DNA from: a virus | Lineage: Duplodnaviria > Heunggongvirae > Uroviricota > Caudoviricetes | DNA length: 9,491 nt | Direction: 5' to 3' (one strand) | Virus record (IMG/VR): IMGVR_UViG_2547132272_000017 | Coordinates: 1 to 9,491 of that record | Shown here: positions 1 to 9,491 of the stretch, in pieces | Numbering within the stretch: the stretch's first letter is position 1 | How the letters are laid out: the number at the start of each line of letters is the position of its first letter | Position numbers and translations under genes: made by a program | Notes under the pieces: model-generated | Seen by the model: only the letters and a program-made list of their open reading frames with translations | The model's database searches: none | What the model was told of the DNA's origin: nothing

Positions 1-91
1 ACTCTCCAGGAAACCCGGGGCGGTTCAGTTGTTCCGCCTGTCGCAACATTTCCTGTGCCTGTTTACGTAATTGTTCAGGGGTAAAAGTCAT
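1..91 (-). CDS. Partial ORF (N-terminus only; continues past the left window edge), hypothetical protein
   Basis: ATG at 91..89 on the minus strand, 11 nt after the helicase stop (TGA, 105..103). Reverse complement of 1-91 is open and reads MTFTPEQLRKQAQEMLRQAEQLNRPGFPGE. No clear Shine-Dalgarno; only 30 codons visible. Confidence 0.25.
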   Translation of the reverse strand, partial: MTFTPEQLRKQAQEMLRQAEQLNRPGFPGE

Positions 92-102
92 TGTCTGGTT
101 GT

Positions 103-1494
103 TCAAAAGAAACGCTCCATCTTACTGCTGTCAGTTCGTTTGTTGCTGTATCTGCGCGGCTGAGGCTGCTGCATTGGGGTGGAAAGAATCTGTGCGCTTT
201 CCTGATCCACAGGCAGAAAATGTCCGTTATAAAAACGCCGATAAATCGTCCCCAGAGAACCGTTACGTTGTTTCGTGATATTGATTTCTGCGATGCCCCT
301 GGCCTGCGTATCCGGGTTGTACACTTCATCCCTGTAAAGCATCAGAATGATGTCTGCATCCGCCTCTATTTCTCCGGAATTTTTCAGGTCTGAGTTCATG
401 GGGCGTTTATTGGGCCTGGACTCCACACCGCGGGAGAGCTGACTCAGCGCAATCAACGGAAAACCACCGGATTTTGCCAGGCCTTTAAGCCCCTTTGAGA
501 TTTCACCAACGGCAAGGTCATGACGCCCTGTGGTTCGGGTTTTTATCAGCCCGAGATAATCAACCACCACCAGCGCCGTTTCCGGATGTTTAATCAGGTG
601 ATGTTTCGTTGTTGCGCATATCTCATCAATGGTCAGGTTCGCCTGGTCCACCATCCAGATATTGCGCCCGGTCATCCGCCCCACTCCTTGTGAGAAACGT
701 GCCCAGTCTTCGTCTTCAAAGTGAGTGACAGATTTCAGGCGTGATACCGGCATTCCTCCAGCCGCAGATACCATGCGTTCACCAATCTGGATGTTCGCCA
801 TTTCCATTGTGAACAGAAGAACACCATGCCCCTGCTCAGTCACCTTGTCGATGATATCCAGCGCCAGTTCGGTTTTGCCCATCGAAGGACGTGCAGCAAT
901 AAATACCAGGTCGCCAGGCTCCATGCCGCCCGTTTTTGCGTCCAGTTCATCAATACCGGTCATCAACGTCCTGGATTTCTCCAGCCCCTGATTCCGGCAT
1001 TCAACACGCTCAACCACTTCCGGAAGCACATCATCAATATGTACCGGCTGAATAACGCCCTTTTCCGTCGACAATGAGGCCATCATGTTCTGCGCATCCT
1101 TCAGAGCATCTTCAGCTGCTTCACAGGTATGCGCATCACGTAATTTCTGCAGCGCCTCATTCAGTGTTTTTTCTGCATCACGCAATGCGGCATTACGCCG
1201 CAACGCCGTAACATAGTGCTCCAGTGACGACTTCACCCAGGTTTTGCGCCCGGTATCAGTAATCACCGGGGCAAGTTCCGGCATCTCATTACACAACAGC
1301 ACAGGGTCAATCACGCCGGACACACGGGCCTGTCTGCAGATGCCTGTGTAGATATCCCGGTACGGTCGTACAGAAAAAACGTCCGCCGGTAGTGTGGCCA
1401 GAATATCCATCACTTCAGGATCTGCCCCTCGCAGAAAAAACGCGCCAATGACAGCGCCTTCCAGGTCATCGTTACGCCAGACAGGAGAAGTCAT
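103..1494 (-). CDS. DnaB-family replicative DNA helicase (phage-encoded)
   Basis: Long ORF with Walker A motif (ARPSMGKTELALD) and overall DnaB-like RecA-fold layout. Start placed at the ATG at 1494 (MTSPVWRND...), preceded by GGAGG and overlapping the upstream gene's stop as ATGA. The ORF track's start at 1533 is a TTG without an RBS. Confidence 0.85.
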   Translation of the reverse strand: MTSPVWRNDDLEGAVIGAFFLRGADPEVMDILATLPADVFSVRPYRDIYTGICRQARVSGVIDPVLLCNEMPELAPVITDTGRKTWVKSSLEHYVTALRRNAALRDAEKTLNEALQKLRDAHTCEAAEDALKDAQNMMASLSTEKGVIQPVHIDDVLPEVVERVECRNQGLEKSRTLMTGIDELDAKTGGMEPGDLVFIAARPSMGKTELALDIIDKVTEQGHGVLLFTMEMANIQIGERMVSAAGGMPVSRLKSVTHFEDEDWARFSQGVGRMTGRNIWMVDQANLTIDEICATTKHHLIKHPETALVVVDYLGLIKTRTTGRHDLAVGEISKGLKGLAKSGGFPLIALSQLSRGVESRPNKRPMNSDLKNSGEIEADADIILMLYRDEVYNPDTQARGIAEINITKQRNGSLGTIYRRFYNGHFLPVDQESAQILSTPMQQPQPRRYSNKRTDSSKMERFF

Positions 1495-2381
1495 GCTGCC
1501 ACACCTCCGATATGTGCACGGTAACTTTCCCAACCAAACACCAGGCAGTTACGCCCACCATCAGTAACGCGATCCACAATCCGTTCACCAATGGACTCCT
1601 TAAGTTGGTCAAATGTCAGATTACTAATCAAAATTGTCGGTAAAACGCTTTCGTAACGTGCATTGATGATTTCCTGCAGGATGGTTATCTCTGTTGGCGT
1701 ACCGAACTGCACACCAACCTCATCGATGATGAGCAGGTCCAGCGATACAAAATGGTCAATAACTTCATCTTCAGTGCGTTCAGAATTGTGACGCCAGGTA
1801 TTTTTCACAGCGCGGGTCAGTCGCATGACATCCGTAATTTCGACAGTCGCCAGGTGGTGGCGAATAATATTTTTTGCCATTGATACAGCCAGGTGATTTT
1901 TCCCGGTACCGCAATTGCCAATCATGATCATGCTGGTACCCGCAGCAAGACACTTCTCCCATGAACTGGCATAGCGCCGACAAGCCTCAAGATTTCTCTG
2001 TGCGTCAGCATTCACAGCCTGGTAGTTCTCAAACTCGCAGTCCTGGAAGCGGCGGGCAATACCAGCTCTGTCAAGTAATTCATGAACTTTCAGGATGCGT
2101 AACGCCTCCTGTACCTGATCCAGTTCATTCGCAATGCAGGTCGGGCAACCAGACACCCGTTTGATGGTTTCCCCACGAACATCTGGCCCTTTCAACACCA
2201 GACGTGTGTATTTCCCGTGTTTCTCACACTCAGCAGTTTCCTCGCTTGTCAGCCAGTGTTCACAGCGCCACGGACGCTTCCCGGCACGGGCAAACTGCAT
2301 CTCCTCCTCCAGTTCCGCCCTGCGGTTGAGCAATTGCGCTTTATCGTGTTGTGCGTAGTGTTTTTTTAACTGTTCAAACAT
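1491..2381 (-). CDS. DnaC/IstB-like AAA+ ATPase, putative helicase loader / replication protein
   Basis: Walker A (GNCGTGKNHLA) and Walker B (LLIIDEVG) motifs. Cys-rich N-terminal region (RCEHW, ECEKHG, GCPTC). SD GAGGTGA 7 nt upstream of the ATG at 2381. Stop overlaps the helicase start (ATGA). Confidence 0.8.
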   Translation of the reverse strand: MFEQLKKHYAQHDKAQLLNRRAELEEEMQFARAGKRPWRCEHWLTSEETAECEKHGKYTRLVLKGPDVRGETIKRVSGCPTCIANELDQVQEALRILKVHELLDRAGIARRFQDCEFENYQAVNADAQRNLEACRRYASSWEKCLAAGTSMIMIGNCGTGKNHLAVSMAKNIIRHHLATVEITDVMRLTRAVKNTWRHNSERTEDEVIDHFVSLDLLIIDEVGVQFGTPTEITILQEIINARYESVLPTILISNLTFDQLKESIGERIVDRVTDGGRNCLVFGWESYRAHIGGVAA

Positions 2382-2400
2382 TGTTCATCACCTCGAAAAA

Positions 2401-3378
2401 TCACCAGTTGAAGTTCGTTGAACCGTAGTCCTGCTCACTGAATCCCGAGATCGGGAGGCCGGTAGTTCGCCCACCTCCGGGAGCGGCTGGCTGTTGCCAG
2501 GATTCCTCGAAATGGCGATCGGGTCCAAAGAACGTCGCGGCCTGCTTCACGAACTGTGTGCCTGTATTTCCTGTAGCACGTACCCAGGCGGCATACCGCT
2601 TCACACCATCAAGCATGGTCTCCGGTTTTATTCCCTCCCTGATACGGGCTTTCCAGGCTTTGAAGGCTGCTGACTTGGAATTGCCACCAGCACGTTTGGG
2701 ATATTCCTGCCAGGCCTGTTCAAATTCCGGTGAATATTCCTGTCGGGCAGAACGCGCTGGTGCAGACGCGTCAGCGGATGCGCCAATAGTGTTTTTAGTC
2801 TCCGTTGTAATCTCTGTAGTAATCTCTGTATTTGTATCAACATTCGGCGTATCCCCTGTTCCGTTATGACGTTGGGGGGTGTTCCGTTTTAACGTAATAG
2901 CTGTATCGCTGATTGCGTTATTGCTGTTACTTTCTGGCGAAACAGAAGAAGGAGTAGTAATGGCAGCAATTGCCTGTGGGTTGATCCCGACAAACAAAAT
3001 ATTGCTGCATTTCACACCATCGAGCATTTCCACCGTGCGTAAATCCAGGGAAATAAACCCGGCATCACGAAGGCGCTTCAACGCATCCGCGGTTTCCCTT
3101 TTCCCGAAACCAAACTGCTCAGCAAACGCCTGATAACTTCTTTGCAGCTTGTCCCCCTGAAAACGCTTGCGATATCCCAGCAAAGCCCCGGTATGCTCAT
3201 CCCTGACTTCTGTCGGGCGGTACCAGTAAACGATCTCTGAGAGCAGGGCGATAGCGGTCGCATCCGGACGACCACTGGGTAGCCGAATATGTTTCCACCA
3301 GTTCGCTGGTGTGACATTGCCGGAAATATTAATTTGACCAATAGCTATAACTTCCGGTGTGGGGGCGTAACGACTCAT
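2401..3378 (-). CDS. Phage replication initiation / replisome-organiser protein (O-like)
   Basis: 325-aa ORF immediately upstream of the DnaC-like and DnaB-like genes, with a strong SD (AAGGAGG). N-terminal region resembles phage replisome-organiser proteins; a low-complexity linker (TEITTEITTE) separates it from a C-terminal domain. Assignment rests on position and architecture, not on a searched match. Confidence 0.6.
   Translation of the reverse strand: MSRYAPTPEVIAIGQINISGNVTPANWWKHIRLPSGRPDATAIALLSEIVYWYRPTEVRDEHTGALLGYRKRFQGDKLQRSYQAFAEQFGFGKRETADALKRLRDAGFISLDLRTVEMLDGVKCSNILFVGINPQAIAAITTPSSVSPESNSNNAISDTAITLKRNTPQRHNGTGDTPNVDTNTEITTEITTETKNTIGASADASAPARSARQEYSPEFEQAWQEYPKRAGGNSKSAAFKAWKARIREGIKPETMLDGVKRYAAWVRATGNTGTQFVKQAATFFGPDRHFEESWQQPAAPGGGRTTGLPISGFSEQDYGSTNFNW
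2807..2830. repeat. Perfect tandem 12-bp direct repeat (gtaatctctgta x2) inside the O-like gene
   Basis: Read directly: 2807-2818 and 2819-2830 are identical, followed by a partial third unit (tttgta). Encodes the TEITTEIT linker on the minus strand. Confidence 0.7.
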
Positions 3379-3674
3379 ACAGCCTCCTTACGCGGCATAA
3401 CAATGGTGTAACCCCGGGCAGGCTGGAGCCGGGCTTTTGCATCAATAGTGAGCGTTGCAATTTTTCGGATACGCAGATACCCTGCCCTTTCCAGGGTCAG
3501 GGTTTCTCTGAACATTGCCTGTTTTGAACAGCAACAAAAATCGGCAAGGACCTGGTGATCAATAACCCTCTCACCTTCACCGTCTGAAGAACCCGACATC
3601 AAAACACGCAACATAATCAGGCGCTGAATCGGATTATCGAAAACACTTCCGCATACAAACTGAAAACAGTTCAC
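3375..3674 (-). CDS. Hypothetical protein (99 aa, GTG start)
   Basis: GTG start at 3674 preceded by GGGAGG at good spacing. Start overlaps the upstream stop (GTGA) and the stop overlaps the O-like start (ATGA). The C-terminal half (QVLADFCCCSKQAMFRETLTLERAGYLRIRK) may be a winged-helix-like segment; this is unverified. Confidence 0.5.
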   Translation of the reverse strand: MNCFQFVCGSVFDNPIQRLIMLRVLMSGSSDGEGERVIDHQVLADFCCCSKQAMFRETLTLERAGYLRIRKIATLTIDAKARLQPARGYTIVMPRKEAV

Positions 3675-3895
3675 ACGGCACCTCCCAGGCGTTTAAACAT
3701 TTTTCCGGACTGAAACGCCACCAGTGGGTAACTGATGGTGTAGTTACGCCCCAGTAATTCACACACGACTTTCTGGCTTTCGGTACTGACCAGGCAAACC
3801 CGCAGAACATGGCCGTTGCTGGTGGCAAACCACTGCCCCACACGGGGGCAACGGTTGTATCGGTGATACAGGGAATTAACGACGCGGCGAATCAT
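3671..3895 (-). CDS. Hypothetical protein (74 aa; alternative start at 3910 would give 79 aa)
   Basis: ATG at 3895 overlaps the stop of the upstream 220-aa gene (ATGA), indicating translational coupling. No recognisable domain. Confidence 0.45.
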   Translation of the reverse strand: MIRRVVNSLYHRYNRCPRVGQWFATSNGHVLRVCLVSTESQKVVCELLGRNYTISYPLVAFQSGKMFKRLGGAV

Positions 3896-4554
3896 GGGCG
3901 CACTTCCCATTGATTACGGCGGAAAGCAGTGTGATTCAGGCTGGTTTCAGCCTCATGGAATGCTTCAATGCAGCTCTCGTAGTACCGCATTGTGCGCAGA
4001 CTTAACCCAAGCTGAAGCATCATCAGACCATCAAGGGTGATGTAATAACCACGCAGGGAATCGCCATACACGTGGTAAGTACCCGGAATGAAATTACGGG
4101 AGAAGAATTCACGTGAGCAGTTCAGATACTCGATTTTGTCGACGATGTTCTGGTGCATGCGCTTAAAGTGGCAGGCAACATGCAGGGAGAAAATAACAGC
4201 TTTGCCGTTGACGACTTCGATTTTCAGGTATGGGGAAGTTGGGACTGTAGCCATGATGGCAGCCTCCGTATGCAATGGATAACTTCCACCACCGGAAACG
4301 CCAATTTCACTGGTGGTGAACTGAACGGGGTTGGCGTAACCGGCGCATACGGAAACCGGCGCATCTTTCGATGCCCCCGCCCAGCCCACCATAATCTGGA
4401 TGTGAGCAAATGCGGACGATAAAAAAGACGCTGGCGCGTCGTATATCGCCGTATGCAATTCCAGGACGCCAATCCCGGCACCCGCTTTATAAGGTGCCAG
4501 AACAGTGTAACGTCCCGAAATTGCAGAATCAATATTTAGGCTTGAAACATTCAT
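3892..4554 (-). CDS. Hypothetical protein (220 aa)
   Basis: Longest ORF in this interval, on the same strand as the flanking operon; ORFs in other frames are shorter shadows. No clear SD upstream of the ATG at 4554 and no recognised motif. Confidence 0.55.
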   Translation of the reverse strand: MNVSSLNIDSAISGRYTVLAPYKAGAGIGVLELHTAIYDAPASFLSSAFAHIQIMVGWAGASKDAPVSVCAGYANPVQFTTSEIGVSGGGSYPLHTEAAIMATVPTSPYLKIEVVNGKAVIFSLHVACHFKRMHQNIVDKIEYLNCSREFFSRNFIPGTYHVYGDSLRGYYITLDGLMMLQLGLSLRTMRYYESCIEAFHEAETSLNHTAFRRNQWEVRP

Positions 4555-4631
4555 ATGCTTACTGGTATTTTTGTTGACGTTCTTGGATTCTTGGGCCTGC
4601 TTTATGCAGTTGCCTGTATCAACGTTGAGCG

Positions 4632-4657
4632 AGCCGGGTTACTACCCGGCTTTTTTT
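4632..4657 (+). terminator. Intrinsic terminator-type hairpin (8-bp GC-rich stem AGCCGGGT/ACCCGGCT, 4-nt loop) followed by T7 on the + strand
   Basis: Read directly: stem 4632-4639 / 4644-4651, T-run 4651-4657. Canonical for + strand transcription; on the minus strand it sits immediately after the Rha stop codon, preceded by an A-tract with no U-tract after it. Confidence 0.6.
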
Positions 4658-5388
4658 CACCGCTGCCAACCAATAACCTGAAATAACCCCATTTTCGGGT
4701 GATACCAGCGAGTCCCTCGCGGTTCTGCTTCCTCCATAACCCGATAAAAAGCAGCCATAAACGGTTCCACAGCAACAATTGCGCGACGTGACAACAATCC
4801 GTCCGGCGTCATGAACTCATGGGTGTCTGTAGGAATTTGATAGGCGTTCACCAGATTGCGGCATTTATCATCTGACAAACCGGTTTTTGCTTTCAGTTGG
4901 CGATATCCGGCATAGCCCTCACGAATGGTGCCCTTTTTGATTTGCTCAACTGTTTCGGCAACATGGCTGACTTTTTCTTCCACCTGAGTGATCCGTTTCT
5001 GCTGGCGAACAGCTTCAAGAGCCATCGCTGCAACCATTTCGATTTCGCTCATTGGCTTACGGATCTGTTCTTCCAGTTCGCGCCAGCGATCTACCAGGCG
5101 AGCAGTGAATTCAGGACAGAGCTGTGCGACGACAATGATGCTGTCGCGCTTACCTTGTTCTCCTTCAAACAGGTAATGCTCATATTGAACTTTAAAACCT
5201 AAGTTATTGATTCTTTCGGAAACCTCAATTTGAGGAGACCGGACAACGCCACCTTTGGCTAATGTTTCAATAGTGCGTTTCACATTGTCATGACGTTTAC
5301 CCACCAGCTCTGCGATTTCAACGCTGGTCATGGATACTTTGTCGTTAAAAATTGCAGCGTTCATTGTTGCCTCTTTACGAAAAACCAT
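4657..5388 (-). CDS. rha: Rha-family phage regulatory protein
   Basis: N-terminal signature SMTSVEIAELVGKRHDNVKRTIETL is typical of the Rha domain. Two candidate in-frame starts, ATG 5388 (SD AGAGG) and ATG 5364 (SD AAAGAGG); the longer is annotated. Confidence 0.8.
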   Translation of the reverse strand: MVFRKEATMNAAIFNDKVSMTSVEIAELVGKRHDNVKRTIETLAKGGVVRSPQIEVSERINNLGFKVQYEHYLFEGEQGKRDSIIVVAQLCPEFTARLVDRWRELEEQIRKPMSEIEMVAAMALEAVRQQKRITQVEEKVSHVAETVEQIKKGTIREGYAGYRQLKAKTGLSDDKCRNLVNAYQIPTDTHEFMTPDGLLSRRAIVAVEPFMAAFYRVMEEAEPRGTRWYHPKMGLFQVIGWQR

Positions 5389-5433
5389 GATTAACCTCTA
5401 GCTTTCCCCGTCTTTTCCGCACTTCTTGTACGG

Positions 5434-5442
5434 TGATATTAT
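5434..5442 (+). promoter_or_regulatory. Extended -10-like element TGaTATTAT, candidate promoter for the + strand gene at 5536
   Basis: Sequence TGATATTAT sits about 95 nt upstream of the ATG at 5536. The -35 is weak (tttccg). It lies in the 147-bp divergent spacer between the Rha start and the + strand gene. Confidence 0.3.
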
Positions 5443-5535
5443 TCAGTGCCGGATGCTTACCCGTGTCCGGCGCACGACCACACGTAGCCGCGTGTTGGTC
5501 TCCATTTTCAATTCAGCTCTCAATGGAGGATAAAA

Positions 5536-5781
5536 ATGTCAAATACCCAACATCTAAAAGCGGCGGATCCCGTTTTACGCCTCAATGCACTTGAAACGGT
5601 TGTTCGGGCGATGCTGTCGAGCATGACACCCGAGCAAATAAACAAAGCGCGATTGATTGCTACTCGTGGTGCCCAATTAGCAGCCCTAGATCCATTGCTC
5701 ACTCCTGCGAATCGCGAAGATGTAGAGCACATTCAGGGGATGGTTGATTATTTATTCGCCCATATTCCTGATCAGATTTGA
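5536..5781 (+). CDS. Hypothetical protein (81 aa), convergent with cro, inside the rightward early region
   Basis: Strong SD GGAGGA 5 nt before the ATG at 5536. Protein-like composition (MSNTQHLKAADPVLRLNALETVVRAML...). A hairpin plus T-rich tract lies downstream. The antisense ORF 5520..5732 has biased Ser/Ala/Arg content typical of a shadow frame. Confidence 0.55.
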   Translation: MSNTQHLKAADPVLRLNALETVVRAMLSSMTPEQINKARLIATRGAQLAALDPLLTPANREDVEHIQGMVDYLFAHIPDQI

Positions 5782-5813
5782 TTCTTTGAACCATAATTTC
5801 AGCGATACGAATG

Positions 5814-5844
5814 GCCGCCGCTTCGAGCCTGGCGGCTTCTTTAT
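5814..5844 (+). terminator. Hairpin (GCCGCC / GGCGGC stem, 11-nt loop) followed by TTCTTTAT, between convergent genes
   Basis: Stem 5814-5819 / 5831-5836 read directly, T-rich tract 5837-5844. Lies 33 nt after the + gene stop and 27 nt after the cro stop on the other strand. Confidence 0.4.
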
Positions 5845-5862
5845 CTGCATAAGAGCTACCCA

Positions 5863-6108
5863 TCACTTCTCGTCCTCTGTGTGCGCTAAGCTTGGGTGTG
5901 GAAAAAGCTCTGGTAGGTCTGGACGAAATTCATACGCTTGGATCTTTCCGTCGACAGCTGCAACCAATAACGGCACAAATTCTGGTGAAATCTTGTTCTT
6001 GCAGTTCAACCAATCGCAGACTGTTGACTGGGCCTTTCCGCATCGCTTGGCTAAGGCTTGCTGACTTCCAAGAATCTCAATAGCTTTCTCTATGGCTTTA
6101 TGTTTCAT
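5863..6108 (-). CDS. cro: Cro-like HTH regulator (YdaS-type)
   Basis: Divergent from the cI-like gene across the operator region. Pattern AIEKAIEILGSQQALAKRCGKAQSTVCDWL...EFRPD matches the YdaS/Cro-like HTH family. Start set at ATG 6108 (MKHKAIEK...) with SD AGGAGA; the ORF track's longer start lacks an RBS. Confidence 0.75.
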   Translation of the reverse strand: MKHKAIEKAIEILGSQQALAKRCGKAQSTVCDWLNCKNKISPEFVPLLVAAVDGKIQAYEFRPDLPELFPHPSLAHTEDEK

Positions 6109-6227
6109 AATCGCATCTCCTATTGAACGCATAATAACAACAGGAAAAGCGATATTCAACGTTAAACCTAGAACATTTATCGGAAAGCCGATAGACTAGC
6201 CAGGATAGAGAGGGGAGGAAAATCGCA
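6109..6227. promoter_or_regulatory. Divergent control region (OR analogue) between cro and cI, with operator-like sites
   Basis: 119-bp spacer between the divergent HTH genes. Contains the palindrome TATCGGAAAGCCGATA (6178-6193) and weaker related copies at 6109-6124 and 6139-6154 (core ATCG-N6-CGAT). Confidence 0.7.
6131..6159 (-). promoter_or_regulatory. PR-like sigma70 promoter for cro (-35 TTGAAT, 17-bp spacer, -10 TATTAT, minus strand)
   Basis: Minus-strand reading: -35 is the complement of 6154-6159, -10 the complement of 6131-6136. This leaves a leader of about 16 nt carrying the cro SD. Confidence 0.5.
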
Positions 6228-6920
6228 ATGACATTTTCAGAACGACTTGATTTAGCTATGCGCAACGCAAAATTTACGCAAGGTAGGCTGGCCAAAGAAG
6301 TGGGTATGGCTCAGTCCAGTGTCAATCAACTACTTAACAAAGCCAACGGTTCCAGAAAAACAGTCGAAATAGCAAAAGTTTTGGGCGTTAACCCGGAATG
6401 GCTCGCATCGGGTGTTGGCCCAATGGAAATCGTGACCTCTGCAGACTCACACCAAATACGTAACATTTCTGAAGATTGGGTTACTGATTCGTATGTCGTG
6501 GATGTTTTAGACATCAGATATAGTTGCGGACCTGGTAGTTATAACTCTGATTTTCCTGACATTGTCAGATCTATAGCGATAGAACCAGGATACGCATCAA
6601 GAGTTTTTGGCGGCAGGCCAGCATCAGCAATCAAAGCAATAAACGCCCACGGCGACAGTATGAAAGGCACAATAGACCCTGAAGACTTGGTATTTGTAGA
6701 TGTATCAGTTCGCACATTTAATGGTGATGGTATATACGCCTTTACATACTCTGGAACATCGCACATCAAAAGACTTCAAAAAATCAAAGATACTCTAACG
6801 GTGATATCTGACAACCCAGCTTACAAGGATTGGGCTATCGAACCGGAAGACTTCGAACAACTTCACATTGACGGAAAAGTAATTGTCAGTTGGCCCATGA
6901 CACTACACCGTTTTGCATAA
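6228..6920 (+). CDS. cI: CI-like prophage repressor: N-terminal HTH plus C-terminal LexA/S24-type autopeptidase
   Basis: HTH (FTQGRLAKEVGMAQSSVNQLL); S24 motifs GDSM with a Lys about 38 residues downstream (HIKRL); possible Ala-Gly-type cleavage region (LASGVG). SD GGAGG 10 nt upstream of the ATG. Confidence 0.9.
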   Translation: MTFSERLDLAMRNAKFTQGRLAKEVGMAQSSVNQLLNKANGSRKTVEIAKVLGVNPEWLASGVGPMEIVTSADSHQIRNISEDWVTDSYVVDVLDIRYSCGPGSYNSDFPDIVRSIAIEPGYASRVFGGRPASAIKAINAHGDSMKGTIDPEDLVFVDVSVRTFNGDGIYAFTYSGTSHIKRLQKIKDTLTVISDNPAYKDWAIEPEDFEQLHIDGKVIVSWPMTLHRFA

Positions 6921-6938
6921 GCAAAAATCATTTAACCC

Positions 6939-6964
6939 GCCCACTCTTAAGTGGGCTTTTTTTT
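6939..6964 (+). terminator. Rho-independent terminator after cI (stem GCCCACT / AGTGGGC, loop CTTA, T8)
   Basis: Read directly: stem 6939-6945 / 6950-6956, T-run 6957-6964, 19 nt after the cI stop. Confidence 0.8.
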
Positions 6965-6971
6965 GGAAAAA

Positions 6972-7012
6972 AATCGATAAACCGATTGACAGACAAAATC
7001 GGCAAACCTATT
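6972..7012. promoter_or_regulatory. Two operator-like sites (OL analogue) overlapping the PL-like promoter
   Basis: AATCGATAAACCGATT (6972-6987, overlaps the -35) and AATCGGCAAACCTATT (6997-7012, overlaps the -10) share the core ATCG-N6-C(G/T)AT with the OR palindrome. Centre-to-centre spacing is 25 bp. Confidence 0.55.
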
Positions 7013-7014
7013 AT
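6986..7014 (+). promoter_or_regulatory. Near-consensus sigma70 promoter (TTGACA, 17 bp, TATTAT): PL analogue
   Basis: -35 TTGACA at 6986-6991, 17-bp spacer, -10 TATTAT at 7009-7014; about 50 nt upstream of the ATG at 7064. Confidence 0.7.
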
Positions 7015-7063
7015 CATGGCATAGGTATCGAACTCACCAAAGCAATTATAGAGGATGAGAAAA

Positions 7064-7561
7064 ATGTCATCGTATATGGGGTTACCAACAAATCAGCACG
7101 ATGCTCTTGAGAATATTCAACTCTTAGTAGGGGCTGGTGCACTACTGTATAGCAGCAATAATCCTGAGTTAATTGAACTTGCCAGCTCCATCCTGGCTGT
7201 AACTCAAAAATACAGCCTCACCGCGTCGCGTTTATGCAAACAAAATTTAGCTATTAATTCCCAGAATCGGATTCGCACCCAACGCGAAGCCTGCGGCTTA
7301 ACAACCGCCGAACTCGCCAGGCTGCTCGATCTCGATGAAGAAATTATCATCCAGTGGGAGAGCGGAGAGTATGAACCAACTATCAGTATGCTTATCCCAC
7401 TGGCAAATATTCTTGGCTGCGATCCGATGTGGCTGTTAACTGGCGAAGTTACTCCTCCGGAGCAACCAAAAAGTGAGGAGCAGCAACACCATGACGCATC
7501 TCAACAAGTTTGCTCCTTATCTCGCGAAGCTCTTCTACGGAAGAACCAATACCAATGGTGA
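7064..7561 (+). CDS. XRE-family HTH protein with an uncharacterised N-terminal region (166 aa); first gene of the leftward operon
   Basis: SD GAGGA 8 nt before the ATG at 7064. HTH_XRE signature in the C-terminal half (IRTQREACGLTTAELARLLDLDEEIIIQWESGEYEPTISMLIPLANILG). No Arg-rich N-type motif. Confidence 0.7.
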   Translation: MSSYMGLPTNQHDALENIQLLVGAGALLYSSNNPELIELASSILAVTQKYSLTASRLCKQNLAINSQNRIRTQREACGLTTAELARLLDLDEEIIIQWESGEYEPTISMLIPLANILGCDPMWLLTGEVTPPEQPKSEEQQHHDASQQVCSLSREALLRKNQYQW

Positions 7562-7689
7562 CATAATCGCCGCTTCGCCCCTCAAGGTACATGCGAACAT
7601 TTTTATCAATCATTGCGGAAACAGTCTCAATATGAAAACACTTCTGAGACTCGCTATATAGCAGAACATATAAGTCAGCTGAGGAAGCC

Positions 7690-8055
7690 ATGAAAAAGTT
7701 CGAAAACATAACTGTTCTCCATGTTGATGACTTTGATTATACAAACCCGGAACCTCTCCCGGAGGTTGTAAAGGCAATAGATGTTGCCGATATAGTGATT
7801 AGAGGAAAGAGAATTGTCAAAAACAGGCTCGCATGCACTTCAGGAGCAATGACAAAAACAACCTCACAACAAGATGATTATGAAGGCATTTGTCTGGAGC
7901 CGGACTCATTTGCGGTAAATGTTTATCATTTATTGCATGCAACACAGGTATTACATATGTCCAGTAATCACGAAACAAAAACACTTGGCAGCGAAATTCT
8001 GAATTTTGCATGTGAATATGCAAAAGCTGCTGCCGAAAAAGAATTAGCGCAATAA
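7690..8055 (+). CDS. Hypothetical protein (121 aa)
   Basis: ATG at 7690 preceded by GAGGA. AT-rich codon usage matching the neighbouring + strand genes. No recognised motif. Confidence 0.6.
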   Translation: MKKFENITVLHVDDFDYTNPEPLPEVVKAIDVADIVIRGKRIVKNRLACTSGAMTKTTSQQDDYEGICLEPDSFAVNVYHLLHATQVLHMSSNHETKTLGSEILNFACEYAKAAAEKELAQ

Positions 8056-8253
8056 CAACAAATATGCCATGAACGTTTATTACGGTTTTATCGCCGGGGA
8101 TTGTTGCAACCTTTATTCATAGAGGTAACTCAGTTATGACTTTCCTGAAAAATAAGGCATCGTATAAAACTGCCTGCCTCATTGCACAACATGGAGATTC
8201 TTATCTTCATATAGCCAACCTGTATTTGCGCAAAGCATATGGGAGATAAATAA

Positions 8254-8442
8254 ATGAAAGAAAAACAACAGAACATAACACATGAAAAAGTAAGAGTGTT
8301 GTTGACCATTGAAAATGGGAAAGTGATTTACTCAAAACATCTGTCGGATGATGAATTCGTTGGCTGCATGGATACATTTCTGTGGATGGTAAAAAGAGCG
8401 GGTTACACGATTATTCCACCAGCAAAGGAACAAACATTATGA
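8254..8442 (+). CDS. Hypothetical small protein (62 aa), translationally coupled to the downstream gene
   Basis: SD GGGAGA 7 nt before the ATG at 8254. Stop TGA overlaps the next ATG (ATGA at 8439-8442). Confidence 0.55.
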   Translation: MKEKQQNITHEKVRVLLTIENGKVIYSKHLSDDEFVGCMDTFLWMVKRAGYTIIPPAKEQTL

Positions 8443-9020
8443 ATTATTCAGAGTTCCGACCAGAAGTTACGCCACATGGCATAAAAATTGGCAATACAAC
8501 CATTGATTATGTTGAGGCCGTACAGCGACTTAATGATGGTGAATACGATTATCCAAACTCACACGGTTTAAGAATCATGCAATGTATTGCTGAAGCCGAT
8601 GATGCAGGGTTGCTGGGACGATTTTCAGTCGATATGAAAGTTGCTCAATGGCGATGGCTGTATGTGACTACGTTTATAAATGAAGAGAAAGACAAGAACG
8701 GTACCGTTGATATCCCTAACGATAATGGAACTACAGATCGCGCAGTTATTTACAAGGGGAAACATGGTTGCCTGAGTATCTACCCCGGACCACTTCGCAT
8801 TGCCCTGCAAAACCATGTCGAATGGGGATTTATTGAAAAATATGGCGAAGCTGAAGGCATGGGGCGAGTTCTGTTTCTCTATCAAAAAATGCTCATCGCA
8901 GATCCTGATAATGGTTTCATTATCTCTGCTATGGGGCGCGAAGGGCTTGAACTCCTTCTGGATGAAATGATTCACGATCTGAATACTCATGGTATGCCAG
9001 AAGCGCCAGTGACACATTAA
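8439..9020 (+). CDS. Hypothetical protein (193 aa)
   Basis: ATG at 8439 with SD AAGGAA 8 nt upstream and ATGA overlap with the 62-aa gene. The ORF track's longer form starts at a GTG (8382) with no RBS. Soluble-looking, no recognised catalytic motif. Confidence 0.65.
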   Translation: MNYSEFRPEVTPHGIKIGNTTIDYVEAVQRLNDGEYDYPNSHGLRIMQCIAEADDAGLLGRFSVDMKVAQWRWLYVTTFINEEKDKNGTVDIPNDNGTTDRAVIYKGKHGCLSIYPGPLRIALQNHVEWGFIEKYGEAEGMGRVLFLYQKMLIADPDNGFIISAMGREGLELLLDEMIHDLNTHGMPEAPVTH

Positions 9021-9027
9021 ATATTAA

Positions 9028-9052
9028 GAAGAATATAATTCTTCCGTTTTTT
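9028..9052 (+). terminator. Candidate intrinsic terminator (AT-rich 7-bp stem GAAGAAT / ATTCTTC, loop ATA, T6)
   Basis: Read directly, 8 nt after the stop of the 193-aa gene. The stem is weak (two G-C pairs), so efficiency is uncertain. Confidence 0.45.
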
Positions 9053-9065
9053 ACTAACCGTTTAT

Positions 9066-9173
9066 ATGAAAAGCAACCGTGAATTAAGCAGAGTAAAACT
9101 GATTTTAATCCTTGCCACAGTGCTGACACTAACTGAAATCATTATTCTCTTTATTGCGCTGTCAGTCGGTTAA
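9066..9173 (+). CDS. Candidate small hydrophobic peptide (35 aa, single predicted transmembrane helix)
   Basis: ATG at 9066; MKSNRELSRVK followed by a hydrophobic stretch (LILILATVLTLTEIIILFIALSV). No SD; below the ORF-track size cutoff. Confidence 0.25.
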   Translation: MKSNRELSRVKLILILATVLTLTEIIILFIALSVG

Positions 9174-9196
9174 AAATATCGGGATACCACAGACCA

Positions 9197-9385
9197 ATGA
9201 GACTGTATTTCACAATAGTAATTTTACTGGCAATTATCGCATGCATTTACGGATTACTCGTTCCGTTCCTTATATCCATGAAGGATACGATAGCAGTTAT
9301 TTCTGGCTTTGCACTGGCGTTTCTGACCCCGCCCTGCATTTATGCCATTTACAAGGGTCTTTCTTTCACTAAGGATAAAAGATGA
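9197..9385 (+). CDS. Small membrane protein (62 aa, two predicted transmembrane segments, charged C-terminus)
   Basis: Hydrophobic segments FTIVILLAIIACIYGLLVPFLI and IAVISGFALAFLTPPCIYAIY. Weak SD. Stop overlaps the next ATG (ATGA). Confidence 0.5.
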   Translation: MRLYFTIVILLAIIACIYGLLVPFLISMKDTIAVISGFALAFLTPPCIYAIYKGLSFTKDKR

Positions 9386-9477
9386 AAAAAATTATTTTTG
9401 CTTTAGCCATTGTTCTGCCGACTATTGGCCTTGTCGGTTGCGATCGCGTTGAACCAGGTAATGGCTTTGTTGAATAA
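9382..9477 (+). CDS. Tiny putative lipoprotein precursor (31 aa; signal peptide plus lipobox LVGC)
   Basis: SD AAGGA 6 nt before the ATG at 9382. MKKIIFALAIVLPTIGLVG|CDRVEPGNGFVE: n-region, h-region and lipobox Cys at residue 20. ATGA-coupled to the upstream membrane-protein ORF. Confidence 0.4.
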   Translation: MKKIIFALAIVLPTIGLVGCDRVEPGNGFVE

Positions 9478-9491
9478 ATCGAACTTTTGCT

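Follow-up and report, generated by a model that had tools for sequence, protein, structure and literature searches.

IsrK- and C4-like RNAs within an Ash-annotated ORF that heads a replication operon in a phiP27-like prophage of E. coli

In the immI regions of phages P1 and P7 (c4 antisense RNA-icd-ant), Citron and Schuster reportedly found in 1990 that the a' and b' loops of the antisense RNA pair with a2 and b2, occlude the ribosome-binding site of the first cistron and silence the coupled downstream genes. Phage lambda carries, between its cro-side regulators and the O gene, the cII gene with a small RNA element, OOP, at the junction. The C4-family RNA of satellite phage P4 is the CI RNA (PMC3632133), which belongs to an immunity region ordered PLE-seqA-CI RNA-seqC that controls epsilon and the alpha replication gene. 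The isrK-orf45-anrP locus of Gifsy-1 has been characterised experimentally by Hershko-Shalev et al. 2016, who mapped the isrK promoter (PMC4825925); IsrK and the C4-like RNA of that locus, STnc1160, are highly transcribed in Gifsy-1 lysogens (PMC7067206).

We analysed a window of 9,491 nucleotides, meaning the whole stretch of viral DNA considered here, which derives from an E. coli lambdoid prophage resembling phiP27 (Stx 'Eru7' type). The element also carries a LexA-like CI protein, unlike the satellite phage P4. An initial annotation had described three tightly coupled genes of unknown function, inserted between rha and the replication module at the position of lambda cII and running unbroken into the O-like gene, as a candidate new regulatory or host-interaction module. 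The genes concerned, and those that follow them, are these:

3892-4554, minus strand: 220-aa ORF; its 5' part comprises isrK and C4 RNAs and its 3' part the Rha-domain protein
3671-3895, minus strand: gene for a 74-aa protein (B74), with its ATG within an ATGA overlap
3375-3674, minus strand: gene for a 99-aa protein (C99), with its GTG within a GTGA overlap
2401-3378, minus strand: O-like replication initiator, 325 aa, starting at 3378 in an ATGA overlap
1491-2381, minus strand: DnaC-like loader (Pfam IstB_IS21 match, 2e-15)
103-1494, minus strand: DnaB-like helicase (Pfam DnaB_C match, 9e-73)

The overlapping stop and start codons of the three minus-strand ORFs (ATGA, GTGA, ATGA) are real, and the O-like gene continues the chain from its ATGA at 3378. 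The chain does not, however, reach back to the upstream rha gene, from which the 220-aa ORF is separated by a 102-nt intergenic gap. All three ORFs are under evolutionary constraint. Beyond the O-like gene, the DnaC-like gene follows after a 19-nt gap with its own Shine-Dalgarno sequence, and the DnaB-like gene is joined to it by a further ATGA overlap and ends the coupled chain; the PGAP annotation of a 95%-identical prophage of E. coli cq9 agrees.

RNA elements in the 5' part of the 220-aa ORF

The 220-aa ORF has known relatives and does not appear to be a single protein gene, contrary to what had been assumed: it matches Pfam Ash and Rha families as well as PHROG 995, and within its 5' 300 nt lie two Rfam RNAs together with a candidate promoter and a terminator. 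The elements are arranged as follows:

4504-4532, minus strand: PisrK/PLE-like candidate promoter, with -35 TTGATT (4532-4527), a 17-nt spacer, -10 TACACT (4509-4504) and +1 at ~4497
4421-4497, minus strand: isrK-like sRNA, the equivalent of P4 seqA (Rfam RF01394)
4473-4466, minus strand: b1 target site ATTGGCGT, in the isrK 5' hairpins
4457-4449, minus strand: a1 target site TGCATACGG, in the isrK 5' hairpins
4440-4421, minus strand: isrK intrinsic terminator GACGC-GCCA-GCGUC-U6, inside the 220-aa ORF at codon ~40
4309-4396, minus strand: C4/CI-like antisense RNA (Rfam RF01695)
4255-4392, minus strand: leader frame of 46 codons equivalent to orf45, beginning with the AUG of the C4 5' end and in frame with the Rha ORF
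4352-4345, minus strand: a' single-stranded segment of C4, CCGTATGC, pairing with a1 and a2
4337-4331, minus strand: b' single-stranded segment of C4, ACGCCAA, pairing with b1 and b2
4305-4298, minus strand: b2 target site ATTGGCGT, downstream of C4
4274-4262, minus strand: a2 target site TGCATACGGAGGC, overlapping the Shine-Dalgarno sequence GGAGG
4267-4263, minus strand: Shine-Dalgarno sequence GGAGG, 8 nt before ATG 4254
3892-4254, minus strand: 120-aa Rha-domain protein starting at the internal ATG 4254, with GGAGG 8 nt upstream

The isrK-like sRNA matches RF01394 over the full model (61.8 bits against a gathering score of 50) and has the corresponding architecture, in which two 5' hairpins bearing b1 and a1 are followed by an intrinsic terminator; the latter was also found independently by a consensus scan (4440-4427 plus the T-run). 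The candidate promoter sits within the annotated 220-aa ORF, 3' of its ATG at 4554, in the same position as P4 PLE and the isrK promoter of Gifsy-1. Its hexamers match the consensus at only 8 of 12 positions and the promoter was therefore absent from the consensus-scan output, yet they are unchanged in 8 phiP27-like relatives.

The C4-like RNA matches RF01695 over the full model (80.5 bits against a gathering score of 45, E 5e-15) and would fold as a long closing stem around two hairpins. Across 13 phages all 27 of its pairs are kept, 9 of them with compensatory double changes, and in isrK half of the 10 pairs show compensatory changes in the same number of phages. Complements of a' and b' lie upstream at 4457 and 4473 and downstream at 4274 and 4305, and the window contains no further 8-9-mer site. 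The downstream sites are exactly complementary to the C4 loops (13 nt if G-U pairs are counted), and the a2 pairing, GUUUCCGUAUGCG/UGCAUACGGAGGC, takes in the GGAGG of ATG 4254; a2 abuts or overlaps the Shine-Dalgarno sequence in the phages compared. In the set of 13 phages the a' loop has at least 8 different sequences and a2 varies in step with it; each loop matches its own a1/b1 and a2/b2, and among 127 copies there are 22 (a', b') combinations. The isrK-C4 tandem is present in all 14 related loci scanned, in Gifsy-1 and in P4. Other Rfam matches (SorX/SorY at 4604-4659 on the plus strand, Trp_leader and mir-3116) scored far under the gathering score and were disregarded.

The order of elements is that of Gifsy-1, namely promoter, isrK with its terminator, C4-like RNA, b2/a2, Shine-Dalgarno sequence and cargo ATG, and in both loci a leader ORF of about 45 codons begins at the C4 5' AUG and overlaps the C4-like RNA (PMC4825925). 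The loci differ in that the leader ORF here is in frame with the cargo, whereas Gifsy-1 orf45 ends in an ATGA overlap with anrP; in that the cargo is a Rha-domain protein not homologous to AnrP; and in location, the present locus lying in the early-right operon directly 5' of replication genes and that of Gifsy-1 downstream of Q. Order and the position of the candidate promoter likewise agree with P4, where seqA and CI correspond to isrK and C4 and where an antirepressor-type gene also comes next, followed by replication genes (PMC3632133). P1 and P7 immI share with this locus the C4 RNA family (Rfam RF01695, RF03163) and, on the reading proposed here, the principle by which loop pairing occludes the first cistron, although icd and ant have no homologue here and the cargo chain continues instead into replication genes. 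The RNA at the junction also differs from that of lambda, being a sense-strand IsrK/C4 pair and not OOP.

Coding evidence in the Ash and Rha halves

PGAP and Pfam would make the 220-aa ORF a real two-domain Ash-Rha protein, in which the RNA motifs are embedded or secondary. This reading draws on the match to Pfam Ash (PF10554; residues 16-108, 64.9 bits against a gathering score of 26, E 1e-17), on the match to PHROG 995 along the whole length (1e-95), and on the frame upstream of M101, in which stops are depleted and 67 of 69 relatives keep at least 100 codons open. Across 72 relatives no stop codon was gained in frame 0 of the leader, versus 47 and 69 in the other frames, an avoidance that weakens the idea of a purely non-coding leader. 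It is, however, the sole coding sign of the Ash region, which does not evolve like a protein: its dN/dS is 0.57 (1.6 over isrK), and its differences by codon position (419/371/423) have no periodicity. The corresponding values for the Rha half are 0.07 and 72/50/437. Protein-like evolution begins only at the internal ATG 4254, which is kept in 69 of 69 distinct relatives and preceded by a strong Shine-Dalgarno sequence; ATG 4554 has none and lies 5' of the conserved candidate promoter, and an ORF read from it would run through the intrinsic terminator. In VT2-Sakai, phiV10 and APSE-2, the same leader is unannotated intergenic DNA 5' of antirepressor-type genes. The Ash family was founded on the P4 cI locus, which functions as RNA (PMC3632133), and a need for ribosome transit would explain the avoidance of stops equally well, as for Gifsy-1 orf45 (PMC4825925). 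We therefore consider a two-domain protein unlikely, and the Ash half of the ORF appears, on sequence evidence, to be a translated image of the isrK and C4 RNAs.

The Pfam family itself appears to be a translated image of the P4 CI RNA locus. PF10554 matches the obsolete P4 'cI protein' ORF, within which the CI RNA lies, but gives no match to P4 epsilon; the real epsilon protein matches a different family, PF25738. The equation of Ash with P4 epsilon (as stated in PMC8628076) was rejected on this basis, and PF10554 is unsuitable as a marker for the epsilon protein. P4 and the present prophage thus share a history in which the locus was read as protein, as 'cI gene product' in one and as Ash in the other.

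The frame equivalent to orf45, which was identified by comparison with the Gifsy-1 sequence (with PMC4825925), has no codon-position bias and a dN/dS of ~0.5. Ribosomes probably cross at least this part of the leader, and an N-terminally extended Rha isoform may exist.

The Rha-domain protein reaches the Pfam Phage_pRha threshold when started at M101 (PF09669; 30.7 against a gathering score of 29.9), whereas the full 220-aa ORF falls under it (28.7). It also matches PHROG 518, 'Rha-like' (9e-14), and scores 37.8 against NCBIfam TIGR02681 (Rha), under the threshold of 45.95. It is the putative cargo of the switch, a regulator of antirepressor-like or winged-helix type. A comparison with Gifsy-1 AnrP gave no similarity (E 0.8), and because AnrP is not homologous to the Rha protein, the cargo function cannot be transferred from Gifsy-1.

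A proposed switch ahead of the replication genes

Together, these observations make it likely that an RNA-gated operon of the P4/Gifsy-1 type has its head here, before the coupled Rha-B74-C99-O-DnaC-DnaB genes of a phiP27-like lambdoid prophage. The candidate promoter (4532-4504) would start the isrK-like sRNA (4497-4421), ending at its own terminator, and read-through RNA would carry the C4/CI-like antisense RNA (4396-4309). Exposed C4 segments would then pair with b1 and a1 in isrK and with b2 and a2 downstream, where a2 would cover the Shine-Dalgarno sequence of ATG 4254, the predicted start of the 120-aa Rha regulator. By analogy with P1 c4, P4 CI and Gifsy-1 IsrK, C4 would block translation initiation of the leader/Rha cistron, and the short isrK RNA would titrate or remodel that block. 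Because Rha, B74, C99 and O are chained by 4-nt overlaps, with DnaC and DnaB after them, an untranslated first cistron could silence the whole replication module, by lost translational coupling and Rho-dependent polarity; we infer such polarity control of the downstream genes from the related systems. Against polarity control, DnaC has its own Shine-Dalgarno sequence, and transcripts from the CI-controlled early promoter may feed the operon too. On the same analogy, the switch would form a second, RNA-based layer of immunity beside the CI protein.

The suggestion that a regulator of the lysis-lysogeny decision would occupy the cII position holds to the extent that a regulatory element, one that would bear on both this decision and replication, lies there. 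This element is probably an IsrK/C4 immunity switch, a known RNA system, with a Rha ORF, and not a new protein module. The trio belongs recognisably to a phiP27-like E. coli prophage but has been mis-annotated.

Of 5426 complete E. coli genomes, 1353 contain a match to part of the stretch, and the leader is present in 310 GenBank phage records. The present analysis corrects the reading of a very common prophage locus that is routinely annotated 'ash family protein' or 'Rha/Ash domain protein of unknown function', and for which papers classifying Stx-phage replication regions give no known function (PMC8951638). If an IsrK/C4 switch heads the replication operon, it would offer these non-lambda-type Stx phages a means of controlling replication and induction, and hence toxin dose, and exchangeable loops possibly set hetero-immunity between co-resident prophages. 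We offer a wider generalisation tentatively, as one that may well fail: that in lambdoid phages of the phiP27, SfV, ST64B, cdtI and 'Eru6/Eru7' types, common Stx2 phages included, replication might be gated by a P4-like IsrK/C4 system besides CI, the 22 loop combinations might define RNA hetero-immunity groups, B74 and C99 might be unrecognised trans-acting modulators of origin firing, and 'Ash family protein' (PF10554) might throughout be an RNA locus read as protein.

Two small companions of the replication initiator

The remaining two ORFs each encode a small, conserved protein that accompanies the initiator. As the initial annotation had noted for CII, none of the three proteins resembles it (no match in Pfam, NCBIfam, PDB sequence or fold searches); Ren and other known regulators likewise gave no match in Pfam, NCBIfam and PDB sequence searches, and the 120-aa Rha protein, B74 and C99 had none among PADLOC defence models.

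B74 is a real gene by evolutionary criteria, with a dN/dS of 0.1-0.2, and it is coupled by ATGA to Rha and by GTGA to C99. Its homologues all start with MIR, mostly MIRR, which supports the start at 3895; an alternative ATG at 3910 (79 aa) was rejected for the same reason. It matches PHROG 1153 (2e-43), a PHROG of unknown function. The AlphaFold model (pLDDT 84.6) has an N-terminal helix and a 5-stranded SH3-like barrel, for which fold searches returned weak matches to generic SH3/KOW/Tudor barrels in the PDB and to uncharacterised barrels in BFVD, none of them with an E-value below 2e-3. DUF4222 (PF13973) proteins are like B74 in size, in their place just upstream of C99 or the initiator and in their 4-nt overlap. 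B74 differs from them in that the Pfam search gave no DUF4222 match at E up to 0.1, and when the two alignments were compared by hhalign the probability was only 67% (66.6%, E 5e-5, 52 columns). From fold, weak homology and position, B74 may be a small SH3-like partner, possibly related to DUF4222, a link of moderate strength. A 1695-aa repeat protein that matched B74 was judged a compositional repeat match and no relative, and P4 ORF151, its positional analogue, shows no similarity.

C99 is coupled by ATGA to the O-like initiator gene and has a dN/dS of ~0.05. Its match to PHROG 4617, 'replication initiation protein', spans profile positions 3-93 of 223 (E 1e-27), and BLASTP aligns it with the N-terminal winged helix of the phiP27-type initiator at 29% identity (E 2e-5). 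Homology to replication accessory proteins, which the initial annotation had named as grounds for refuting its proposal, is therefore found in part, for C99. The predicted structure (pLDDT 83.3) has a winged-helix topology, and its best PDB matches, although weak (E 6e-3), are RepA N-terminal domains (4pql, 4pt7, 5kbj). In fold and in detectable sequence similarity C99 thus resembles the N-terminal winged helix of HTH_36/plasmid RepA-type initiators (phiP27 L17, pSK41 RepA). Unlike them, it stands alone at 99 aa, with no linker and a conserved CCC motif; the conserved motifs are GEGER and FCCCSKQAMF. The family is 98-106 aa long across Enterobacterales, and C99 and all 48 homologues measure 94-121 aa, the full-length ones being a single winged-helix domain of ~100 aa. 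Because it is a single such domain without the C-terminal domain that recruits the helicase or its loader, C99 is not itself an initiator. It appears to be an optional stand-alone winged helix related to initiator N-terminal domains, and its most probable role is DNA binding at the origin or close by, where it would act on initiation as an accessory or negative regulator, a function suggested by fold, weak homology and position. Comparisons with the N-terminus of its own initiator, as a possible paralogue, and with P4 Cnr, its positional analogue, revealed no similarity; the proteins downstream of the RNA locus are unrelated to those of P4.

C99 might instead be a functional analogue of lambda CII, setting lysogenisation frequency and not replication. 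It has the size and the position relative to O of cII, a DNA-binding fold, and the name 'transcriptional regulator' in several sources. Its fold is nevertheless a winged helix and not that of CII, beyond its own family it is related in sequence only to the N-terminal domains of initiators, an initiator 99% identical can do without it, and it is absent from all 50,697 sequenced phages searched. A CII-like role is accordingly quite improbable, and an action on initiation remains the reading that we prefer.

The genomic context also bears on the proposal that the three ORFs form one new regulatory or host-interaction module replacing cII. Apart from the overlaps, that proposal could appeal to B74, which has no annotated function and belongs to a narrow family (19 representatives in 1.84 billion proteins). 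The trio does not travel together, however. B74 is always directly upstream of an initiator gene or of a C99-initiator pair, and three arrangements follow it: an alternative initiator, the same initiator without C99, or C99 and the initiator. In Salmonella and Serratia, C99 is accompanied by DUF4222, with neither Ash-Rha nor B74 present, and Ash-Rha and B74 co-occur in 66 phage records beside several initiator types. Two of the three proteins have family assignments, and 4-nt overlaps run through the whole operon, at conserved exchange joints. Synteny thus largely refutes a module of three novel proteins, which we regard as very improbable.

The O-like initiator matches PHROG 270 (5e-75), and its C-terminus matches PHROG 1701, 'DnaD-like helicase loader'. 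A DNA-binding domain makes up its N-terminal part and a DnaD/DnaT-like domain its C-terminal part, with a TEITTEITTE linker between them. Its N-terminus is 54% identical to that of a Salmonella homologue that likewise follows a C99 gene, and direct repeats in the linker region of the gene are candidate iterons.

IsrK and C4 RNAs within the 220-aa reading frame

The initial annotation described three tightly coupled genes leading into the gene for the O-like replication initiator, and both their positions on the minus strand and their stop/start overlaps (ATGA, GTGA and ATGA, read directly in the sequence) were as it had given them.

3892-4554, minus strand: 220-aa ORF, annotated as Ash plus Rha
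3671-3895, minus strand: 74-aa gene, here B74
3375-3674, minus strand: 99-aa gene, here C99
from 3378, minus strand: O-like initiator gene

These products are not, as had been supposed, three equally unknown proteins. The 220-aa ORF matches Pfam Phage_ASH (residues 16-108, E 1e-17), Phage_pRha (residues 123-203) and PHROG 995 'transcriptional regulator' (1e-95), and PGAP names it 'ash family protein'. C99 matches PHROG 4617 'replication initiation protein' over that profile's N-terminal 90 positions (1e-27), and B74 matches only PHROG 1153, a family without assigned function. No sequence relatives of any of the three proteins were found in the PDB.

An Rfam scan placed two RNAs within the Ash half of the 220-aa ORF (codons 1-100), together with a sub-threshold c4-a1b1 match overlapping isrK.

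4309-4396, same strand as the 220-aa ORF: C4 antisense RNA, full model, 80.5 bits (gathering score 45), E 5e-15
4421-4497, same strand as the 220-aa ORF: isrK, full model, 61.8 bits (gathering score 50)

The 3' end of isrK is an intrinsic terminator (GACGC-GCCA-GCGUC-U6), also given by an independent terminator scan at 4440-4427. Across 13 phages all 27 C4 base pairs are kept, nine of them with compensatory double substitutions, and compensatory changes occur at 5 of the 10 pairs in the two 5' hairpins of isrK. The single-stranded C4 segments, a' (CCGUAUGC) and b' (ACGCCAA), have exact complements within isrK, AUUGGCGU and UGCAUACGG, and both sites are present a second time just downstream of C4. 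This downstream copy extends to UGCAUACGGAGGC, and therefore covers the GGAGG that precedes the in-frame ATG at 4254 by 8 nt.

At least eight a' sequences were found in the 13 phages, and 127 copies of the leader (the isrK-C4 stretch 5' of the Rha cistron) carried 22 a'/b' combinations, with a' and b' types reassorted independently of each other. Both target copies change together with the C4 loops across phages, the hallmark of the mechanism used by P1 c4 and P4 CI and of immunity specificities that can be exchanged. In some relatives the leader-Rha cassette is present as two or three tandem copies (loci L016, L033, L037, L038, L045, L049, L052, L090 and others). The isrK-C4 tandem was present in all related loci scanned, namely phiP27, ASU11, SfV, cdtI, ST64B, VT2-Sakai, P13374 and phiV10, and likewise in a Yersinia phage, APSE-2 and several IMG/VR prophages. 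In P4, the counterpart of C4 is the CI immunity RNA, and that of isrK is seqA (PMC3632133). In Gifsy-1, the tandem lies between antQ and anrP and has been dissected experimentally (PMC4825925).

The Ash annotation and the start of the Rha cistron

In P4 (L177), the Ash profile PF10554 matches residues 22-85 of an obsolete CDS, 'cI gene product (AA 1-137)' (8168-8584), and the matched part contains the CI RNA, detected as the Rfam C4 match at 8420-8507. This makes the 'Ash domain' a conceptual translation of the CI/C4 locus. A survey of P4 satellites took PF10554 as the profile of epsilon (PMC8628076); this identification is ruled out, as epsilon, the helper-derepression protein (7888-8175), matches PF25738. 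A link at the protein level was already present in old annotation, where SfV orf37 is labelled 'immunity region' and ST64B sb41 'similar to P4 ORF199'. The 'Eru' typing of Stx phages lists Rha/Ash proteins, without known function, directly upstream of cI in Eru6, Eru7 and Eru9 (PMC8951638). Separately, Rfam sRNA-Xcc1 (79.6 bits, gathering score 53) was found in phage P13374 (L172, 3023-3106) under a 48-aa CDS named 'antirepressor antB', which may be another RNA read as protein.

The annotated start codon at 4554 has no Shine-Dalgarno sequence, and a putative promoter (TTGATT-17-TACACT) lies downstream of it, with its +1 at the isrK 5' end. This promoter is invariant in close relatives and has the same position as P4 PLE and the promoter mapped for isrK in Gifsy-1. 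A strong Shine-Dalgarno sequence precedes the ATG at 4254, which all 69 distinct relatives share; the 120-aa protein that starts there, at M101, scores above the Pfam Rha gathering threshold (30.7 versus 29.9). Compared with 26 relatives, codons 101-219 show a dN/dS of 0.07, with 72, 50 and 437 substitutions at the first, second and third codon positions, and codons 1-100 show a dN/dS of 0.57 (1.6 in the isrK part), with 419, 371 and 423. In VT2-Sakai, phiV10 and APSE-2, the leader is unannotated intergenic DNA 5' of antirepressor-type genes.

The frame through the leader is nevertheless open in 67 of 69 relatives, and between the 5' AUG of C4 (4392) and 4254 the ORF frame has gained no new stops in 72 relatives, whereas the other two frames have gained 47 and 69. 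This stretch is the 46-codon equivalent of Gifsy-1 orf45, whose translation, not its peptide, is required for turning on anrP (PMC4825925). Whereas orf45 ends in an ATGA overlap, its equivalent here is fused in frame to Rha, and together with the stop-free leader frame this makes an N-terminally extended Rha isoform possible.

B74 and C99

B74 belongs to a small family (52 clusters, nearly all from E. coli; an exhaustive search of 1.84 billion proteins gave 19 representatives) and is under constraint (dN/dS 0.1-0.2). Its predicted model (pLDDT 84.6) has an N-terminal helix followed by a five-stranded SH3-like barrel, with generic fold matches: KOW, Tudor and SH3 domains in the PDB and uncharacterised barrels in BFVD. 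A leader-Rha cassette precedes B74 in 67 of 68 evaluable IMG/VR loci, some with two or three such cassettes in tandem or an extra 64-aa gene. Immediately after B74 comes, in about 48 IMG/VR loci, a phiP27-type initiator whose N-terminal winged helix is different; the alternatives are C99 and the O-like initiator of the window (11 loci) or that same initiator directly (about 8 loci). In 66 GenBank phage records, B74 has a Rha or antirepressor gene on one side and 'replication protein O' on the other. A DUF4222 protein occupies its place upstream of C99 in Salmonella and Serratia, and profile-profile comparison of the two families gave a probability of 66.6% (E 5e-5, 52 columns). The B74 homologue is unannotated, yet intact and conserved, in the RefSeq records of ST64B (L178, 3001-3222) and phiP27 (L002, 5004-5225).

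Homologues of C99 are 94-121 aa long, mostly stand-alone proteins of 98-106 aa, and span Escherichia, Enterobacter, Klebsiella, Salmonella, Serratia, Pantoea and Yersinia, with invariant GEGER and CC motifs; dN/dS is 0.05. They are common in enterobacterial prophages (126 IMG/VR matches; clusters of up to 192 members), and none of 50,697 GenBank phage records was matched (tblastn, E up to 1e-3). The predicted model (pLDDT 83.3) is a winged helix; its PDB matches are all weak, with the DNA-binding N-terminal domains of RepA initiators from staphylococcal plasmids at the top, above MarR-type regulators. C99 shares 29% identity over 55 residues with the N-terminal winged helix of the phiP27-type initiator and shows no relation to the N-terminus of the neighbouring O-like initiator. 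Whatever the helicase system, an initiator gene follows C99 by a 4-nt overlap in every evaluable locus except that of Serratia, where an IS element interrupts the initiator. A 99%-identical initiator occurs without C99 in locus L009. C99 is not itself an initiator, because it lacks a loader-recruiting domain. Our working hypothesis is that it serves the replication module as an optional DNA-binding accessory; the simplest guess at its action would be competition or modulation at iterons.

Candidate origin iterons, in the form of short direct repeats, lie in the linker of the O-like gene (2701-2895). In lambda, ori lies within O.

2857-2895: direct repeats TGTTCCGTTATGACGT / TGTTCCGTTTTAACGT
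2701-2748: direct repeat ATATTCCTGCCAGGC, two copies
2804-2834: 12-nt tandem repeat encoding TEITTEITTE

Operon setting and proposed control of replication

The window is the early region of a phiP27-like prophage. The nearest records are E. coli chromosomes (95-96% identity); of 5426 complete E. coli genomes, 1353 match some part of 3300-4700 and only 81 carry the whole stretch. The early region also includes a LexA/S24-type repressor, a YdaS/Cro-like gene and a 243-aa Roi/Rha gene, followed by the coupled chain.

6228-6920, plus strand: LexA/S24-type repressor

This chain consists of the IsrK/C4 switch with its Shine-Dalgarno-covering target, the Rha cistron, 4-nt overlaps linking Rha, B74, C99 and O, then a DnaC-like gene (19-nt gap, own Shine-Dalgarno sequence) and a DnaB-like helicase gene joined to it by a further ATGA overlap. 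By analogy with P1, P4 and Gifsy-1, C4 would block initiation at the leader/Rha cistron, and the short isrK RNA would counter this block. An untranslated head would expose the operon to coupling loss and Rho polarity, because the downstream cistrons presumably depend on coupling; the RNA switch would thus gate the replication genes much as P4 CI gates alpha. Tight coupling, the feature noted first, is a requirement of such an RNA gate, and it is also typical of the whole operon.

The coupled genes were thus a real observation that was mis-described. Their reading as a new regulatory or host-interaction module at the cII position was partly right in spirit but mistaken in substance: a regulatory element is there, but it clearly belongs to an RNA system that is already known (Rfam isrK and C4), and is not a novel protein trio. 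Its setting at the head of a lambdoid replication operon is absent from the literature searched. The main value of these results lies in the annotation correction and in a starting point for testing how Eru7-type Stx phages control replication.

The operon junctions have GGAGGTGCGCCCATGA in common (window 3885-3900; L021, 3795-4010; L097, 3585-3790), and for this reason the upstream proteins all end in ...EVRP. The extra 64-aa gene of many relatives is inserted precisely at a joint of this type, which suggests that these joints are cassette-exchange points.

Within 4542-4659, a stretch conserved in 74 loci and matching no Rfam family, a plus-strand promoter-like site (TTGAAA-18-TATTTT with TG) stands back-to-back with the putative isrK promoter.

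4631-4652 (stem), plus strand: strong terminator, stem plus T7, downstream of this site

Together these would yield an RNA of about 80 nt ending at the upstream rha stop codon, a position reminiscent of lambda OOP.

A bssS-family gene (the PGAP name in the cq9 prophage, which is 95% identical) occupies the opposite strand within the early-right operon, between the cro-like and 243-aa Roi/Rha genes.

5536-5781, plus strand: bssS-family gene
5817-5836, plus strand: its terminator-like hairpin (terminator scan)

With its own terminator-like hairpin, this gene looks like a moron.

Follow-up and report, generated by a model that had tools for sequence, protein, structure and literature searches.

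In phage lambda, the origin of replication lies within gene O and is formed by four iterons and an AT-rich region; the origins of Stx phages have six iterons. Initiators that resemble lambda O have no ATPase, how they open DNA is still argued, and the AT-rich region is generally considered to lack specificity. Work on lambda indicated that this region is needed for unwinding and not for the formation of the O-some, and that it is bound by O as single-stranded DNA (PMC7466680).

A related architecture is present in the RepA_N plasmids of the pSK41 and pAD1 type. According to the portion of the published account that deals with these plasmids, the N-terminal domain of the initiator binds repeats in the middle of the gene that encodes it, the central "domain" specified by the origin is no more than a linker, dispensable for the protein supplied in trans, and both the N- and the C-terminal domains resemble DnaD; that portion names, for pSK41, no separate conserved array of 12-mers beside the Rep boxes (PMC5703833). 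The DUEs of oriC and RK2 oriV contain repeated 13-mers whose sequence is critical and which are bound as single-stranded DNA by DnaA, TrfA or RepE, and winged-helix Rep proteins can hold the double-stranded iterons and the single-stranded DUE together; DUE repeats have been reported to differ between replicons and organisms (PMC10797057).

In this work we analysed 9,491 nucleotides of prophage DNA, a stretch that is called here the window, and we propose that its positions ~2792–2920 could be a lambda-type replication origin, located in the linker-coding part of an initiator gene and composed of iterons and a 12-mer unwinding element. We assign to this reading, which comes from the sequence and its comparison with relatives, a probability of about 0.55. 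In the searchable literature no description of the 12-mer element was found, and searches with the motif string returned noise; neither iterons nor repeats nor a replication origin are mentioned in the paper on Eru in non-lambdoid Stx phages.

The initiator gene and its replication module

The initiator gene occupies positions 2401–3378 of the minus strand and its open reading frame is translated into 325 residues, with an architecture that is O-like. The protein matches PHROG 270, "replication initiation protein" (E = 4.7e-75), and more weakly PHROG 391 and 678, which are described as O-like (E = 2e-6 and 5e-5); E. coli cq9 has an annotated gene that is identical to it. A search of the whole protein against Pfam (E <= 0.01) and NCBIfam found nothing. 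In contrast with lambda O, membership of the Pfam family Phage_rep_O was not detected with either the whole protein or residues 1–139, and Pfam likewise gave no RepA_N domain; the resemblance to the RepA_N initiators is one of architecture only.

The N-terminal domain (residues 1–144; 2947–3378, minus strand) is predicted to be a winged-helix domain, with AlphaFold pLDDT values of 80–94 over these residues, and is presumed to bind the iterons. When residues 1–139 were used as the Pfam query, HTH_36 matched weakly at residues 81–109 (E = 0.018), and Foldseek returned only generic winged-helix and DnaD_N folds, none at E <= 1e-3; DnaD_N, even as a weak match of fold, is a point in common with the RepA_N proteins. 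Residues 145–214 (2737–2946, minus strand) form a linker that is predicted to be disordered (pLDDT < 50); the peptide varies among homologues, except for the part encoded by the repeats, and its DNA carries the candidate origin. The C-terminal domain (residues 215–325; 2404–2736, minus strand) is a shuffled module that presumably recruits the loader and the helicase. Its DNA is ~90–95% identical to that of many Stx and lambdoid phages, and this similarity stops at 2788–2829. Its matches in PHROG are to families with the annotations DnaD-like helicase loader, replication protein and primosomal protein, and in some RefSeq genomes it is named "LvrA C-terminal domain-related protein".

A DnaC-like AAA+ helicase loader gene is found at 1491–2381 of the minus strand (Pfam IstB_IS21, E = 1.8e-15), labelled "ATP-binding protein" in RefSeq and "DnaC-like helicase loader" in phiP27. 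On the same strand, a gene for a DnaB-like replicative helicase spans 103–1494, with DnaB_C (E = 9e-73) and the DnaB N-terminal domain in Pfam; these coordinates were mapped from the RefSeq "replicative DNA helicase" of relative L004. The match to PHROG 270, followed by the loader and helicase genes, agrees with the original prediction that the 325-residue protein is a replication initiator. The presence of its own loader and helicase sets this phage module apart from the RepA_N plasmids and also from lambda, which uses P and the DnaB of the host.

Of the sequenced phages, phiP27 is the one most similar to the window as a whole. Its initiator (L17), DnaC-like loader and DnaB-like helicase genes follow the same order, the DNA of the C-terminal module is 95% identical, and there are also repeats in the linker-coding part. 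In contrast, the N-domain of phiP27 is of the HTH_36 type and the 12-mer array is absent. The repeats of phiP27 are its own: on the coding strand, AAAACATGATCCGCAAG in two copies and a divergent third, and on the plus strand of the locus as aligned, about five copies of a AGATTCTGAAGGGTCA-like unit. Given that phiP27 has the same C-terminal module without the array, the loader and helicase module does not depend on the array.

The 12-bp repeat array

Two perfect tandem copies of GTAATCTCTGTA are present on the plus strand at 2807–2818 and 2819–2830, and no other exact match occurs in the window; on the coding strand the 12-mer reads ACAGAGATTACT. The unit preceding this pair (2795–2806, TTAGTCTCCGTT) agrees with it at 8/12 positions. 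TRF reported the region 2799–2830 as the top-scoring array of the window (period 12, 2.7 copies, 90% matches, score 50). In the register AGAGATTACTAC of the minus strand, which is the coding strand, the array that we propose as an unwinding element extends over 2792–2839 in four units, TGATACAAATAC, AGAGATTACTAC, AGAGATTACAAC and GGAGACTAAAAA, placed at 2828–2839, 2816–2827, 2804–2815 and 2792–2803; the central two are near-perfect and the outer ones degenerate. Thus, the two perfect copies and the partial third that had been described for this gene are present, with degenerate units on both sides. The minus-strand codons ACA GAG ATT ACT ACA GAG ATT ACA ACG GAG encode TEITTEITTE (T184–E193) within the predicted linker, as had also been stated.

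We estimate that the chance of a perfect tandem 12-mer in 9.5 kb is ~9491/4^12 = 6e-4. With up to three mismatches, the window contains 13 matches versus 5.8 expected, a number reached in 1/200 shuffles, and a profile of the arrays found in 45 relatives matches the window once (2796–2839, E = 5e-12). A G+C-rich near-palindrome, GCAGACGCGTCAGC (2762–2775; inverted repeat I8), follows closely downstream of the array, where the conserved C-terminal module begins.

The original prediction had proposed to compare the number of repeats among homologous initiator genes. In E. coli prophages, near-identical alleles carry 2, 3 or 11 copies of the 12-mer; slippage changes its copy number.

Conservation of the 12-mer among relatives

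Relatives of the window N-domain were searched in genomes representing GTDB species, and 353 of them were confirmed; the motifs used were EIVYWYRP and DKLQRSYQ. The loci collected comprise these 353 and more than 120 viral ones. In homologous initiators the winged-helix domain is followed by this 12-mer, and such initiators come from Proteobacteria, Bacillota, Chloroflexota, Cyanobacteria and Rickettsiales. The flanking protein identity is only 31–55%, yet synonymous sites are fixed across phyla. This was quantified in 60 non-identical loci from several phyla by comparing the 12 codons that start at the T[NY]TE motif (the preceding Thr-Asn/Tyr codons and the array) with the rest of the same ORFs. 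Glu is encoded by GAG in 94% of the array codons versus 37% elsewhere (Fisher p ~1e-33, recomputed from rounded fractions), Ile by ATT in 83% versus 42%, and Lys by AAG in 75% versus 35%; ACC accounts for 2% of the Thr codons in the array versus 24% elsewhere. The second array unit, which played no part in finding the arrays, has the composition (%) A83 C81 A85 G66 A85 G85 A91 W T96 A87 C83 W. The same DNA occurs in all three reading frames across lineages, giving VYRDYLEITTK, IYRDYTENTKEIT, HIQRIHTEITTE or NYREYNRDS, and the density of the 12-mer is 2.1 per kb within initiator ORFs versus 0.19 per kb in the flanks.

From the synonymous-site bias and the retention across frames, the 12-mers are under selection at the level of DNA and not of the peptide, as expected of an origin element. 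Furthermore, A+T richness alone is insufficient to account for the 12-mer, because specific G/C positions are kept, including those of GAG over the more A+T-rich GAA. The conservation of the units falls with distance from the last candidate iteron, and the junction of the array with the iterons is fixed among relatives (...GAGAC(A/G)(A/T)ATACAGAG...). A sequence constraint of the DUE type on short tandem repeats that abut iterons is therefore found here, in a second unit that is 81–96% conserved (G66 apart), in the synonymous bias and in the retention across frames.

These results contradict the fallback of the original prediction, by which the repeats would be a simple expansion of the linker. 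A version of this idea is that the array has no role in cis and is a slippage-prone repeat for a flexible Thr/Glu/Ile linker, spread as a recombination joint of initiator modules. The copy numbers of 2, 3 and 11 and the location of the peptide in a predicted disordered linker would fit it, as would the breaks in DNA similarity at or near the array (2829 for LC567835 and LC567818, 2788 for phiP27) and the four C-terminal clusters that are common to different N-domain families. Nevertheless, it is very improbable: synonymous sites are fixed across phyla at 31–55% flanking protein identity, the DNA is kept when the reading frame changes, GAA, ACC and ATC are nearly absent even though the linker would tolerate them, and recombinability alone is unlikely to fix a 12-mer from Rickettsiales to Bacillota.

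The neighbouring candidate iterons

The unwinding element that we propose adjoins a second set of repeats, with a period of 22–23 bp. Candidate iteron 1 (TTACGTTAAAACGGAAC on the coding strand, 2881–2897) has an imperfect dyad, ACGTT-AA-AACGG, and forms with candidate iteron 2 (CAACGTCATAACGGAAC, coding strand, 2858–2874) the direct repeat D5, with a spacing of 23 bp and 88% identity; it is homologous to TTACGTTGAAACGTAA of Serratia, Yersinia, Xenorhabdus, Peribacillus and Brevibacillus. Candidate iterons 1 and 2 are read in different frames (LKRNT versus RHNGT), hence they repeat at the level of DNA. A third, degenerate copy (TACGCCGAATGTTGATA, coding strand, 2835–2851) is located 23 bp from iteron 2 and abuts the 12-mer array; it is invariant in five E. 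coli prophage alleles, and Rosenbergiella (locus L008) has the variant TACGCCGAAAAGTGAG at the same position. From reading the sequence, TAACGCAATCAGCGATA (coding strand, 2904–2920) may be a weak fourth copy, 23 bp from iteron 1, which it matches at 8/17 positions, and with its own dyad of 5/6. A search of the window with D5 gave two matches versus 0.3 expected; the one or two degenerate copies have the same 23-bp spacing.

The candidate iterons of the window itself are weak, with just two good copies, and in the 144 nt upstream of its array the best period by autocorrelation was 15 and not 23. Among relatives, the best self-similarity period upstream of the array was 22–23 bp in 42/47 GTDB loci versus 3/~190 control segments, and viral loci of two other N-domain families had the 23-bp period in 59/60 cases. 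The palindromes found there are specific to each lineage (TTACGTTnnAACGTAA, TACAAAAnTTTGTA, TTCCCCACAGGGAA, GGTCAAAnTGACC and TTTCCCGAAATGGGGAAA), and the 12-mer is the same beside at least five different ones. Relative to the iterons, the array is in every case promoter-distal, like the AT-rich region of lambda.

The comparison with lambda is consistent with this arrangement. The annotated iterons of lambda are at codons about 117–145 of O, and the repeats of the window (2792–2920) correspond to residues 153–196, in the linker 145–214; the lambda annotation thus supports what had been said of an equivalent place between domains. In both systems the origin would be within the initiator gene, in DNA that encodes the inter-domain linker, dyad repeats with starts about 20–24 bp apart are followed by a promoter-distal tract of low stability, and from phage to phage the N-terminal half and the iterons differ, whereas the C-terminal half can be exchanged. 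A difference is that the window has just 2–3 recognisable iterons. From their sequence, the adjacent dyad-symmetric repeats fit lambda-type iterons.

The 12-mers themselves had been labelled iterons in the original prediction. This label does not stand well with their invariance across three N-domain families while the adjacent 22–23-bp-period repeats differ. The three families that carry the 12-mer, together with 17 C-terminal clusters, of which four occur with more than one N-domain family, are remotely related: clustering linked them only at E = 1e-3, a single direct match of the window N-domain to another family was found, at about 22% identity, and all have a conserved "LLxQIxYW" helix. 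Co-variation of the 12-mer with the DNA-binding domain was not observed over these three families and at least five palindromes. An earlier argument, in which the N-domain of LC567835 and LC567818 was considered unrelated and the array consequently unlinked to the N-domain, was weakened by this remote link and now rests on the divergence of the iterons.

Plasmid Rep proteins bind direct repeats as monomers and inverted repeats as dimers, and a strict version of the label would have the 12-mers as the duplex sites of the initiator N-domain, with the 23-bp-period palindromes as auxiliary or autoregulatory sites. The 12-mers are direct, tandem and within the initiator gene, they co-occur with a single winged-helix superfamily (that of the "LLxQIxYW" helix), their conserved sequence, including G/C positions, implies specific recognition, and conservation peaks next to the palindromes. 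We consider this reading rather unlikely, since the specificity of a recognition helix is not expected to be constant over three barely alignable N-domain families, beside fully diverged palindromes. In addition, a 12-bp period leaves little room per unit for the footprint of a winged-helix domain, nearly identical E. coli alleles differ in copy number (2 to 11), and in lambda the dyad repeats with starts about 20–24 bp apart hold the role of iterons.

Duplex stability and a proposed mechanism of opening

The G+C content is 0.37 at 2780–2839 and 33% per array unit, which makes the array moderately A+T-rich. Its nearest-neighbour energy is -1.12 to -1.25 kcal per step, versus a mean of -1.39 (SD 0.12), and it is the least stable DNA of the initiator gene; intergenic sites near 9040 and 9399 are lower still. 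Hence a low-stability tract is found in the window directly on the promoter-distal side of the last candidate iteron. In 45 loci the stability across the array was 1.2–1.6 SD below the locus mean, an average with some circularity, as all the loci contribute the same sequence to it; at +50 to +70 past the array the family average becomes more stable. No DnaA boxes were detected in the origin region, nor promoter-like sites within the initiator gene, and a search of Rfam with 2300–3500 gave nothing at E <= 1. The look of GDTKDTITKEKRKDY had suggested that the array could be homologous to the AT-rich tract of lambda; the profile of the 45 arrays has no match in that tract. By this comparison, the link between both tracts is one of position and not of sequence, and the tract of the window, a conserved 12-bp tandem repeat, differs from that of lambda, which is merely A+T-rich.

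There is also a likeness to the repeats of other DUEs (the oriC 13-mers and DnaA-trios, and those of RK2 oriV with TrfA, F with RepE, and V. cholerae ori2 with RctB). These are also short units, of 3–13 nt, that adjoin the duplex sites of the initiator, their sequence matters beyond A+T content, and the importance or conservation of the units drops with distance from the last binding site. Unlike them, the 12-mer is common across phyla and initiator families and lies inside a coding sequence, where binding of single-stranded DNA is a proposal.

The binding, melting and loading steps that follow are all proposals for the candidate origin. Dimers of the N-terminal winged-helix domain would bind the 23-bp-period dyad repeats at 2835–2897, and maybe to 2920, that is, two clear sites and one or two degenerate ones. 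Assembly of the initiator on these iterons would melt the neighbouring array at 2792–2839, which would act as an unwinding element, adjoining the last iteron, whose sequence is kept and not only its A+T content. One strand of the array would then be held in a sequence-specific manner, most likely by the initiator, in the way that Rep proteins and DnaA hold repeated DUE elements, and the C-terminal domain would recruit the DnaC-like loader and the DnaB-like helicase of the phage to the melted region.

It is unlikely that the reader of the array is, instead of the initiator, a replication protein conserved in all bacteria, or that the array acts via a physical property of DNA or RNA. This could be an entry or priming site for a DnaB-family helicase or the DnaG primase, or an R-loop of a purine-rich transcript while the origin is activated by transcription. 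Such a reader would explain why the sequence is invariant whether the host is Gram-positive or Gram-negative, and over three N-domain families and 17 C-terminal clusters; the coding strand, like the AT-rich tract of lambda, is rich in purines, and one strand of each unit contains CTG and the other CTA, trinucleotides for which enterobacterial and Firmicute primases have a preference. However, these trinucleotides are too short for a conservation of 12 bp, we know of no sequence-specific recognition by DnaB, neither an Rfam family nor a promoter-like site was found in the region, and the same loader and helicase module is used by phiP27, which has no array.

Distribution and significance of the 12-mer

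Among phages, a tblastn search with the window N-domain found only uncharacterised phages of Acinetobacter, Bacillus and Geobacillus. The second N-domain family is present in phages of Staphylococcus, Klebsiella and others, and P22 is absent from the best 40 of its 112 records. The initiator family was found on 22 plasmid records; a 16-kb Vagococcus plasmid that carries a member also has another Rep gene, so that it is uninformative on self-sufficiency.

A wider interpretation is that (ACAGAGATTACT)n is a universal sequence-specific origin element of the winged-helix (O-like/DnaD-like) initiator superfamily, whatever the iteron specificity, the helicase-recruiting domain or the host. Its reader would be a conserved part of the initiator surface, which may be the aromatic "LLxQIxYW" helix acting on single-stranded DNA, and, because the 12-mer is shared, the element could also serve as a joint for the shuffling of initiator modules. 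We put this forward tentatively, as a possibility somewhat short of an even chance. The superfamily so defined has members in phages and prophages and on some plasmids, and ranges from Proteobacteria to Bacillota, Chloroflexota, Cyanobacteria and Rickettsiales.

A repeat whose synonymous sites do not change from phylum to phylum, next to iterons that vary freely, points to a signal for unwinding that is specific and can be read. The 12-mer array, with its natural alleles of 2, 3 and 11 copies, offers a defined experimental target. The 12-mer and the palindromes with a 22–23-bp period would also mark the origin and the initiator gene in prophages where the latter is annotated as "hypothetical protein"; relatives of Shiga-toxin phages are among such prophages. 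Finally, the array may explain a recurrent mosaic joint in the replication modules of phages.

The replication module and its initiator

The window corresponds to the early-right region of an E. coli prophage that is lambdoid and phiP27-like; 63% of the window aligns with phiP27 at 92.6% identity. Its minus strand encodes a replication initiator of 325 residues (2401–3378; PHROG 270 'replication initiation protein', E = 4.7e-75), a DnaC-like AAA+ loader (1491–2381; IstB_IS21, E = 1.8e-15) and a DnaB-like helicase (103–1494/1533; DnaB_C, E = 9e-73). The initiator gene was found at 99.5–99.8% identity in four complete genomes of E. coli from pig/porcine sources, and it is present in 220 genomes at coverage ≥ 80%. 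Among the matches listed, its RefSeq label is 'hypothetical protein' in most E. coli genomes and occasionally 'replication protein' or 'LvrA C-terminal domain-related protein'. Pfam and NCBIfam gave no match for the protein, and the folds returned by Foldseek were all generic (winged-helix and DnaD_N), with no match at E ≤ 1e-3. AlphaFold, using a 23-sequence alignment, predicted residues 1–144 confidently (pLDDT 80–94), then a linker at residues 145–214 (pLDDT < 50) and a C-terminal domain that is helical and less confidently predicted.

A 12-bp array conserved as DNA

The original prediction described two perfect tandem 12-bp copies in this gene; GTAATCTCTGTA is indeed present at 2807–2818 and 2819–2830, both exact, and TRF reports 2.7 copies of period 12 at 2799–2830. 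By our own arithmetic, about 6e-4 perfect tandem 12-mers are expected by chance in 9.5 kb. The coding strand, ACA GAG ATT ACT ACA GAG ATT ACA ACG GAG, gives the predicted linker peptide TEITTEITTE (residues 184–193). A G+C-rich near-palindrome, GCAGACGCGTCAGC (2762–2775), lies a short way downstream of the array, within the conserved 'IGASADASAPAR' segment that opens the C-terminal module; in lambda, too, the AT-rich tract is followed by a palindrome. Another tandem repeat of 12 bp, TCTCAATAGCTT / TCTCTATGGCTT (6075–6099, TRF score 36), apparently lies at the 5' end of an ORF on the minus strand, which would start at ~6107 and encode ...KAIEKAIEI....

With residues 1–183 as the query, relatives were found in Salmonella, Yersinia, Proteus, Morganella, Arsenophonus, Marinomonas, Geobacillus and many metagenomes, and their C-terminal domains are varied. 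In an alignment of 23 relatives, DTNTEITTEITTE is the sole conserved peptide after the winged-helix domain. Searching one genome for each GTDB species for the motifs EIVYWYRP and DKLQRSYQ yielded 353 confirmed loci for this N-terminal domain, which lacks a Pfam model of its own; 80 of these were retrieved, from Gammaproteobacteria, Bacillota, Chloroflexota, Cyanobacteria, Rickettsiales and other groups. The codons beneath the conserved peptide are identical across phyla: ACA AAT ACA GAG AWT ACT ACA GAG AWT ACT ACA GAG. In 60 non-identical loci, the 12 codons from the T[NY]TE motif were compared with the remainder of the same ORFs: GAG encodes 94% of Glu versus 37%, ATT 83% of Ile versus 42%, AAG 75% of Lys versus 35%, AAT 91% of Asn versus 64%, and ACC 2% of Thr versus 24% (Fisher p from 1e-7 to 1e-33, with counts reconstructed from rounded fractions). 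The second unit, which played no part in locating the arrays, reads A83 C81 A85 G66 A85 G85 A91 W T96 A87 C83 W (percent); the third is more weakly conserved, thus conservation declines with distance from the upstream repeats.

In some lineages the same DNA is read in alternative frames, as GTA TAC AGA GAT TAC TTA GAG ATT ACT (VYRDYLEIT) in a Planococcaceae genome, TAT AGA GAT TAC ACA GAG AAT ACT (YRDYTENT) in a cyanobacterium, ATA CAG AGA ATA CAT ACA GAG ATT ACT (IQRIHTEIT) in Acinetobacter and TAC AGA GAA TAC AAC AGA GAT (YREYNRD) in an Eubacteriales MAG. The 12-mer (≤ 2 mismatches) occurs 2.1 times per kb in initiator ORFs versus 0.19 in their flanks, an elevenfold difference. The synonymous-site bias, the retention in other frames, the enrichment in the ORFs and the predicted disorder of the linker lead us to reject an explanation at the peptide level, and with it the simple linker expansion that had been offered as an alternative.

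Neighbouring repeats as candidate iterons

In 42 of 47 GTDB loci, the 144 nt lying upstream of the array are most self-similar at a period of 22 or 23 bp, against 3 of ~190 control segments taken from these loci. Each repeat consists of a 14–16 bp palindrome and then a C-rich spacer, and the palindrome sequence depends on the lineage: TTACGTTnnAACGTAA in Serratia, Yersinia, Xenorhabdus, Peribacillus and Brevibacillus, TACAAAAnTTTGTA in Lachnospiraceae, TTCCCCACAGGGAA in a Rickettsiaceae MAG and GACAAATTTGTC in a Bacillota MAG. The reading frame changes between successive copies. This is the anatomy of the lambda iterons, which are dyad-symmetric sites annotated as 18 bp, with starts 20–24 bp apart inside O. 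In the window itself the 23-bp signal is weak; the candidates are TTACGTTAAAACGGAAC (2881–2897), CAACGTCATAACGGAAC 23 bp away (2858–2874), a degenerate copy (2835–2851) with a variant form at the same position in Rosenbergiella, and a doubtful fourth (2904–2920).

The 12-mer extends beyond this initiator family. When viral contigs were searched for exact matches to two adjacent units, at least 120 contained them; among the matches listed, the units are in frame 0 of an ORF in 118 of 120, at residues ~140–190 of ORFs mostly of 270–370 aa, and window-type N-domain motifs occur in only 15 of 120. Clustering of the first 125 residues of these matches gave three N-domain families at E ≤ 1e-10, which merge only at E ≤ 1e-3 and have an 'LLxQIxYW' helix in common. 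The other two families show the 23-bp period in 44/45 and 15/15 of the loci listed, with palindromes of their own (GGTCAAAnTGACC and TTTCCCGAAATGGGGAAA-like). Two matches to the 12-mer pattern are off-target and unrelated to the initiator family: a long low-complexity RDYNRDYN repeat in a 470-aa ORF of a giant-virus MAG contig (L098), and a short non-initiator context (L121).

The palindromes therefore vary with the initiator while the 12-mer stays constant. This goes against the proposal that the 12-mers are the origin iterons; judged from these sequence patterns, the variable dyad-symmetric repeats of 22–23-bp period are better candidates for the sites bound by the initiator.

The array as a putative unwinding element

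The array abuts the last candidate iteron through a fixed junction, ...GAGAC(A/G)(A/T)ATACAGAG..., on the promoter-distal side, the place of the AT-rich region in lambda. It is a local minimum of duplex stability, at +1.2 to +1.6 SD in an average of 45 loci that is partly circular, since the averaged sequence is itself conserved; in the window the values are -1.12 to -1.25 versus -1.39 kcal per step, the flanking DNA being more stable. The AT-rich tract of lambda and Stx phages is required for unwinding and not for O-some formation, and O binds it as ssDNA (PMC7466680). In the unwinding elements of oriC, RK2 oriV, F and V. cholerae ori2 there are short repeats whose sequence is critical and which the initiator holds as single strands; RepE can bind iteron duplex and DUE single strand simultaneously (PMC10797057). 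The Rep boxes of pSK41 are internal to the rep gene, and the protein can dispense with the linker that they encode (PMC5703833).

From its invariance, position and low stability, together with these precedents, we interpret the array as a putative unwinding element with sequence specificity, part of an intragenic origin of the lambda type. The array profile has no match in lambda's own AT-rich tract, so the comparison with lambda is one of position and architecture. GAG is preferred to GAA, although GAA is richer in A+T, which indicates that something reads the array sequence; the 12-mers may alternatively be double-strand sites for the initiator. An unwinding element adjoining iterons inside an initiator gene is an already known kind of origin. 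A search of mainly non-subscription literature found no description of a single 12-bp repeat with synonymous-site conservation across phyla that is common to three initiator families and located at a domain-shuffling joint.

A recurrent mosaic joint

In the initiator gene, DNA similarity to other phages is restricted to the C-terminal module, with its boundary at 2829 for LC567835 and LC567818 and at 2788 for phiP27. The first two retain four 12-mer-like units (TEITTEITSESTTE), and their N-terminal half and neighbouring repeats differ from those of the window. The array is a recurrent joint (window 2788–2829; loci L001–L003; viral loci L086–L205) between one N-domain superfamily and, among the matches listed, at least 17 unrelated C-terminal clusters, 4 of which occur with more than one N-domain family; in L194, an N-domain of the L002 type is joined to the C-terminal start of L091. 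The shared repeat may be a crossover site for module exchange.

phiP27 (NC_003356.1, gene L17) has the C-terminal, loader and helicase modules of the window, but with an HTH_36-type N-domain and without the 12-mer array. Its linker carries repeats of its own type at ~3160–3400: on the coding strand, two copies of AAAACATGATCCGCAAG with GATC inside and a divergent third; on the + strand of the locus as aligned, ~5 copies of a AGATTCTGAAGGGTCA-like unit. This arrangement probably represents another kind of origin in the equivalent place.

Members of the window-type N-domain family, some of them annotated 'DnaA-like', are also encoded on plasmids of Rickettsiales-like endosymbionts, cyanobacteria and Firmicutes; examples are Candidatus Megaera, Nostoc, Protochlamydia and Vagococcus pBN31-16k. 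The initiator module may therefore be used by plasmid replicons as well; pBN31-16k (L210), the only plasmid examined closely, has another Rep gene.

Natural variation in copy number

A comparison of homologues, proposed with the original prediction, showed that the number of perfect TACAGAGATTAC units varies among near-identical E. coli alleles: two in the window (2807–2830) and strain SF-088, three in HS13-1 and PU-1, and 11 in STEC2018-553 (L208, NZ_CP075665.1, 319754–320845). The candidate iterons are unchanged among these alleles. A viral contig with a window-type N-domain has four TEIT-type units, of which three are perfect and the remaining one ends ...AAT, and other taxa have 0–6 recognisable units. 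To judge from these alleles, the array is prone to slippage and its sequence is nevertheless held. The natural alleles with 2, 3 and 11 units are usable material on the effect of copy number.

Follow-up and report, generated by a model that had tools for sequence, protein, structure and literature searches.

A candidate ~79-nt small RNA laid out like lambda OOP against the early operon of a Shiga-toxin-phage-type prophage

The 9,491-nt stretch of DNA analysed here (the window; IMG/VR record IMGVR_UViG_2547132272_000017) is from an E. coli lambdoid prophage of the Shiga-toxin-phage type. Its early rightward (pR) operon lies on the minus strand and runs from pR (6159-6131) through cro, a 70-aa ORF and ant/rha into a spacer of 115 bases, which is flanked by two antirepressor-type genes. 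The product of ant/rha matches Pfam Phage_pRha and phrog_63 'anti-repressor Ant' (E = 1.8e-48) and is labelled 'Rha family transcriptional regulator' in RefSeq. Because the terminator scan found no minus-strand intrinsic terminator between pR and the spacer, pR transcripts are expected to reach it. An O-like replication gene (2401-3378) lies 1.2 kb beyond the candidate RNA described below. An earlier reading of this DNA, made from the sequence only, had noted a + strand terminator in the spacer with no + strand gene ahead of it. This is the case: four + strand ORFs (4410-4577, 4153-4422, 4088-4282 and 4555-4686) have no match in Pfam or PHROG, and the haplotypes of the spacer have no conserved ORF in common, whichever strand is read. 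We rejected the 43-aa ORF at 4555-4686 as a hydrophobic peptide or type I toxin, given that in haplotypes 2 and 3 its ATG becomes ATA and its frame shifts, that it matches no family and that the terminator sits within it. The features of the locus are collected in Table 1.

Table 1 Features in and around the spacer (positions in the window)
Feature	Position	Strand	Basis or detail
-35 TTGAAA, candidate sRNA promoter	4542-4547	+	promoter scan
Extended -10: TG 4563-4564, one base, TATTTT 4566-4571	4563-4571	+	promoter scan
Predicted small RNA, ~79 nt (77-81)	~4577/4579-4657	+	promoter plus terminator
Conserved 5' 10-mer GTTCTTGGAT, possible seed or 5'-end element	4579-4588	+	haplotype comparison
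Central hairpin	4593-4615	+	-10.3 kcal/mol, z = -2.7
Intrinsic terminator	stem 4631-4652, T7 4651-4657	+	9 pairs, 6 G-C, loop TACT
ant/rha, upstream gene in pR operon	4657-5388	-	243-aa Rha/Ant-type antirepressor-like protein
Probable isrK promoter: TTGATT 4532-4527, 17 nt, TACACT 4509-4504	4504-4532	-	read from sequence
RF03163 covariance-model match	4510-4458	-	Rfam search
IsrK-type sRNA	4421-4497	-	Rfam RF01394, 61.8 bits against gathering score 50
C4-type antisense RNA (P1/P7 c4, P4 CI, STnc1160 class)	4309-4396	-	Rfam RF01695
b2 C4 target 4275-4266 over GGAGG Shine-Dalgarno, then 120-aa Rha-domain CDS from ATG 4254	3892-4275	-	

On the downstream side of the spacer, the sequence-only reading had placed a 220-aa gene and had taken the candidate RNA to be complementary to the 5' leader of its mRNA. 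This was a misreading, as codons 16-108 of that gene coincide with an IsrK + C4 RNA locus. The C4 match is full-length (80.5 bits; gathering score, 45), and the IsrK-type RNA has its own terminator (4440-4421) and a b1 target, TTGCATACGG, at 4458-4449. The spacing of the isrK promoter fits the 5' end of the Rfam isrK match (4497), and IsrK/C4 is probably transcribed from this promoter with a start at 4497; the isrK of Gifsy-1 has been shown experimentally to have its own promoter (PMC4825925). The isrK promoter is conserved in all contexts, phage phiP27 included, and is kept with unrelated upstream sequence both in phiP27 and in tandem copies. It stands back-to-back with the candidate sRNA promoter, with the -35 elements 9 bp apart, and faces the other way, which leaves no overlap between the two predicted transcripts. 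The true Rha-type coding sequence probably begins at 4254, where a Shine-Dalgarno sequence and ATG are found (4268-4252) and where the third-codon-position excess first begins; the 120-aa product is above the Pfam Phage_pRha cut-off (30.7 versus 29.9) and matches phrog_995 (8e-58). Four different upstream contexts all keep the ATG at 4554 in frame; it has no Shine-Dalgarno sequence in the window, and elsewhere its equivalent is coupled to the preceding gene by an ATGA overlap. In thousands of E. coli prophages, what is annotated as an 'ash family protein' (Pfam Phage_ASH) falls on an IsrK + C4 RNA locus, so that genome annotation masks an RNA switch with a protein name.

The spacer ends in the hairpin that the sequence-only reading had called a canonical + strand intrinsic terminator, a call that stands. 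The site at 4631-4657 ranks first among the terminator-like sites of the window and has what defines a Rho-independent terminator, a GC-rich stem-loop followed by a U-tract on the transcribed strand. Folded alone it reaches -16.7 kcal/mol (z = -5.1), and none of 200 shuffles did as well. The last T of the T-run is the first base of the TGA stop codon of the 243-aa gene (TCA on the + strand). Read on the minus strand, the hairpin has A7 ahead of it and CTCGCTCAACG behind it, which leaves no U-tract, and the scan found no minus-strand terminator at this site; the hairpin is thus predicted to work as a terminator on the + strand only. The T-run is 6-8 long in all instances listed, across 131 spacer sequences. 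Two variants concern the stem: in strain WAT the loop-closing pair changes from T-A to C-G, a compensatory change, and in L105 a C-to-T variant can still pair, as U.G, only if the + strand is the one that folds. Neither a minus-strand terminator nor a nut/put-like role was upheld for the spacer, with no U-tract and no supporting match.

About 60 nt upstream of this terminator lies the proposed promoter, TTGAAA-18-TATTTT, which was found as described, with an 18-nt spacer between the hexamers and 9 of 12 consensus positions, and which has in addition the TG of an extended -10. Taken alone, the match is at chance level: the window holds 11 promoter hits of this kind, against 14.2 expected from shuffles. 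By a rough estimate, chance alone would place such a match 40-120 nt ahead of any one terminator, and in the correct orientation, in ~5% of cases. The genuine lambda pO, put through the same scan, has an equal score (9/12 plus TG), and in the Stx2 phage ASU11 the scan again picks up the candidate promoter.

What appears to lift the signal above chance is the comparison of haplotypes, which draws on few independent lineages (only three haplotypes and two promoter alleles). Among 5,426 complete E. coli genomes, 237 have the spacer; strains that carry it include WAT, CFIAFB20180511 and 155. It is also in 9 deposited phage records: 7 bear the name of Stx2-converting phages, and one of the remaining two is that of ASU11 (ON416862), which is mitomycin-induced and stx2-carrying. 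In addition, 90 IMG/VR and 36 metagenome contigs have it. The three haplotypes are 74-83% identical to one another, with indels, whereas the flanking genes are 88-93% identical. The spacer (4540-4657) is a discrete small mosaic module. No further haplotypes came from wider scans: flank-anchored scans of viral and metagenome contigs returned only the three known haplotypes plus the phiP27 allele, and a strict pattern, run on one genome per species, gave a single chance match, in a Chthoniobacterales MAG, without the T-run. All three haplotypes keep the -35, a TGnTAT -10, the 5' 10-mer, a central hairpin (of varying sequence), the terminator and a run of 6-8 T. The -35 TTGAAA is invariant in all three, apart from TTGGAA in 1 of 102 instances. 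The -10 of haplotype 3 is TGATATCTT, in which TG and TAT..T are kept and the stretch between the promoter hexamers is only about half conserved; the two promoter alleles agree at 13 of 14 hexamer-plus-TG positions, compared with 8 of 16 other positions of that stretch.

These conserved features fit a real + strand sRNA of ~79-85 nt. From the position of the -10 and the terminator, the RNA is predicted to start at A4577 or G4579 and to end in the T-run, so that the promoter-plus-terminator unit with an ~80-nt RNA that had been proposed from the sequence remains, at 77-81 nt, what seems the best reading of the conserved features. The predicted RNA folds at -31.6 kcal/mol (z = -4.1), and in the other haplotypes the predicted RNAs are 84-85 nt long with the architecture unchanged. 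The 10-mer GTTCTTGGAT near the 5' end is identical in the three haplotypes despite differing flanks with indels, and only single variants of it were seen (GGCT in L113 and GTTGTTGG in L147); the conserved 5' end, GUUCUUGGAU, is predicted to be single-stranded. In haplotypes 2 and 3 the central hairpin occupies the same place with another sequence and folds at -10.0 and -11.8 kcal/mol (z = -3.9 and -3.6). These values are from folds of each haplotype and not from pair counts in an alignment, as the geometry differs and the hairpins do not align; RNAalifold finds 3 pairs of the central hairpin changed on both sides.

Both hairpins could also belong to the other strand. In such a reading the features would serve the minus-strand (pR) transcript, where they would stabilise the 3' end of the ant/rha mRNA, provide sites for its processing or form a leader structure for translation of the 'ash'-frame ORF. 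Or they would act as DNA, and the conserved blocks would be sequences of mosaic junctions or protein-binding sites in the service of the isrK promoter. The hairpins do fold on the minus strand too (-38.6 kcal/mol, z = -3.2), and the central-stem variants are ambiguous as to the folding strand: two G-to-A changes, in haplotype 3, are wobble-compatible on the minus strand only, and one A-to-G change suits the + strand. The recurrence of ATG 4554 in frame and the fact that recombination junctions are bordered by conserved blocks point the same way. However, the missing minus-strand U-tract speaks against this, as does the A7 ahead of the hairpin, whose length is maintained although it has no known minus-strand role; ATG 4554 is without a Shine-Dalgarno sequence in this context, the isrK promoter evidently tolerates unrelated upstream sequence, and the spacer has no operator-like palindrome. 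We consider a minus-strand or DNA function improbable. As for operators specifically, a palindrome or a motif shared with the cI-cro region was looked for in the spacer and the terminator proved to be the only inverted repeat; TCAACGTTGA (4619-4628) is palindromic and was dismissed since it is lost in haplotype 3.

Phage phiP27 has another occupant in the same slot. Here the place of the candidate sRNA module is taken by an ant gene, together with a non-homologous + strand unit composed of GCTTGATT, 18 nt, TGATATTGT, ~55 nt and then a hairpin with a T-rich tail, which adjoins the rha stop codon and spans the RBS and GTG start of ant. The slot thus carries an antisense promoter-terminator unit in both alleles. 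The exact placement of the terminator at the gene boundary in the window and in phiP27, along with a promoter match of just 9/12, would also suit an insulating terminator with an incidental promoter, one that blocks antisense transcription into ant/rha, cro and cI and yields a functionless product. There would, however, be nothing to guard against, given that no other + strand promoter-like site was found by the scan within ~2.6 kb upstream (the nearest is at 1840-1868). Moreover, the -35, TG and -10 are kept across the diverged promoter alleles, and a mere backstop needs neither a conserved 10-mer nor an internal hairpin maintained in three different sequences. We therefore give this explanation little credence.

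In layout, the element looks like lambda OOP, that is, a self-contained gene for a candidate ~79-nt small RNA against the early operon. OOP, at 77 nt, is likewise read against the pR operon and lies ahead of the replication genes; pO has an extended -10 with a 9/12 match and straddles the ATG of the downstream ORF, which here is ATG 4554; and the lambda terminator to is a strong intrinsic terminator that adjoins the 3' end of the upstream regulatory gene. Lambda pO/oop was scanned by the same procedure as the window, in which the RNA ends are predicted ones. The proposed mirroring of OOP thus holds for size, strand, promoter and terminator, but it does not extend to sequence homology or to a cII-type coding overlap: oop covers 55 nt of cII, whereas the candidate RNA overlaps the upstream gene by at most 3 nt (the stop codon), and OOP lies between cII and O whereas the candidate lies between ant/rha and the IsrK/C4-rha2 module. 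The local alignment score with lambda oop was equalled by 64 of 500 shuffles, and a blastn-short search of the lambda pO-oop region against the whole window gave chance-level hits only, so an oop homologue here, or an oop copy elsewhere in the window, was rejected. Rfam holds no oop family, and lambda itself gives no match.

The sar RNA of P22 is similar in other respects, as a small antisense RNA in an antirepressor operon that ends just after the upstream gene and whose promoter, convergent with the operon promoter, is within the downstream gene or at its start. It differs in covering the RBS of ant, whereas the candidate RNA covers none and starts ~23 nt upstream of ATG 4554. The phiP27 allele (L002 6535-6631) is the sar-like one, as it covers the RBS and GTG of the ant gene L15. 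The Rfam sar model gave no match at E values up to 10 in the window and in the 161-nt region. The IsrK/C4/P4 CI class (P1-P7 immI, Gifsy-1 isrK-orf45-anrP) is represented by the direct neighbour of the candidate RNA, and the two share a regulatory setting, that of antirepressor control. This neighbour is organised like P1 and Gifsy-1 with b1 target, C4 and b2 over the RBS (PMC4825925). The candidate itself belongs to the other strand, where it lies upstream of the isrK promoter and would be transcribed away from it, and RF01394, RF01695 and RF03163 do not match it, all three matching the minus-strand neighbour only. In Gifsy-1, antQ lies upstream of isrK and no such partner RNA is described (PMC4825925).

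A third comparison is with the Hfq-bound prophage sRNAs of EHEC (the 'anti-sRNAs' AsxR and AgvB, HnrS and StxS), which are 50-80 nt long with their own promoter and intrinsic terminator and sit at mosaic or convergent positions, but which lie in the late or moron region downstream of PR' (PMC4104026, PMC13502914, PMC7547250). AgvB and other Rfam families did not match the candidate RNA beyond sub-threshold, terminator-driven matches. The element could be a trans-acting RNA of this Hfq type. Its function would then reside in the conserved 5' end GUUCUUGGAU, a seed for pairing with an mRNA of the host or the phage, or with a second sRNA, in the way of AsxR, AgvB and HnrS of EHEC prophages; its antisense position would be incidental. 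The layout is typical of that class: an invariant 5' end, a variable middle hairpin and a conserved GC-rich terminator with at least 6-7 U, and short Hfq-bound sRNAs are known to be numerous at the mosaic junctions of EHEC prophages (PMC4104026, PMC13502914). A conserved 10-mer, which cis pairing does not need, and a tail of U6-8 fit the seed-plus-U-tail pattern of Hfq-dependent trans-acting sRNAs, a fit that is suggestive only. Against it, the seed complement ATCCAAGAAC has no other site with up to 1 mismatch in either the window or phage ASU11 (44 kb), and a duplex scan for targets within the window gave at best -43 kcal/mol, in a dnaB-like gene, which hardly beats the -40.9 that shuffled sRNAs reach. 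A U-rich Hfq site between the two hairpins is also absent. On balance we regard a purely trans-acting role as unlikely.

The literature searched offers no name for the element. Neither the papers on IsrK, EHEC Hfq-CLIP and HnrS nor a phage-sRNA review of 2025 describe it, and a full-text search for the 10-mer returned unrelated primers only. We found no paper or Rfam family that describes it, and by alignment the candidate appears unrelated in sequence to OOP.

The explanation we favour, with a probability of roughly 45%, is that the spacer encodes one + strand non-coding RNA that likely acts in cis like lambda OOP. If, as we infer, a sigma-70 promoter with an extended -10 (4542-4571) fires, transcription would start at ~4577-4579 and produce an RNA with a conserved 5' end, one internal hairpin and a strong Rho-independent terminator, ending at the ant/rha stop codon. 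This RNA would pair perfectly with an 80-nt stretch of pR read-through transcripts, between the ant/rha stop and IsrK/C4. Since the sRNA would start beyond the IsrK/C4 transcripts, pairing would be possible only with read-through from upstream (pR to cro to ant/rha). The duplex would be a substrate for RNase III, and for OOP it is established that the upstream message is destabilised in an RNase III-dependent way (PMC12197685). Cleavage would remove the 3' hairpin that shields the ant/rha message and separate the upstream from the downstream genes, and convergent transcription and crowding with the isrK promoter might add interference. The net effect would be less antirepressor and less pR read-through to the IsrK/C4 gate and the replication genes, which would help lysogeny to be established or maintained. 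Antisense action purely in cis leaves unexplained why the 10-mer and the pre-terminator block are invariant while the middle drifts. In addition, the regulatory pay-off of pairing is less obvious because the RNA, unlike OOP and sar, covers no coding region or RBS.

A more speculative idea, to which we assign a low probability, is that an immI-like gate has the sRNA as its third RNA component, and/or that the 5' seed of the sRNA regulates a host gene in trans. In such a gate, ribosomes starting at ATG 4554 on pR read-through would cross the IsrK terminator and C4, and termination and C4 control would be overridden, allowing transcription to proceed to rha2 and the replication genes. The sRNA, pairing immediately ahead of ATG 4554 and competing with the isrK promoter, would then set the gate open or shut. 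If this were true, the sRNA would help to set the induction threshold of Stx-type phages.

The candidate RNA, if transcribed, would add an undescribed regulatory RNA to the region that controls lysis and lysogeny in phiP27-like and Stx2-converting phages. An antirepressor switch of the IsrK/C4 type controls prophage induction in Salmonella Gifsy-1 (PMC4825925). Given its position between the antirepressor gene and the IsrK/C4 switch, the RNA could, if transcribed, influence the induction of Shiga-toxin phages.

The window comes from a phiP27-like lambdoid E. coli prophage and spans its immunity and early-right region, drawn in reverse orientation, with the gene order read from RefSeq neighbours and Pfam (see table). 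By BLAST, DNA 88–96% identical to positions 3800-5500 is present in Stx-converting phages, phiP27 and approximately 1,670 E. coli records. A strong + strand terminator (GCCCACTCTTAAGTGGGC followed by T8, 6939-6964) lies directly 3' of the cI-like gene, and a weak Rfam Trp_leader match in the 6939-7014 region is merely this terminator. At 6986-7014 (+), ahead of an HTH gene (7055-7561), stands the window's highest-scoring promoter match (TTGACA, 17 nt, TATTAT; 11/12), which is probably a pL-like leftward promoter.

Features of the early region and of the phiP27 allele (window coordinates unless a locus is named)
Feature	Position	Strand	Remarks
CI/LexA-type repressor	6228-6920	+	
pR-like promoter	6159-6131	minus	
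cro-like HTH gene, then 70-aa ORF		minus	after the pR-like promoter
243-aa Rha/Ant-type gene	4657-5388	minus	phrog_63 'anti-repressor Ant'
isrK promoter	-35 TTGATT 4532-4527; -10 TACACT 4509-4504	minus	probable promoter; IsrK start at 4497, 7 nt after -10
IsrK sRNA	4497-4421	minus	Rfam 61.8 bits (gathering score 50)
C4 target b1 (TTGCATACGG)	4458-4449	minus	inside IsrK
C4 antisense RNA, full-length	4396-4309	minus	Rfam 80.5 bits (gathering score 45)
C4 target b2 (TTGCATACGG)	4275-4266	minus	overlaps GGAGG Shine-Dalgarno, 8 nt before ATG 4254
220-aa ORF	3892-4554	minus	next after the candidate sRNA spacer
Two small ORFs, O-like HTH gene, DnaC-like and DnaB-like genes		minus	beyond the 220-aa ORF
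phiP27 candidate antisense unit	L002 6535-6631	+ of locus	GCTTGATT, 18 nt, TGATATTGT within first ant codons

The sequence-only reading had proposed an OOP-like antisense RNA at 4542-4657, and its sequence description of the element is borne out. The candidate sRNA occupies the spacer between the 243-aa gene and the 220-aa ORF. The terminator (hairpin 4631-4652 and T7 at 4651-4657) outscores every other terminator-like site of the window and is the sole inverted repeat within 4440-4680, folding at -16.7 kcal/mol (z = -5.1 versus shuffles). Its minus-strand sequence, TGA-A7-hairpin-CUCGCUCAACG, makes it one-way, serving the + strand. The candidate promoter consists of TTGAAA (4542-4547), 18 nt and TATTTT (4566-4571) with a TG before it, matching 9 of 12 consensus positions. 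Given that shuffled sequence yields matches of this grade just as often (14.2 expected, 11 found in the window), the promoter call is weak taken alone; lambda's proven pO obtains an equal score in the scan and likewise has the TG. As described, no + strand gene precedes the terminator, the + strand ORFs there being without a family match, and a 43-aa hydrophobic ORF spanning the element was rejected as a gene because it is not conserved.

Of 5,426 complete E. coli genomes, 237 carry the 141-nt spacer, in every case with a Rha gene on one side and an 'ash' ORF on the other. Nine deposited phage records have it as well; seven of these are named Stx2-converting phages, and one of the other two is ASU11, a mitomycin-induced phage carrying stx2 genes. 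A single match in a genome-per-species collection was dismissed as chance. Three haplotypes were found, the other two being approximately 82% and 74% identical to that of the window, with indels, whereas the flanking genes are 88–93% identical; a further 90 IMG/VR and 36 metagenome contigs came from pattern scans, which revealed no other haplotype. All haplotypes keep the -35 CTTGAAA, the TG followed by one base, TAT, one base and TT (TATTTT or TATCTT), the 10-mer GTTCTTGGAT starting no more than a few bases from the predicted RNA start, GTTGAG, one base, GAGCCGGG...CCCGGC, and T6-8 immediately before the TCA stop codon. Between the two promoter alleles, the hexamer-plus-TG positions are identical at 13/14 compared with 8/16 for the other spacer positions. 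The segment from the 10-mer to the terminator varies in sequence and length, and each haplotype has a stable central hairpin there (-10.3, -10.0 and -11.8 kcal/mol; z = -2.7, -3.9 and -3.6). RNAalifold finds three pairs altered on both sides, and the loop-closing pair of the terminator changes from T-A to C-G in strain WAT. Only on the + strand does one C-to-T variant in the terminator preserve a U.G pair, and only on the minus strand would two G-to-A variants in the central stem of haplotype 3 be tolerated; hence, the wobble evidence does not fix the strand, which is assigned from the promoter and the T-run instead.

The 5' leader of the 220-aa gene mRNA, previously suggested as the pairing partner, has to be abandoned, as the DNA there is an IsrK/C4 RNA locus with a probable promoter of its own that points away. 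Rfam places both RNA genes at the start of the 220-aa ORF, within its first 100 codons, with an additional weak match to the C4 a1b1 target model, and the C4 loop target TTGCATACGG is present in two copies (0.02 expected by chance). The arrangement of b1, C4 and b2 with the Rha-domain CDS is that of P1 immI and of Gifsy-1 isrK-orf45-anrP, and in Gifsy-1 isrK's own promoter has been demonstrated experimentally (PMC4825925). Here the probable isrK promoter and the candidate sRNA promoter stand back to back with their -35 hexamers 9 bp apart, and because the isrK promoter is directed away from the candidate sRNA, the latter has no overlap with the IsrK/C4 transcript. In several compared loci (L016, with three copies, L007, L057, L067 and L110-L112) the isrK-C4-rha2 module is repeated in tandem, two or three times, and its target loops have diverged; in these prophages the candidate sRNA precedes the first module only.

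Pfam Phage_ASH matches residues 16-108 of the 220-aa ORF, the same DNA as IsrK and C4, and Phage_pRha residues 123-203. In RefSeq the Phage_ASH domain (4231-4554, minus) goes by the name 'ash family protein'. Codon-position substitution rates are flat in the ash part (0.12, 0.11 and 0.11; 67 distinct variants, 73–92% identity), which therefore evolves as RNA rather than protein, compared with 0.145, 0.116 and 0.23 in the Rha-domain CDS. Hence, the Phage_ASH family looks like a translated RNA locus. The real Rha-domain CDS probably starts at ATG 4254, behind the GGAGG overlapped by b2, and the 120-aa protein from this ATG clears the Pfam Rha cut-off unaided. The ash frame (4255-4554; L002, L104, L108 and other loci) is open in all 67 distinct variants, where 244 distinct substitutions would be expected to create a stop approximately eight times; the sole indel is in frame. 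Four different upstream contexts each supply the frame with an in-frame ATG, which in three of them overlaps the preceding gene as ATGA, one with a GGAGG Shine-Dalgarno. In Gifsy-1, the short ORF orf45 lies over the C4-like RNA; it is translated, with coupling to anrP (PMC4825925). The equivalent here starts at M 4393 and continues in frame into the Rha domain, so translation through the IsrK/C4 locus may matter, and by analogy with orf45, ribosome passage through it on read-through transcripts may be selected.

Toward isrK, homology to phiP27 ends directly past the isrK -35; toward rha, it ends some ten bases within the rha 3' end, and phiP27 carries its ant gene (L15) in this slot. Its candidate antisense unit, which is without annotation in the record and non-homologous to that of the window, has a GC hairpin (GGCCGGT..GCCGGCC) with a T-rich tail approximately 55 nt past TGATATTGT, abutting the rha stop codon. 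The RNA would be similar to P22 sar in covering the ant RBS and GTG start. The promoter hexamers lie at identical offsets in both alleles, their sole shared feature. Each allele thus carries a convergent promoter-terminator unit at this slot, which speaks for selection of antisense transcription at this site; the phiP27 allele has nearly no variation for testing selection. In L009 (E. coli ETEC4090; ~940-1000) an IS element with an integrase core domain protein sits in place of the isrK side, its edge a few bases from the candidate sRNA -35, and the sRNA unit and rha gene are intact.

Our preferred reading, modelled on OOP, is a cis-antisense RNA. The candidate is not OOP itself, lacking homology and coding-sequence overlap and having other neighbours. 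Nor is it sar (it covers no RBS and has no Rfam match), IsrK or C4 (opposite strand, no model match). Judged by the predicted units, it would be complementary only to transcripts coming from upstream; among these, pR transcripts should meet no minus-strand obstacle before the spacer. Once they have read through, it would pair perfectly with their ant/rha 3' UTR, and RNase III would cleave the duplex, removing the protective 3' hairpin and uncoupling the message from the IsrK/C4 gate and the replication genes downstream. Convergent transcription and crowding of the back-to-back promoters could interfere further. Cis pairing leaves the invariant 5' 10-mer unexplained, whereas a trans-acting seed would be expected to look like this; however, neither the window nor phage ASU11 yielded a complementary site, and a duplex scan of the window was at most marginally better than shuffled controls. 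Sites in the dnaB-like and O-like genes (1312-1351 and 2527-2566, minus) resemble the complement of the central hairpin (ACAGGCA.CTGCA...AGGCCC); their duplexes (-43 kcal/mol) are marginally beyond shuffled controls, and the resemblance is probably chance.

In P4, CI RNA gates replication-gene expression. The IsrK terminator (4421-4440, minus) is the first intrinsic terminator for pR transcripts and lies ahead of the replication genes, and the IsrK/C4 module may therefore gate their expression in a similar way. No description of the candidate sRNA was found in the searchable literature, and we would file it, on its predicted features, as a previously undescribed member of the small antisense RNAs of the temperate-phage early/immunity region.

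Follow-up and report, generated by a model that had tools for sequence, protein, structure and literature searches.

A putative autonomous moron cassette facing backwards in the early-right operon of a lambdoid Escherichia coli prophage, with a conserved leader predicted to mask its Shine-Dalgarno sequence

Why should a small ORF with signals of its own lie antisense within the early-right operon of a lambdoid prophage, and is it a gene at all? The question is raised by the window analyzed here, a stretch of 9,491 nt from a lambdoid E. coli prophage that covers its immunity and early region and is 99.5% identical to E. coli strain WAT. The early-right operon runs on the minus strand from the cro-like gene, whose start is placed at 6108 by PGAP, to rha and on to an ash/Rha-type gene, replication genes and a DnaB helicase gene. 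The 474 bases from the cro stop to the rha start are the slot of an 81-aa ORF on the opposite strand (Table 1). The first-pass annotation had described an ORF with its own signals at this place, lying between cro and rha on the strand opposite to the early-right operon, and every element that it listed was found where it had put it: the strong Shine-Dalgarno (SD) sequence GGAGGA and the extended -10-like TGaTATTAT upstream of the ORF, and the hairpin with a T-rich tail between the ORF and the convergent cro. It had missed that the gene is already annotated in RefSeq (PGAP, strain WAT; locus L001) as a hypothetical protein. It had also missed what appears from sequence comparison to be a structured, SD-hiding leader common to many unrelated small genes. 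Our main reading, to which we assign a probability of about 0.72, is that an autonomous moron cassette has been inserted here against the direction of the early-right (PR) operon and works by the mechanism proposed below.

Table 1. Positions, in the window, of the cassette, its parts and the neighbouring genes
Feature	Positions	Strand	Remarks
cI-like S24/LexA-family repressor gene	6228-6920	+ (strand of the cassette)	Pfam Peptidase_S24 (7.5e-17) and HTH
cro-like gene	5863-6159	-	Pfam YdaS_toxin (1.3e-14) and HTH; convergent with the cassette
Rha-family regulator gene (rha), next gene of the early-right operon	4657-5388	-	Pfam Phage_pRha (5.5e-10)
Whole cassette (putative promoter, leader, ORF, putative terminator)	5380-5862	+	Fills the gap from the rha start to the cro stop
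Extended -10, TGaTATTAT	5434-5442	+	TG at 5434-5435, then a, TATTAT at 5437-5442
Leader, roughly 87 nt	5446-5535	+	Between the -10 and the ATG; apparently conserved, structured RNA
Leader hairpin 1 (predicted)	5446-5473	+	Core CCGGAUGC-UUACCC-GUGUCCGG; at the predicted 5' end of the mRNA
Leader hairpin 2 (predicted)	5476-5500	+	GACCACACG-uagc-CGCGUGUUGGUC
Leader hairpin 3 (predicted)	5500-5530	+	Anti-SD CUCCAUU (5500-5506) pairs with AAUGGAG, overlapping the SD GGAGGA
SD sequence GGAGGA	5525-5530	+	5 nt ahead of the ATG
81-aa ORF, ATG start	5536-5781	+	WP_000072550.1, 'hypothetical protein'
Intrinsic-terminator-like hairpin, GGCCGCC...GGCGGCU, with T-rich tail	5813-5846	+	Stem 5813-5837; before the convergent cro

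The antisense ORF and its exchangeable cassette

The ORF, promoter and terminator signals are by themselves not above chance, and their reality rests on the comparison with other sequences. The window holds 75 ORFs of at least 40 aa, the 81-aa ORF being one among them; a consensus scan of the window gave no full -35/-10 promoter on the plus strand and no -35 for the extended -10; and two terminator-like sites were found in the window against 1.8 expected from shuffles. When 5.8 billion proteins were searched with the 81-aa protein, only three clusters were retrieved (99, 77 and 75% identity), and their genes all sit between a cro-type gene and rha, beside several different immunity alleles. 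The differences between alleles were distributed over codon positions 1/2/3 as 9/13/23, 13/13/26 and 5/5/23, that is, with third-position shares of 23/45, 26/52 and 23/33. An exhaustive HMMER scan of 1.84 billion representative proteins, with an alignment of the alleles as the query, yielded seven remote relatives of 79-82 aa (E about 1e-24 to 2e-5). All seven, when traced, were located near a prophage immunity region, beside a repressor/cro pair, and in all six loci with called flanking genes these genes were on the opposite strand; one relative lies on the PR side (L363) and others on the PL side (L260, L262, L364/L365 and L366). The 81-aa ORF is judged to be protein-coding because its changes are biased to third positions and because it has remote protein homologues.

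The fold predicted for the 81-aa protein is a three-helix bundle; AF2 modelled its helices at residues 12-28, 32-50 and 57-75 with a pLDDT of 82.9. With a GRAVY of -0.04, a pI of 5.8, a maximum 19-residue Kyte-Doolittle value of 0.85 and no hydrophobic segment, it is predicted to be soluble. That the protein has no recognised motif, as had been noted earlier, agrees with the homology and structure searches: no significant match was obtained in Pfam, NCBIfam, PADLOC, the PDB sequence search or the fold searches, and the sole PHROG match (phrog_35718, a family of unknown function; E 0.0027 over 22 residues) was marginal. A likeness to BssS or IraP was not found; BLASTP yielded no alignment with the bssS-family gene of the same slot, and IraP (8gkv) reached only E 0.31-0.43, with no fold match. 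A peptide pattern derived from the family alignment gave no relative in a scan of genome contigs, and a protein scan of viral contigs gave three false positives, all within an 829-aa virion protein. Our guess at its role is a small modulator that acts on a protein of the host or of the phage, for example an exclusion, defence or counter-defence factor.

Homology to sister prophages, which are 89% identical in rha and 96% identical in cro/cI, breaks exactly at the rha start and at the cro stop. The sister prophage L002 is homologous to the window over 4663-5379 (89%) and 5863-6300 (96%), and everything between is replaced; the slot of these prophages is occupied by an unrelated gene of the bssS family that has the same orientation. 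The block 5380-5862 therefore behaves as a swappable moron cassette, and the moron-type layout mentioned in the first-pass annotation is borne out by this exchange between flanks that are 89-96% identical. The orientation was counted in 96 non-redundant cassettes that have the same leader and 1.5 kb of flank on each side: the longest flanking ORF was on the opposite strand on both sides in 79 of the 96, and on the strand of the cassette on both sides in none. Judged by this layout, the cassette would collide transcriptionally with PR.

The extended -10 element is identical in all alleles of the 81-aa gene and is a putative promoter, with the transcript start predicted at about 5446-5450, at the foot of hairpin 1. 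At the other end, the terminator-like stem (about -14.7 kcal/mol) is followed by the tail UCUUUAUCU, which runs to 5846. In L010, the allele that diverges most, the stem persists (-15.0 kcal/mol) with 7 of the 11 loop bases changed; read in the overlapping minus-strand frame, most of these changes are non-synonymous. PR transcription should not be stopped there, for no U-tail follows the hairpin on the reverse complement. The terminator is of moderate strength and its T-tail is interrupted, which speaks for an alternative in which the unit is mainly an RNA, like lambda PRE/paQ or OOP. Its antisense transcript would interfere with cro and the early-right operon, the ORF would be secondary, and read-through would in this window also enter cI in the sense direction; the cassette does point toward cro and shares its direction with cI. 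We consider this explanation unlikely. The ORF evolves as a protein and has protein homologues, a strong SD and an ATG are kept in every intact leader cassette, and the terminator ahead of cro is conserved. Moreover, four of the six relatives with called flanks are on the PL side and convergent to the repressor gene, and a PRE-like role therefore cannot be general.

The leader and its predicted folds

Among the alleles, the promoter and leader (5433-5535) differ at 2-4 of 103 nt, against 45-52 of 246 nt in the ORF; the leader is thus near-invariant while the ORF diverges by about 20%. The plus strand of 5446-5545 folds into three hairpins with an MFE of -38.1 kcal/mol (z = -4.7), and 0 of 200 shuffles were as good. 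In an alignment of 36 sequences, 87% of the cells pair under the three-hairpin model, against 31-45% when the partners are slid, and RNAalifold retains hairpins 1 and 3 on the same alignment. The main-alignment sequences were gathered with patterns fixing part of the leader, which inflates their apparent conservation.

The hairpins vary in different ways. In hairpin 1, 92% of the cells are paired; the pairs are mostly invariant in the main set, with almost no covariation, and this conservation could partly reflect recent recombinational spread among close E. coli prophages and not structural selection. An A-U pair of this hairpin is replaced by G-C in L363. In hairpin 2, pair 35-51 occurs as AU (21 sequences), UA (11), GC (1) and GU (1), and ACACG/CGUGU becomes ACAUG/CAUGU in some variants. 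Wholly different hairpin 2 stems were found elsewhere (AUCGCCGCG/UGUGGCGAU, AUCACCACA/UGUGGUGAU and CUCCAC/GUGGAG, the last in a second leader class that has CUCCU/AGGAG as hairpin 3), and in one common variant, of the O104 type, hairpin 2 is poorly paired. Hairpin 3 has 95.8% of its cells paired around a loop of variable sequence. Its pair 59-83 flanks the SD core and is intact throughout, with 27 sequences having AU, 8 UA and 1 GC; diverged relatives have the stems CUCCGU/ACGGAG, CUCCUU/AAGGAG, CCUUCU/AGAAGG and CCUUAC/GUAAGG. The leaders of the remote homologues of the 81-aa protein keep all three hairpins with stem sequences that are different again (AUCGCCGCG/UGUGGCGAU, AUCACCACA/UGUGGUGAU, CUCCGU/ACGGAG and CUCCUU/AAGGAG among them), and in the relatives with a short leader (L262, L264 and L366) the SD is still under a hairpin. 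These independently found homologues are the strongest evidence for the structure, because hairpin 1 is near-invariant and the main set was gathered by pattern. Taken with the covariation, they indicate that the leader is a conserved, structured RNA.

Hairpin 3 alone is predicted at -6.4 kcal/mol at 37°C. Between 25 and 42°C the GGAG core is predicted to be unpaired with a probability of at most 0.3, and its first three bases with one of 0.04-0.09; the SD is thus sequestered in the predicted folds. An RNA thermometer was considered and rejected, as by computation the value for GGAG stays at 0.04-0.30 over 25 to 42°C. Such flat accessibility argues for constitutive attenuation or a trans-acting opener. 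DicF was likewise rejected as a regulator of the leader, its predicted duplex (-27.9 kcal/mol) being no better than those of shuffles (mean -31.9 kcal/mol).

The hairpins are inverted repeats and can form on either strand, their position matches lambda nutR/tR1, and with respect to the host operon they are oriented alike on the PL and PR sides. All of this would suit an explanation in which they act on the minus strand, in the PR transcript (as nut/put-like antitermination sites, an RNase III site or a terminator), or in which a minus-strand ORF is the real gene. We regard it as highly improbable. The wobble pairs (U.G and G.U) in hairpins 1 and 2 are possible on the plus strand only and become A-C mismatches on the minus strand, where the fold of 5446-5545 is no better than shuffles (z = -1.8 against -4.7) and no U-run follows either hairpin. 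The conservation includes the plus-strand SD and ends exactly at the plus-strand ATG. The search of Rfam 15 gave no family match for the leader, only chance snoRNA matches (E above 2) being returned for 5300-5950; the leaders of six other loci also had no Rfam match, and DicF, the positive control, scored 77 bits. As to the ORFs, the first-pass annotation had allowed that the minus-strand frame 5520-5732 (70 aa) might be the conserved, translated one, and this failed: the frame has an in-frame stop codon in the alleles L005 and L008 and gave no family matches. A 54/55-aa minus-strand ORF (about 5699-5866), which abuts the cro stop (TGATG) and overlaps the 3' end of the 81-aa gene, is open in all alleles and is probably no gene either. 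Its substitutions are mostly at codon position 2 and non-synonymous, its only homologues among 5.8 billion proteins are its own alleles, and it is not annotated by PGAP.

Spread and cargo of the leader

By blastn, the leader matches 2,987 of 5,426 complete E. coli genomes, 953 of them over at least 80% of the query, with up to seven sites in one genome. Among phage records there are 81 matches, all in Escherichia, Shigella or Stx phages, and the leader-bearing genomes include O157, O104, Stx phages and, as a relic, Qin of K-12. About 200 leader loci were obtained from two pattern scans of IMG/VR. A search of genome contigs with the 17-mer GTGTCCGGCGCACGACC gave chance sites only, in high-GC genomes, and these loci (L136-L255) were disregarded.

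In phage phiP27 and about 100 E. coli genomes, 90-odd leader bases that are 93-98% identical precede a different 75-aa gene, and the identity between the phiP27-type cassettes and that of the window ends at the ATG. Upstream, the homology begins at (G/A)CCGGAU, 5-8 nt past -10-like hexamers that differ among at least five unrelated contexts; these include TTGAGA-17-GATAAT, which is near-consensus, TAAACT, TAAAAT, TGgTAATAT and TGaTATCAT. The homology thus spans from the predicted transcript start to the ATG, between differing promoters and genes, and the conserved unit is therefore the 5' UTR, not the promoter or the gene.

In E. coli prophages the leader is found upstream of at least 15 ORF families of 57-101 aa, with no function known for any. 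These cargo families were mutually unrelated by BLASTP and by profile-profile comparison (HHalign); a shared helix motif suspected by eye had no support from BLASTP or hhalign (probability <1%). Those with a PHROG match all match families of unknown function, and one family is a zinc ribbon. Another cargo family barely attains the Pfam gathering score of GhoS (21.2 against 21 bits), and this is among the points in favour of a toxin-antitoxin-like or addiction module, in which an mRNA with a hidden SD would be inert until processed and the early transcript, or an unseen sRNA, would be the antitoxin. SD-sequestering leaders with stable 5' hairpins do resemble those of type I toxin mRNAs (hok, tisB, zorO), and complementary transcription is built into the layout. 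To such a module we give a small chance, for the 81-aa protein is soluble by its mean and maximum hydropathy and does not look like a small hydrophobic toxin, the cargo families are very diverse, and PADLOC gave no match. Nor was a dedicated antisense sRNA found, there being no Rfam sRNA in 5300-5950 and no minus-strand unit of promoter and terminator in the scan; the only RNA complementary to the cassette transcript is the operon transcript itself.

In Qin-like prophages, the long 'untranslated' DNA that separates ydfC-type genes from dicF houses many leader cassettes. The unannotated relic in Qin of K-12 MG1655 comprises a -10-like site, the first two hairpins and the anti-SD; the SD and ORF are absent, and after the anti-SD the 3' end of the opposite-strand ydfC takes over. 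Loci of this type have neither SD nor ORF, so their RNA would run antisense into ydfC, which counts in favour of the mainly-RNA alternative weighed above.

Neither the leader nor the cassettes are mentioned in the literature searched, including PMC10448788, PMC4104026 and PMC5069750; the anti-sRNAs of Tree et al. were considered as well, and they are located at PR' and unrelated to the leader cassettes. What is new is thus the portable, structured leader with its predicted masking of the SD, absent from Rfam and from the literature searched; the gene itself was already annotated as a hypothetical moron, and the layout is of a known kind.

Proposed mechanism and comparison with known systems

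According to the mechanism that we propose for the autonomous cassette, a sigma-70 promoter relying on the extended -10 would start an mRNA at about 5446-5450, and the first roughly 87 nt of this mRNA would form the three hairpins. 5' stem-loops have an established effect on RNase E/RppH-dependent decay, and the 5'-terminal stem-loop would protect the mRNA from 5'-end-dependent decay. The anti-SD of hairpin 3 would pair with the SD region, and translation would be held down or made conditional. The mRNA would encode the soluble three-helix protein and would end at the intrinsic terminator before cro, by which cro and OR would be shielded from read-through. The cassette opposes PR and therefore should be expressed when PR is repressed by cI, that is, in the lysogen; after induction, PR transcription running into it head-on, together with the complementary early transcript, would silence it. 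The leader itself is a portable module: from the predicted transcript start to the ATG it is common to at least 15 unrelated families, whose genes lie antisense in PL- or PR-side early operons.

A wider proposal is possible, although we hold it only tentatively. The leader would be a new cis-regulatory RNA that places hypervariable prophage small proteins under one post-transcriptional switch, so that they are made only in a defined prophage state, and the cargo would be an exchangeable arsenal for exclusion, defence or counter-defence. Candidates for the switch would be a phage or host RNA-binding factor, or the complementary early transcript, through pairing or RNase III cleavage.

Taken alone, the gene is an ordinary hypothetical moron, and the leader matters more. 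As an unannotated RNA element matched in about half of the complete E. coli genomes, it tags a family of cassettes for small proteins that face backwards in lambdoid prophage early operons, and is a sequence handle for finding such dark-matter proteins. The leader also explains the conserved 'intergenic' DNA beside dicF, and it offers a testable model of control by a 5' stabiliser, a hidden SD and opposition to PL/PR. Should the cargo prove to exclude phages or to modulate the host, a new class of hotspot would be defined by the leader.

Among known systems, the dicBF operon of Qin with its DicF RNA (PMC5069750) is related by place, many leader cassettes lying in the same long untranslated stretch between ydfC-type genes and dicF. 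The cassettes are, however, on the opposite strand; they are not DicF and have no special complementarity to it. Anti-CRISPR/aca loci and prophage defence hotspots are similar in that unrelated small proteins are exchanged at fixed positions behind a shared control sequence. There, the shared element is a promoter/operator with a conserved regulator gene, whereas in the cassettes it is an RNA leader; no cargo family has a known defence or anti-defence function.

With the leaders that sequester the SD (those of hok, tisB and zorO, RNA thermometers and lambda cIII), the cassette leader shares an upstream anti-SD predicted to pair with the ribosome-binding site and stable 5' hairpins. It differs from them in its cargo, which is neither a hydrophobic toxin nor a heat-shock gene, and in a predicted accessibility that is near-constant from 25 to 42°C. 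Lambda OOP and PRE/paQ are likened to the cassette by a promoter just downstream of cro/cII that fires against PR and by an intrinsic terminator that ends the transcript. OOP, however, is non-coding and 77 nt long, and PRE depends on CII and is used for cI synthesis. In the cassette, an SD and an ATG precede a conserved 81-aa frame and a CII-type site was not seen; relatives also occur on the PL side.

In kind, the cassette resembles the morons of the Juhala/Hendrix definition, with lambda bor, lom and the HK97 gene 15 moron among the examples (PMC4104026). Like them, it is an extra gene, here with a putative promoter and a putative terminator of its own, is present or absent among similar phages, and is expected to be expressed from a repressed prophage. 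Typical morons are in the late region or near PR', whereas the cassette lies within the early operon, next to cro. Moreover, it adds to the moron concept a 5' UTR that appears to be a conserved, structured module common to many unrelated morons.

The cro–rha slot and leader copies on either side of the immunity region

The cro–rha junction is a moron insertion hotspot, because sister prophages such as L002 carry a bssS-family gene of 83 aa in that slot. This gene has the orientation of the 81-aa cassette, its short leader differs, and its match to the NCBIfam BssS model (E 1.6e-5) was under the curated cut-off. L006 and L002 each have a second cassette, which shares its leader with the 81-aa gene and encodes a 75-aa cargo (phrog_20080); it lies to the left of the cI-adjacent HTH gene, on the PL side. 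In L006 it coexists with the PR-side 81-aa cassette, but in L002 the PR-side slot is filled by the bssS-family gene. Given that L006 has both, a single prophage can carry two leader copies, pointing towards one another from either side of the immunity region. The early-right operon of L002 also contains a ProQ/FinO-family gene; as pure speculation, its product would be a candidate RNA-binding partner of the structured leaders or of sense–antisense pairs.

Features located in the window and in related prophage loci
Feature	Locus	Position	Strand
bssS-family gene	L002	3185-3436	+
phrog_20080 cassette	L006	7199-7426	-
phrog_20080 cassette	L002	5305-5532	-
ProQ/FinO-family gene	L002	1709-2101	-
Partial leader	Stx and 933W-like phages such as PA2	~11.6 kb of record	
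Leader relic	L362 (E. coli K-12 MG1655, NC_000913.3)	~2060-2160	-
Promoter inverted repeat	L259	~175-215	
Promoter inverted repeat	L260	~1410-1440	
Promoter inverted repeat	L366	~2930-2960	
Promoter inverted repeat	window	5420-5442	
STnc100 sRNA	L260	1126-1333	-
ash-family ORF	window	3892-4554	-
Phage_ASH domain match (aa 16-108)	window	~4231-4509	
C4 antisense RNA	window	4309-4396	-
isrK RNA	window	4421-4497	-

Partial leaders in Stx phages and K-12

Stx-converting phages (L016, L272, L283 and L308) contain a partial leader made up of hairpin 1 and a portion of hairpin 2, without the SD; it lies in the early-left region, within a gap that has no annotation. An unannotated leader relic was located in the ydfC–dicF interval of Qin, where the TAAACT -10-like site, hairpin 1, the CUCCAC/GUGGAG hairpin and the anti-SD CUCCUU are kept, while the SD and cargo have been supplanted by the 3' end of ydfC on the opposite strand. 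If the relic is transcribed, its RNA would be antisense to ydfC.

An inverted repeat in the promoter region

The promoter region of the 81-aa family contains a conserved inverted repeat, CCAC(C/T)TCAGGC..GGTGG, which extends into the -10 (GGTGGTATTAT) and could be an operator for some regulator; the window copy is degenerate (CACTTCTTGTACGGTGATATTAT). An STnc100 sRNA (Rfam, 54.8 bits) adjoins the 81-aa-family cassette of L260, in the KilR–repressor interval of a Rac-like prophage.

RNA elements within the ash-family ORF

Downstream of rha, strong Rfam matches to C4 antisense RNA (80.5 bits) and the Hfq-binding RNA isrK (61.8 bits) both fall within an ORF assigned by Pfam and PGAP as 'ash family protein', and both overlap the Phage_ASH domain match. 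What is annotated as the N-terminal part of a protein may in reality be RNA genes, and the arrangement looks like an anti-repressor control module of the P1 c4/ant or Gifsy-1 IsrK/AnrP type.

Follow-up and report, generated by a model that had tools for sequence, protein, structure and literature searches.

The window, i.e., the whole stretch of 9,491 bases that was analysed, is the 9.5-kb early region of a lambdoid E. coli prophage. Its minus strand carries genes for a DnaB-type helicase, a DnaC-like loader, a replication initiator and two Ash/Rha-type regulators, as well as a small Cro-like gene. On the plus strand, cI is followed by a terminator and then by a strong promoter with a series of small genes, the first of which encodes a helix-turn-helix (HTH) protein. 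Neither an N gene nor a cII gene was recognised within the window. The cro gene (minus strand) and cI (plus strand) are divergently oriented and separated by a spacer of 119 bp, which is the gene arrangement expected of a lambdoid switch.

The identities proposed for these two genes in a preliminary description of the sequence were confirmed by Pfam and PHROG matches (YdaS_toxin and Peptidase_S24). The cro-like gene (5863-6108, minus strand) starts at the ATG at 6108, from which the coding sequence is annotated in relatives as well, and encodes an HTH protein of 81 amino acids belonging to the YdaS family (Pfam YdaS_toxin, 7.7e-15; phrog_35, transcriptional repressor). Its helix 3 reads AQSTVCDW. 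The cI gene (6228-6920, plus strand) encodes a repressor of 230 amino acids with an HTH and a Peptidase_S24 domain (Pfam, 7.5e-17; phrog_4, 1.4e-53), thus combining an N-terminal HTH with the signature of a C-terminal LexA/S24 self-cleaving domain, as is characteristic of lambdoid repressors. When a profile of 16 CI homologues was used, the top solved relatives of the N-terminal domain were the 434 repressor (7.1e-8) and 434 Cro (4e-5), and the best solved relative of the C-terminal half was UmuD (5e-7). The HTH of CI is 434-like, with QSSVNQ as helix 3, and Gln29 of CI is aligned with Gln28 of 434 at the start of this helix. Ser144, Lys181 and Gly101 of CI are invariant, and in more distant homologues an Ala-Gly pair stands at the position of Cys100-Gly101. 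UmuD is also cleaved at a Cys-Gly bond. Given the Ser144/Lys181 dyad, the Cys100-Gly101 site and this parallel with UmuD, SOS induction by self-cleavage of CI is predicted.

Five copies of a palindromic motif lie in and around the cro-cI spacer and beyond cI, and all of them could be read directly at the positions assigned to them in the preliminary description. Candidate operator C (6178-6193, TATCGGAAAGCCGATA) is a 6+6 palindrome that contains an exact ATCG-N6-CGAT, and OL1 (6972-6987, AATCGATAAACCGATT) contains an exact copy as well. CTAT replaces CGAT in OL2 (6997-7012, AATCGGCAAACCTATT) and in A (6109-6124, AATCGCATCTCCTATT), the core of which spans 6110-6123 (ATCGCATCTCCTAT). Candidate B (6139-6154, AACAGGAAAAGCGATA; core 6140-6153, ACAGGAAAAGCGAT) has a good right half, with ACAG as its left half.

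The exact pattern ATCG-N6-CGAT occurs twice in the window (6179-6192 and 6973-6986) with 0.14 matches expected, both times at one of the claimed sites. For the degenerate pattern ATMG-N6-CKAT, five matches were found with 0.47 expected, all of them within 6080-7011, and none of 200 shuffled sequences reached this number. When one mismatch to ATCG-N6-CGAT is allowed, the window contains 11 matches with 4.0 expected, six of which are at unrelated coding positions; taken alone, this loose pattern is weak evidence. In addition, a symmetrised 16-bp weight matrix was made from the sites of diverged relatives only, i.e., Salmonella L088, Providencia L092 and L096, and the 83% E. coli variant L090. 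The five highest scores that this matrix yields in the window are those of OL1 (18.9), OL2 (17.7), C (16.9), A (16.0) and B (13.1). As the 95th percentile of the null maximum is 13.3, B is borderline on its sequence alone, and it is its conserved position that supports it. In 50 kb of DNA from a 99% identical prophage and the adjoining host sequence, these five sites again rank top and the sole further strong match lies inside the host gene torZ; a similar density of the motif throughout the genome was therefore not seen in these 50 kb. The matrix profile is strong at the outer positions and A/T-preferring in the centre, with an invariant A at position 1. The half-site that is tolerated is AT(C/A)G, hence CTAT is a normal variant and no defect.

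Some other matches were considered and rejected. The match at 6080-6093, within cro, is found at the same position in most relatives, and the frequency of exact matches is roughly that expected from codon choice by itself. This match is not regarded as an operator, since the codons for Ile-Glu-Lys-Ala-Ile explain its recurrence. The match at 3627-3642 (score 11.3, 0.19 expected per window) is taken as chance. A fourth OR site, B' (6157-6172, CAACGTTAAACCTAGA), was rejected as it scores 5.6 and does not have the invariant A at position 1; its position in the window is the slot in which relatives carry a real site. Lastly, reading AATCGATAAACCG as an IHF site was rejected because the motif follows the repressor class.

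On the right side of the region, the promoter scan identified a candidate PR (6131-6159, minus strand), in which a -35 box TTGAAT (6159-6154) and a TG-extended -10 box TATTAT (6136-6131) are separated by 17 bp. Promoters homologous to PR are present in four relatives (L088, L090, L093 and L097). Site B (6153-6140) fills the spacer of this promoter, as it begins right after the -35 box and stops 3 nt short of the -10 box. Site A (6123-6110) begins 7 nt past the -10 box and covers about +1 to +14. It contains the Shine–Dalgarno sequence of cro and ends one base short of the cro ATG. Measured from centre to centre, A and B are separated by 30 bp, and the second OR spacing is 39 bp.

The maintenance promoter of cI, PRM, can be placed by homology at 6169-6197 (plus strand), with TAGAAC (6169-6174) as -35 box, a spacer of 17 bp and TAGACT (6192-6197) as -10 box. 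In the window, these hexamers match at 7 of 12 positions and fall below the threshold of the promoter scan. The placement is derived from Plesiomonas L093 (TTGATT/17/TATAAT) and phage Mulock (TTGCCA/17/TAGGAT), which carry their hexamers at the same position relative to C. Site C (6179-6192) occupies the PRM spacer and, in the window as in Plesiomonas and Mulock, shares its last T with the -10 box, which begins with this base. The putative start points of PR (about 6124, minus strand) and PRM (about 6204, plus strand) lie about 80 bp apart. Three dyad-symmetric OR operators overlap PR and, by homology, PRM, as in lambdoid switches. In the preliminary description, the best palindrome was located in the cro-cI spacer, with weaker copies at the positions of A and B. 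These positions are correct, but the CTAT half is not a defect, and the copies called weaker are the sites on PR. The best palindrome, C, appears to overlap the cI promoter rather than PR. As the most consensus-like OR site lies on PRM, unlike in lambda, the order in which the OR sites are occupied cannot be assumed.

The centre of C is found 37-42 bp before the cI ATG in all relatives, and on this ground a leaderless cI transcript, with C as an activator site at -41.5, was considered as well. This reading, though conceivable, was not adopted, given that there is no usable -10 box at the right position and that a strong, conserved Shine–Dalgarno sequence precedes cI.

On the left side, cI is followed by an intrinsic terminator (6939-6964, plus strand) that consists of a 7-bp stem and T8. 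Behind it lies a PL-equivalent promoter (6986-7014, plus strand) that matches the consensus at 11 of 12 positions, with TTGACA (6986-6991) and TATTAT (7009-7014) separated by 17 bp and a start site predicted at about 7021. Two motif copies had been described as overlapping the -35 and -10 boxes of this promoter, and they do: the last T (6986) of the OL1 core (6973-6986) is the first T of TTGACA, and the OL2 core (6998-7011) extends into the first bases of TATTAT. The OL1 and OL2 centres are 25 bp apart. OL1 is followed by TGAC in each of the nine relatives that have OL1, and the allelic form of OL2 in L002, ATAGGTAAACCTAT, is a perfect palindrome. The window contains two OL sites, a number set by the terminator, which abuts OL1. 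A second operator set of the same motif on an early-left promoter beyond cI is again what is found in lambdoid phages.

The first gene behind this promoter (7064-7561, plus strand) encodes an HTH_3 protein; its open reading frame opens at 7055, and relatives annotate the ATG at 7064 as its start. In a 99% identical prophage (L098, strain 377323_2f), cI is followed by the HTH gene, eight small open reading frames, an excisionase gene, an integrase gene and the junction with the host. The genes behind this promoter in Mulock are kil- and gam-like, and gene calling in Yersinia places an N-like antiterminator gene about 1.3 kb downstream of the promoter. These gene contents indicate that what had been termed an accessory operon is the PL early-left operon, reaching xis-int. 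By analogy with the lambdoid design, this operon would be controlled by the repressor.

To what extent these sites are conserved follows from the loci of CI homologues, which were compared together with 80 viral contigs. The homologues are 89% and 83% identical to CI in E. coli, 69% in Salmonella and Plesiomonas, 67% in Providencia, 64% in Yersinia, 63% in Edwardsiella and about 51% in Enterobacter and others, and a search of genome contigs with the cI protein yielded at least four loci with 43-47% identity. Where CI is 64-89% identical, the motif is present at homologous promoter positions in diverged flanking DNA; in the more distant loci, the intervening DNA can no longer be aligned. The order that is kept consists of the -35 box, B, 3 nt, the -10 box, 7 nt and A, with C ending on the PRM -10 box. 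Apart from the exceptions given below, this layout is conserved to the base in E. coli variants, Salmonella, Providencia, Plesiomonas, Yersinia and Klebsiella phage Mulock.

All loci with a QSS[VI]N[QK] or QSSVWK helix carry ATMG-N6-CKAT sites in the same slots, i.e., one site at the cro +1/RBS, one in the PR spacer, one ending on the PRM -10 box, one ending on the PL -35 box and one extending into the PL -10 box, with L092, L094, L096 and L029 as exceptions. In Providencia L092, the second OL site (3321-3334) is situated downstream of the PL -10 box, at about +1. In Yersinia L094, no site within one mismatch was found at the cro +1/RBS slot. L096 and L029 do not have a homologous PL because different genes lie downstream of cI.

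Within the QSS[VI]NQ class, 16 distinct OR and 22 distinct OL sequences were available. Their invariant columns fall on the half-sites, and the only substitutions are C/A at position 3 and changes in the centre. The half-sites of C are invariant across the 16 distinct OR sequences, A is invariant in 12 of them, all of the E. coli type, and the B slot is occupied in every relative. Allelic forms of B (ATAGGTAAATCGAT in L002 and ATAGGAAAAGCGAT in L020) fit the consensus, the weak left half ACAG being changed to ATAG. Non-E. coli relatives carry one more OR site, between B and C, and in some of them a third OL site is present; the window lacks both. Site A overlaps the Shine–Dalgarno sequence and the ATG of cro, and these translation signals could supply part of its conservation. 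In L090, A has moved 12 nt away from the cro ATG and no longer includes a Shine–Dalgarno sequence, with its 7-nt distance from the -10 box being kept. This single case favours an operator role for A over mere conservation of translation signals.

Beyond their positions, the sequences of the sites change together with the proteins that are proposed to bind them. Perfect 5+N+5 palindromes were counted without bias in the 170 bp that precede cI. A spacer of four bases (5+N4+5) is dominant in every class, and each recognition-helix class has one half-site. A CI helix QSSVNQ, combined with the Cro helix QSTVCDW, goes together with the half-site ATCGG, and QSSVNK, combined with QSTICDW and including Klebsiella phage Mulock, with ATCGC. 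For QPSVWK (Cro QPSVWAW) the half-site is ATAGC, for QPAIQK (Cro QPAVHKW) ATAAC, for QAAIQK (Cro QAAVQKW) ACAAC and for QPTIWR (Cro QPTVWRW) ATACG. The QSSINQ class of Salmonella and Providencia has ATCG, read as TATCG-N6, and the QSSVWK class (Cro QSTISEW), known from one Yersinia locus, has ATCGC. The half-site thus varies with the helix class at fixed promoter positions, and in Mulock, Yersinia and Plesiomonas the OL motif tracks the cI/cro class despite different downstream genes. The first three helix-3 residues of Cro track CI and the half-site in six multi-locus classes, or in 7 of the 8 classes when the single-locus Yersinia class is included. The exception is formed by Providencia L092 and L096 in the QSSINQ class, where Cro has QPT and CI has QSS.

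A joint change of two proteins and the sites that they share is known from 434 and P22. Such covariation of helix and half-site is the signature expected of a cognate operator and is the strongest evidence available short of a footprint. Together with the positional conservation, it supports the OR/OL logic and the probable CI/Cro recognition sequence that were put forward in the preliminary description. We consider it likely, with a probability of roughly 0.87, that the five sites serve as operators in a lambdoid genetic switch whose immunity specificity has not been characterised before, a judgement based on comparative sequence evidence.

According to this model, CI dimers would bind the 14-bp sequence AT(C/A)G(G)-N4-(C)C(G/T)AT in a 434-like mode, with a different half-site, and dimers of the YdaS-type Cro (QSTVCDW) would bind the same sites. 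CI at OL1 and OL2 is predicted to occlude the -35 and -10 boxes of the strong promoter, which would silence the early-left operon toward xis and int. CI at B and A would occlude PR, thereby blocking transcription of cro and the replication genes. Occupation of C, either by CI at high level or by Cro, would turn off the weak cI promoter. Induction would then result from RecA-stimulated self-cleavage of CI at Cys100-Gly101 by the Ser144/Lys181 dyad.

There are other ways to explain the five sites, each of which is far less probable. One possibility is that just one of the two proteins uses them, e.g., that CI binds these sites and Cro another element, which may overlap them. For CP-933P, the precise binding sequences of the CI-like protein and of YdaS were indeed left open and two repeat types were seen (PMC8630535), and the Providencia loci combine a QPT Cro with a QSS CI. 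However, with L092 and L096 as the exception, the first helix-3 residues of Cro follow CI and the half-site in all six multi-locus classes, which makes separate recognition improbable. A parallel is found in 434, where the residues QQS are common to CI and Cro.

It is also very unlikely that the OL sites are bound by the HTH protein encoded downstream (7064-7561), autoregulating its own operon, and that they merely resemble the OR sites. This protein is the product of the first gene past the promoter, and promoter-proximal autoregulation is common, but a single matrix fits the OL and the OR sites. Moreover, in Mulock, Plesiomonas and Yersinia, OL follows the ATCGC class with the same overlaps of the -35 and -10 boxes, and no HTH gene comes after the promoter. 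As OL follows the cI/cro class where the downstream genes differ, the downstream HTH protein is excluded as the main binder. Lastly, the idea that the copies reflect chance or the composition of AT-rich promoter DNA, or are by-products of promoter and RBS signals, can draw on the 11 one-mismatch matches with six in unrelated coding positions, the codon-derived match within cro and the Shine–Dalgarno sequence in A, but it is barely credible, as the exact and matrix matches are far above the null and confined to two regulatory regions, promoter hexamers do not require ATCG or CGAT, and the repressor helix class shifts the half-site with the promoter positions unchanged.

The immunity region to which we assign the lambdoid switch is present in about 45 of 5,426 complete E. 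coli genomes, at 80-99% DNA identity. A near-identity DNA search of the INPHARED phages did not retrieve it; only the downstream HTH gene was matched (phiP27 and Stx phages). The best full-length CI match in INPHARED is that of Klebsiella phage Mulock, which is 52% identical. The operator 14-mers were not found in the literature searched, where the matches consisted of an unrelated 9-mer in primer lists. Judging from these comparisons, the immunity type has not been characterised before; its switch logic is itself the textbook lambda/434 design. The finding of the preliminary description is correct and useful for annotation, yet unsurprising. It probably defines the operator for this immunity type, by which the superinfection immunity and the lysogen-silenced genes of these prophages become predictable.

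The series of eight CI/Cro/operator classes is a more interesting by-product than the switch. It provides a compact natural dataset on HTH specificity that can also serve the construction of orthogonal switches. Should the pairing be borne out biochemically, it amounts to a ready-made recognition code and a set of orthogonal repressor/operator pairs. More speculatively, and with rather less than even confidence, the window might be regarded as one of at least eight natural 434-like immunity classes, in which residues 2-3 and 6 of helix 3 of CI and Cro change together with operator positions 2-5, and where the location of the strongest OR site on the repressor's own promoter, together with an operator that doubles as the cro RBS, may mean that the switch is run mainly by negative autoregulation.

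Among known systems, 434 is one of the closest. Its sites are 14 bp long; the outer 4+4 bases are conserved, contacts are made to 5+5 bases, and readout of the centre is indirect (PMC1636474). The sites described here likewise have 14 bp, with an outer tetramer that is conserved, a fifth base that is partly specified and a centre rich in A/T, and all classes have A at position 1, as in 434. The N-terminal domains of the CI proteins are homologous. CI and Cro of 434 share QQS as first residues of helix 3, and the CI and Cro proteins studied here share their first helix-3 residues in the same way. By contrast, the half-site is ATCG(G) and not the ACAA...TTGT of 434, and the phage would therefore be heteroimmune to 434. 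The distant sister class QAAIQK uses ACAAC. Other differences with 434 are the wider spacing of the three OR sites (30 and 39 bp), one of which lies on the +1/cro RBS, the predicted cleavage at Cys-Gly and a Cro that belongs to the YdaS family and is no close homologue of 434 Cro. Furthermore, the window has two OL sites, whereas lambda and 434 have three; Mulock and Plesiomonas do have a third.

With lambda, the region shares the divergent cI and cro genes, the distance of about 80 bp between the putative PR and PRM start points, a weak PRM with lambda-resembling TAGAAC/TAGACT hexamers, an operator centred near -19 of PRM and a second operator set on a strong promoter beyond cI, in front of an operon that ends in xis-int. 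The operators have 14 bp instead of the 17 bp of lambda, however, and the N-terminal domain of CI is not lambda-like. The OR centres are 30 and 39 bp apart, compared to 23-24 bp in lambda, and the most symmetric OR site lies on PRM. N and cII, as stated above, were not recognised in the window. As there is no rexAB between cI and OL, the distance between OL and OR is only about 0.8 kb, unlike in lambda.

The closest sequenced phages are Klebsiella phage Mulock (MN098327) and the prophages ST13-OXA48phi12.5 and ST11-VIM1phi8.1. In this group, the N-terminal domain of CI is 77% identical, and the layout of PR, PRM and PL and the site offsets are equal to those in the window. The full-length CI differs more (52% identity), the helix is QSSVNK and the half-site ATCGC, and the window lacks the fourth OR and the third OL site that are present in Mulock. 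A precedent for the role of the Cro-like protein is found in the PaaR2/YdaS/YdaT switch of CP-933P, where a YdaS-family protein acts as Cro opposite a CI-like repressor, with footprints over the divergent promoters and an OL-like set downstream (PMC8630535). [quoted passage not shown]

Outside E. coli, a fourth OR site is located just upstream of the −35 element of PR in relatives from Salmonella (L088, 2428-2441) and Providencia (L092, 2427-2440; L096, 2441-2454) and in another non-E. coli relative (L097, 2429-2442). A third OL site is carried by some non-E. coli relatives, L097 (3295-3308) and the Plesiomonas locus L093 (3343-3356). Neither site is present in the E. coli type, which either lost them or never possessed them. 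In L093, a terminator scan also reported a minus-strand hairpin of 15 pairs (3368-3400); this is an artefact, caused by pairing of OL1 with OL2, two adjacent palindromic operators.

A search of the window with the relaxed operator pattern ATMG-N6-CKAT yielded an additional exact match, ATAGCTTTCTCTAT, within cro at 6080-6093, 30 bp from OR site A. The match is found at the equivalent position in 10 of 11 relatives, it coincides with the codons for Ile-Glu-Lys-Ala-Ile, and its score with the operator matrix, a 16-bp weight matrix built from diverged relatives, is only 7.9. It is probably a by-product of coding. Even with this reading, the regular 30-bp phasing of the centres of the match, site A and site B (6086.5, 6116.5 and 6146.5) is curious. 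With the same matrix, AATCGGATTATCGAAA at 3627-3642 scores 11.3 (0.19 such matches expected per window); this sequence, which is situated where two genes of the rightward operon adjoin, was taken as a chance match.

On the other side of cI, the leader of the left operon (7021-7063, GTATCGAACTCACCAAAGCAATTATAGAGGATGAG) is almost invariant across E. coli variants, whereas the adjoining operators vary. It includes a single TATCG half-site (7027-7031). The first gene past the left promoter, 7055-7561 (+), encodes an HTH_3 protein and occupies the position of N in lambda; relatives annotate the start of the CDS at the ATG at 7064. Its C-terminal part has 92-98% DNA identity to genes of phiP27, phi467 and Stx2a phages, which are annotated as DicA or transcriptional regulator.

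In the rightward operon, cro is followed by a counter-oriented small ORF (5536-5781, +) with its own terminator (5817-5836), located between cro and the Rha gene. In relatives, this slot holds another small gene, annotated in UMNF18 as BssS family. The position resembles a moron slot with exchangeable content. Two Ash/Rha/antirepressor-like genes (4657-5388 and 3892-4554, both −) take the place 3′ of cro that is occupied by cII in lambda. None of the genes of the window was recognised as cII-like, while Klebsiella phage Mulock does have such a gene.

CI (6228-6920) is predicted to cleave itself at the Cys-Gly of SCGPG (residues 99-103). The self-cleavage site of UmuD is likewise Cys-Gly. In homologues of approximately 55% identity or less, Ala-Gly is aligned with this dipeptide.

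Lastly, the OR regions of L035, L041 and related viral contigs contain ACAAC-N4-GTTGT and represent a distant sister class, with the CI helix QAAIQK and the Cro helix QAAVQKW. The outer tetramer of this class is the same as in 434, although the 434 helix has a different sequence, QQSIEQ.

Follow-up and report, generated by a model that had tools for sequence, protein, structure and literature searches.

What is the run of small, AT-rich genes that directly follows the cI repressor gene in this E. coli prophage DNA, when would it be expressed, and is there reason to see in it a store of defence or anti-defence functions? A sequence-only reading of the window (the whole 9,491-nt stretch that was analysed) had taken the run for a repressible leftward operon made entirely of uncharacterised and perhaps acquired genes. 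We consider 6965-9463 likely to be the unit for immediate-early leftward transcription (the PL equivalent) in a phiP27-type lambdoid E. coli prophage and, as judged from its sequence organization, the block is probably an N-less, PL-type, CI-repressed early-left operon.

The block shares about 95% identity with phiP27 genes L10-L05 (NC_003356 / AJ298298; 95.2% DNA identity over 78% of 6900-9491), and this high-identity DNA is collinear, with the gene order L10, L08, L07, L06, L05. Of 5426 complete E. coli genomes, 403 (about 7%) contain matching DNA; the block is the conserved early-left module of phiP27-type prophages and is not unusual. In phiP27, NZ_CP141863, Stx2_14040 and ASU11 the same gene order extends as far as xis and int, with the intact relatives carrying an SPFH lipoprotein gene, DUF5406 and DUF4222 ahead of xis and int, whereas the window's own unit is cut by IS903B at 9464. 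Because the unit reaches xis and int in intact relatives, part of its job is an ordinary one. The AT-richness of the block was confirmed (GC 0.412 in 6965-9463 vs 0.503 in 28-5800), and the earlier suggestion of horizontally acquired cargo agrees both with this AT-rich, mosaic composition and with relative ZH063, in which a ParE-like toxin gene occupies the slot of the 62- and 193-aa genes, as fits exchangeable cargo.

The control region downstream of cI

The cI gene (6228..6920, + strand) encodes a LexA-like repressor with an HTH and a Peptidase_S24 self-cleavage domain (Pfam PF00717 at 7.5e-17 plus HTH; PHROG matches phrog_4 and phrog_6201, 'CI-like repressor'), and a 100% identical cI is found in one relative, where it is annotated 'LexA family transcriptional regulator'. 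An intrinsic terminator follows on the same strand (6939..6964), in which a terminator scan recognized a 7-bp G+C-rich stem and T8, the hairpin at 6939-6956 having a predicted RNA folding energy of -12.4 kcal/mol (z = -3.1). At 30 nt past this terminator lies a near-consensus sigma-70 promoter, TTGACA-17-TATTAT (6986..7014, + strand; 11/12 match), with a predicted start near 7021. It was the sole 11/12 promoter in 5700-9491; the remaining promoter-like matches in that interval were all 9/12 and numbered 9 against 8.0 expected, which is chance level. Relatives of other immunity types have a promoter at the corresponding place.

The operator motif ATCGGNAANCCGAT, allowing at most one mismatch, occurs at three 14-bp sites (6179-6192, 6973-6986 and 6998-7011) against 0.04 expected, a count of three never being reached in shuffles. 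The reference operator between cI and cro (ATCGGAAAGCCGAT, 6179..6192) has no mismatch and perfect palindromic half-sites. Each of the two predicted left operators has one mismatch: the first (ATCGATAAACCGAT, 6973..6986) abuts and overlaps the -35 hexamer, and the second (ATCGGCAAACCTAT, 6998..7011) sits in the spacer and overlaps the -10 hexamer. These two visible left operators form an 18-nt direct repeat, 25 nt apart, and two further sites between cI and cro (the second and third there) match poorly, with 3 mismatches. Left operator 1 is unchanged in the relative with the identical cI, while relatives with other cI alleles each possess a motif of their own that is common to both control regions of that phage. 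A motif that changes with the cI allele and is shared between the two control regions behaves as expected of real operators.

The promoter thus lies downstream of the cI unit, in the orientation of cI and with a terminator between, and its predicted operators match the cI-cro consensus and covary with the repressor allele. Both the near-consensus promoter directly after the cI terminator and the two overlapping copies of the motif found next to cro had been noted from the sequence, and both stand. With the promoter directly after the cI terminator and its core overlapped by the operators, the best reading is the one that had been proposed as probable, repression by CI in a lysogen and early expression after induction; we infer the repression itself from position and motif sharing.

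On this layout, CI in a lysogen would bind both left operators and block RNA polymerase, and the promoter would fire upon infection or upon SOS-induced CI self-cleavage through the S24 domain. Transcription would then pass through the HTH gene, the 121-, 37-, 62- and 193-aa genes and the membrane genes in that order, and in intact phages PL-type transcription would ultimately reach xis and int. No + strand terminator-like site was found in 6965-9491, and what follows the 193-aa gene is a weak hairpin (-4.9 kcal/mol, z = -1.2). The unit would operate without an N-type antiterminator, its first product being an XRE-family DNA-binding protein, and the 37-, 62- and 193-aa proteins and the membrane trio would act as accessory early proteins.

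Genes of the block

All + strand genes except a 35-aa ORF are under purifying selection, and they are small and tightly packed, with 4-nt overlaps the rule along the whole operon. Seven previously listed ORFs do exist (7055/7064-7561, 7690-8055, 8254-8442, 8439-9020, 9066-9173, 9197-9385 and 9382-9477); a conserved 37-aa gene was missing from that list, and the last of three supposed tiny membrane ORFs is the start of an IS-truncated SPFH gene. PHROG families were assigned to 7 of the 8 + strand ORFs tested, the exceptions given being the 35-aa ORF and the unlisted 37-aa ORF. Calling the genes uncharacterised therefore holds in so far as none has been given a function, and fails in so far as PHROG families exist and the block corresponds to the published phiP27 L10-L05 region.

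The first gene (7064..7561, or from 7055, + strand) encodes an XRE-family HTH protein (HTH_3 at 2.8e-11 in Pfam; phrog_4739 at 8e-58; phrog_4836, 'CII-like regulator', at 3e-51). The HTH gene had been read as a 166-aa ORF; the gene itself is real, and the protein has 165 aa from 7064 or 168 aa from 7055, with 7064, which has GAGGA 8 nt upstream, being the most likely start. Its conserved core spans approximately residues 1-131, and the last ~37 codons are without protein-level constraint (dN/dS about 1.5-2.5; relatives have stop codons in this frame). Among solved structures it most resembles the DNA-binding domains of P22 C2 and 434 repressor. Membership of the lambda CII family by sequence was considered and rejected, as Pfam returned only generic HTH_3, HTH_19 and HTH_31 and the nearest solved domains were those of P22 C2 and 434 repressor.

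The 121-aa protein (phiP27 L08; 7690..8055, + strand; phrog_5451 at 1e-81) shares a domain with this regulator. Its residues 57-121 match phrog_4587 at 1.6e-28, a family that also matches residues 3-58 of the HTH protein (3.6e-7), and direct BLASTP between the two proteins gave weak pairwise similarity (E = 0.006), so that PHROG profiles and BLASTP together relate the C-terminal domain of one to the N-terminal domain of the other. The N-terminal half of the 121-aa protein is also coding (dN/dS 0.19-0.42 vs Citrobacter and Salmonella copies). Because the domain is common to both proteins and because Stx phages carry a stand-alone 66-aa copy of it directly after the regulator gene, the two may work as regulator and partner in tuning early transcription or the choice between lysis and lysogeny.

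The block had been described as one-directional and entirely a single operon, which overlooked a conserved gene of 86 aa on the opposite strand (7449..7709, - strand; phrog_6104 at 1e-49) that faces the promoter. The gene shares 113 nt with the 3' end of the HTH gene and 20 nt with the 5' end of the 121-aa gene, and is strongly constrained, with dN/dS of 0.08-0.16 and substitutions mostly at third codon positions. Homologues of 82-88 aa in Salmonella and Citrobacter keep the same overlaps. The AlphaFold model has a core pLDDT above 90 and a beta-beta-alpha-beta-alpha topology, and its comparison with the PDB gave no significant neighbour; a GIY-YIG nuclease fold was rejected, there being no GIY-YIG profile match and no significant structural match with catalytic Tyr/Arg/Glu. 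This gene could not be made from the PL-type promoter. No promoter for it passed the promoter scan, the best candidate being TTGACA-17-CACTAT at 7820-7792, and the most likely arrangement is a promoter of its own within the 121-aa gene. The conservation of this candidate and of a GGAG proves nothing, because both sit in conserved 121-aa coding sequence. The 86-aa gene would be on while the operon is silent, with convergent transcription opposing its expression once the operon fires.

Downstream on the + strand, the 37-aa basic protein (8136..8249) shows dN/dS of about 0.08 at pS of about 0.7, keeps its length in five lineages and is annotated in PhiR49_2 and Stx1_14040. The 62-aa protein (phiP27 L07; 8254..8442; phrog_340 at 1.3e-24; dN/dS 0.13-0.32) is followed, through a 4-nt ATGA overlap of stop and start, by the 193-aa protein (phiP27 L06; 8439..9020), a mixed alpha/beta fold with no recognized relative: its confident AlphaFold model had no significant neighbour in PDB or BFVD. 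Fold searches covered two models, of the 193-aa and 86-aa proteins, with BFVD searched for the former. In temperate phages of enterobacteria, homologues of the 193-aa protein always lie in the string of genes between repressor and integrase, next to varying neighbours. The 35-aa ORF (9066..9173), which has one hydrophobic helix and no family match in Pfam or PHROGs, is of uncertain coding status: it is 88-94% conserved in three relatives, and its dN/dS of 0.3-1.0 comes from too few substitutions to test selection. A second 62-aa protein (9197..9385; phrog_1130, 'membrane protein', at 2.5e-23; dN/dS 0.08-0.18) has two hydrophobic helices.

Through an ATGA overlap this membrane gene is translationally coupled to the SPFH/band-7 lipoprotein gene (phiP27 L05), of which the window holds the first 27 codons (9382..9463, + strand), with a signal peptide and the lipobox LVGC. 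The protein has 275 aa in relatives (Band_7 at 1.8e-30 in a full-length one), and the fragment is 100% or 96% identical over residues 1-27 only, DNA matches to every relative stopping at 9463. What had been listed as a 31-aa ORF (9382-9477) is this gene cut at 9464 by the IS903B terminal sequence (9464..9491) that interrupts the operon, a sequence found in more than 5000 plasmids and at 26,326 places; in one example the IS903B transposase gene starts 4 nt past the matched stretch. Hence the window contains no intact Band_7 from which to propose an SPFH/band-7 scaffold operon, and the coupled 62-aa membrane protein had no match to NfeD or any other Pfam family.

Searches for function were mostly negative within their scope. 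Pfam, PHROGs and NCBIfam contained no homologue of N, Kil, Ral or a recombinase for any protein of the block, in agreement with the sequence-only reading. A lambda-type N antitermination module was rejected, the first gene being an XRE HTH protein and no N family matching. Rfam over 6965-9491 found no known RNA family, DicF included. PADLOC (PADLOC-DB 2.0) matched only HTH domains (RmrA, capH, HTH_VI) and nothing in the other eight proteins, so the proposed defence or anti-defence role gained no evidence from this check, and Pfam, PHROGs, NCBIfam and the PDB showed no similarity to known anti-defence or host-takeover proteins.

Alternative accounts of the block

The insertion sequences raise the question of whether the block is simply a decaying relic, a dead prophage fragment whose genes are no longer expressed or useful. 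The window opens within a terminal repeat of the IS3 family and closes within IS903B, so that IS ends bracket the prophage segment; the SPFH gene is cut after codon 27, and this copy of the operon does not adjoin xis and int. Because IS elements break the prophage, the window's copy may indeed be inactive. Yet every other reading frame is intact, a relative has a 100% identical cI, the promoter and operators are unchanged, and an IS insertion need not delete the remaining prophage, which may extend past the window; we regard decay as possible, if on the unlikely side. A somewhat less probable account makes the 37-, 62- and 193-aa proteins and their neighbours an early anti-defence or host-takeover cassette, expressed within the first minutes of induction or infection so as to inactivate restriction or other defences of the host or to reprogramme its physiology, in the manner of lambda Ral, Gam and Kil and Qin DicB. 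It fits a unit predicted to be early and CI-repressed, the small, tightly packed, translationally coupled genes, and the way 193-aa homologues keep their repressor-to-integrase position among changing neighbours, as is typical of accessory early genes. The lack of similarity to known proteins of this kind and of any significant fold match for the 193- and 86-aa models speaks against it, and it is compatible with the PL-equivalent reading, differing only in the roles of the accessory proteins.

The site next to cI frequently harbours exclusion genes, such as rexAB/sieB in lambda and sieA/sieB in P22, and the block is AT-rich and mosaic, encodes membrane proteins and a lipoprotein, and has a ParE-like toxin gene in the 62/193-aa slot of ZH063. 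The block or part of it might thus be a lysogen-expressed protection island that excludes or aborts infecting phages, with, for example, the membrane proteins and SPFH lipoprotein, or the opposite-strand 86-aa protein, as effectors; the 86-aa gene is independent of the repressible promoter, and phiP27 has other opposite-strand cargo there. We find this doubtful: the strong terminator after cI and the operators over the core promoter should keep the + strand genes off in a lysogen, PADLOC matched generic HTH models only, the SPFH gene is truncated in this copy, and the 86-aa gene has just a candidate promoter that did not pass the scan. Slightly more doubtful still is a joint reading in which the HTH/86-aa/121-aa trio forms a self-contained second switch and the 193-aa protein represents a fold family without recognized relatives. 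The trio is conserved with identical overlaps beside unrelated repressors in Escherichia, Salmonella and Citrobacter prophages. If the joint reading were true, the 86-aa protein would be made in lysogens only, from a promoter in the 121-aa gene, as a prophage-expressed effector of, for example, exclusion or defence; convergent transcription from PL would silence its gene, the domain common to both would let the 121-aa protein titrate the HTH regulator, and the 193-aa fold family would be confined to early-left operons of enterobacterial temperate phages. The 4-nt ATGA overlap of the 62- and 193-aa genes and the ParE-like gene in their place in ZH063 could also suggest a type II toxin-antitoxin pair, in which the upstream gene would encode a small antitoxin and the downstream one a larger toxin. 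This is very improbable, since 4-nt overlaps are common along the operon, neither protein matches a toxin-antitoxin family, and diverged 193-aa homologues are preceded by unrelated genes (encoding 277-aa ORF6N, 140-aa and 59-aa proteins) whose products have no similarity to the 62-aa protein, which leaves no conserved two-gene partnership.

Comparison with known systems

The dicB operon of the Qin prophage is repressed by DicA and encodes small proteins and the DicF RNA, and its products, once derepressed, act on host functions. The present block would resemble it in that a repressor silences an operon encoding very small proteins within the immunity region of a prophage, with the difference that the two have no sequence similarity and that Rfam did not find DicF here. 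The location of DicB and DicF in the Qin immunity region, as reported in a preprint (bioRxiv 10.1101/708461), is also the precedent that an early host-takeover cassette would follow. In CP-933P, the paaR2-paaA2-parE2 cargo is co-transcribed with a CI analogue and expressed in the lysogenic state (PMC8630535). Both cases have cargo inside, and regulated by, a lambdoid immunity region, and ZH063 adds a ParE-like gene; here, however, a terminator and a predicted repressible promoter separate the cargo from cI, and the window has no toxin-antitoxin pair. Closer in gene content are Salmonella and Citrobacter prophages in which the same HTH/opposite-strand/121-aa trio directly follows the repressor gene, with a head-to-head overlap of 20 nt and another of about 100-119 nt where the HTH gene ends, although protein identities are only about 30-65%, the repressors are short and without an S24 domain, and the downstream cargo is different.

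At the level of the whole control region, the nearest model is lambda OL/PL, where the promoter lies just beyond the cI unit, points away from cro and is overlapped by operators. The window has the same promoter placement and direction, putative operators with the cI-cro consensus over the promoter, AT-rich accessory genes and, in intact relatives, xis and int at the end. It differs from lambda in having two visible operators rather than three, an XRE-type DNA-binding protein as first gene and one conserved gene on the opposite strand, in lacking homologues of N, exo/bet/gam, cIII, kil and ral, and in lacking known RNA families in the block, nut sites being outside that search. The closest counterpart is phiP27 itself, which has the same order of HTH, 121-aa, 62-aa and 193-aa proteins, membrane protein and SPFH lipoprotein, all annotated hypothetical or 'unknown'. 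Its cI allele and operators (GTATCA type) are different, its HTH protein has 138 aa and an N-terminus that is not the same, its copy of the opposite-strand gene breaks off after codon 36 and gives way to L09, which also lies on the opposite strand and carries a portable leader, and its SPFH gene is uninterrupted, with xis and int behind it. Set beside this already published region, the block is real but largely ordinary, a set of conserved genes shared with a common type of prophage.

Orientation and control signals of the early-left block

The window covers the part of a lambdoid prophage that carries its immunity and replication genes. Genes resembling those for a DnaB helicase (103-1533), a DnaC-type loader (1491-2381), a replication initiator (2401-3378), a Rha/Ant regulator (4657-5388) and a cro repressor (5863-6108) lie on the - strand, and cI (6228-6920), a LexA-like repressor with HTH and Peptidase_S24 domains, lies on the + strand with the block (6965-9463) directly following it. 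Because cI and the block share the + strand and the cro-like and replication genes occupy the other, this orientation fits the earlier sequence-only reading, in which cI and the block were directed away from cro as cI and PL are in lambda. Elsewhere in the segment, Rfam identified a C4 antisense RNA (4309-4396, - strand; 80.5 bits, gathering score 45), an IsrK RNA (4421-4497, - strand; 61.8 bits, gathering score 50) and a weak c4-a1b1 target match (4458-4510). The C4 and IsrK RNAs sit under a mechanical 220-aa ORF (3892-4554) downstream of the Rha/Ant-like gene; together they resemble an antisense control module of the P1 immI kind within the rightward operon.

The cI terminator and near-consensus promoter claimed in the sequence-only reading were both found again by scan. 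The terminator hairpin (6939-6956, + strand) has a 7-bp G+C-rich stem followed by eight T and folds at -12.4 kcal/mol (z = -3.1), and the PL-type promoter TTGACA-17-TATTAT (6986-7014, + strand) matches at 11 of 12 positions. It is the sole site of such quality in 5700-9491, where the eight remaining promoter-like hits all match at 9/12 and do not exceed the count in shuffled sequence. The proposed operator motif, written as ATCGGNAANCCGAT, occurs at ≤1 mismatch at three sites on both strands of the 9491 bases, against 0.04 expected and with no shuffle giving three. These putative operators lie between cI and cro (6179-6192), abutting the -35 element (6973-6986) and overlapping the -10 element (6998-7011), which bears out the two cro-type copies previously described over the promoter.

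Motif comparison across cI alleles provided an independent test of the operator reading. Relatives with other cI alleles each have a different motif, common to their own cI-cro region and post-cI promoter region (GTATCA type in phage phiP27 and E. coli ZH063; ATCAAGTT type in Stx2_14040 and PhiR49_2), and a relative with an identical cI has identical operator sites too. Such covariation with the cI allele is the behaviour expected from operators of the adjacent repressor, and from it we infer CI binding. Downstream of the promoter, the terminator scan found no terminator-like site on the + strand as far as the window extends, the hairpin that follows the 193-aa gene is a weak one, and no convincing internal palindromes or regulatory repeats were seen in 6960-9470.

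Plus-strand genes and their protein families

To assess coding status, the genes were compared with eleven related loci through substitution counts by codon position and Nei-Gojobori dN/dS, and the 37-aa, 62-aa and 193-aa genes, the 62-aa membrane gene and the lipoprotein gene remnant proved clearly coding (dN/dS 0.07-0.3). The 37-aa gene (8136-8249) had been absent from the original gene list, which was incomplete to that extent, and for the 35-aa ORF the dN/dS test gave no decision on coding status. The 121-aa gene (7690-8055) required more weighing, with a PGAP call of only 68 aa and a first stretch of 53 codons that, compared with close relatives, shows little change, most of it at the first and second codon positions. 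A non-coding N-terminal half was dropped as an explanation because the Citrobacter and Salmonella copies conserve the amino acids (dN/dS 0.19-0.42), are exactly 121 codons long and keep the motifs ITVLH and ADIVI.G..KNR, so that we regard the full-length gene as real. The HTH gene (7064-7561) probably starts at 7064, with GAGGA 8 nt upstream. A functional protein role for its tail (aa 132-168) was not supported, as dN/dS exceeds 1 and relatives have stops in frame (stop codons in CD45, a premature stop in NZ_CP141863).

At the right end, matches to relatives all stop at 9463. The last 28 bases (9464-9491) recur many times per plasmid in over 5000 plasmids and stand, in an example copy, 4 nt before an IS903B transposase gene. 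An SPFH lipoprotein gene is interrupted there by the IS903B end, directly following codon 27, and the 31-aa "membrane ORF" previously counted among the genes therefore consists of that lipoprotein's signal peptide and lipobox fused to IS sequence. An exact search of species-representative genomes gave no match to this lipoprotein/IS903B junction. At the left end, bases 1-27 are an IS3-family terminal repeat, multi-copy in 3820 plasmids and adjoined in an example copy by an IS3-family orfA/orfB pair; similarity to prophage relatives sets in at position 26, immediately downstream of the helicase gene. IS ends thus flank the prophage segment on both sides.

Residues 73-127 of the HTH protein form a standard XRE domain, nearest to the P22 C2 and 434 repressor domains, and Pfam and PHROGs gave no match to the lambda CII family, although one PHROG family is labelled "CII-like regulator". 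Its N-terminal 58 residues match phrog_4587, a family that has its main match in the last 65 residues of the 121-aa protein; direct comparison of the two proteins gave E = 0.006, and Stx phages have a stand-alone 66-aa copy of the shared domain after a two-HTH regulator gene. On account of the shared domain and its stand-alone copies, the HTH and 121-aa proteins may form a regulator/partner pair.

The 193-aa family comprises 139 representative clusters among 1.84 billion proteins, with no informative domain fusions among these remote homologues, and its members are always found, beside changing neighbours, within the gene string from repressor to integrase in enterobacterial temperate phages. 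A toxin-antitoxin pairing of the 62-aa and 193-aa proteins was removed from consideration because the former is not a conserved partner beside the latter. In ZH063, the equivalent of 8254-9020 (3840-4993 of that locus) keeps the 37-aa gene and has four other genes in place of the 62-aa and 193-aa genes, which marks the slot as exchangeable; the replacements include a ParE-like toxin gene (Pfam ParE_like, 1.6e-17).

Sequence searches of the PDB found nothing for the 193-, 121- and 86-aa proteins, and confident models of the 193-aa and 86-aa proteins had no significant structural match (PDB for both; BFVD for the 193-aa protein only). Across all ORFs, PADLOC, NCBIfam and Pfam returned only HTH and S24 domains, and the PADLOC defence check suggested with the sequence-only reading produced generic HTH matches only. 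In the literature on phiP27, on SPFH proteins with prophages or anti-phage activity and on immunity regions, we found no functional study of the block genes.

Genes on the opposite strand

Overlooked in the sequence-only reading was a conserved gene on the - strand, convergent with the promoter, which encodes an 86-aa protein (7449-7709; phrog_6104, E = 1e-49) and shares 113 nt with the 3' end of the HTH ORF and 20 nt with the 5' end of the 121-aa gene. Within the HTH overlap, substitutions against a diverged E. coli copy, which has two stops in the HTH frame, fall 9/8/22 by codon positions of the 86-aa gene and 7/23/8 by the HTH frame. Against Citrobacter and Salmonella, the non-overlapping part of the 86-aa gene gave dN/dS of 0.08-0.13, compared with about 1.5 for the HTH tail. 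Homologues of 82-88 aa in those two genera always lie between an HTH gene and a 121-aa gene in the same overlapping arrangement, and they adjoin repressors of a different type. Given its dN/dS, substitution pattern and homologues with fixed overlaps, the 86-aa gene is, by these comparisons, the most constrained gene of the block.

No promoter for the 86-aa gene passed the promoter scan. A candidate TTGACA-17-CACTAT (7820-7792) and a GGAG before the ATG are conserved, which proves nothing since both lie inside conserved coding sequence, and a - strand hairpin (7746-7763) considered as its leader or terminator lacks conservation in diverged loci. The phiP27 copy of the 86-aa gene breaks off after codon 36, with another opposite-strand gene, L09, in its place, which suggests a slot for cargo that is expressed independently. 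PGAP leaves the 86-aa gene unannotated in two related loci (L002 and L008), annotates a different L09-type opposite-strand gene in ZH063 (L009), where, as in phiP27, only a remnant of the 86-aa gene is left, and calls the 121-aa gene as a 68-aa protein in all three. The missed gene and the shortened call are probably a systematic annotation error for the module.

A further small gene, orf81 (5536-5781, + strand; 81 aa, without PHROG match), has its own terminator (5817-5836, + strand) and lies between the cro-like and Rha/Ant-like genes on the strand opposite to them, and for these reasons we consider it a second antisense-oriented cargo gene of the prophage. Upstream of it, a leader of about 90 nt (5446-5535, + strand) folds into two stable hairpins (-37.3 kcal/mol, z = -4.2), after which come GGAGG and an ATG. 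This leader, not in Rfam, precedes the unrelated gene L09 in phiP27 and ZH063 at 97.7% identity, and about 30 Stx phages of the 933W type have its first 48 nt in DNA without annotation. It may serve opposite-strand cargo genes as a portable 5' cassette.

Distribution of the block and its relation to known early regions

DNA searches matched the block to the early-left region of phiP27, genes L10 to L05, at 95.2% identity, to 403 of 5426 complete E. coli genomes (~7%) and, at 72-82%, to several Stx1- and Stx2-converting phages. Where relatives are intact, genes on the same strand carry the string on, with a 275-aa SPFH/band-7 lipoprotein gene followed by DUF5406 and DUF4222 genes, as far as xis and int, and the simplest reading is of one early unit that would deliver excision functions as well. 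The absence of an N homologue, recombinase, Kil or Ral, noted at the outset, held in profile searches of the block including Pfam, PHROGs and NCBIfam, and Rfam found no known RNA families in it.

The original structural description was largely upheld, and its hedged preference for an early rather than constitutive role is the better-supported reading for the + strand genes. Its claim of something unusual was not supported, the module being common, long in databases and uncharacterised. The block itself does not reveal a new kind of system, and our analyses of it gave no pointer to a specific defence or anti-defence activity. They contribute revised gene models and an antisense gene that had been hidden, along with two folds predicted with confidence for which the libraries searched gave no significant match. 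Of some interest are that conserved antisense gene with its fixed overlaps, the domain that the 121-aa protein has in common with the regulator, and these two models without significant structural match. For annotation, PGAP tends to miss the 86-aa gene and to cut the 121-aa protein to 68 aa, and the 31-aa "lipoprotein" is an IS-truncation artefact. The genes of this block, which is common in E. coli and also present in Stx-converting phages, have no assigned function, and its reading as a putative CI-controlled early unit would offer a concrete candidate set for early phage functions. The block is like the lambda PL operon in position and predicted control, but it lacks the features of the lambda N-antitermination module and carries none of the classical lambdoid early-left genes; judged by its sequence, it belongs to the early-left module of the phiP27 type.

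Follow-up and report, generated by a model that had tools for sequence, protein, structure and literature searches.

An immunity-linked hairpin-HTH protein occupies the position of lambda N in phiP27-like Escherichia coli prophages

Results

Organization of the locus

We analysed a 9,491-nucleotide stretch of viral DNA, hereafter the window, and identify it as the part of a phiP27-like lambdoid E. coli prophage that holds the immunity and early genes; its features are collected in Table 1. Its cI-type repressor corresponds, in a 98%-identical relative, to a protein with the PGAP name 'LexA family transcriptional regulator'. Past the open reading frame at 7064-7561, on which this study centres, the plus strand bears small genes homologous to phiP27 L08, L07 and L06 and a membrane-protein gene; the downstream genes comprise small unknowns, a membrane protein and an SPFH lipoprotein.

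The closest complete genome, NZ_CP141863, is 98% identical across 6200-8100. Its leftward operon extends to xis and int and its rightward operon to a Q-type antitermination gene, and the annotation of this closest complete prophage contains no N gene. A matching layout is found in phiP27, the O80 Stx2d phage ASU11 and the Stx2a phage Stx2_95. Comparison of phiP27, Stx2_95, ASU11, the closest E. coli chromosome, 80 IMG/VR loci and 8 further contigs shows that the order cro and repressor, promoter, hairpin-HTH gene, hairpin-only gene and, further on, xis and int is kept across the compared loci. Part or all of 6200-8100, a span that includes ORF 7064-7561, is matched in 319 or more of 5,426 complete E. 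coli genomes, and phiP27-like prophages include Stx1-, Stx2a-, Stx2d- and Stx2e-converting phages. By itself, an HTH protein in the slot of N is ordinary for phages of this kind.

Table 1. Features of the window, in order of position.
Feature	Position	Strand	Evidence or remark
DnaB	103-1533	-	
DnaC-like loader	1491-2381	-	
O-like initiator	2401-3378	-	
Ash/Rha protein	3892-4554	-	
Rha/Ant-like protein	4657-5388	-	
YdaS-type Cro	ORF 5863-6159, likely start 6108	-	
Operator-like palindrome ATCGGAAAGCCGAT	6179-6192		cro/cI intergenic region (OR); exact ATCG-N6-CGAT
cI-type immunity repressor, HTH and Peptidase_S24, type R3	6228-6920	+	Pfam Peptidase_S24 7.5e-17; phrog_4 1.4e-53
Intrinsic terminator of cI	6939-6964	+	7-bp stem (6939-6956) with 5 GC pairs, then T8
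Operator-like sites ATCGATAAACCGAT and ATCGGCAAACCTAT	6973-6986 and 6998-7011		Bracket the -35 hexamer; motif as at OR
PL-like sigma-70 promoter, TTGACA(6986)-17-TATTAT(7014)	6986-7014	+	11/12 consensus positions
N-terminal two-helix hairpin module, aa 1-65, type N3	7064-7258	+	AlphaFold2 helices; phrog_4587
Cro/C1 (XRE) HTH domain, aa 66-127	7259-7444	+	HTH_3; P22 C2 fold match
Variable C-terminal tail, aa 128-165 and stop	7445-7561	+	Low pLDDT; codon-position test; stops in L022
Convergent small gene, 80-86 aa, phrog_6104	7449-7709	-	phrog_6104 E 9.6e-50
Hairpin-only paralogue, phiP27 L08-like, 121 aa	7690-8055	+	phrog_5451 1.4e-81; phrog_4587 1.6e-28

Promoter and operators

The promoter that follows the cI terminator is the top promoter-like site within 5800-9491. 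One operator-like palindrome (6973-6986) abuts its -35 hexamer, and a copy with one mismatch (6998-7011) lies between -35 and -10; the exact ATCG-N6-CGAT motif has just two copies in the 9.5-kb window, this one and that at 6179-6192. An 18-nt direct repeat, D2, recurs at these operator-like sites (6973-7011) with a spacing of 25 nt. Because a terminator is followed by a promoter that carries the cro/cI palindrome, we assign ORF 7064-7561, at the level of sequence, as the first gene of a cI-controlled, PL-like leftward operon, and the PL-like promoter that an earlier note on this DNA had placed ahead of the ORF is upheld at the same level by its near-consensus match and OR-type operator motif. 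Four other immunity types likewise have their own promoter and their own palindromes between repressor and hairpin. No LexA box was found at the promoter, and the six LexA-box matches across the window, against 2.8 expected and equalled in 10 of 200 shuffles, are not clearly above chance.

The product of ORF 7064-7561

ORF 7064-7561 can be read on the plus strand from ATG 7055 or ATG 7064 to a TGA stop at 7559-7561. The downstream ATG is likely the better start, with a product of 165 aa; a GAGGA Shine-Dalgarno sequence occupies 7051-7055, 8 nt ahead of this ATG, and both the database proteins and the PGAP models start with MSSYMGL. Among four relatives, third-position substitutions are in excess in both the N-terminal module and the HTH, which indicates purifying selection, and we regard the ORF as a real, selected gene. 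The whole protein is acidic (pI 4.72). Modelled by AlphaFold2 on a 24-sequence alignment, it has a mean pLDDT of 69, and residues 11-126 are predicted to be helical with pLDDT 61-94.

Near-identical proteins are already present in public databases under generic names, PHROGs groups the family as phrog_4739 plus phrog_4836, and we found its members in Escherichia and Shigella. The few 'CII' or 'DicA' labels on homologues rest on similarity alone. A literature search for phiP27 L10 and its relatives returned no study of function, and we found no experimental data on any member of the family.

The earlier note had described an HTH protein in the slot of N, as the first gene past the promoter, and the ORF, its HTH domain and the promoter all bear this out. 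In a homology search of the kind that the note had suggested, Pfam HTH_3 matched at residues 70-124 from ATG 7064 (73-127 in a 168-aa reading) with 43.7 bits against a cut-off of 23 (E 2.8e-11), and antitermination families were absent from the Pfam (E<=0.1), PHROG and NCBIfam (E<=0.01) matches. The best NCBIfam match, to the DicA subfamily NF007257, reaches 46.9 bits against a cut-off of 101 and aligns the HTH alone (residues 68-142). The remaining Pfam and NCBIfam matches are to generic Cro/C1-type HTH families, other transcription regulators and, weakly, DUF4447 and Tap, and the PHROG matches are to families of transcription regulation or unknown function. Peptidase_S24 is absent from the 165-aa protein by Pfam search and is carried by the upstream gene at 6228-6920.

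By sequence, the nearest solved relative of the HTH is the N-terminal domain of P22 C2 (phmmer E 3.8e-6, 33% identity). The predicted five-helix domain at residues 69-126 (pLDDT 81-94) superposes on P22 C2 (3jxb_C) in Foldseek with an rmsd of 0.8 A over 63 columns and a TM-score of 0.90 normalised to the target. In a set of 84 loci, drawn from four annotated records plus 80 contigs of IMG/VR, the HTH shows 90-100% identity across all immunity types. Its charge is atypical: the domain is net -6 with pI 4.2 and zero Lys, and Glu-Glu opens the recognition helix, as against net charges of +5 for the P22 C2 N-terminal domain and +4 for the HTH of the prophage's own cI. DNA binding by such an acidic, lysine-free domain is not to be assumed. 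Searching for a site that the conserved HTH might bind, we found none; the short inverted repeats of the conserved left arm, in 7400-9491, are unremarkable, with nothing recurrent.

N-type antitermination

The earlier note's observation that an Arg-rich N-terminal motif is missing holds, with 0 Arg in the first 30 residues; residues 1-65 contain one Arg and have a net charge of -1. For comparison, residues 1-30 of lambda N contain 5 Arg and are net +4. A scan for boxA (YGCTCTTWA, at most one mismatch) gave 9 matches against 6.4 expected, none of them exact, which is chance level. In Rfam at E<=1, the region 5800-9491 returned just a sub-threshold Trp_leader match that corresponds to the cI terminator. 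A scan for an Arg-rich N-terminus among all 60-200-aa ORFs of the window and of the closest complete prophage (L001) retrieved no real gene, since the motif matched only out-of-frame ORFs inside real genes. The closest complete prophage also has no strong intrinsic terminator between the PL-like promoter and int.

Motif, charge, fold, profile searches and the boxA and Arg-rich-motif scans together rule out an N or Nun identity for the 165-aa protein. Phages of this type seem not to use N-type antitermination for the left operon, because the protein is acidic and folded and lacks an arginine-rich motif (ARM), because neither a family match nor boxA was found, and because no strong terminator is present. 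The earlier interpretation had offered two possibilities, and that of a prophage that does not use N-type antitermination is, on profiles, charge, boxA and terminator scans, the better supported half.

The N-terminal hairpin and immunity type

The region of about 60 residues that the earlier note had called unknown indeed matches no Pfam or NCBIfam family over residues 1-65. It is nevertheless recognisable as a member of a small domain family, phrog_4587 (E 3.6e-7), with a paralogue in the next gene. AlphaFold2 predicts two helices, at 11-29 and 34-66, with pLDDT 70-85. A fold search with the hairpin against PDB and BFVD gave HTH-domain matches only, and full-length superpositions were poor (rmsd >6 A). 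Searched against 1.84 billion representative proteins, the hairpin profile retrieved no more than 26 clusters at E<=0.001, and no function is known for any of them; the clusters comprise hairpin-HTH proteins, 120-aa partners, stand-alone hairpins of 60-90 aa and one fusion of the hairpin to a cI-type HTH. By these searches the hairpin is a narrowly distributed domain, undescribed in Pfam.

The hairpin changes with immunity type. Among the 84 loci, the N-terminal modules form five unrelated-looking clusters, the upstream repressors also form five, and the two pair perfectly (R1-N1 34 loci, R2-N2 26, R3-N3 22, R4-N4 1 and R5-N5 1). Four further hairpin types, looked up singly, each lie behind another repressor at most 50% identical to the rest, so that over the 84+4 loci there are at least nine hairpin types, each 1:1 with a different upstream repressor; some repressors of the four further types have an S24 domain and others lack it. 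Among the 5,426 complete E. coli genomes, the cI of the window occurs in 25, the N3 hairpin (at least 80% coverage) in 25 and the joined segment in 25.

Hairpins of different types are 6-30% identical, a divergence of the same order as that of cI and cro. Cro co-varies with repressor type, Rha, beyond cro, is conserved, and C-terminal tails and downstream genes mix freely relative to immunity type. Because the hairpin and Cro track the repressor while the HTH and the downstream genes do not, we place the left junction of the immunity cassette inside ORF 7064-7561, at the border between hairpin and HTH. The hairpin coding sequence begins 143 bp past the cI stop, with no conserved DNA between them, and this spacing means that linkage alone predicts the 1:1 pairing of hairpin and repressor. 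The pairing is compatible with a repressor-specific function; linkage alone explains it equally well.

A hairpin-only paralogue in the next gene

The next gene on the same strand encodes a 121-aa protein whose C-terminal half, aa 57-121 (7858-8052), is a second hairpin; BLASTP of the N-terminal hairpin module against this paralogue gives E 0.002. Screening with a hairpin HMM identified the HTH gene and the gene that follows it on the same strand, and no other ORF, in 82 of 85 sequences (the 84 loci and the window); two of the three exceptions are contig ends. The gene pair is also present in the four extra hairpin types. Across immunity types the partner is 93-98% conserved, and the hairpin of the regulator changes completely; we found no co-variation between hairpin type and hairpin-only partner. 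With the partner constant while the hairpin varies, co-variation gives no backing to a specific pairing of the two, and the case for such pairing is weakened.

C-terminal tail, convergent gene and one-HTH form

Past the HTH, the model is largely of low confidence or disordered, with pLDDT <50 at 131-152 and 160-165. Relatives carry three unrelated tails (T1-T3), which assort independently of immunity type. The small convergent gene lies beneath this end of the ORF. A divergent version of the region, in locus L022, aligns with 7452-7691 of the window at 80.6% identity without gaps. Counted by codon position, the substitutions between the two number 16/11/31 in the antisense frame and 16/31/11 in the frame of the tail; within the tail itself (7445-7561) they number 14/24/10 in the tail frame, and L022 has stop codons in that frame. 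The codon-position pattern and the stops in L022 therefore indicate that the antisense gene is under selection and that residues 128-165, encoded by 38 codons at 7445-7558, are read-through. Together with the independent assortment and the low pLDDT, they rule out the tail as a functional extension.

Only loci that have tail T1 or the divergent L004/L022 version contain the convergent gene. Where it is absent, the hairpin-only partner usually abuts or overlaps the stop of the HTH gene, by 4 to 46 nt in 15 loci. The antisense gene for this reason looks like an optional insert into a two-gene unit of HTH gene and paralogue.

Most relatives are longer (216-258 aa) and have two HTHs, of which the first ends GCDPLSLL and the second CDP(M/I)WLLTG. 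Because the lone HTH of the window terminates GCDPMWLLTG, an end of the HTH2 type, we interpret its gene as a deletion form fused between the two HTH repeats. One-HTH forms are common, with clusters of 136, 151, 165 and 167 aa on tens to hundreds of contigs, and accompany at least six hairpin types. Since they are common and show the third-position substitution excess, they are probably functional.

Discussion

We identify a hairpin-HTH protein at the head of the left operon of phiP27-like prophages. New here are its domain map, the tie between hairpin and immunity type, the conservation of a hairpin-only paralogue, the acidity of the HTH, the origin of the one-HTH form by deletion and the overlap with a convergent gene. 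As the most likely reading, to which we give a probability of only about 0.4, we propose that the protein is an early regulator that dimerises through its hairpin, acts on a common target in all immunity types and is modulated by its paralogue in the manner of SinR and SinI. Inactivation of cI would let the promoter at 6986-7014 fire, and the protein would be made early, an order of events that we read from sequence features. Two such hairpins would pack together as a four-helix bundle, so that the dimer has two HTHs; in most relatives the dimer would carry four, because the second HTH is kept. Dimerisation through the hairpin is a step that we infer from a monomer model whose confidence is moderate (mean pLDDT 69). 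The dimer would work as an early regulator of transcription with a target that all immunity types share, which we propose because the HTH is 90-100% conserved and the hairpin is not. The hairpin-only neighbour could plausibly pair with the hairpin of the regulator and modulate it as SinI does SinR.

In Bacillus subtilis, SinR (as SlrR) combines an XRE HTH with a two-helix hairpin, and a small protein with a homologous hairpin, SinI (SlrA), is encoded next door; the hairpins of SinR and SinI form a heterodimer, and SinI acts as an antagonist of SinR. The locus studied here resembles this arrangement in having an HTH regulator with a helical hairpin and an adjacent hairpin-only gene, both matched by phrog_4587 and present as the two hairpin-HMM ORFs in 82 of 85 loci, a functional analogy for which we do not claim homology. 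The domain order is reversed here, with the hairpin first. The partner, unlike SinI, has 121 aa with an extra N-terminal half, although versions of 60-80 aa occur in relatives, and it does not co-vary with hairpin type.

Other comparisons delimit the protein further. With the DNA-binding domains of P22 C2 and 434 cI and Cro it shares the five-helix fold (residues 66-127), but its HTH is C-terminal to a putative oligomerisation module rather than N-terminal. It has no S24 or other C-terminal domain, and it is not the immunity repressor, which the upstream gene encodes. P22 C2 differs also in charge, at +5 against net -6 here, where Glu-Glu begins the recognition helix. Like DicA of the Qin prophage, it is a prophage HTH regulator, and one phage record labels a homologue 'DicA'; DicA, however, is the immunity repressor of its element, which the 165-aa protein is not, and the NF007257 match is below cut-off.

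A different role, which we consider doubtful, would be that of an immunity-specific anti-repressor or commitment factor whose hairpin recognises the cognate repressor (or Cro) protein; since the gene is itself cI-repressed, its expression after partial derepression would lock the switch in the lytic state. The strict pairing of module and repressor lends circumstantial support to this idea: nine hairpin types are 1:1 with nine repressors at most 50% identical over 84+4 loci, the pairing holds in 25 of 25 complete genomes, and the HTH and the left arm are common to all types. An acidic HTH is moreover atypical for a DNA binder, and several of the paired repressors have no S24 autocleavage domain and would thus need a protein antagonist. 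Yet the 143-bp linkage without intervening conserved DNA predicts the same pairing, the hairpins (6-30% identity) differ between types about as much as cI and cro do, and the locus already has a YdaS-type Cro and Rha/Ash antirepressor-like genes.

MOR, a small single-domain HTH protein, offers a precedent for such an activity. In lactococcal phage TP901-1 this XRE-HTH protein, encoded by the first gene of a CI-repressed early lytic operon much as here, inactivates CI by direct binding (PMC11149083, PMC7250872). The similarity is nevertheless limited to the generic HTH; MOR is divergent from cI, in the position of Cro, and lacks a hairpin, whereas a separate Cro is present here.

Going further, the hairpin-HTH protein and its hairpin-only neighbour could form a third component of the lambdoid switch, an immunity-specific commitment module in the N slot whose hairpin reads the cognate repressor or Cro. 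The acidic HTH would then act on a target common to immunity types, or bind no DNA, and the paralogous hairpin protein would tune the module as SinI does. We think this improbable.

About as improbable is a CII-like activator for the establishment of lysogeny, made early to activate the repressor and integrase promoters and so to offset the missing lambda-type cII after cro. The protein matches phrog_4836, a 'CII-like regulator' family (E 3e-51), and its ASU11 homologue was labelled 'putative CII repressor' by its authors (PMC9751135), but these labels derive from homology detection by BLASTp and HHpred and not from experiment. The right-operon genes between cro and the replication genes include no lambda CII homologue, and the gene shares its operon with xis and int. 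As with lambda CII, the HTH protein would be made early; against this, Pfam Phage_CII is unmatched at E<=0.1, the gene stands in the left operon after cI and not after cro, architecture and charge differ (the HTH is acidic, whereas CII is basic), and no repeated CII-box-like motif was found. From these comparisons and those with N below, the 165-aa protein belongs neither with the antiterminators of N/Nun type nor with the homologues of lambda CII.

We judge it very unlikely that the protein is an accessory or defence regulator expressed in the lysogen, a moron product comparable to HTH proteins of the CapH, BrxR or RmrA type that controls downstream accessory genes or defence. PADLOC HTH models (RmrA, HTH_VI, capH and PDC-M64B) match the HTH region at 4e-9 to 1e-2, and the downstream genes, with their small unknowns, membrane protein and SPFH lipoprotein, would suit such a role. 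These matches, however, are confined to the generic HTH (residues 46-152, for the most part about 66-135), a PADLOC scan of five neighbours gave no match, and in every locus the gene keeps its place with respect to the immunity switch. Nor is expression in the lysogen expected, because the promoter carries immunity operators and cI has its own terminator. A known anti-phage defence regulator is rejected on the same PADLOC results, generic in the HTH and lacking in the neighbours.

To the view that the gene is a decaying remnant, its one-HTH form a deletion derivative without function, we attach equally little weight. The HTH ends do point to a deletion between repeats, and the tail is read-through, but one-HTH forms are widespread, accompany at least six hairpin types and show an excess of third-position substitutions in both domains.

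An analogue of N or Nun in function, that is, a non-homologous modifier of RNA polymerase causing read-through or termination at downstream sites, is scarcely credible: the gene does come first past a repressor-controlled, PL-like leftward promoter, and it has a phage-specific N-terminal module, as lambda N and HK022 Nun have a phage-specific ARM, but the protein is folded and acidic without an Arg-rich motif or N-family match, boxB is lacking and boxA is at chance, and the closest complete prophage has no strong intrinsic terminator from PL to int.

Since stx is transcribed together with the late genes, prophage induction and Shiga-toxin expression are linked (PMC8065619). Were the first gene of the operon a component of the switch, induction of these prophages would be affected. 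If the protein is merely another XRE regulator, the useful outcome is one of annotation, namely a domain map, a corrected 3' end and an overlapping gene. Three features of the locus had escaped the earlier note: the hairpin-only paralogue, the convergent gene under the 3' end, and the standing of the window's gene as a one-HTH deletion form in a family that mostly has two.

Junctions around the HTH gene

The HTH-coding DNA of the window (7270-7430) is 92-94% identical to genes of phi467 and several Stx2a phages, and it is the only segment that matches in these phages, which differ from the window elsewhere. The segment acts like a mosaic junction or a linker for recombination.

A conserved gene of the phrog_6104 family (see table) runs across the 3' end of the HTH gene, covering its stop codon and the 37 codons before it. 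An alternative start of this minus-strand gene and the start of the next gene on the plus strand share a CATG (7689-7692). Only a subset of loci have the phrog_6104 gene, which looks like an insert separating the HTH gene from its hairpin-only paralogue. The gene lies within the leftward operon, antisense to it. At the counterpart of the paralogue (7690-8055) in L001, the closest complete E. coli genome (NZ_CP141863), the PGAP annotation at 13651-13857 gives only a 68-aa product. The 121-aa version is preceded by a good Shine-Dalgarno sequence, GAGGAAG (~7681-7687), and its N-terminal half is kept at the protein level in P0156, a divergent relative.

Features of the window and of compared loci
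Feature	Position	Strand	Remarks
O-like ORF, 325 aa	2401-3378	-	next after the 99-aa ORF
ORF, 99 aa	3375-3674	-	replication-initiation PHROG, N-terminal part only
ORF, 81 aa	5536-5781	+	in extra cro-Rha DNA
Terminator-like hairpin	5817-5836		3' of the 81-aa ORF
phrog_6104 gene, 80-86 aa	7449-7709	-	conserved
SPFH/Band_7 lipoprotein gene	start 9384		lipobox LVGC
Repressors without Peptidase_S24	L037 3201-3749; L085 2470-2856; L087 2433-2888; L092 2483-2875
R3/N3 module copies	L016 3448-11825; L017 13416-21793		IMGVR_UViG_2681813321_000026

Rightward genes

Between cro and the Rha gene the window carries ~475 bp (5389-5862); in L001 these genes have a 4-nt overlap instead. The 81-aa ORF in this extra DNA, which has no match in Pfam or PHROG, may be a small moron. 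Further along the minus strand, the replication initiator appears to be split: the 99-aa ORF aligns to positions 3-93 of 223 in its PHROG and to nothing beyond, and the O-like ORF follows. The initiator gene's L001 counterpart is annotated as an incomplete pseudogene.

Other immunity types and the window end

Repressors in four of the nine immunity types lack a Peptidase_S24 domain and have in common a C-terminal motif, L(F/I)xx(L/M)Pxx(E/V)..., with a helical stretch after it. Induction with such repressors would need an anti-repressor. Our own immunity type, R3/N3, is represented twice in a 24-kb viral contig, IMGVR_UViG_2681813321_000026, with the two copies of the repressor-HTH module ~10 kb apart. 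This is due either to a prophage in tandem or to a duplication made during assembly.

The SPFH/Band_7 gene departs from its L001 homologue at ~9464. The final 31 nt of the window, which resemble an IS903-group terminal repeat, occur at 5,861 places across 1,460 E. coli genomes (at most 47 per genome), on both chromosomes and plasmids. They are one end of a multicopy insertion sequence, which cuts this gene short.

Follow-up and report, generated by a model that had tools for sequence, protein, structure and literature searches.

A short overlapping gene pair in the early region of a phiP27-like prophage: two separable phage families and a core domain shared with a wider cassette

Does a 62-amino-acid gene whose stop codon overlaps the start of a 193-amino-acid gene form one device with its neighbour, or do the two merely share an operon? 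A first-pass annotation of this prophage locus had taken the ATGA layout as typical of two-component modules of the toxin-antitoxin-like, chaperone-effector or inhibitor-enzyme kind. We examined the pair, hereafter the small and the large gene, in a 9,491-nt stretch of viral DNA (the window), together with its homologues across phages and prophages. With a probability of roughly 60%, we favour the reading that the two genes encode independent accessory early proteins, each acting by binding host or phage partners.

Operon position and gene starts

The DNA of the window belongs to the immunity and early region of a lambdoid prophage resembling phiP27. It matches genes L07 (small) and L06 (large) of phage phiP27, whose products are 90-91% identical to those of the pair, and positions 8200-9100 are 100% identical to the genome of E. 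coli UMNF18. On the minus strand, the window carries DnaB-type and DnaC-type replication genes, a Rha-family regulator and a cro-like gene. The plus-strand features that frame the pair are as follows.

6228-6920, plus strand: cI repressor gene of the LexA/S24 type, from Pfam Peptidase_S24 and HTH matches
6939-6956, plus strand: predicted intrinsic terminator directly after cI, from a terminator scan
6986-7014, plus strand: predicted near-consensus sigma-70 promoter TTGACA-17-TATTAT, 11 of 12 consensus matches, the best of the region
8136-8249, plus strand: orf37, a 37-aa micro-gene whose stop lies 4 nt 5' of the small-gene ATG
8241-8245, plus strand: Shine-Dalgarno sequence GGGAG of the small gene, 8 nt 5' of its ATG, read directly
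8254-8442, plus strand: small gene, 62 aa, ATG at 8254 and TGA at 8440-8442, read directly
8425-8429, plus strand: Shine-Dalgarno sequence AAGGA of the large gene, within the small-gene coding sequence and 9 nt 5' of the ATG at 8439
8439-8442, plus strand: ATGA start/stop overlap of the two genes, read directly
8439-9020, plus strand: large gene, 193 aa, ATG at 8439 and TAA at 9018-9020, read directly
9028-9053, plus strand: weak AU-rich hairpin (9028-9044) and U-run after the pair

Both the terminator after cI and the promoter behind it are consensus matches only. The terminator, whose 7-bp stem includes 5 GC pairs (GCCCACTCTTAAGTGGGC) ahead of the T-run TTTTTTTT, would part lysogenic cI transcription from the operon that carries the pair. 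The promoter at 6986-7014 is likely the PL-type early-left promoter, judging from its position after the cI terminator. Transcription from it would pass through an HTH gene, orf121, orf37 and the small and large genes and run onward to xis-int. Within the window, the promoter is followed on the plus strand by the HTH gene, orf121 and orf37, then by the pair, and then by small membrane genes and an SPFH gene. The UMNF18 prophage extends the operon with DUF5406, DUF4222, xis and int, and a DUF72 gene adjoins. A consensus-based scan found no promoter-like site in the gap from orf37 to the small gene; the first strong promoter upstream of the latter is 1.2 kb away. Both products would thus be made early after induction or infection, and not in the lysogen.

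The PL operon of phage lambda carries non-essential accessory genes in its ea/b-region, and the pair resembles these in two respects. First, in UMNF18, phiP27 and the Stx phages alike, it sits on the int strand with the immunity repressor on one side and xis-int on the other, 3' of a repressor-proximal promoter. Second, like the ea/b-region genes, it consists of short, packed, often overlapping reading frames with a mosaic distribution, most of them uncharacterised. Unlike lambda, the visible part of this operon holds no exo/bet/gam-type genes, and the pair shows no sequence or fold relation to any characterised lambda PL gene.

The gene structure first described for the locus, a 62-aa and a 193-aa frame joined by ATGA at 8439-8442 and each with its own Shine-Dalgarno sequence, is read directly from the DNA, and PGAP calls the same two coding sequences in UMNF18, both as hypothetical proteins. 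In the phiP27 record, L06 instead begins at an upstream GTG and is 212 aa long. We rejected this start, which corresponds to GTG 8382 in the window. It has no Shine-Dalgarno sequence, a close relative (L136) lacks the GTG, and the frame upstream of the large-gene ATG is closed after 6 codons in another (L137) and after 4 in every Stx-type lineage. The ATG and its Shine-Dalgarno sequence, by comparison, are present in every one of 31 distinct upstream contexts, the latter as AAGGA/AAGGAG or GAGGA and conserved across phiP27-type and Stx-type lineages. Large-protein homologues of many genera share the same starting methionine. Over the 57 nt from GTG to ATG, pN/pS is 0.38 in the small-gene frame versus 0.69 in the putative extension frame; the small-protein C-terminus encoded there (LWMAKRAGYTIIPPAKEQTL) is almost invariant, and the extension frame drifts, with a stop codon in one lineage. 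A start at GTG 8382 had been named as the finding that would turn coupling into extensive overlap; given the start at ATG 8439, the genes would couple rather than overlap at length. The ATGA overlap is compatible with termination-reinitiation coupling and, as predicted from its geometry, probably gives some translational coupling.

The weak terminator noted earlier behind the pair is also there: the AU-rich hairpin at 9028-9044 has a 7-bp stem with two G-C pairs (-4.9 kcal/mol, z -1.85) and is followed by the U-run CCGUUUUUU. Too weak for listing, it is absent from the terminator-scan output, and it is a leaky terminator at best.

Both frames are genuine coding sequences under purifying selection, with a pairwise dN/dS of 0.175 across 28 distinct small-gene sequences and 0.187 across 46 distinct large-gene sequences. 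The small family comprises at least 272 clusters at 90% identity, from Escherichia, Citrobacter, Salmonella, Enterobacter, Klebsiella, Raoultella, Leclercia and Buttiauxella. The large family comprises 139 clusters at 50% identity, nearly all of them stand-alone proteins of 190-220 aa. DNA homologous to the pair region occurs in 160 of 5,426 complete E. coli genomes (~3%), and the pair is also found in phiP27 and many Stx1- and Stx2-converting phages. In aggregate, these early genes are abundant, under selection and wholly uncharacterised, and they belong to temperate phages of medical relevance.

The overlap and the separability of the two genes

The ATGA overlap looks like ordinary tight phage gene packing, with little to set it apart. 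Under the PGAP annotation, this prophage has 19 same-strand junctions, of which 8 are overlaps of 1 or 4 nt. A second ATGA junction within the window joins a 62-aa membrane gene to the SPFH gene.

The junction is also variable. We surveyed 91 loci with a large-gene homologue, 86 of which have a small homologue upstream. The ATGA overlap is present in 53 of the 91, and a 5-nt spacer, which like ATGA is compatible with reinitiation, in 28. A further 2, the records Stx2_EH2201 and Stx2_EH1846, have a 14-nt overlap; here the C-terminal part of the small gene departs from its family, apparently through a frameshift, and the large gene is intact. Three loci place the genes ~600 nt apart with another gene in between, and five have a large homologue with no small gene.

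Conservation of the pairing across prophage homologues, proposed earlier as a check, proved to depend on the lineage: it holds among Escherichia phages of the phiP27/Stx type and fails in other genera. The 80 viral contigs nearest to the large protein are all Escherichia-type, with identities of at least 67%, and in 79 of them the small gene lies directly upstream. Elsewhere, other genes intervene. In Citrobacter, a 140-aa gene stands between an 83-aa small homologue and the large gene, Klebsiella phages have the two ~1.7 kb apart, and in CharmingMan and phi467 other genes likewise stand between them. Across species-level representatives of 15 other taxa, a small homologue is present in 6 of 16 loci and adjacent in none. 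Across the loci compared, small/large adjacency is limited to Escherichia phiP27/Stx-type phages.

Each gene also occurs without the other. Large genes with no small homologue are found in Morganella, Yersinia, Pantoea, Providencia, Proteus, Tatumella, Paenochrobactrum and the P4-like element L011. Conversely, 26 of 80 small-anchored viral loci have no large gene within 3 kb; this is also the case in the Salmonella and Citrobacter loci examined, which carry the small gene, sometimes as two tandem paralogues, and the small gene also stands without the large one in many prophages of these two genera and of Enterobacter. Even within the phiP27 lineage, identities of the small and large alleles to those of the window are weakly correlated (r 0.25, 47 distinct pairs). 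Discordant small/large combinations such as 100%/91.7% and 79%/95.9% point to recombination between the two genes.

Because each gene occurs elsewhere without the other, the small and large genes are, on the distribution surveyed here, not an obligate toxin-antitoxin-type pair. The step from the ATGA layout to an obligate two-component module accordingly finds no support at this locus, since overlaps are frequent here, the junction varies and each gene is found alone.

Two uncharacterised protein families and a shared core domain

Both proteins are members of already catalogued, uncharacterised phage families. The small protein belongs to phrog_340 (E 1.3e-24 over residues 2-61) and the large protein to phrog_1515 (E 1.4e-92 over residues 1-193), and PHROG labels both 'unknown function'. 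Each is predicted to be soluble, with no hydrophobic or transmembrane segment; the small protein has a pI of 7.9, and the large one is a 21.8-kDa acidic protein (pI 4.9). Neither matches anything in Pfam, NCBIfam or PADLOC, in agreement with the first reading of the sequence, in which no motif had been recognised in either; these searches linked neither to a toxin, antitoxin, enzyme or defence system, and the large protein has no recognisable catalytic motif. The remote homology check proposed at that stage, with profiles against PDB sequences and Pfam, likewise returned no characterised match for either protein: searches of PDB sequences with the large, small and phrog_1737 profiles, and with a single sequence of the ParE-like protein described below, gave nothing below E 0.03. 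A literature search on accessions, locus tags and PHROG identifiers found no reports.

The AlphaFold2 model of the large protein is confident (pLDDT 90.4, pTM 0.85). It opens with three short strands, followed by three helices and a three-stranded sheet, and closes with two helices, a hairpin and a long helix. Foldseek of the model against BFVD gave nothing at E 0.001 or better, and the predicted fold has no convincing counterpart among solved structures. Three parts of the gene can be told apart.

8439-8627, plus strand: N-terminal extension (residues 1-63), three short strands and two helices
8628-8990, plus strand: core domain (residues 64-184), homologous to phrog_1737
8991-9020, plus strand: tail GMPEAPVTH (residues 185-193) and stop, from the model and conservation

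The core emerged from matches of the large-family HMM to reading frames of ~115-121 aa in several loci, among them frames of ~115 aa in Yersinia, Rahnella and Pantoea, and from phrog_1737, a family of stand-alone 118-121-aa prophage proteins that PHROG also labels 'unknown function'. Aligned by hhalign, a set of twelve proteins, all phrog_1737, matches the large family with a probability of 96.3% (E 2e-9, 106 columns, residues 64-184). The match begins at residue 64, and the extension 1-63 is missing from the phrog_1737 paralogues. By these profile comparisons, the large protein consists of a phrog_1737-type core to which 63 residues are added N-terminally and a tail C-terminally, a newly recognised relationship. 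The two have the ~120-aa core in common, lie in the same operon and adjoin the small gene. Proteins of phrog_1737 differ from the large protein in having neither the N-terminal extension nor the P-x-x-P-x-x-H tail, and in being encoded upstream of the small gene. The window's own orf121 was considered as a phrog_1737 homologue and discarded (hhalign probability 0.3%).

Conservation was assessed over 49 divergent members of the large family. The nearly invariant positions are mostly structural (G34, W73, F79, G88, Y105, Y148 and G166), and the charged ones among them are D37, R72, R120 and E128. His193, conserved in at least 90% of the members, ends a conserved G-[MIL]-P-x-x-P-x-x-H tail. Residues 189-193 have a pLDDT below 50, and the model suggests that these last five residues are disordered.

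Three database labels did not hold up. A PF17345 tag on one large homologue and the name 'DUF5375' on one member of a phrog_1737 cluster could not be reproduced with current Pfam, and the label '2-polyprenylphenol hydroxylase related flavodoxin oxidoreductase' on large homologues of Klebsiella phages, to which profile and fold searches lend no support, is taken here as an annotation artefact.

The small-protein model (pLDDT 80) shows a beta-hairpin at residues 14-30, a helix at 39-48 and a Pro-rich C-terminal tail. Pfam, the model and the PDB profile search revealed no HTH, RHH, AbrB or Phd-type DNA-binding domain, and in PDB searches its sequence resembled none of PaaA2, ParD and Phd. The small protein weakly matches the C-terminal parts of two anti-repressor PHROGs (phrog_4792, E 0.0014; phrog_2379, E 0.0045). 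We considered a fusion of a small-like domain to the antirepressor-like proteins encoded nearby and rejected it: Bro-N, ORF6N and Rha proteins beside large-gene homologues gave zero matches to such a domain, even with filters off. A Rosetta-stone relation, in which the small protein would correspond to residues 1-63 of the large protein through a common L-x-D-x-E-[FY] ... AG pattern, was likewise rejected, with hhalign probabilities of 0.4-1.8% for small-family alignments of 21 and 102 sequences. Homology of the small protein to any part of the large protein was undetected by hhalign.

These properties bear on a classical type II toxin-antitoxin system, in which the small protein would be the antitoxin, the 193-aa protein the toxin, and translational coupling would set their stoichiometry. 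The two genes do have the adjacent, co-oriented and, by prediction, co-transcribed arrangement of such systems, on the same strand and with no intervening signal. We nevertheless regard this explanation as highly improbable. The putative toxin is found without its putative antitoxin in many genera, and in the profile and fold searches it matched none of the known toxin folds and families (RelE/ParE, MazF, VapC, HipA, Doc, zeta, ART and others). The putative antitoxin has none of the RHH, HTH, AbrB or Phd-type domains named above. The pair stands mid-operon under the early promoter with no dedicated promoter in the consensus scan, and Stx2_EH2201 and Stx2_EH1846 keep the large gene intact beside a small gene with a diverged C-terminus. 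The want of any known toxin, antitoxin or DNA-binding fold and of a promoter of its own thus counts, beyond the distribution of the genes, against the two-component interpretation in general.

A wider cassette with a ParE-like gene

In many Enterobacterales prophages, the small and large genes belong to a longer cassette with the order orf37, a 73-aa gene, a 121-aa phrog_1737 gene, the small gene, a ParE-like gene, a 140-aa gene, the large gene and an antirepressor-like gene. It is common in prophages of Salmonella, Citrobacter, Klebsiella and Enterobacter. The ParE-like gene matches Pfam PF24732 (E 1.3e-19), and its reading frame overlaps that of the small gene. We surveyed the cassette in 79 viral loci anchored on phrog_1737. 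The succession phrog_1737, small, ParE-like is found in 51, the same with a downstream large gene in 9, and two small copies in 6; phrog_1737 is followed by the ParE-like gene without a small gene in 11, and by the small gene only in 2.

Taken broadly, the cassette is a mosaic of syntenic small early genes that are present in some lineages and missing from others. By parsimony across genera, and because the long form has the broader taxonomic range, we infer that the long cassette would be ancestral and the short form derived. The arrangement in the window would then be a remnant of the long cassette with orf37 and the pair kept; Escherichia phages of the phiP27/Stx lineage lack the genes in between, so that the small gene abuts the large one. 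Because the window lineage keeps only these three genes, the small/large junction reads as a derived abutment and not as an ancient dedicated coupling.

The cassette also raises the question of whether the small gene has another partner. Its real partner could be the ParE-like toxin (PF24732), lost in the window lineage; the small gene would then persist as an antitoxin or anti-addiction gene and abut the large gene by chance. The order phrog_1737, small, ParE-like in 66 of the 79 loci fits such a history, as do the PF24732 match, the overlapping frames and a ParE-like gene directly 3' of 51 of 94 distinct small sequences. We consider it quite unlikely all the same. In the 11 loci noted above, the ParE-like gene follows phrog_1737 directly with no small gene, and other loci keep the small gene while the ParE-like gene is truncated or absent. 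In addition, the small gene is under purifying selection in ~66 distinct Escherichia pair sequences that have no ParE-like gene, and PDB searches find the small protein unlike PaaA2, ParD and Phd.

The small gene also keeps company with the core domain. Wherever the small gene lacks a downstream large gene, phrog_1737 stands immediately 5' of it. Counting phrog_1737 upstream or the large gene downstream as the core-domain neighbour, 92 of 94 distinct small sequences adjoin a core-domain gene or a tandem small paralogue that does. One of the two exceptions is a truncated contig. This near-constant adjacency may be more than synteny, and it could reflect a loose two-component module in which phrog_340 regulates, adapts or inhibits the core domain of phrog_1515 and phrog_1737, with an order that differs by lineage (core-small or small-large) and with core-domain proteins able to work alone. 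The homology of phrog_1737 to large-protein residues 64-184, the near-universal presence of the small gene in the closest large-anchored viral loci (79 of 80) and the tight start/stop junctions in both gene orders agree with such a module, which we hold as a tentative, minority possibility. Against it, the counts derive from two or three independent architectures, for which synteny and paralogy could suffice. At least 16 fetched loci have a core-domain gene and no small gene, as do those 11 of the 79 anchored on phrog_1737; small and large alleles recombine freely, and with homology between the small and large proteins undetected there is no Rosetta-stone fusion to join them.

The core domain shows weak structural resemblance to antitoxin toxin-binding domains, and the Xre/MbcA/ParS-like antitoxin toxin-binding domain (DUF2384; PDB 8qnl_A, 6fkg_D, 8gug_C) is among the closest known systems. 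This resemblance would suit a role of the core domain as a toxin binder, and hence a broader proposal that we judge unlikely: that the small protein, the core-domain proteins and, in most genera, also the short ParE-like toxin (PF24732) form an undescribed multi-component module of lambdoid early operons. In such a module, the core domain would bind or neutralise the toxin and the small protein would modulate it, and the window would hold a reduced small-plus-large form. A phage-borne toxin-based switch or counter-defence device would be one possibility.

A described system against which the cassette can be set is paaR2-paaA2-parE2, a three-component toxin-antitoxin system of the cryptic prophage CP-933P, which is co-transcribed with a CI-like repressor, has ParE as its toxin and has been demonstrated to cause addiction (PMC8630535). 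The pair resembles it in its small-then-larger gene order, in its immunity-proximal site in a lambdoid prophage and in lying on the repressor's strand, and the related cassettes of other genera resemble it in containing a ParE-like gene. The window differs from CP-933P in having a terminator, a promoter and three genes between cI and the pair. The pair itself differs in that neither protein matches ParE or PaaA2 and the genes are separable.

We return to the favoured reading of the two proteins as independent, accessory and early-acting. That each is a binding protein is suggested by the absence of catalytic motifs together with the operon position. In early lytic development, both products would probably bind proteins of the host or of the phage, with a role in host takeover, in counter-defence or in control of the switch. 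Current understanding is not overturned by these results, and the coupled-pair layout is itself ordinary. The added interest is modest and lies in the domain relationship, in the ParE-like cassette and in a confident fold without a solved counterpart. For the 'dark' early operons of lambdoid phages, the locus offers three handles: a core with an extension, a small gene that tracks the core, and a ParE-like gene in the cassette.

The most widely conserved member of the cassette is orf37, which heads it, with homologues in 253 of 276 fetched loci. Its pN/pS is 0.24 in frame versus 0.86 and 2.3 in the other two frames. The micro-gene is annotated in Stx phage records and left uncalled by PGAP in UMNF18.

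Short reading frames on either side of the gene pair

The small gene (62 aa, phrog_340) is directly preceded by a further reading frame:

8136-8249, + strand, conserved 37-aa micro-gene, product MTFLKNKASYKTACLIAQHGDSYLHIANLYLRKAYGR

The small-gene ATG lies 4 nt past the end of this frame, which 253 of 276 fetched loci from several genera carry. Its pN/pS is 0.24 in frame versus 0.86 and 2.3 out of frame. Its product had no match in PHROG or Pfam, and it is absent from the PGAP annotation of UMNF18, an E. coli genome with a matching prophage.

Between the large gene (193 aa, phrog_1515) and the gene for a 62-aa membrane protein, we found a second frame:

9066-9173, + strand, unlisted 35-aa hydrophobic ORF, product MKSNRELSRVKLILILATVLTLTEIIILFIALSVG

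This ORF is intact in 99 fetched loci, and its pN/pS is 0.34 in frame versus at least 1 out of frame. The ORF, the 62-aa membrane protein (phrog_1130) and the SPFH gene are candidate parts of a small membrane module.

Neighbours and annotation of homologues in related prophages

In loci that do not belong to the phiP27/Stx lineage, an antirepressor-like gene of the Bro-N, ORF6N or Rha family is a recurrent neighbour of the large-gene homologue (loci L005, 5591-6427; L195, 4091-4834; L196, 4073-4780; L197, 3540-4286; L008, 4168-5001). The two genes are spaced by 8-12 nt or, in Morganella, overlap by 1 nt. The sole Rha-family gene of the window lies at 4657-5388, on the strand opposite to the large gene.

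A different arrangement recurs in prophages of Salmonella, Citrobacter, Enterobacter and Klebsiella (L012, 3417-4627; L199, L221 and L241), in which a 121-aa phrog_1737 gene, homologous to the core of the large protein, is followed by one or two phrog_340 genes, a ParE-like gene and a 74-aa or 140-aa gene, with reading frames overlapping throughout. The ParE-like toxin-domain protein is 73-75 aa long and matches PF24732 (E 1e-19); the window itself carries no such gene.

In several Klebsiella prophage records (H102-H107), large-protein homologues bear the name '2-polyprenylphenol hydroxylase related flavodoxin oxidoreductase'. Since no profile or fold search supported this label, it is probably a propagated mis-annotation.

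Probable early-left boundary, orf121 and the window edge

Two predicted signals lie between the repressor gene cI and the early-left operon:

6939-6956, + strand, strong intrinsic terminator directly 3' of cI
6986-7014, + strand, near-consensus promoter TTGACA-17-TATTAT, 30 nt past the terminator

The interval 6939-7014 is likely the boundary between lysogenic and early-left transcription. A repeat scan found no operator repeats common to this interval and the cI-cro intergenic region.

The whole window's top match among complete genomes was 96% over 92%. One early-left gene varies among relatives:

7690-8055, + strand, orf121, 121 aa, counterpart at 11491-11856 of fetched locus L004

Its length is 121 aa in both the window and phiP27. 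The UMNF18 version diverges past ~110 codons, and the CDS that PGAP annotates in that genome is only 68 aa long. In Stx phages, just the last 66 aa at the C-terminus are retained.

The window itself ends in an insertion sequence:

9463-9491, + strand, left end of IS903B (IS5 family), last 29 bases of the window

This end opens at 9463 with the inverted repeat GGCTTTGTTGAATAAATC, and alignment to otherwise collinear prophages breaks off at the same position. The SPFH gene (start 9382) is broken by IS903B, and the same 31-mer as the IS903B end occurs at >13,000 plasmid sites, directly 5' of an IS903B transposase gene.

What the first reader, a model, noticed from the sequence alone, without database searches (positions are those of the whole stretch)
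9066..9477. Cluster of three very small membrane-targeted ORFs
Three consecutive tiny ORFs follow the weak terminator: a 35-aa single-helix peptide, a 62-aa two-helix protein with a charged tail, and a 31-aa lipoprotein precursor with a textbook lipobox whose start overlaps the preceding stop (ATGA). Small prophage-encoded membrane peptides are often toxins, holin-like proteins, immunity factors or exclusion determinants, and are frequently missed by gene callers. The mature lipopeptide would be only about 12 residues, which is unusual.
Basis: partly seen in the sequence, partly recalled or inferred. Interest (0 to 1): 0.55.

Follow-up and report, generated by a model that had tools for sequence, protein, structure and literature searches.

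The report
IS-truncated phage SPFH lipoprotein gene cluster
The "tiny lipoprotein" is only the first 27 codons of an ordinary 275-residue phage membrane-scaffold (SPFH) gene cut off by an insertion sequence; the 62-residue ORF is that gene's conserved small membrane partner, and the 35-residue ORF remains unproven.

Summary
All three ORFs exist at the stated coordinates, with the stated hydrophobic helices, lipobox and ATGA overlap. They are not three equivalent mini-genes.

- **ORF3 (9382-9477) is an artefact.** Homology to intact prophages (E. coli UMNF18 100%, phiP27 97.7%) stops at 9462/9463. From 9463 on, the sequence is the terminal inverted repeat of an IS903-group (IS5-family) insertion sequence. 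That repeat supplies the last four codons (GFVE) and the stop. The intact gene encodes a 275-aa SPFH/Band_7 lipoprotein (phrog_200). The 31-aa product is a singleton in a ~15-billion-protein collection.
- **ORF2 (9197-9385) is real.** It is a 62-aa two-helix protein (phrog_1130). It lies directly upstream of the SPFH gene in 84/84 close loci and 10/10 further enterobacterial places, always overlapping it by 4 nt. It is also next to an SPFH lipoprotein gene in remote relatives.
- **ORF1 (9066-9173) is uncertain.** A hydrophobic ORF this long is improbable by chance, and its frame is kept in Salmonella relatives. However, it has no Shine-Dalgarno sequence and no family hit, was never found as a called protein, shows no frame-specific selection signal, and is absent from many phages that carry the module.

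Overall this is ordinary biology: an IS knock-out of a catalogued but uncharacterised phage module.

The parts
9028..9052 (+). Weak AT-rich hairpin (GAAGAAU-AUA-AUUCUUC) plus a T-run after the upstream 193-aa gene (8439-9020).
   Evidence: RNA fold gives -4.9 kcal/mol. The terminator scan did not report it. Indels fall in its T-run among close relatives. The hairpin is absent in Salmonella relatives.
9066..9173 (+). ORF1, 35 aa: MKSNRELSRVKLILILATVLTLTEIIILFIALSVG. A possible single-pass membrane micro-protein; its coding status is unproven.
   Evidence: For: a hydrophobic ORF of this length occurred in 0/5000 shuffles. The same start, stop and 35-codon length, with no indel, are kept in Salmonella relatives although the upstream spacer has indels. 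Against: no Shine-Dalgarno sequence. No family hits. None of the 4 variants tested is in the 15-billion-protein collection. pN/pS is 0.49, no different from the other frames. One allele has lost the start codon. It is present in only 52 of 85 SPFH loci, always between the 193-aa gene and ORF2.
9197..9385 (+). ORF2, 62 aa: a two-helix inner-membrane protein (phrog_1130) and the conserved, translationally coupled upstream partner of the phage SPFH lipoprotein gene.
   Evidence: phrog_1130, E=2.5e-23. Annotated by PGAP as WP_001242070.1. Intact in 84/84 loci. Paired with a Band_7 gene by a 4-nt overlap in 10/10 further places. The turn LISMKDT is invariant and TPPC nearly invariant. AF2 helices 2-26 and 31-61. 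89 cluster representatives in the profile search.
9371..9375 (+). Shine-Dalgarno-like AAGGA for the SPFH gene, embedded in the 3' end of ORF2.
   Evidence: The sequence AAGGA[AT]AA[AG]A[AG]ATGA is kept in E. coli, Klebsiella-phage and Fraca homologues.
9382..9462 (+). Retained 5' end (27 codons: signal peptide, lipobox LVGC at 9430-9441, Cys20, then DRVEPGN) of a 275-codon SPFH/Band_7 lipoprotein gene.
   Evidence: Identical to E. coli UMNF18 WP_000720012.1 up to this point. The intact protein matches Pfam Band_7 at 109 bits (cut-off 23.6) and phrog_200 at E=2.7e-114.
9382..9477 (+). ORF3, the chimeric 31-codon ORF: 27 SPFH codons, then GFVE and TAA read from the IS terminal repeat.
   Evidence: Alignment to the intact gene and to IS ends. 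The product is a singleton cluster carried only on copies of this 9,714-bp contig (4 contigs with the same neighbouring genes).
9463..9491 (+). Outer end of an IS903-group (IS5-family) insertion sequence. The 18-bp terminal inverted repeat GGCTTTGTTGAATAAATC is at 9463-9480. G9463 could belong to either side of the junction.
   Evidence: The last 40 nt match at least 26,455 places in at least 5,000 plasmids. In L003/L004 the same sequence directly precedes IS5-family / IS903B transposase genes. The parent contig continues for exactly 140 nt, 140/140 identical to the L003 element.

Best explanation
**What the region is.** It is the distal part of the leftward, repressor-side operon of a phiP27-like lambdoid prophage, interrupted by a mobile element.

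**The two-gene module.**
- It consists of a 62-aa two-helix membrane protein (ORF2, phrog_1130) and, overlapping it by ATGA, a 275-aa SPFH/Band_7 lipoprotein (phrog_200).
- In this contig an IS903-group insertion sequence has landed after codon 27 of the SPFH gene.
- The resulting 31-codon 'lipoprotein' ORF is the signal peptide and lipobox plus 7 mature residues, then 4 codons and a stop read from the IS inverted repeat.
- It is an accidental product, not an evolved mini-lipoprotein. The SPFH function is knocked out here.

**How the intact module probably works (inferred).**
- ORF2 inserts as a helical hairpin. Both termini are cytoplasmic by the positive-inside rule (N-terminal Arg/Lys, Lys-rich tail). 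The invariant S-M-K-D-T turn faces the periplasm.
- The SPFH protein is exported and lipid-anchored at Cys20. Asp at +2 predicts inner-membrane retention in enterobacteria.
- The SPFH protein oligomerises through its SPFH domain and Ala/Glu-rich C-terminal helix, like HflK/C, giving a periplasm-facing scaffold on the inner membrane with ORF2 as its integral-membrane partner.
- The two proteins are made in coupled amounts.
- The biological role is unknown. The module is probably accessory, because it is absent from many related phages and is dispensable here.

**ORF1.** It is a lineage-restricted hydrophobic ORF in the spacer upstream of the module. It is not part of the conserved module. I put the chance that it is translated at about 50%.
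For: **Shown: the IS truncation**
- All E. coli and phage matches end at window 9463.
- In those records the same ATG opens an 828-nt SPFH gene.
- The 18-bp IR and the following sequence equal the IS903B / IS5-family ends next to transposase genes.
- The parent MEGAHIT k141 contig ends after exactly 140 nt (k-1) of IS, 140/140 identical to L003.
- The 31-aa product is a singleton.

**Shown: the ORF2-SPFH module**
- Band_7 at E=3e-31, phrog_200, and phrog_1130.
- ORF2 is intact in 84/84 loci.
- The ATGA overlap and the SD are kept at 74% nucleotide identity.
- 10/10 further places show the same pair, between repressor and xis/int.
- Remote ORF2-like genes sit next to SPFH lipoprotein genes in L155 and L157.
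- AF2 gives two helices.
- The SPFH protein has weak similarity to HflK/HflC over residues ~105-240.

**ORF1**

**Inferred, not shown**
- Topology, inner-membrane retention, oligomerisation, a physical ORF2-SPFH interaction, and the timing of expression.
Against: - The other IS end and the 3' part of the SPFH gene are not on the contig. A simple insertion (9-bp target duplication) cannot be told apart from an IS-mediated deletion.
- The junction comes from a metagenome short-read assembly.
- No direct evidence exists for an ORF2-SPFH interaction.
- The residue at +2 after the lipobox Cys is Asp only in the enterobacterial versions. It is Tyr in L155 and Gly in L157, so inner-membrane localisation is not a family-wide feature.
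- ORF2's pN/pS against a Salmonella homologue is only 0.52.
- In L155 a 57-aa gene separates the two genes.
Confidence: 0.9

Rival explanations
1. One reading: three bona fide, independently evolved mini-genes, including a genuine 31-aa lipoprotein precursor that yields a ~12-residue lipopeptide acting as toxin, holin-like, immunity or exclusion factor.
For: The ORFs, the hydrophobic helices, the lipobox LVGC and the ATGA overlap are all real. If ORF2 is translated, the truncated ORF could still be translated and lipidated.
Against: - 27 of the 31 codons are the 5' end of a 275-codon gene found in at least 132 E. coli genomes and in phages.
- The remaining codons and the stop come from an IS inverted repeat.
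- The product is a singleton among ~15 billion proteins.
- There are no defence, toxin or holin family hits.
Confidence: 0.03
2. The IS junction is an assembly chimera. In the real genome the SPFH gene is intact, and the contig merely ran into an unrelated IS copy in the de Bruijn graph.
For: The source is a metagenome MEGAHIT contig. Both of its ends stop about k-1 nt into repeated IS sequence (139 and 140 nt). Only one base (G9463) is shared at the junction.
Against: - Homology breaks exactly at the first base of the IS terminal inverted repeat, as expected for true transposition and not for a random misjoin.
- A k=141 contig needs reads that span the junction.
- A contig ending k-1 nt into a repeat is the normal signature of a real repeat boundary.
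- Four contig records carry the same product, though they may be copies of one assembly.
Confidence: 0.05
3. ORF1 is a genuine translated single-pass membrane micro-protein of this prophage lineage, for example a small modulator or toxin-like peptide, or a leader ORF that delivers ribosomes to the poorly SD-equipped ORF2 start 23 nt downstream.
For: - A hydrophobic ORF of at least 35 codons arose in 0/5000 shuffles of the spacer.
- Start, stop and length are conserved without indels in Salmonella relatives, although the adjacent upstream spacer has indels.
- All indels among close relatives fall outside it.
- ORF2 has a strong SD or overlaps an upstream gene wherever ORF1 is absent, but has only a distant GGGA here.
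Against: - No SD.
- No family hit.
- None of the four variants tested is in the 15-billion-protein collection.
- pN/pS of 0.49 is not distinguishable from the five other frames.
- The intact-frame permutation test gives p=0.06-0.15, and one allele has an ATA start.
- The mid-helix residue switches Glu to Lys in Salmonella.
- Absent from 33 of 85 module-bearing loci and from 185,579 species-representative genomes.
- No RNA structure links it to the ORF2 start.
Confidence: 0.5

Closest known systems
Phage phiP27 gene L05 'lipoprotein' and its upstream small ORF, equivalent to PHROG families phrog_200 and phrog_1130. RefSeq equivalents are WP_000720012.1 (SPFH domain-containing protein) and WP_001242070.1 (hypothetical protein).
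   Same: The sequence is 97.7-100% identical over 8900-9463. The gene order, the ATGA overlap and the position between repressor and xis/int are the same.
   Different: Here the SPFH gene is cut after codon 27 by an IS903-group element. phiP27's own annotation omits the 62-aa gene.
IS903 / IS903B (IS5 family, IS903 group) insertional gene disruption
   Same: The 18-bp terminal inverted repeat GGCTTTGTTGAATAAATC is identical. 140 nt of the element's end match 140/140 (L003) and 132/140 (IS903B in L004), next to IS5-family transposase genes. It is a very abundant multi-copy element in enterobacterial plasmids.
   Different: Only one end is visible. The 9-bp target duplication typical of IS903-flanked transposons (PMC9282650) cannot be checked. 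The element is closer to the Klebsiella michiganensis plasmid copy than to the E. coli IS903B copy.
Prokaryotic SPFH-NfeD operons (for example Pyrococcus stomatin PH1511 with PH1510, or E. coli QmcA-YbbJ; PMC2636767, PMC4208085)
   Same: An SPFH-domain protein is encoded in a tight operon with a small membrane protein partner.
   Different: ORF2 has no NfeD/OB-fold domain and no Pfam NfeD hit. Family members are only 55-90 aa. The SPFH protein is anchored by a lipobox rather than by a transmembrane or hairpin segment.
E. coli HflK/HflC, the periplasm-facing SPFH cage around FtsH (PDB 7VHP/7VHQ)
   Same: There is weak sequence similarity over the SPFH and coiled-coil region, residues ~105-240. 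The SPFH domain is predicted to be periplasmic in both. Both have a lambdoid-phage connection, since HflKC modulates cII turnover (established knowledge).
   Different: Scores are far below the HflK/HflC model cut-offs (23-26 bits against 134-159). The protein is lipid-anchored and apparently homo-oligomeric rather than a TM-anchored heterodimer. No link to FtsH was tested.
SPFH/Band 7 lipoproteins annotated in Vi01-like phages (PMC3220722, PMC10892097), and the prophage-encoded HflK/C-like lipoprotein PM0222 of Pasteurella multocida (PMC9872710)
   Same: These are phage- or prophage-encoded SPFH proteins annotated as lipoproteins. The ~148-kb phage contigs L155/L156 carry an SPFH lipoprotein plus an ORF2-like gene.
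   Different: Homology to those specific proteins was not tested here. PM0222's reported role (TLR1/2 activation, virulence) has no demonstrated relevance to this module.

Membership tests
Bacterial lipoprotein precursor (Lgt/LspA substrate) | A positively charged N-region, a hydrophobic core and a lipobox [LVI][ASTVI][GAS]C | tested here: met
   MKK-IIFALAIVLPTIG-LVGC; the regular expression matches residues 17-20. The feature belongs to the 275-aa parent gene.
Bacterial lipoprotein precursor (Lgt/LspA substrate) | A self-contained gene whose mature part is conserved | tested here: not met
   The mature part here is 7 native residues plus GFVE from the IS repeat. The product is a singleton, and all homologues are 275 aa or longer.
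SPFH / Band_7 (PF01145) | An SPFH domain above the Pfam gathering score | tested here: met
   Intact homologue (L001 3483-4307): 109.2 bits against a cut-off of 23.6, residues 22-208. The window's ORF3 keeps only residues 22-27 of the domain, so the window copy itself lacks it.
IS903 group, IS5 family insertion sequence | The terminal inverted repeat GGCTTTGTTGAATAAATC, with element sequence adjacent to an IS5-family (DDE) transposase gene | tested here: met
   IR at 9463-9480. 140/140 identity to L003, where an IS5-family transposase CDS starts 32 nt inside. 132/140 to the annotated IS903B in L004.
IS903 group, IS5 family insertion sequence | A 9-bp target-site duplication flanking the element | not testable with these tools
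   The contig ends 140 nt into the IS, so the other junction is not available.
PHROG phrog_1130 (phage 'membrane protein', moron category) | A full-length profile match | tested here: met
   ORF2 residues 1-61 match profile positions 2-62 of 66, E=2.5e-23.
NfeD (SPFH operon partner) | An NfeD C-terminal OB-fold domain or an NfeD Pfam match | tested here: not met
   No NfeD hit for ORF2 at E<=1. Family members are 55-90 aa with no extra domain.
HflK / HflC (FtsH modulators) | A score above the NCBIfam equivalog cut-offs | tested here: not met
   25.9 bits against 134.4 (HflC) and 23.1 against 159.4 (HflK). PDB HflK match E=4e-4.
Known small membrane toxins, holins or anti-phage defence proteins | A match to any Pfam, PHROG, NCBIfam or PADLOC model of such a family, or an Rfam antisense RNA | tested here: not met
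   ORF1 has 0 hits in all four libraries. ORF2 has only phrog_1130. PADLOC gives 0 for all proteins. Rfam gives 0 for 8300-9491.

The most novel reading that the evidence does not exclude
The ORF2 family is made of two-helix proteins of about 55-90 aa. They share the motif YG[FL]xxPxL[IV]Sx[KR]D[TS]xxVxxG and a Lys-rich tail, and the profile search found 89 cluster representatives. This family could be a dedicated, previously undescribed, NfeD-independent membrane partner of lipid-anchored phage SPFH proteins. Together the two proteins would form a periplasm-facing scaffold that temperate and large lytic phages use to remodel or protect the host inner membrane. Possible uses are controlling FtsH-type proteolysis in the lysis-lysogeny decision, or blocking superinfection. 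In the phiP27 lineage, ORF1 would be an extra, unannotated micro-protein.
Probability: 0.3. Interest if true: 0.5.

Novelty: already known. Interest (0 to 1): 0.2.

Why it matters
- **Cautionary case.** A 'textbook' mini-lipoprotein read from raw sequence can be the stump of a normal gene whose stop codon is donated by an insertion-sequence end at a contig boundary. Windows that end inside repeats should be checked for this.
- **What remains biologically.** Lambdoid prophages of E. coli, Salmonella, Klebsiella and Enterobacter, and some large phages, carry a tightly coupled pair: a 62-aa membrane protein and an SPFH lipoprotein. I found no experimental characterisation of it in the searchable literature.
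- **Why that could be worth testing.** Host SPFH proteins (HflK/C) influence lambda lysogeny, so a phage-encoded SPFH scaffold is a reasonable but untested candidate for envelope or lysogeny modulation.
- **In this window.** The module is inactivated, which suggests it is dispensable for maintaining the prophage.

Tried and rejected
- **tblastn of ORF1 against phages.** 'No match', even though phiP27 carries ORF1. The low-complexity filter masks the peptide, so the null is uninformative.
- **The search for related loci with an ORF1 alignment on species genomes.** 78 pattern matches, none confirmed by tblastn.
- **Degenerate-codon DNA pattern for ORF1.** 0 hits in 185,579 species genomes. 56 hits in viral contigs, all in the same context.
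- **pN/pS and codon-position counts for ORF1.** No discrimination. Even the conserved ORF2 gives 0.52.
- **Intact-frame permutation for ORF1.** p=0.06-0.15, not significant.
- **Rfam on 8300-9491.** Nothing.
- **RNA fold of 9130-9230.** z=-0.40, so there is no structured element linking ORF1 and ORF2.
- **Promoter and terminator scan.** At chance level.
- **PADLOC defence models.** No hit. A defence-system reading is unsupported.
- **NfeD membership for ORF2 and HflK/C membership for the SPFH protein.** Both rejected.
- **Loci for remote ORF2 relatives.** The A3 alignment was too diverse. P0064 and P0056 found nothing. Only P0059 gave loci.
- **Literature searches.** Only annotations of phage SPFH proteins were found, plus one Pasteurella virulence study. 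There were no functional studies of this module.
Full report
**1. Observation**

- ORF1: 9066-9173, 35 aa.
- ORF2: 9197-9385, 62 aa.
- ORF3: 9382-9477, 31 aa.

Their described features also hold.
- ORF1 has a charged N-terminus and one hydrophobic stretch.
- ORF2 has two hydrophobic segments and the tail KGLSFTKDKR.
- ORF3 has MKK, a hydrophobic core and the lipobox LVGC.
- The ORF3 ATG overlaps the ORF2 TGA (ATGA).
- AlphaFold2 on a 27-sequence alignment gives ORF2 two helices, 2-26 and 31-61, at a moderate mean pLDDT of 68.

The 'weak terminator' is a 7-bp AT-rich hairpin of -4.9 kcal/mol. The terminator scan does not report it. It is not conserved in Salmonella relatives.

**2. Context**

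The window is the immunity and replication region of a phiP27-like lambdoid prophage.
- On the - strand lie DnaB-like, DnaC/IstB-like and replication genes.
- On the + strand lie an S24 LexA/cI-type repressor (6228-6920) and a chain of small genes.
- In intact relatives that chain continues to xis and int.
- The gene immediately upstream of ORF1 is annotated as 193 aa (8439-9020, phrog_1515). It overlaps a 62-aa gene (8254-8442, phrog_340) by ATGA.

**3. ORF3 is the stump of an SPFH lipoprotein gene cut by an insertion sequence**

- *Where homology ends.* Every match of 8900-9491 in 265 E. coli genomes and 31 phage records stops at query position 564, which is window 9463. The same is true for the whole window.
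- *What the intact gene is.*
  - In E. coli UMNF18 (100% identical) and phiP27 (97.7%), the same ATG opens an 828-nt gene. It is annotated 'SPFH domain-containing protein' or 'lipoprotein'.
  - The intact 275-aa protein matches Pfam Band_7 at 109 bits (cut-off 23.6) and phrog_200 at E=2.7e-114.
- *What follows the break.*
  - The last 40 nt of the window match at least 26,455 places in at least 5,000 plasmids, with up to 25 places per record.
  - At two of those places the sequence directly precedes an 'IS5 family transposase' and an 'IS5-like element IS903B family transposase' gene.
- *The exact junction.* The window is identical to the intact gene up to ...CCAGGTAAT(G). It then switches to the 18-bp terminal inverted repeat GGCTTTGTTGAATAAATC at 9463.
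- *Reading of the ORF.* Codons 1-27 are native. Codons 28-31 (GGC TTT GTT GAA) and the TAA stop are IS sequence.
- *How common the product is.*
  - The 31-aa product is a singleton cluster in a ~15-billion-protein collection.
  - It is carried only on records of one 9,714-bp MEGAHIT k141 metagenome contig (ENA ERZ27241745 k141_5596, locus L088). Four contigs with the same neighbouring genes were read.
- *How the contig ends.*
  - It continues for exactly 140 nt (k-1) into the IS. That stretch is 140/140 identical to the element on Klebsiella michiganensis pKOCBH-A and 132/140 identical to IS903B.
  - Its other end is 139 nt of an IS3-family element, present in 4,091 of 5,426 E. coli genomes.

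The 'unusually short mature lipopeptide' is therefore a by-product of transposition. The homology break falls on the first base of the inverted repeat, which argues for real transposition and against a random assembly misjoin. Read mapping would settle this.

**4. ORF2 is a real, conserved partner of the SPFH gene**

- *Family and annotation.* ORF2 matches phrog_1130 ('membrane protein') at E=2.5e-23. PGAP annotates it as WP_001242070.1.
- *Close relatives.*
  - Its exact sequence occurs on 998 contigs.
  - In 84 of 84 SPFH-bearing loci with upstream sequence, it is intact and directly upstream.
- *More divergent relatives.*
  - In Klebsiella phage ST512-KPC3phi13.5 and Escherichia phage Fraca (about 74% nucleotide identity), the protein, the ATGA overlap and the AAGGA Shine-Dalgarno sequence are all kept.
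  - Ten of ten further places (Enterobacter, Klebsiella, Salmonella and metagenomes) show a 62-64-aa gene overlapping a 275-aa Band_7 gene by 4 nt. The pair always lies between a cI-like repressor and xis/int on the same strand.
- *Conserved residues.* The inter-helix turn L-I-S-M-K-D-T is invariant and T-P-P-C is nearly invariant.
- *Wider family.* A profile search of 1.84 billion representatives finds 89 clusters at E<=1e-3. Nearly all are 55-90 aa. They share YG[FL]xxPxL[IV]Sx[KR]D[TS]xxVxxG, a basic N-terminus and a Lys-rich tail. None has an added domain.
- *Remote relatives.* Two kinds of remote relative that could be placed on DNA also sit beside SPFH lipoprotein genes.
  - In L157 there is again an ATGA overlap with a 278-aa gene.
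  - In L155/L156 (~148-kb phage contigs) a 57-aa gene lies between the ORF2-like gene and a 296-aa SPFH lipoprotein gene.
- *Selection signal.* ORF2's pN/pS against a Salmonella homologue is 0.52, compared with 0.05 for SPFH. Outside the conserved core, constraint is loose.

**5. ORF1 is not part of the module, and its coding status is open**

*Evidence for:*
- A hydrophobic ATG ORF of at least 35 codons never arose in 5000 dinucleotide shuffles of the 176-nt spacer. Any ORF of at least 35 codons arose in 4.4% of them.
- In Salmonella relatives, at about 84% identity over ORF1 (17 of 105 positions differ), the start, stop and 35-codon length are kept with no indel. The spacer just upstream has indels and loses the hairpin.
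- All indels among 41 distinct close relatives fall outside ORF1.

*Evidence against:*
- There is no Shine-Dalgarno sequence.
- There is no hit in Pfam, PHROGs, PADLOC or NCBIfam.
- Four common variants are absent from the 15-billion-protein collection, so none was found as a called protein.
- Polymorphisms by codon position are 10/4/10.
- pN/pS is 0.49, within the 0.36-1.11 range of the other five frames.
- The intact-frame permutation test gives p=0.06-0.15, and one natural allele has ATA instead of ATG.
- A mid-helix Glu becomes Lys in Salmonella.

*Distribution:*
- ORF1 is present in only 52 of 85 SPFH loci.
- Where it is absent, ORF2 has a strong SD (CAGGAGGA) or overlaps a different upstream gene.
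- A degenerate-codon pattern for its invariant core finds 0 hits in 185,579 species genomes. It finds 56 hits in viral contigs, all in the fixed order 193-aa gene, ORF1, ORF2, SPFH.

I put the probability that ORF1 is translated at about 0.5. One untested idea is that it acts as a leader ORF for ORF2, which lacks a good SD in this lineage. No RNA structure supports this.

**6. Mechanism**

*Shown:*
- The two-gene architecture and its translational-coupling signals.
- The SPFH domain, the lipobox and the two helices of ORF2.
- The IS disruption.

*Inferred from established rules:*
- By the positive-inside rule, both ORF2 termini are cytoplasmic and the invariant SMKDT turn is periplasmic.
- The SPFH protein is lipid-anchored at Cys20. 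Asp at +2 (the Lol-avoidance signal; my own knowledge) predicts inner-membrane retention. This holds only for the enterobacterial versions, because L155 has Tyr and L157 has Gly at +2.
- The SPFH domain and the Ala/Glu-rich C-terminal helix, which resemble HflK/HflC weakly, would oligomerise into a ring or cage on the periplasmic face, with ORF2 as its integral-membrane partner.

The biological role is unknown. No defence-system model matches. The literature I could search contains only annotations of phage SPFH lipoproteins (PMC3220722, PMC10892097) and one study of a Pasteurella prophage HflK/C-like lipoprotein as a virulence factor (PMC9872710). I did not test whether that protein is homologous to this one.

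The module is absent from many related phages and is knocked out here, so it is probably accessory.

**7. Comparison and novelty**

- The components are catalogued: phrog_200, phrog_1130, RefSeq proteins and the IS903 group.
- The module works like an SPFH-partner operon (SPFH-NfeD; PMC2636767, PMC4208085). ORF2 is not an NfeD protein, and the SPFH protein is not an HflK/C equivalog.
- The headline feature, the tiny lipoprotein, is not a real evolved feature.
- What is mildly new is the breadth and tightness of the pairing between the ORF2 family and SPFH lipoproteins. I did not find this described.

**8. Verdict**

This is an ordinary finding that is now explained. Interest is low (0.2). A modest residual question remains about the function of the phage SPFH and small-partner module, and about whether ORF1 is translated.

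Noticed in passing
window 1-27 (L088 1-139): The 5' end of the window is the outer end of an IS3-family element...ACTCTCCAGGAAACCCGGGGCGGTTCA, whose reverse complement starts TGAACCGCCCCGGG. It is present in 4,091 of 5,426 E. coli genomes, at up to 50 copies. The prophage fragment is therefore bounded by IS sequence on both sides. The parent MEGAHIT k141 contig stops 139 and 140 nt into the repeats.
   Followed up: yes
window 8136-8249 (+): A 37-aa ORF (MTFLKNKASYKTACLIAQHGDSYLHIANLYLRKAYGR) has 32-38-aa counterparts ending ...L(Y/F)(L/M)(R/K)KAYG(R/K/V) at the equivalent position in Salmonella, Klebsiella, Fraca and Stx2-phage loci. It is a conserved, non-membrane micro-protein of the leftward operon, with no PHROG or NCBIfam hit.
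   Followed up: partly
window 8254-9020 (+): The upstream genes are translationally chained like ORF2/SPFH. A 62-aa gene (phrog_340) ends at 8442, overlapping by ATGA the start (8439) of the 193-aa phrog_1515 gene. The mechanical ORF list extends the latter to a GTG at 8382 (212 aa).
   Followed up: partly
L155 2857-3747; L157 1040-1876: The residue after the lipobox Cys of phage SPFH lipoproteins varies: Asp in enterobacterial prophages, Tyr in L155 and Gly in L157. Membrane sorting (inner versus outer membrane) may therefore differ between lineages or hosts.
   Followed up: no
cluster of ORF2: P0045, P0046, P0049, P0051: Some database members clustered with ORF2 are 110-217-aa 'SPFH domain-containing protein, partial' entries from E. 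coli and Shigella flexneri. This suggests ORF2-SPFH fusions by frameshift, or partial calls at contig ends. It was not examined.
   Followed up: no
window 7055-7561 (+): A 168-aa HTH protein matching 'CII-like regulator' phrog_4836 (E=3e-51) lies directly downstream of the cI-type repressor on the same strand. That is an unusual place for a cII-like gene compared with lambda.
   Followed up: no
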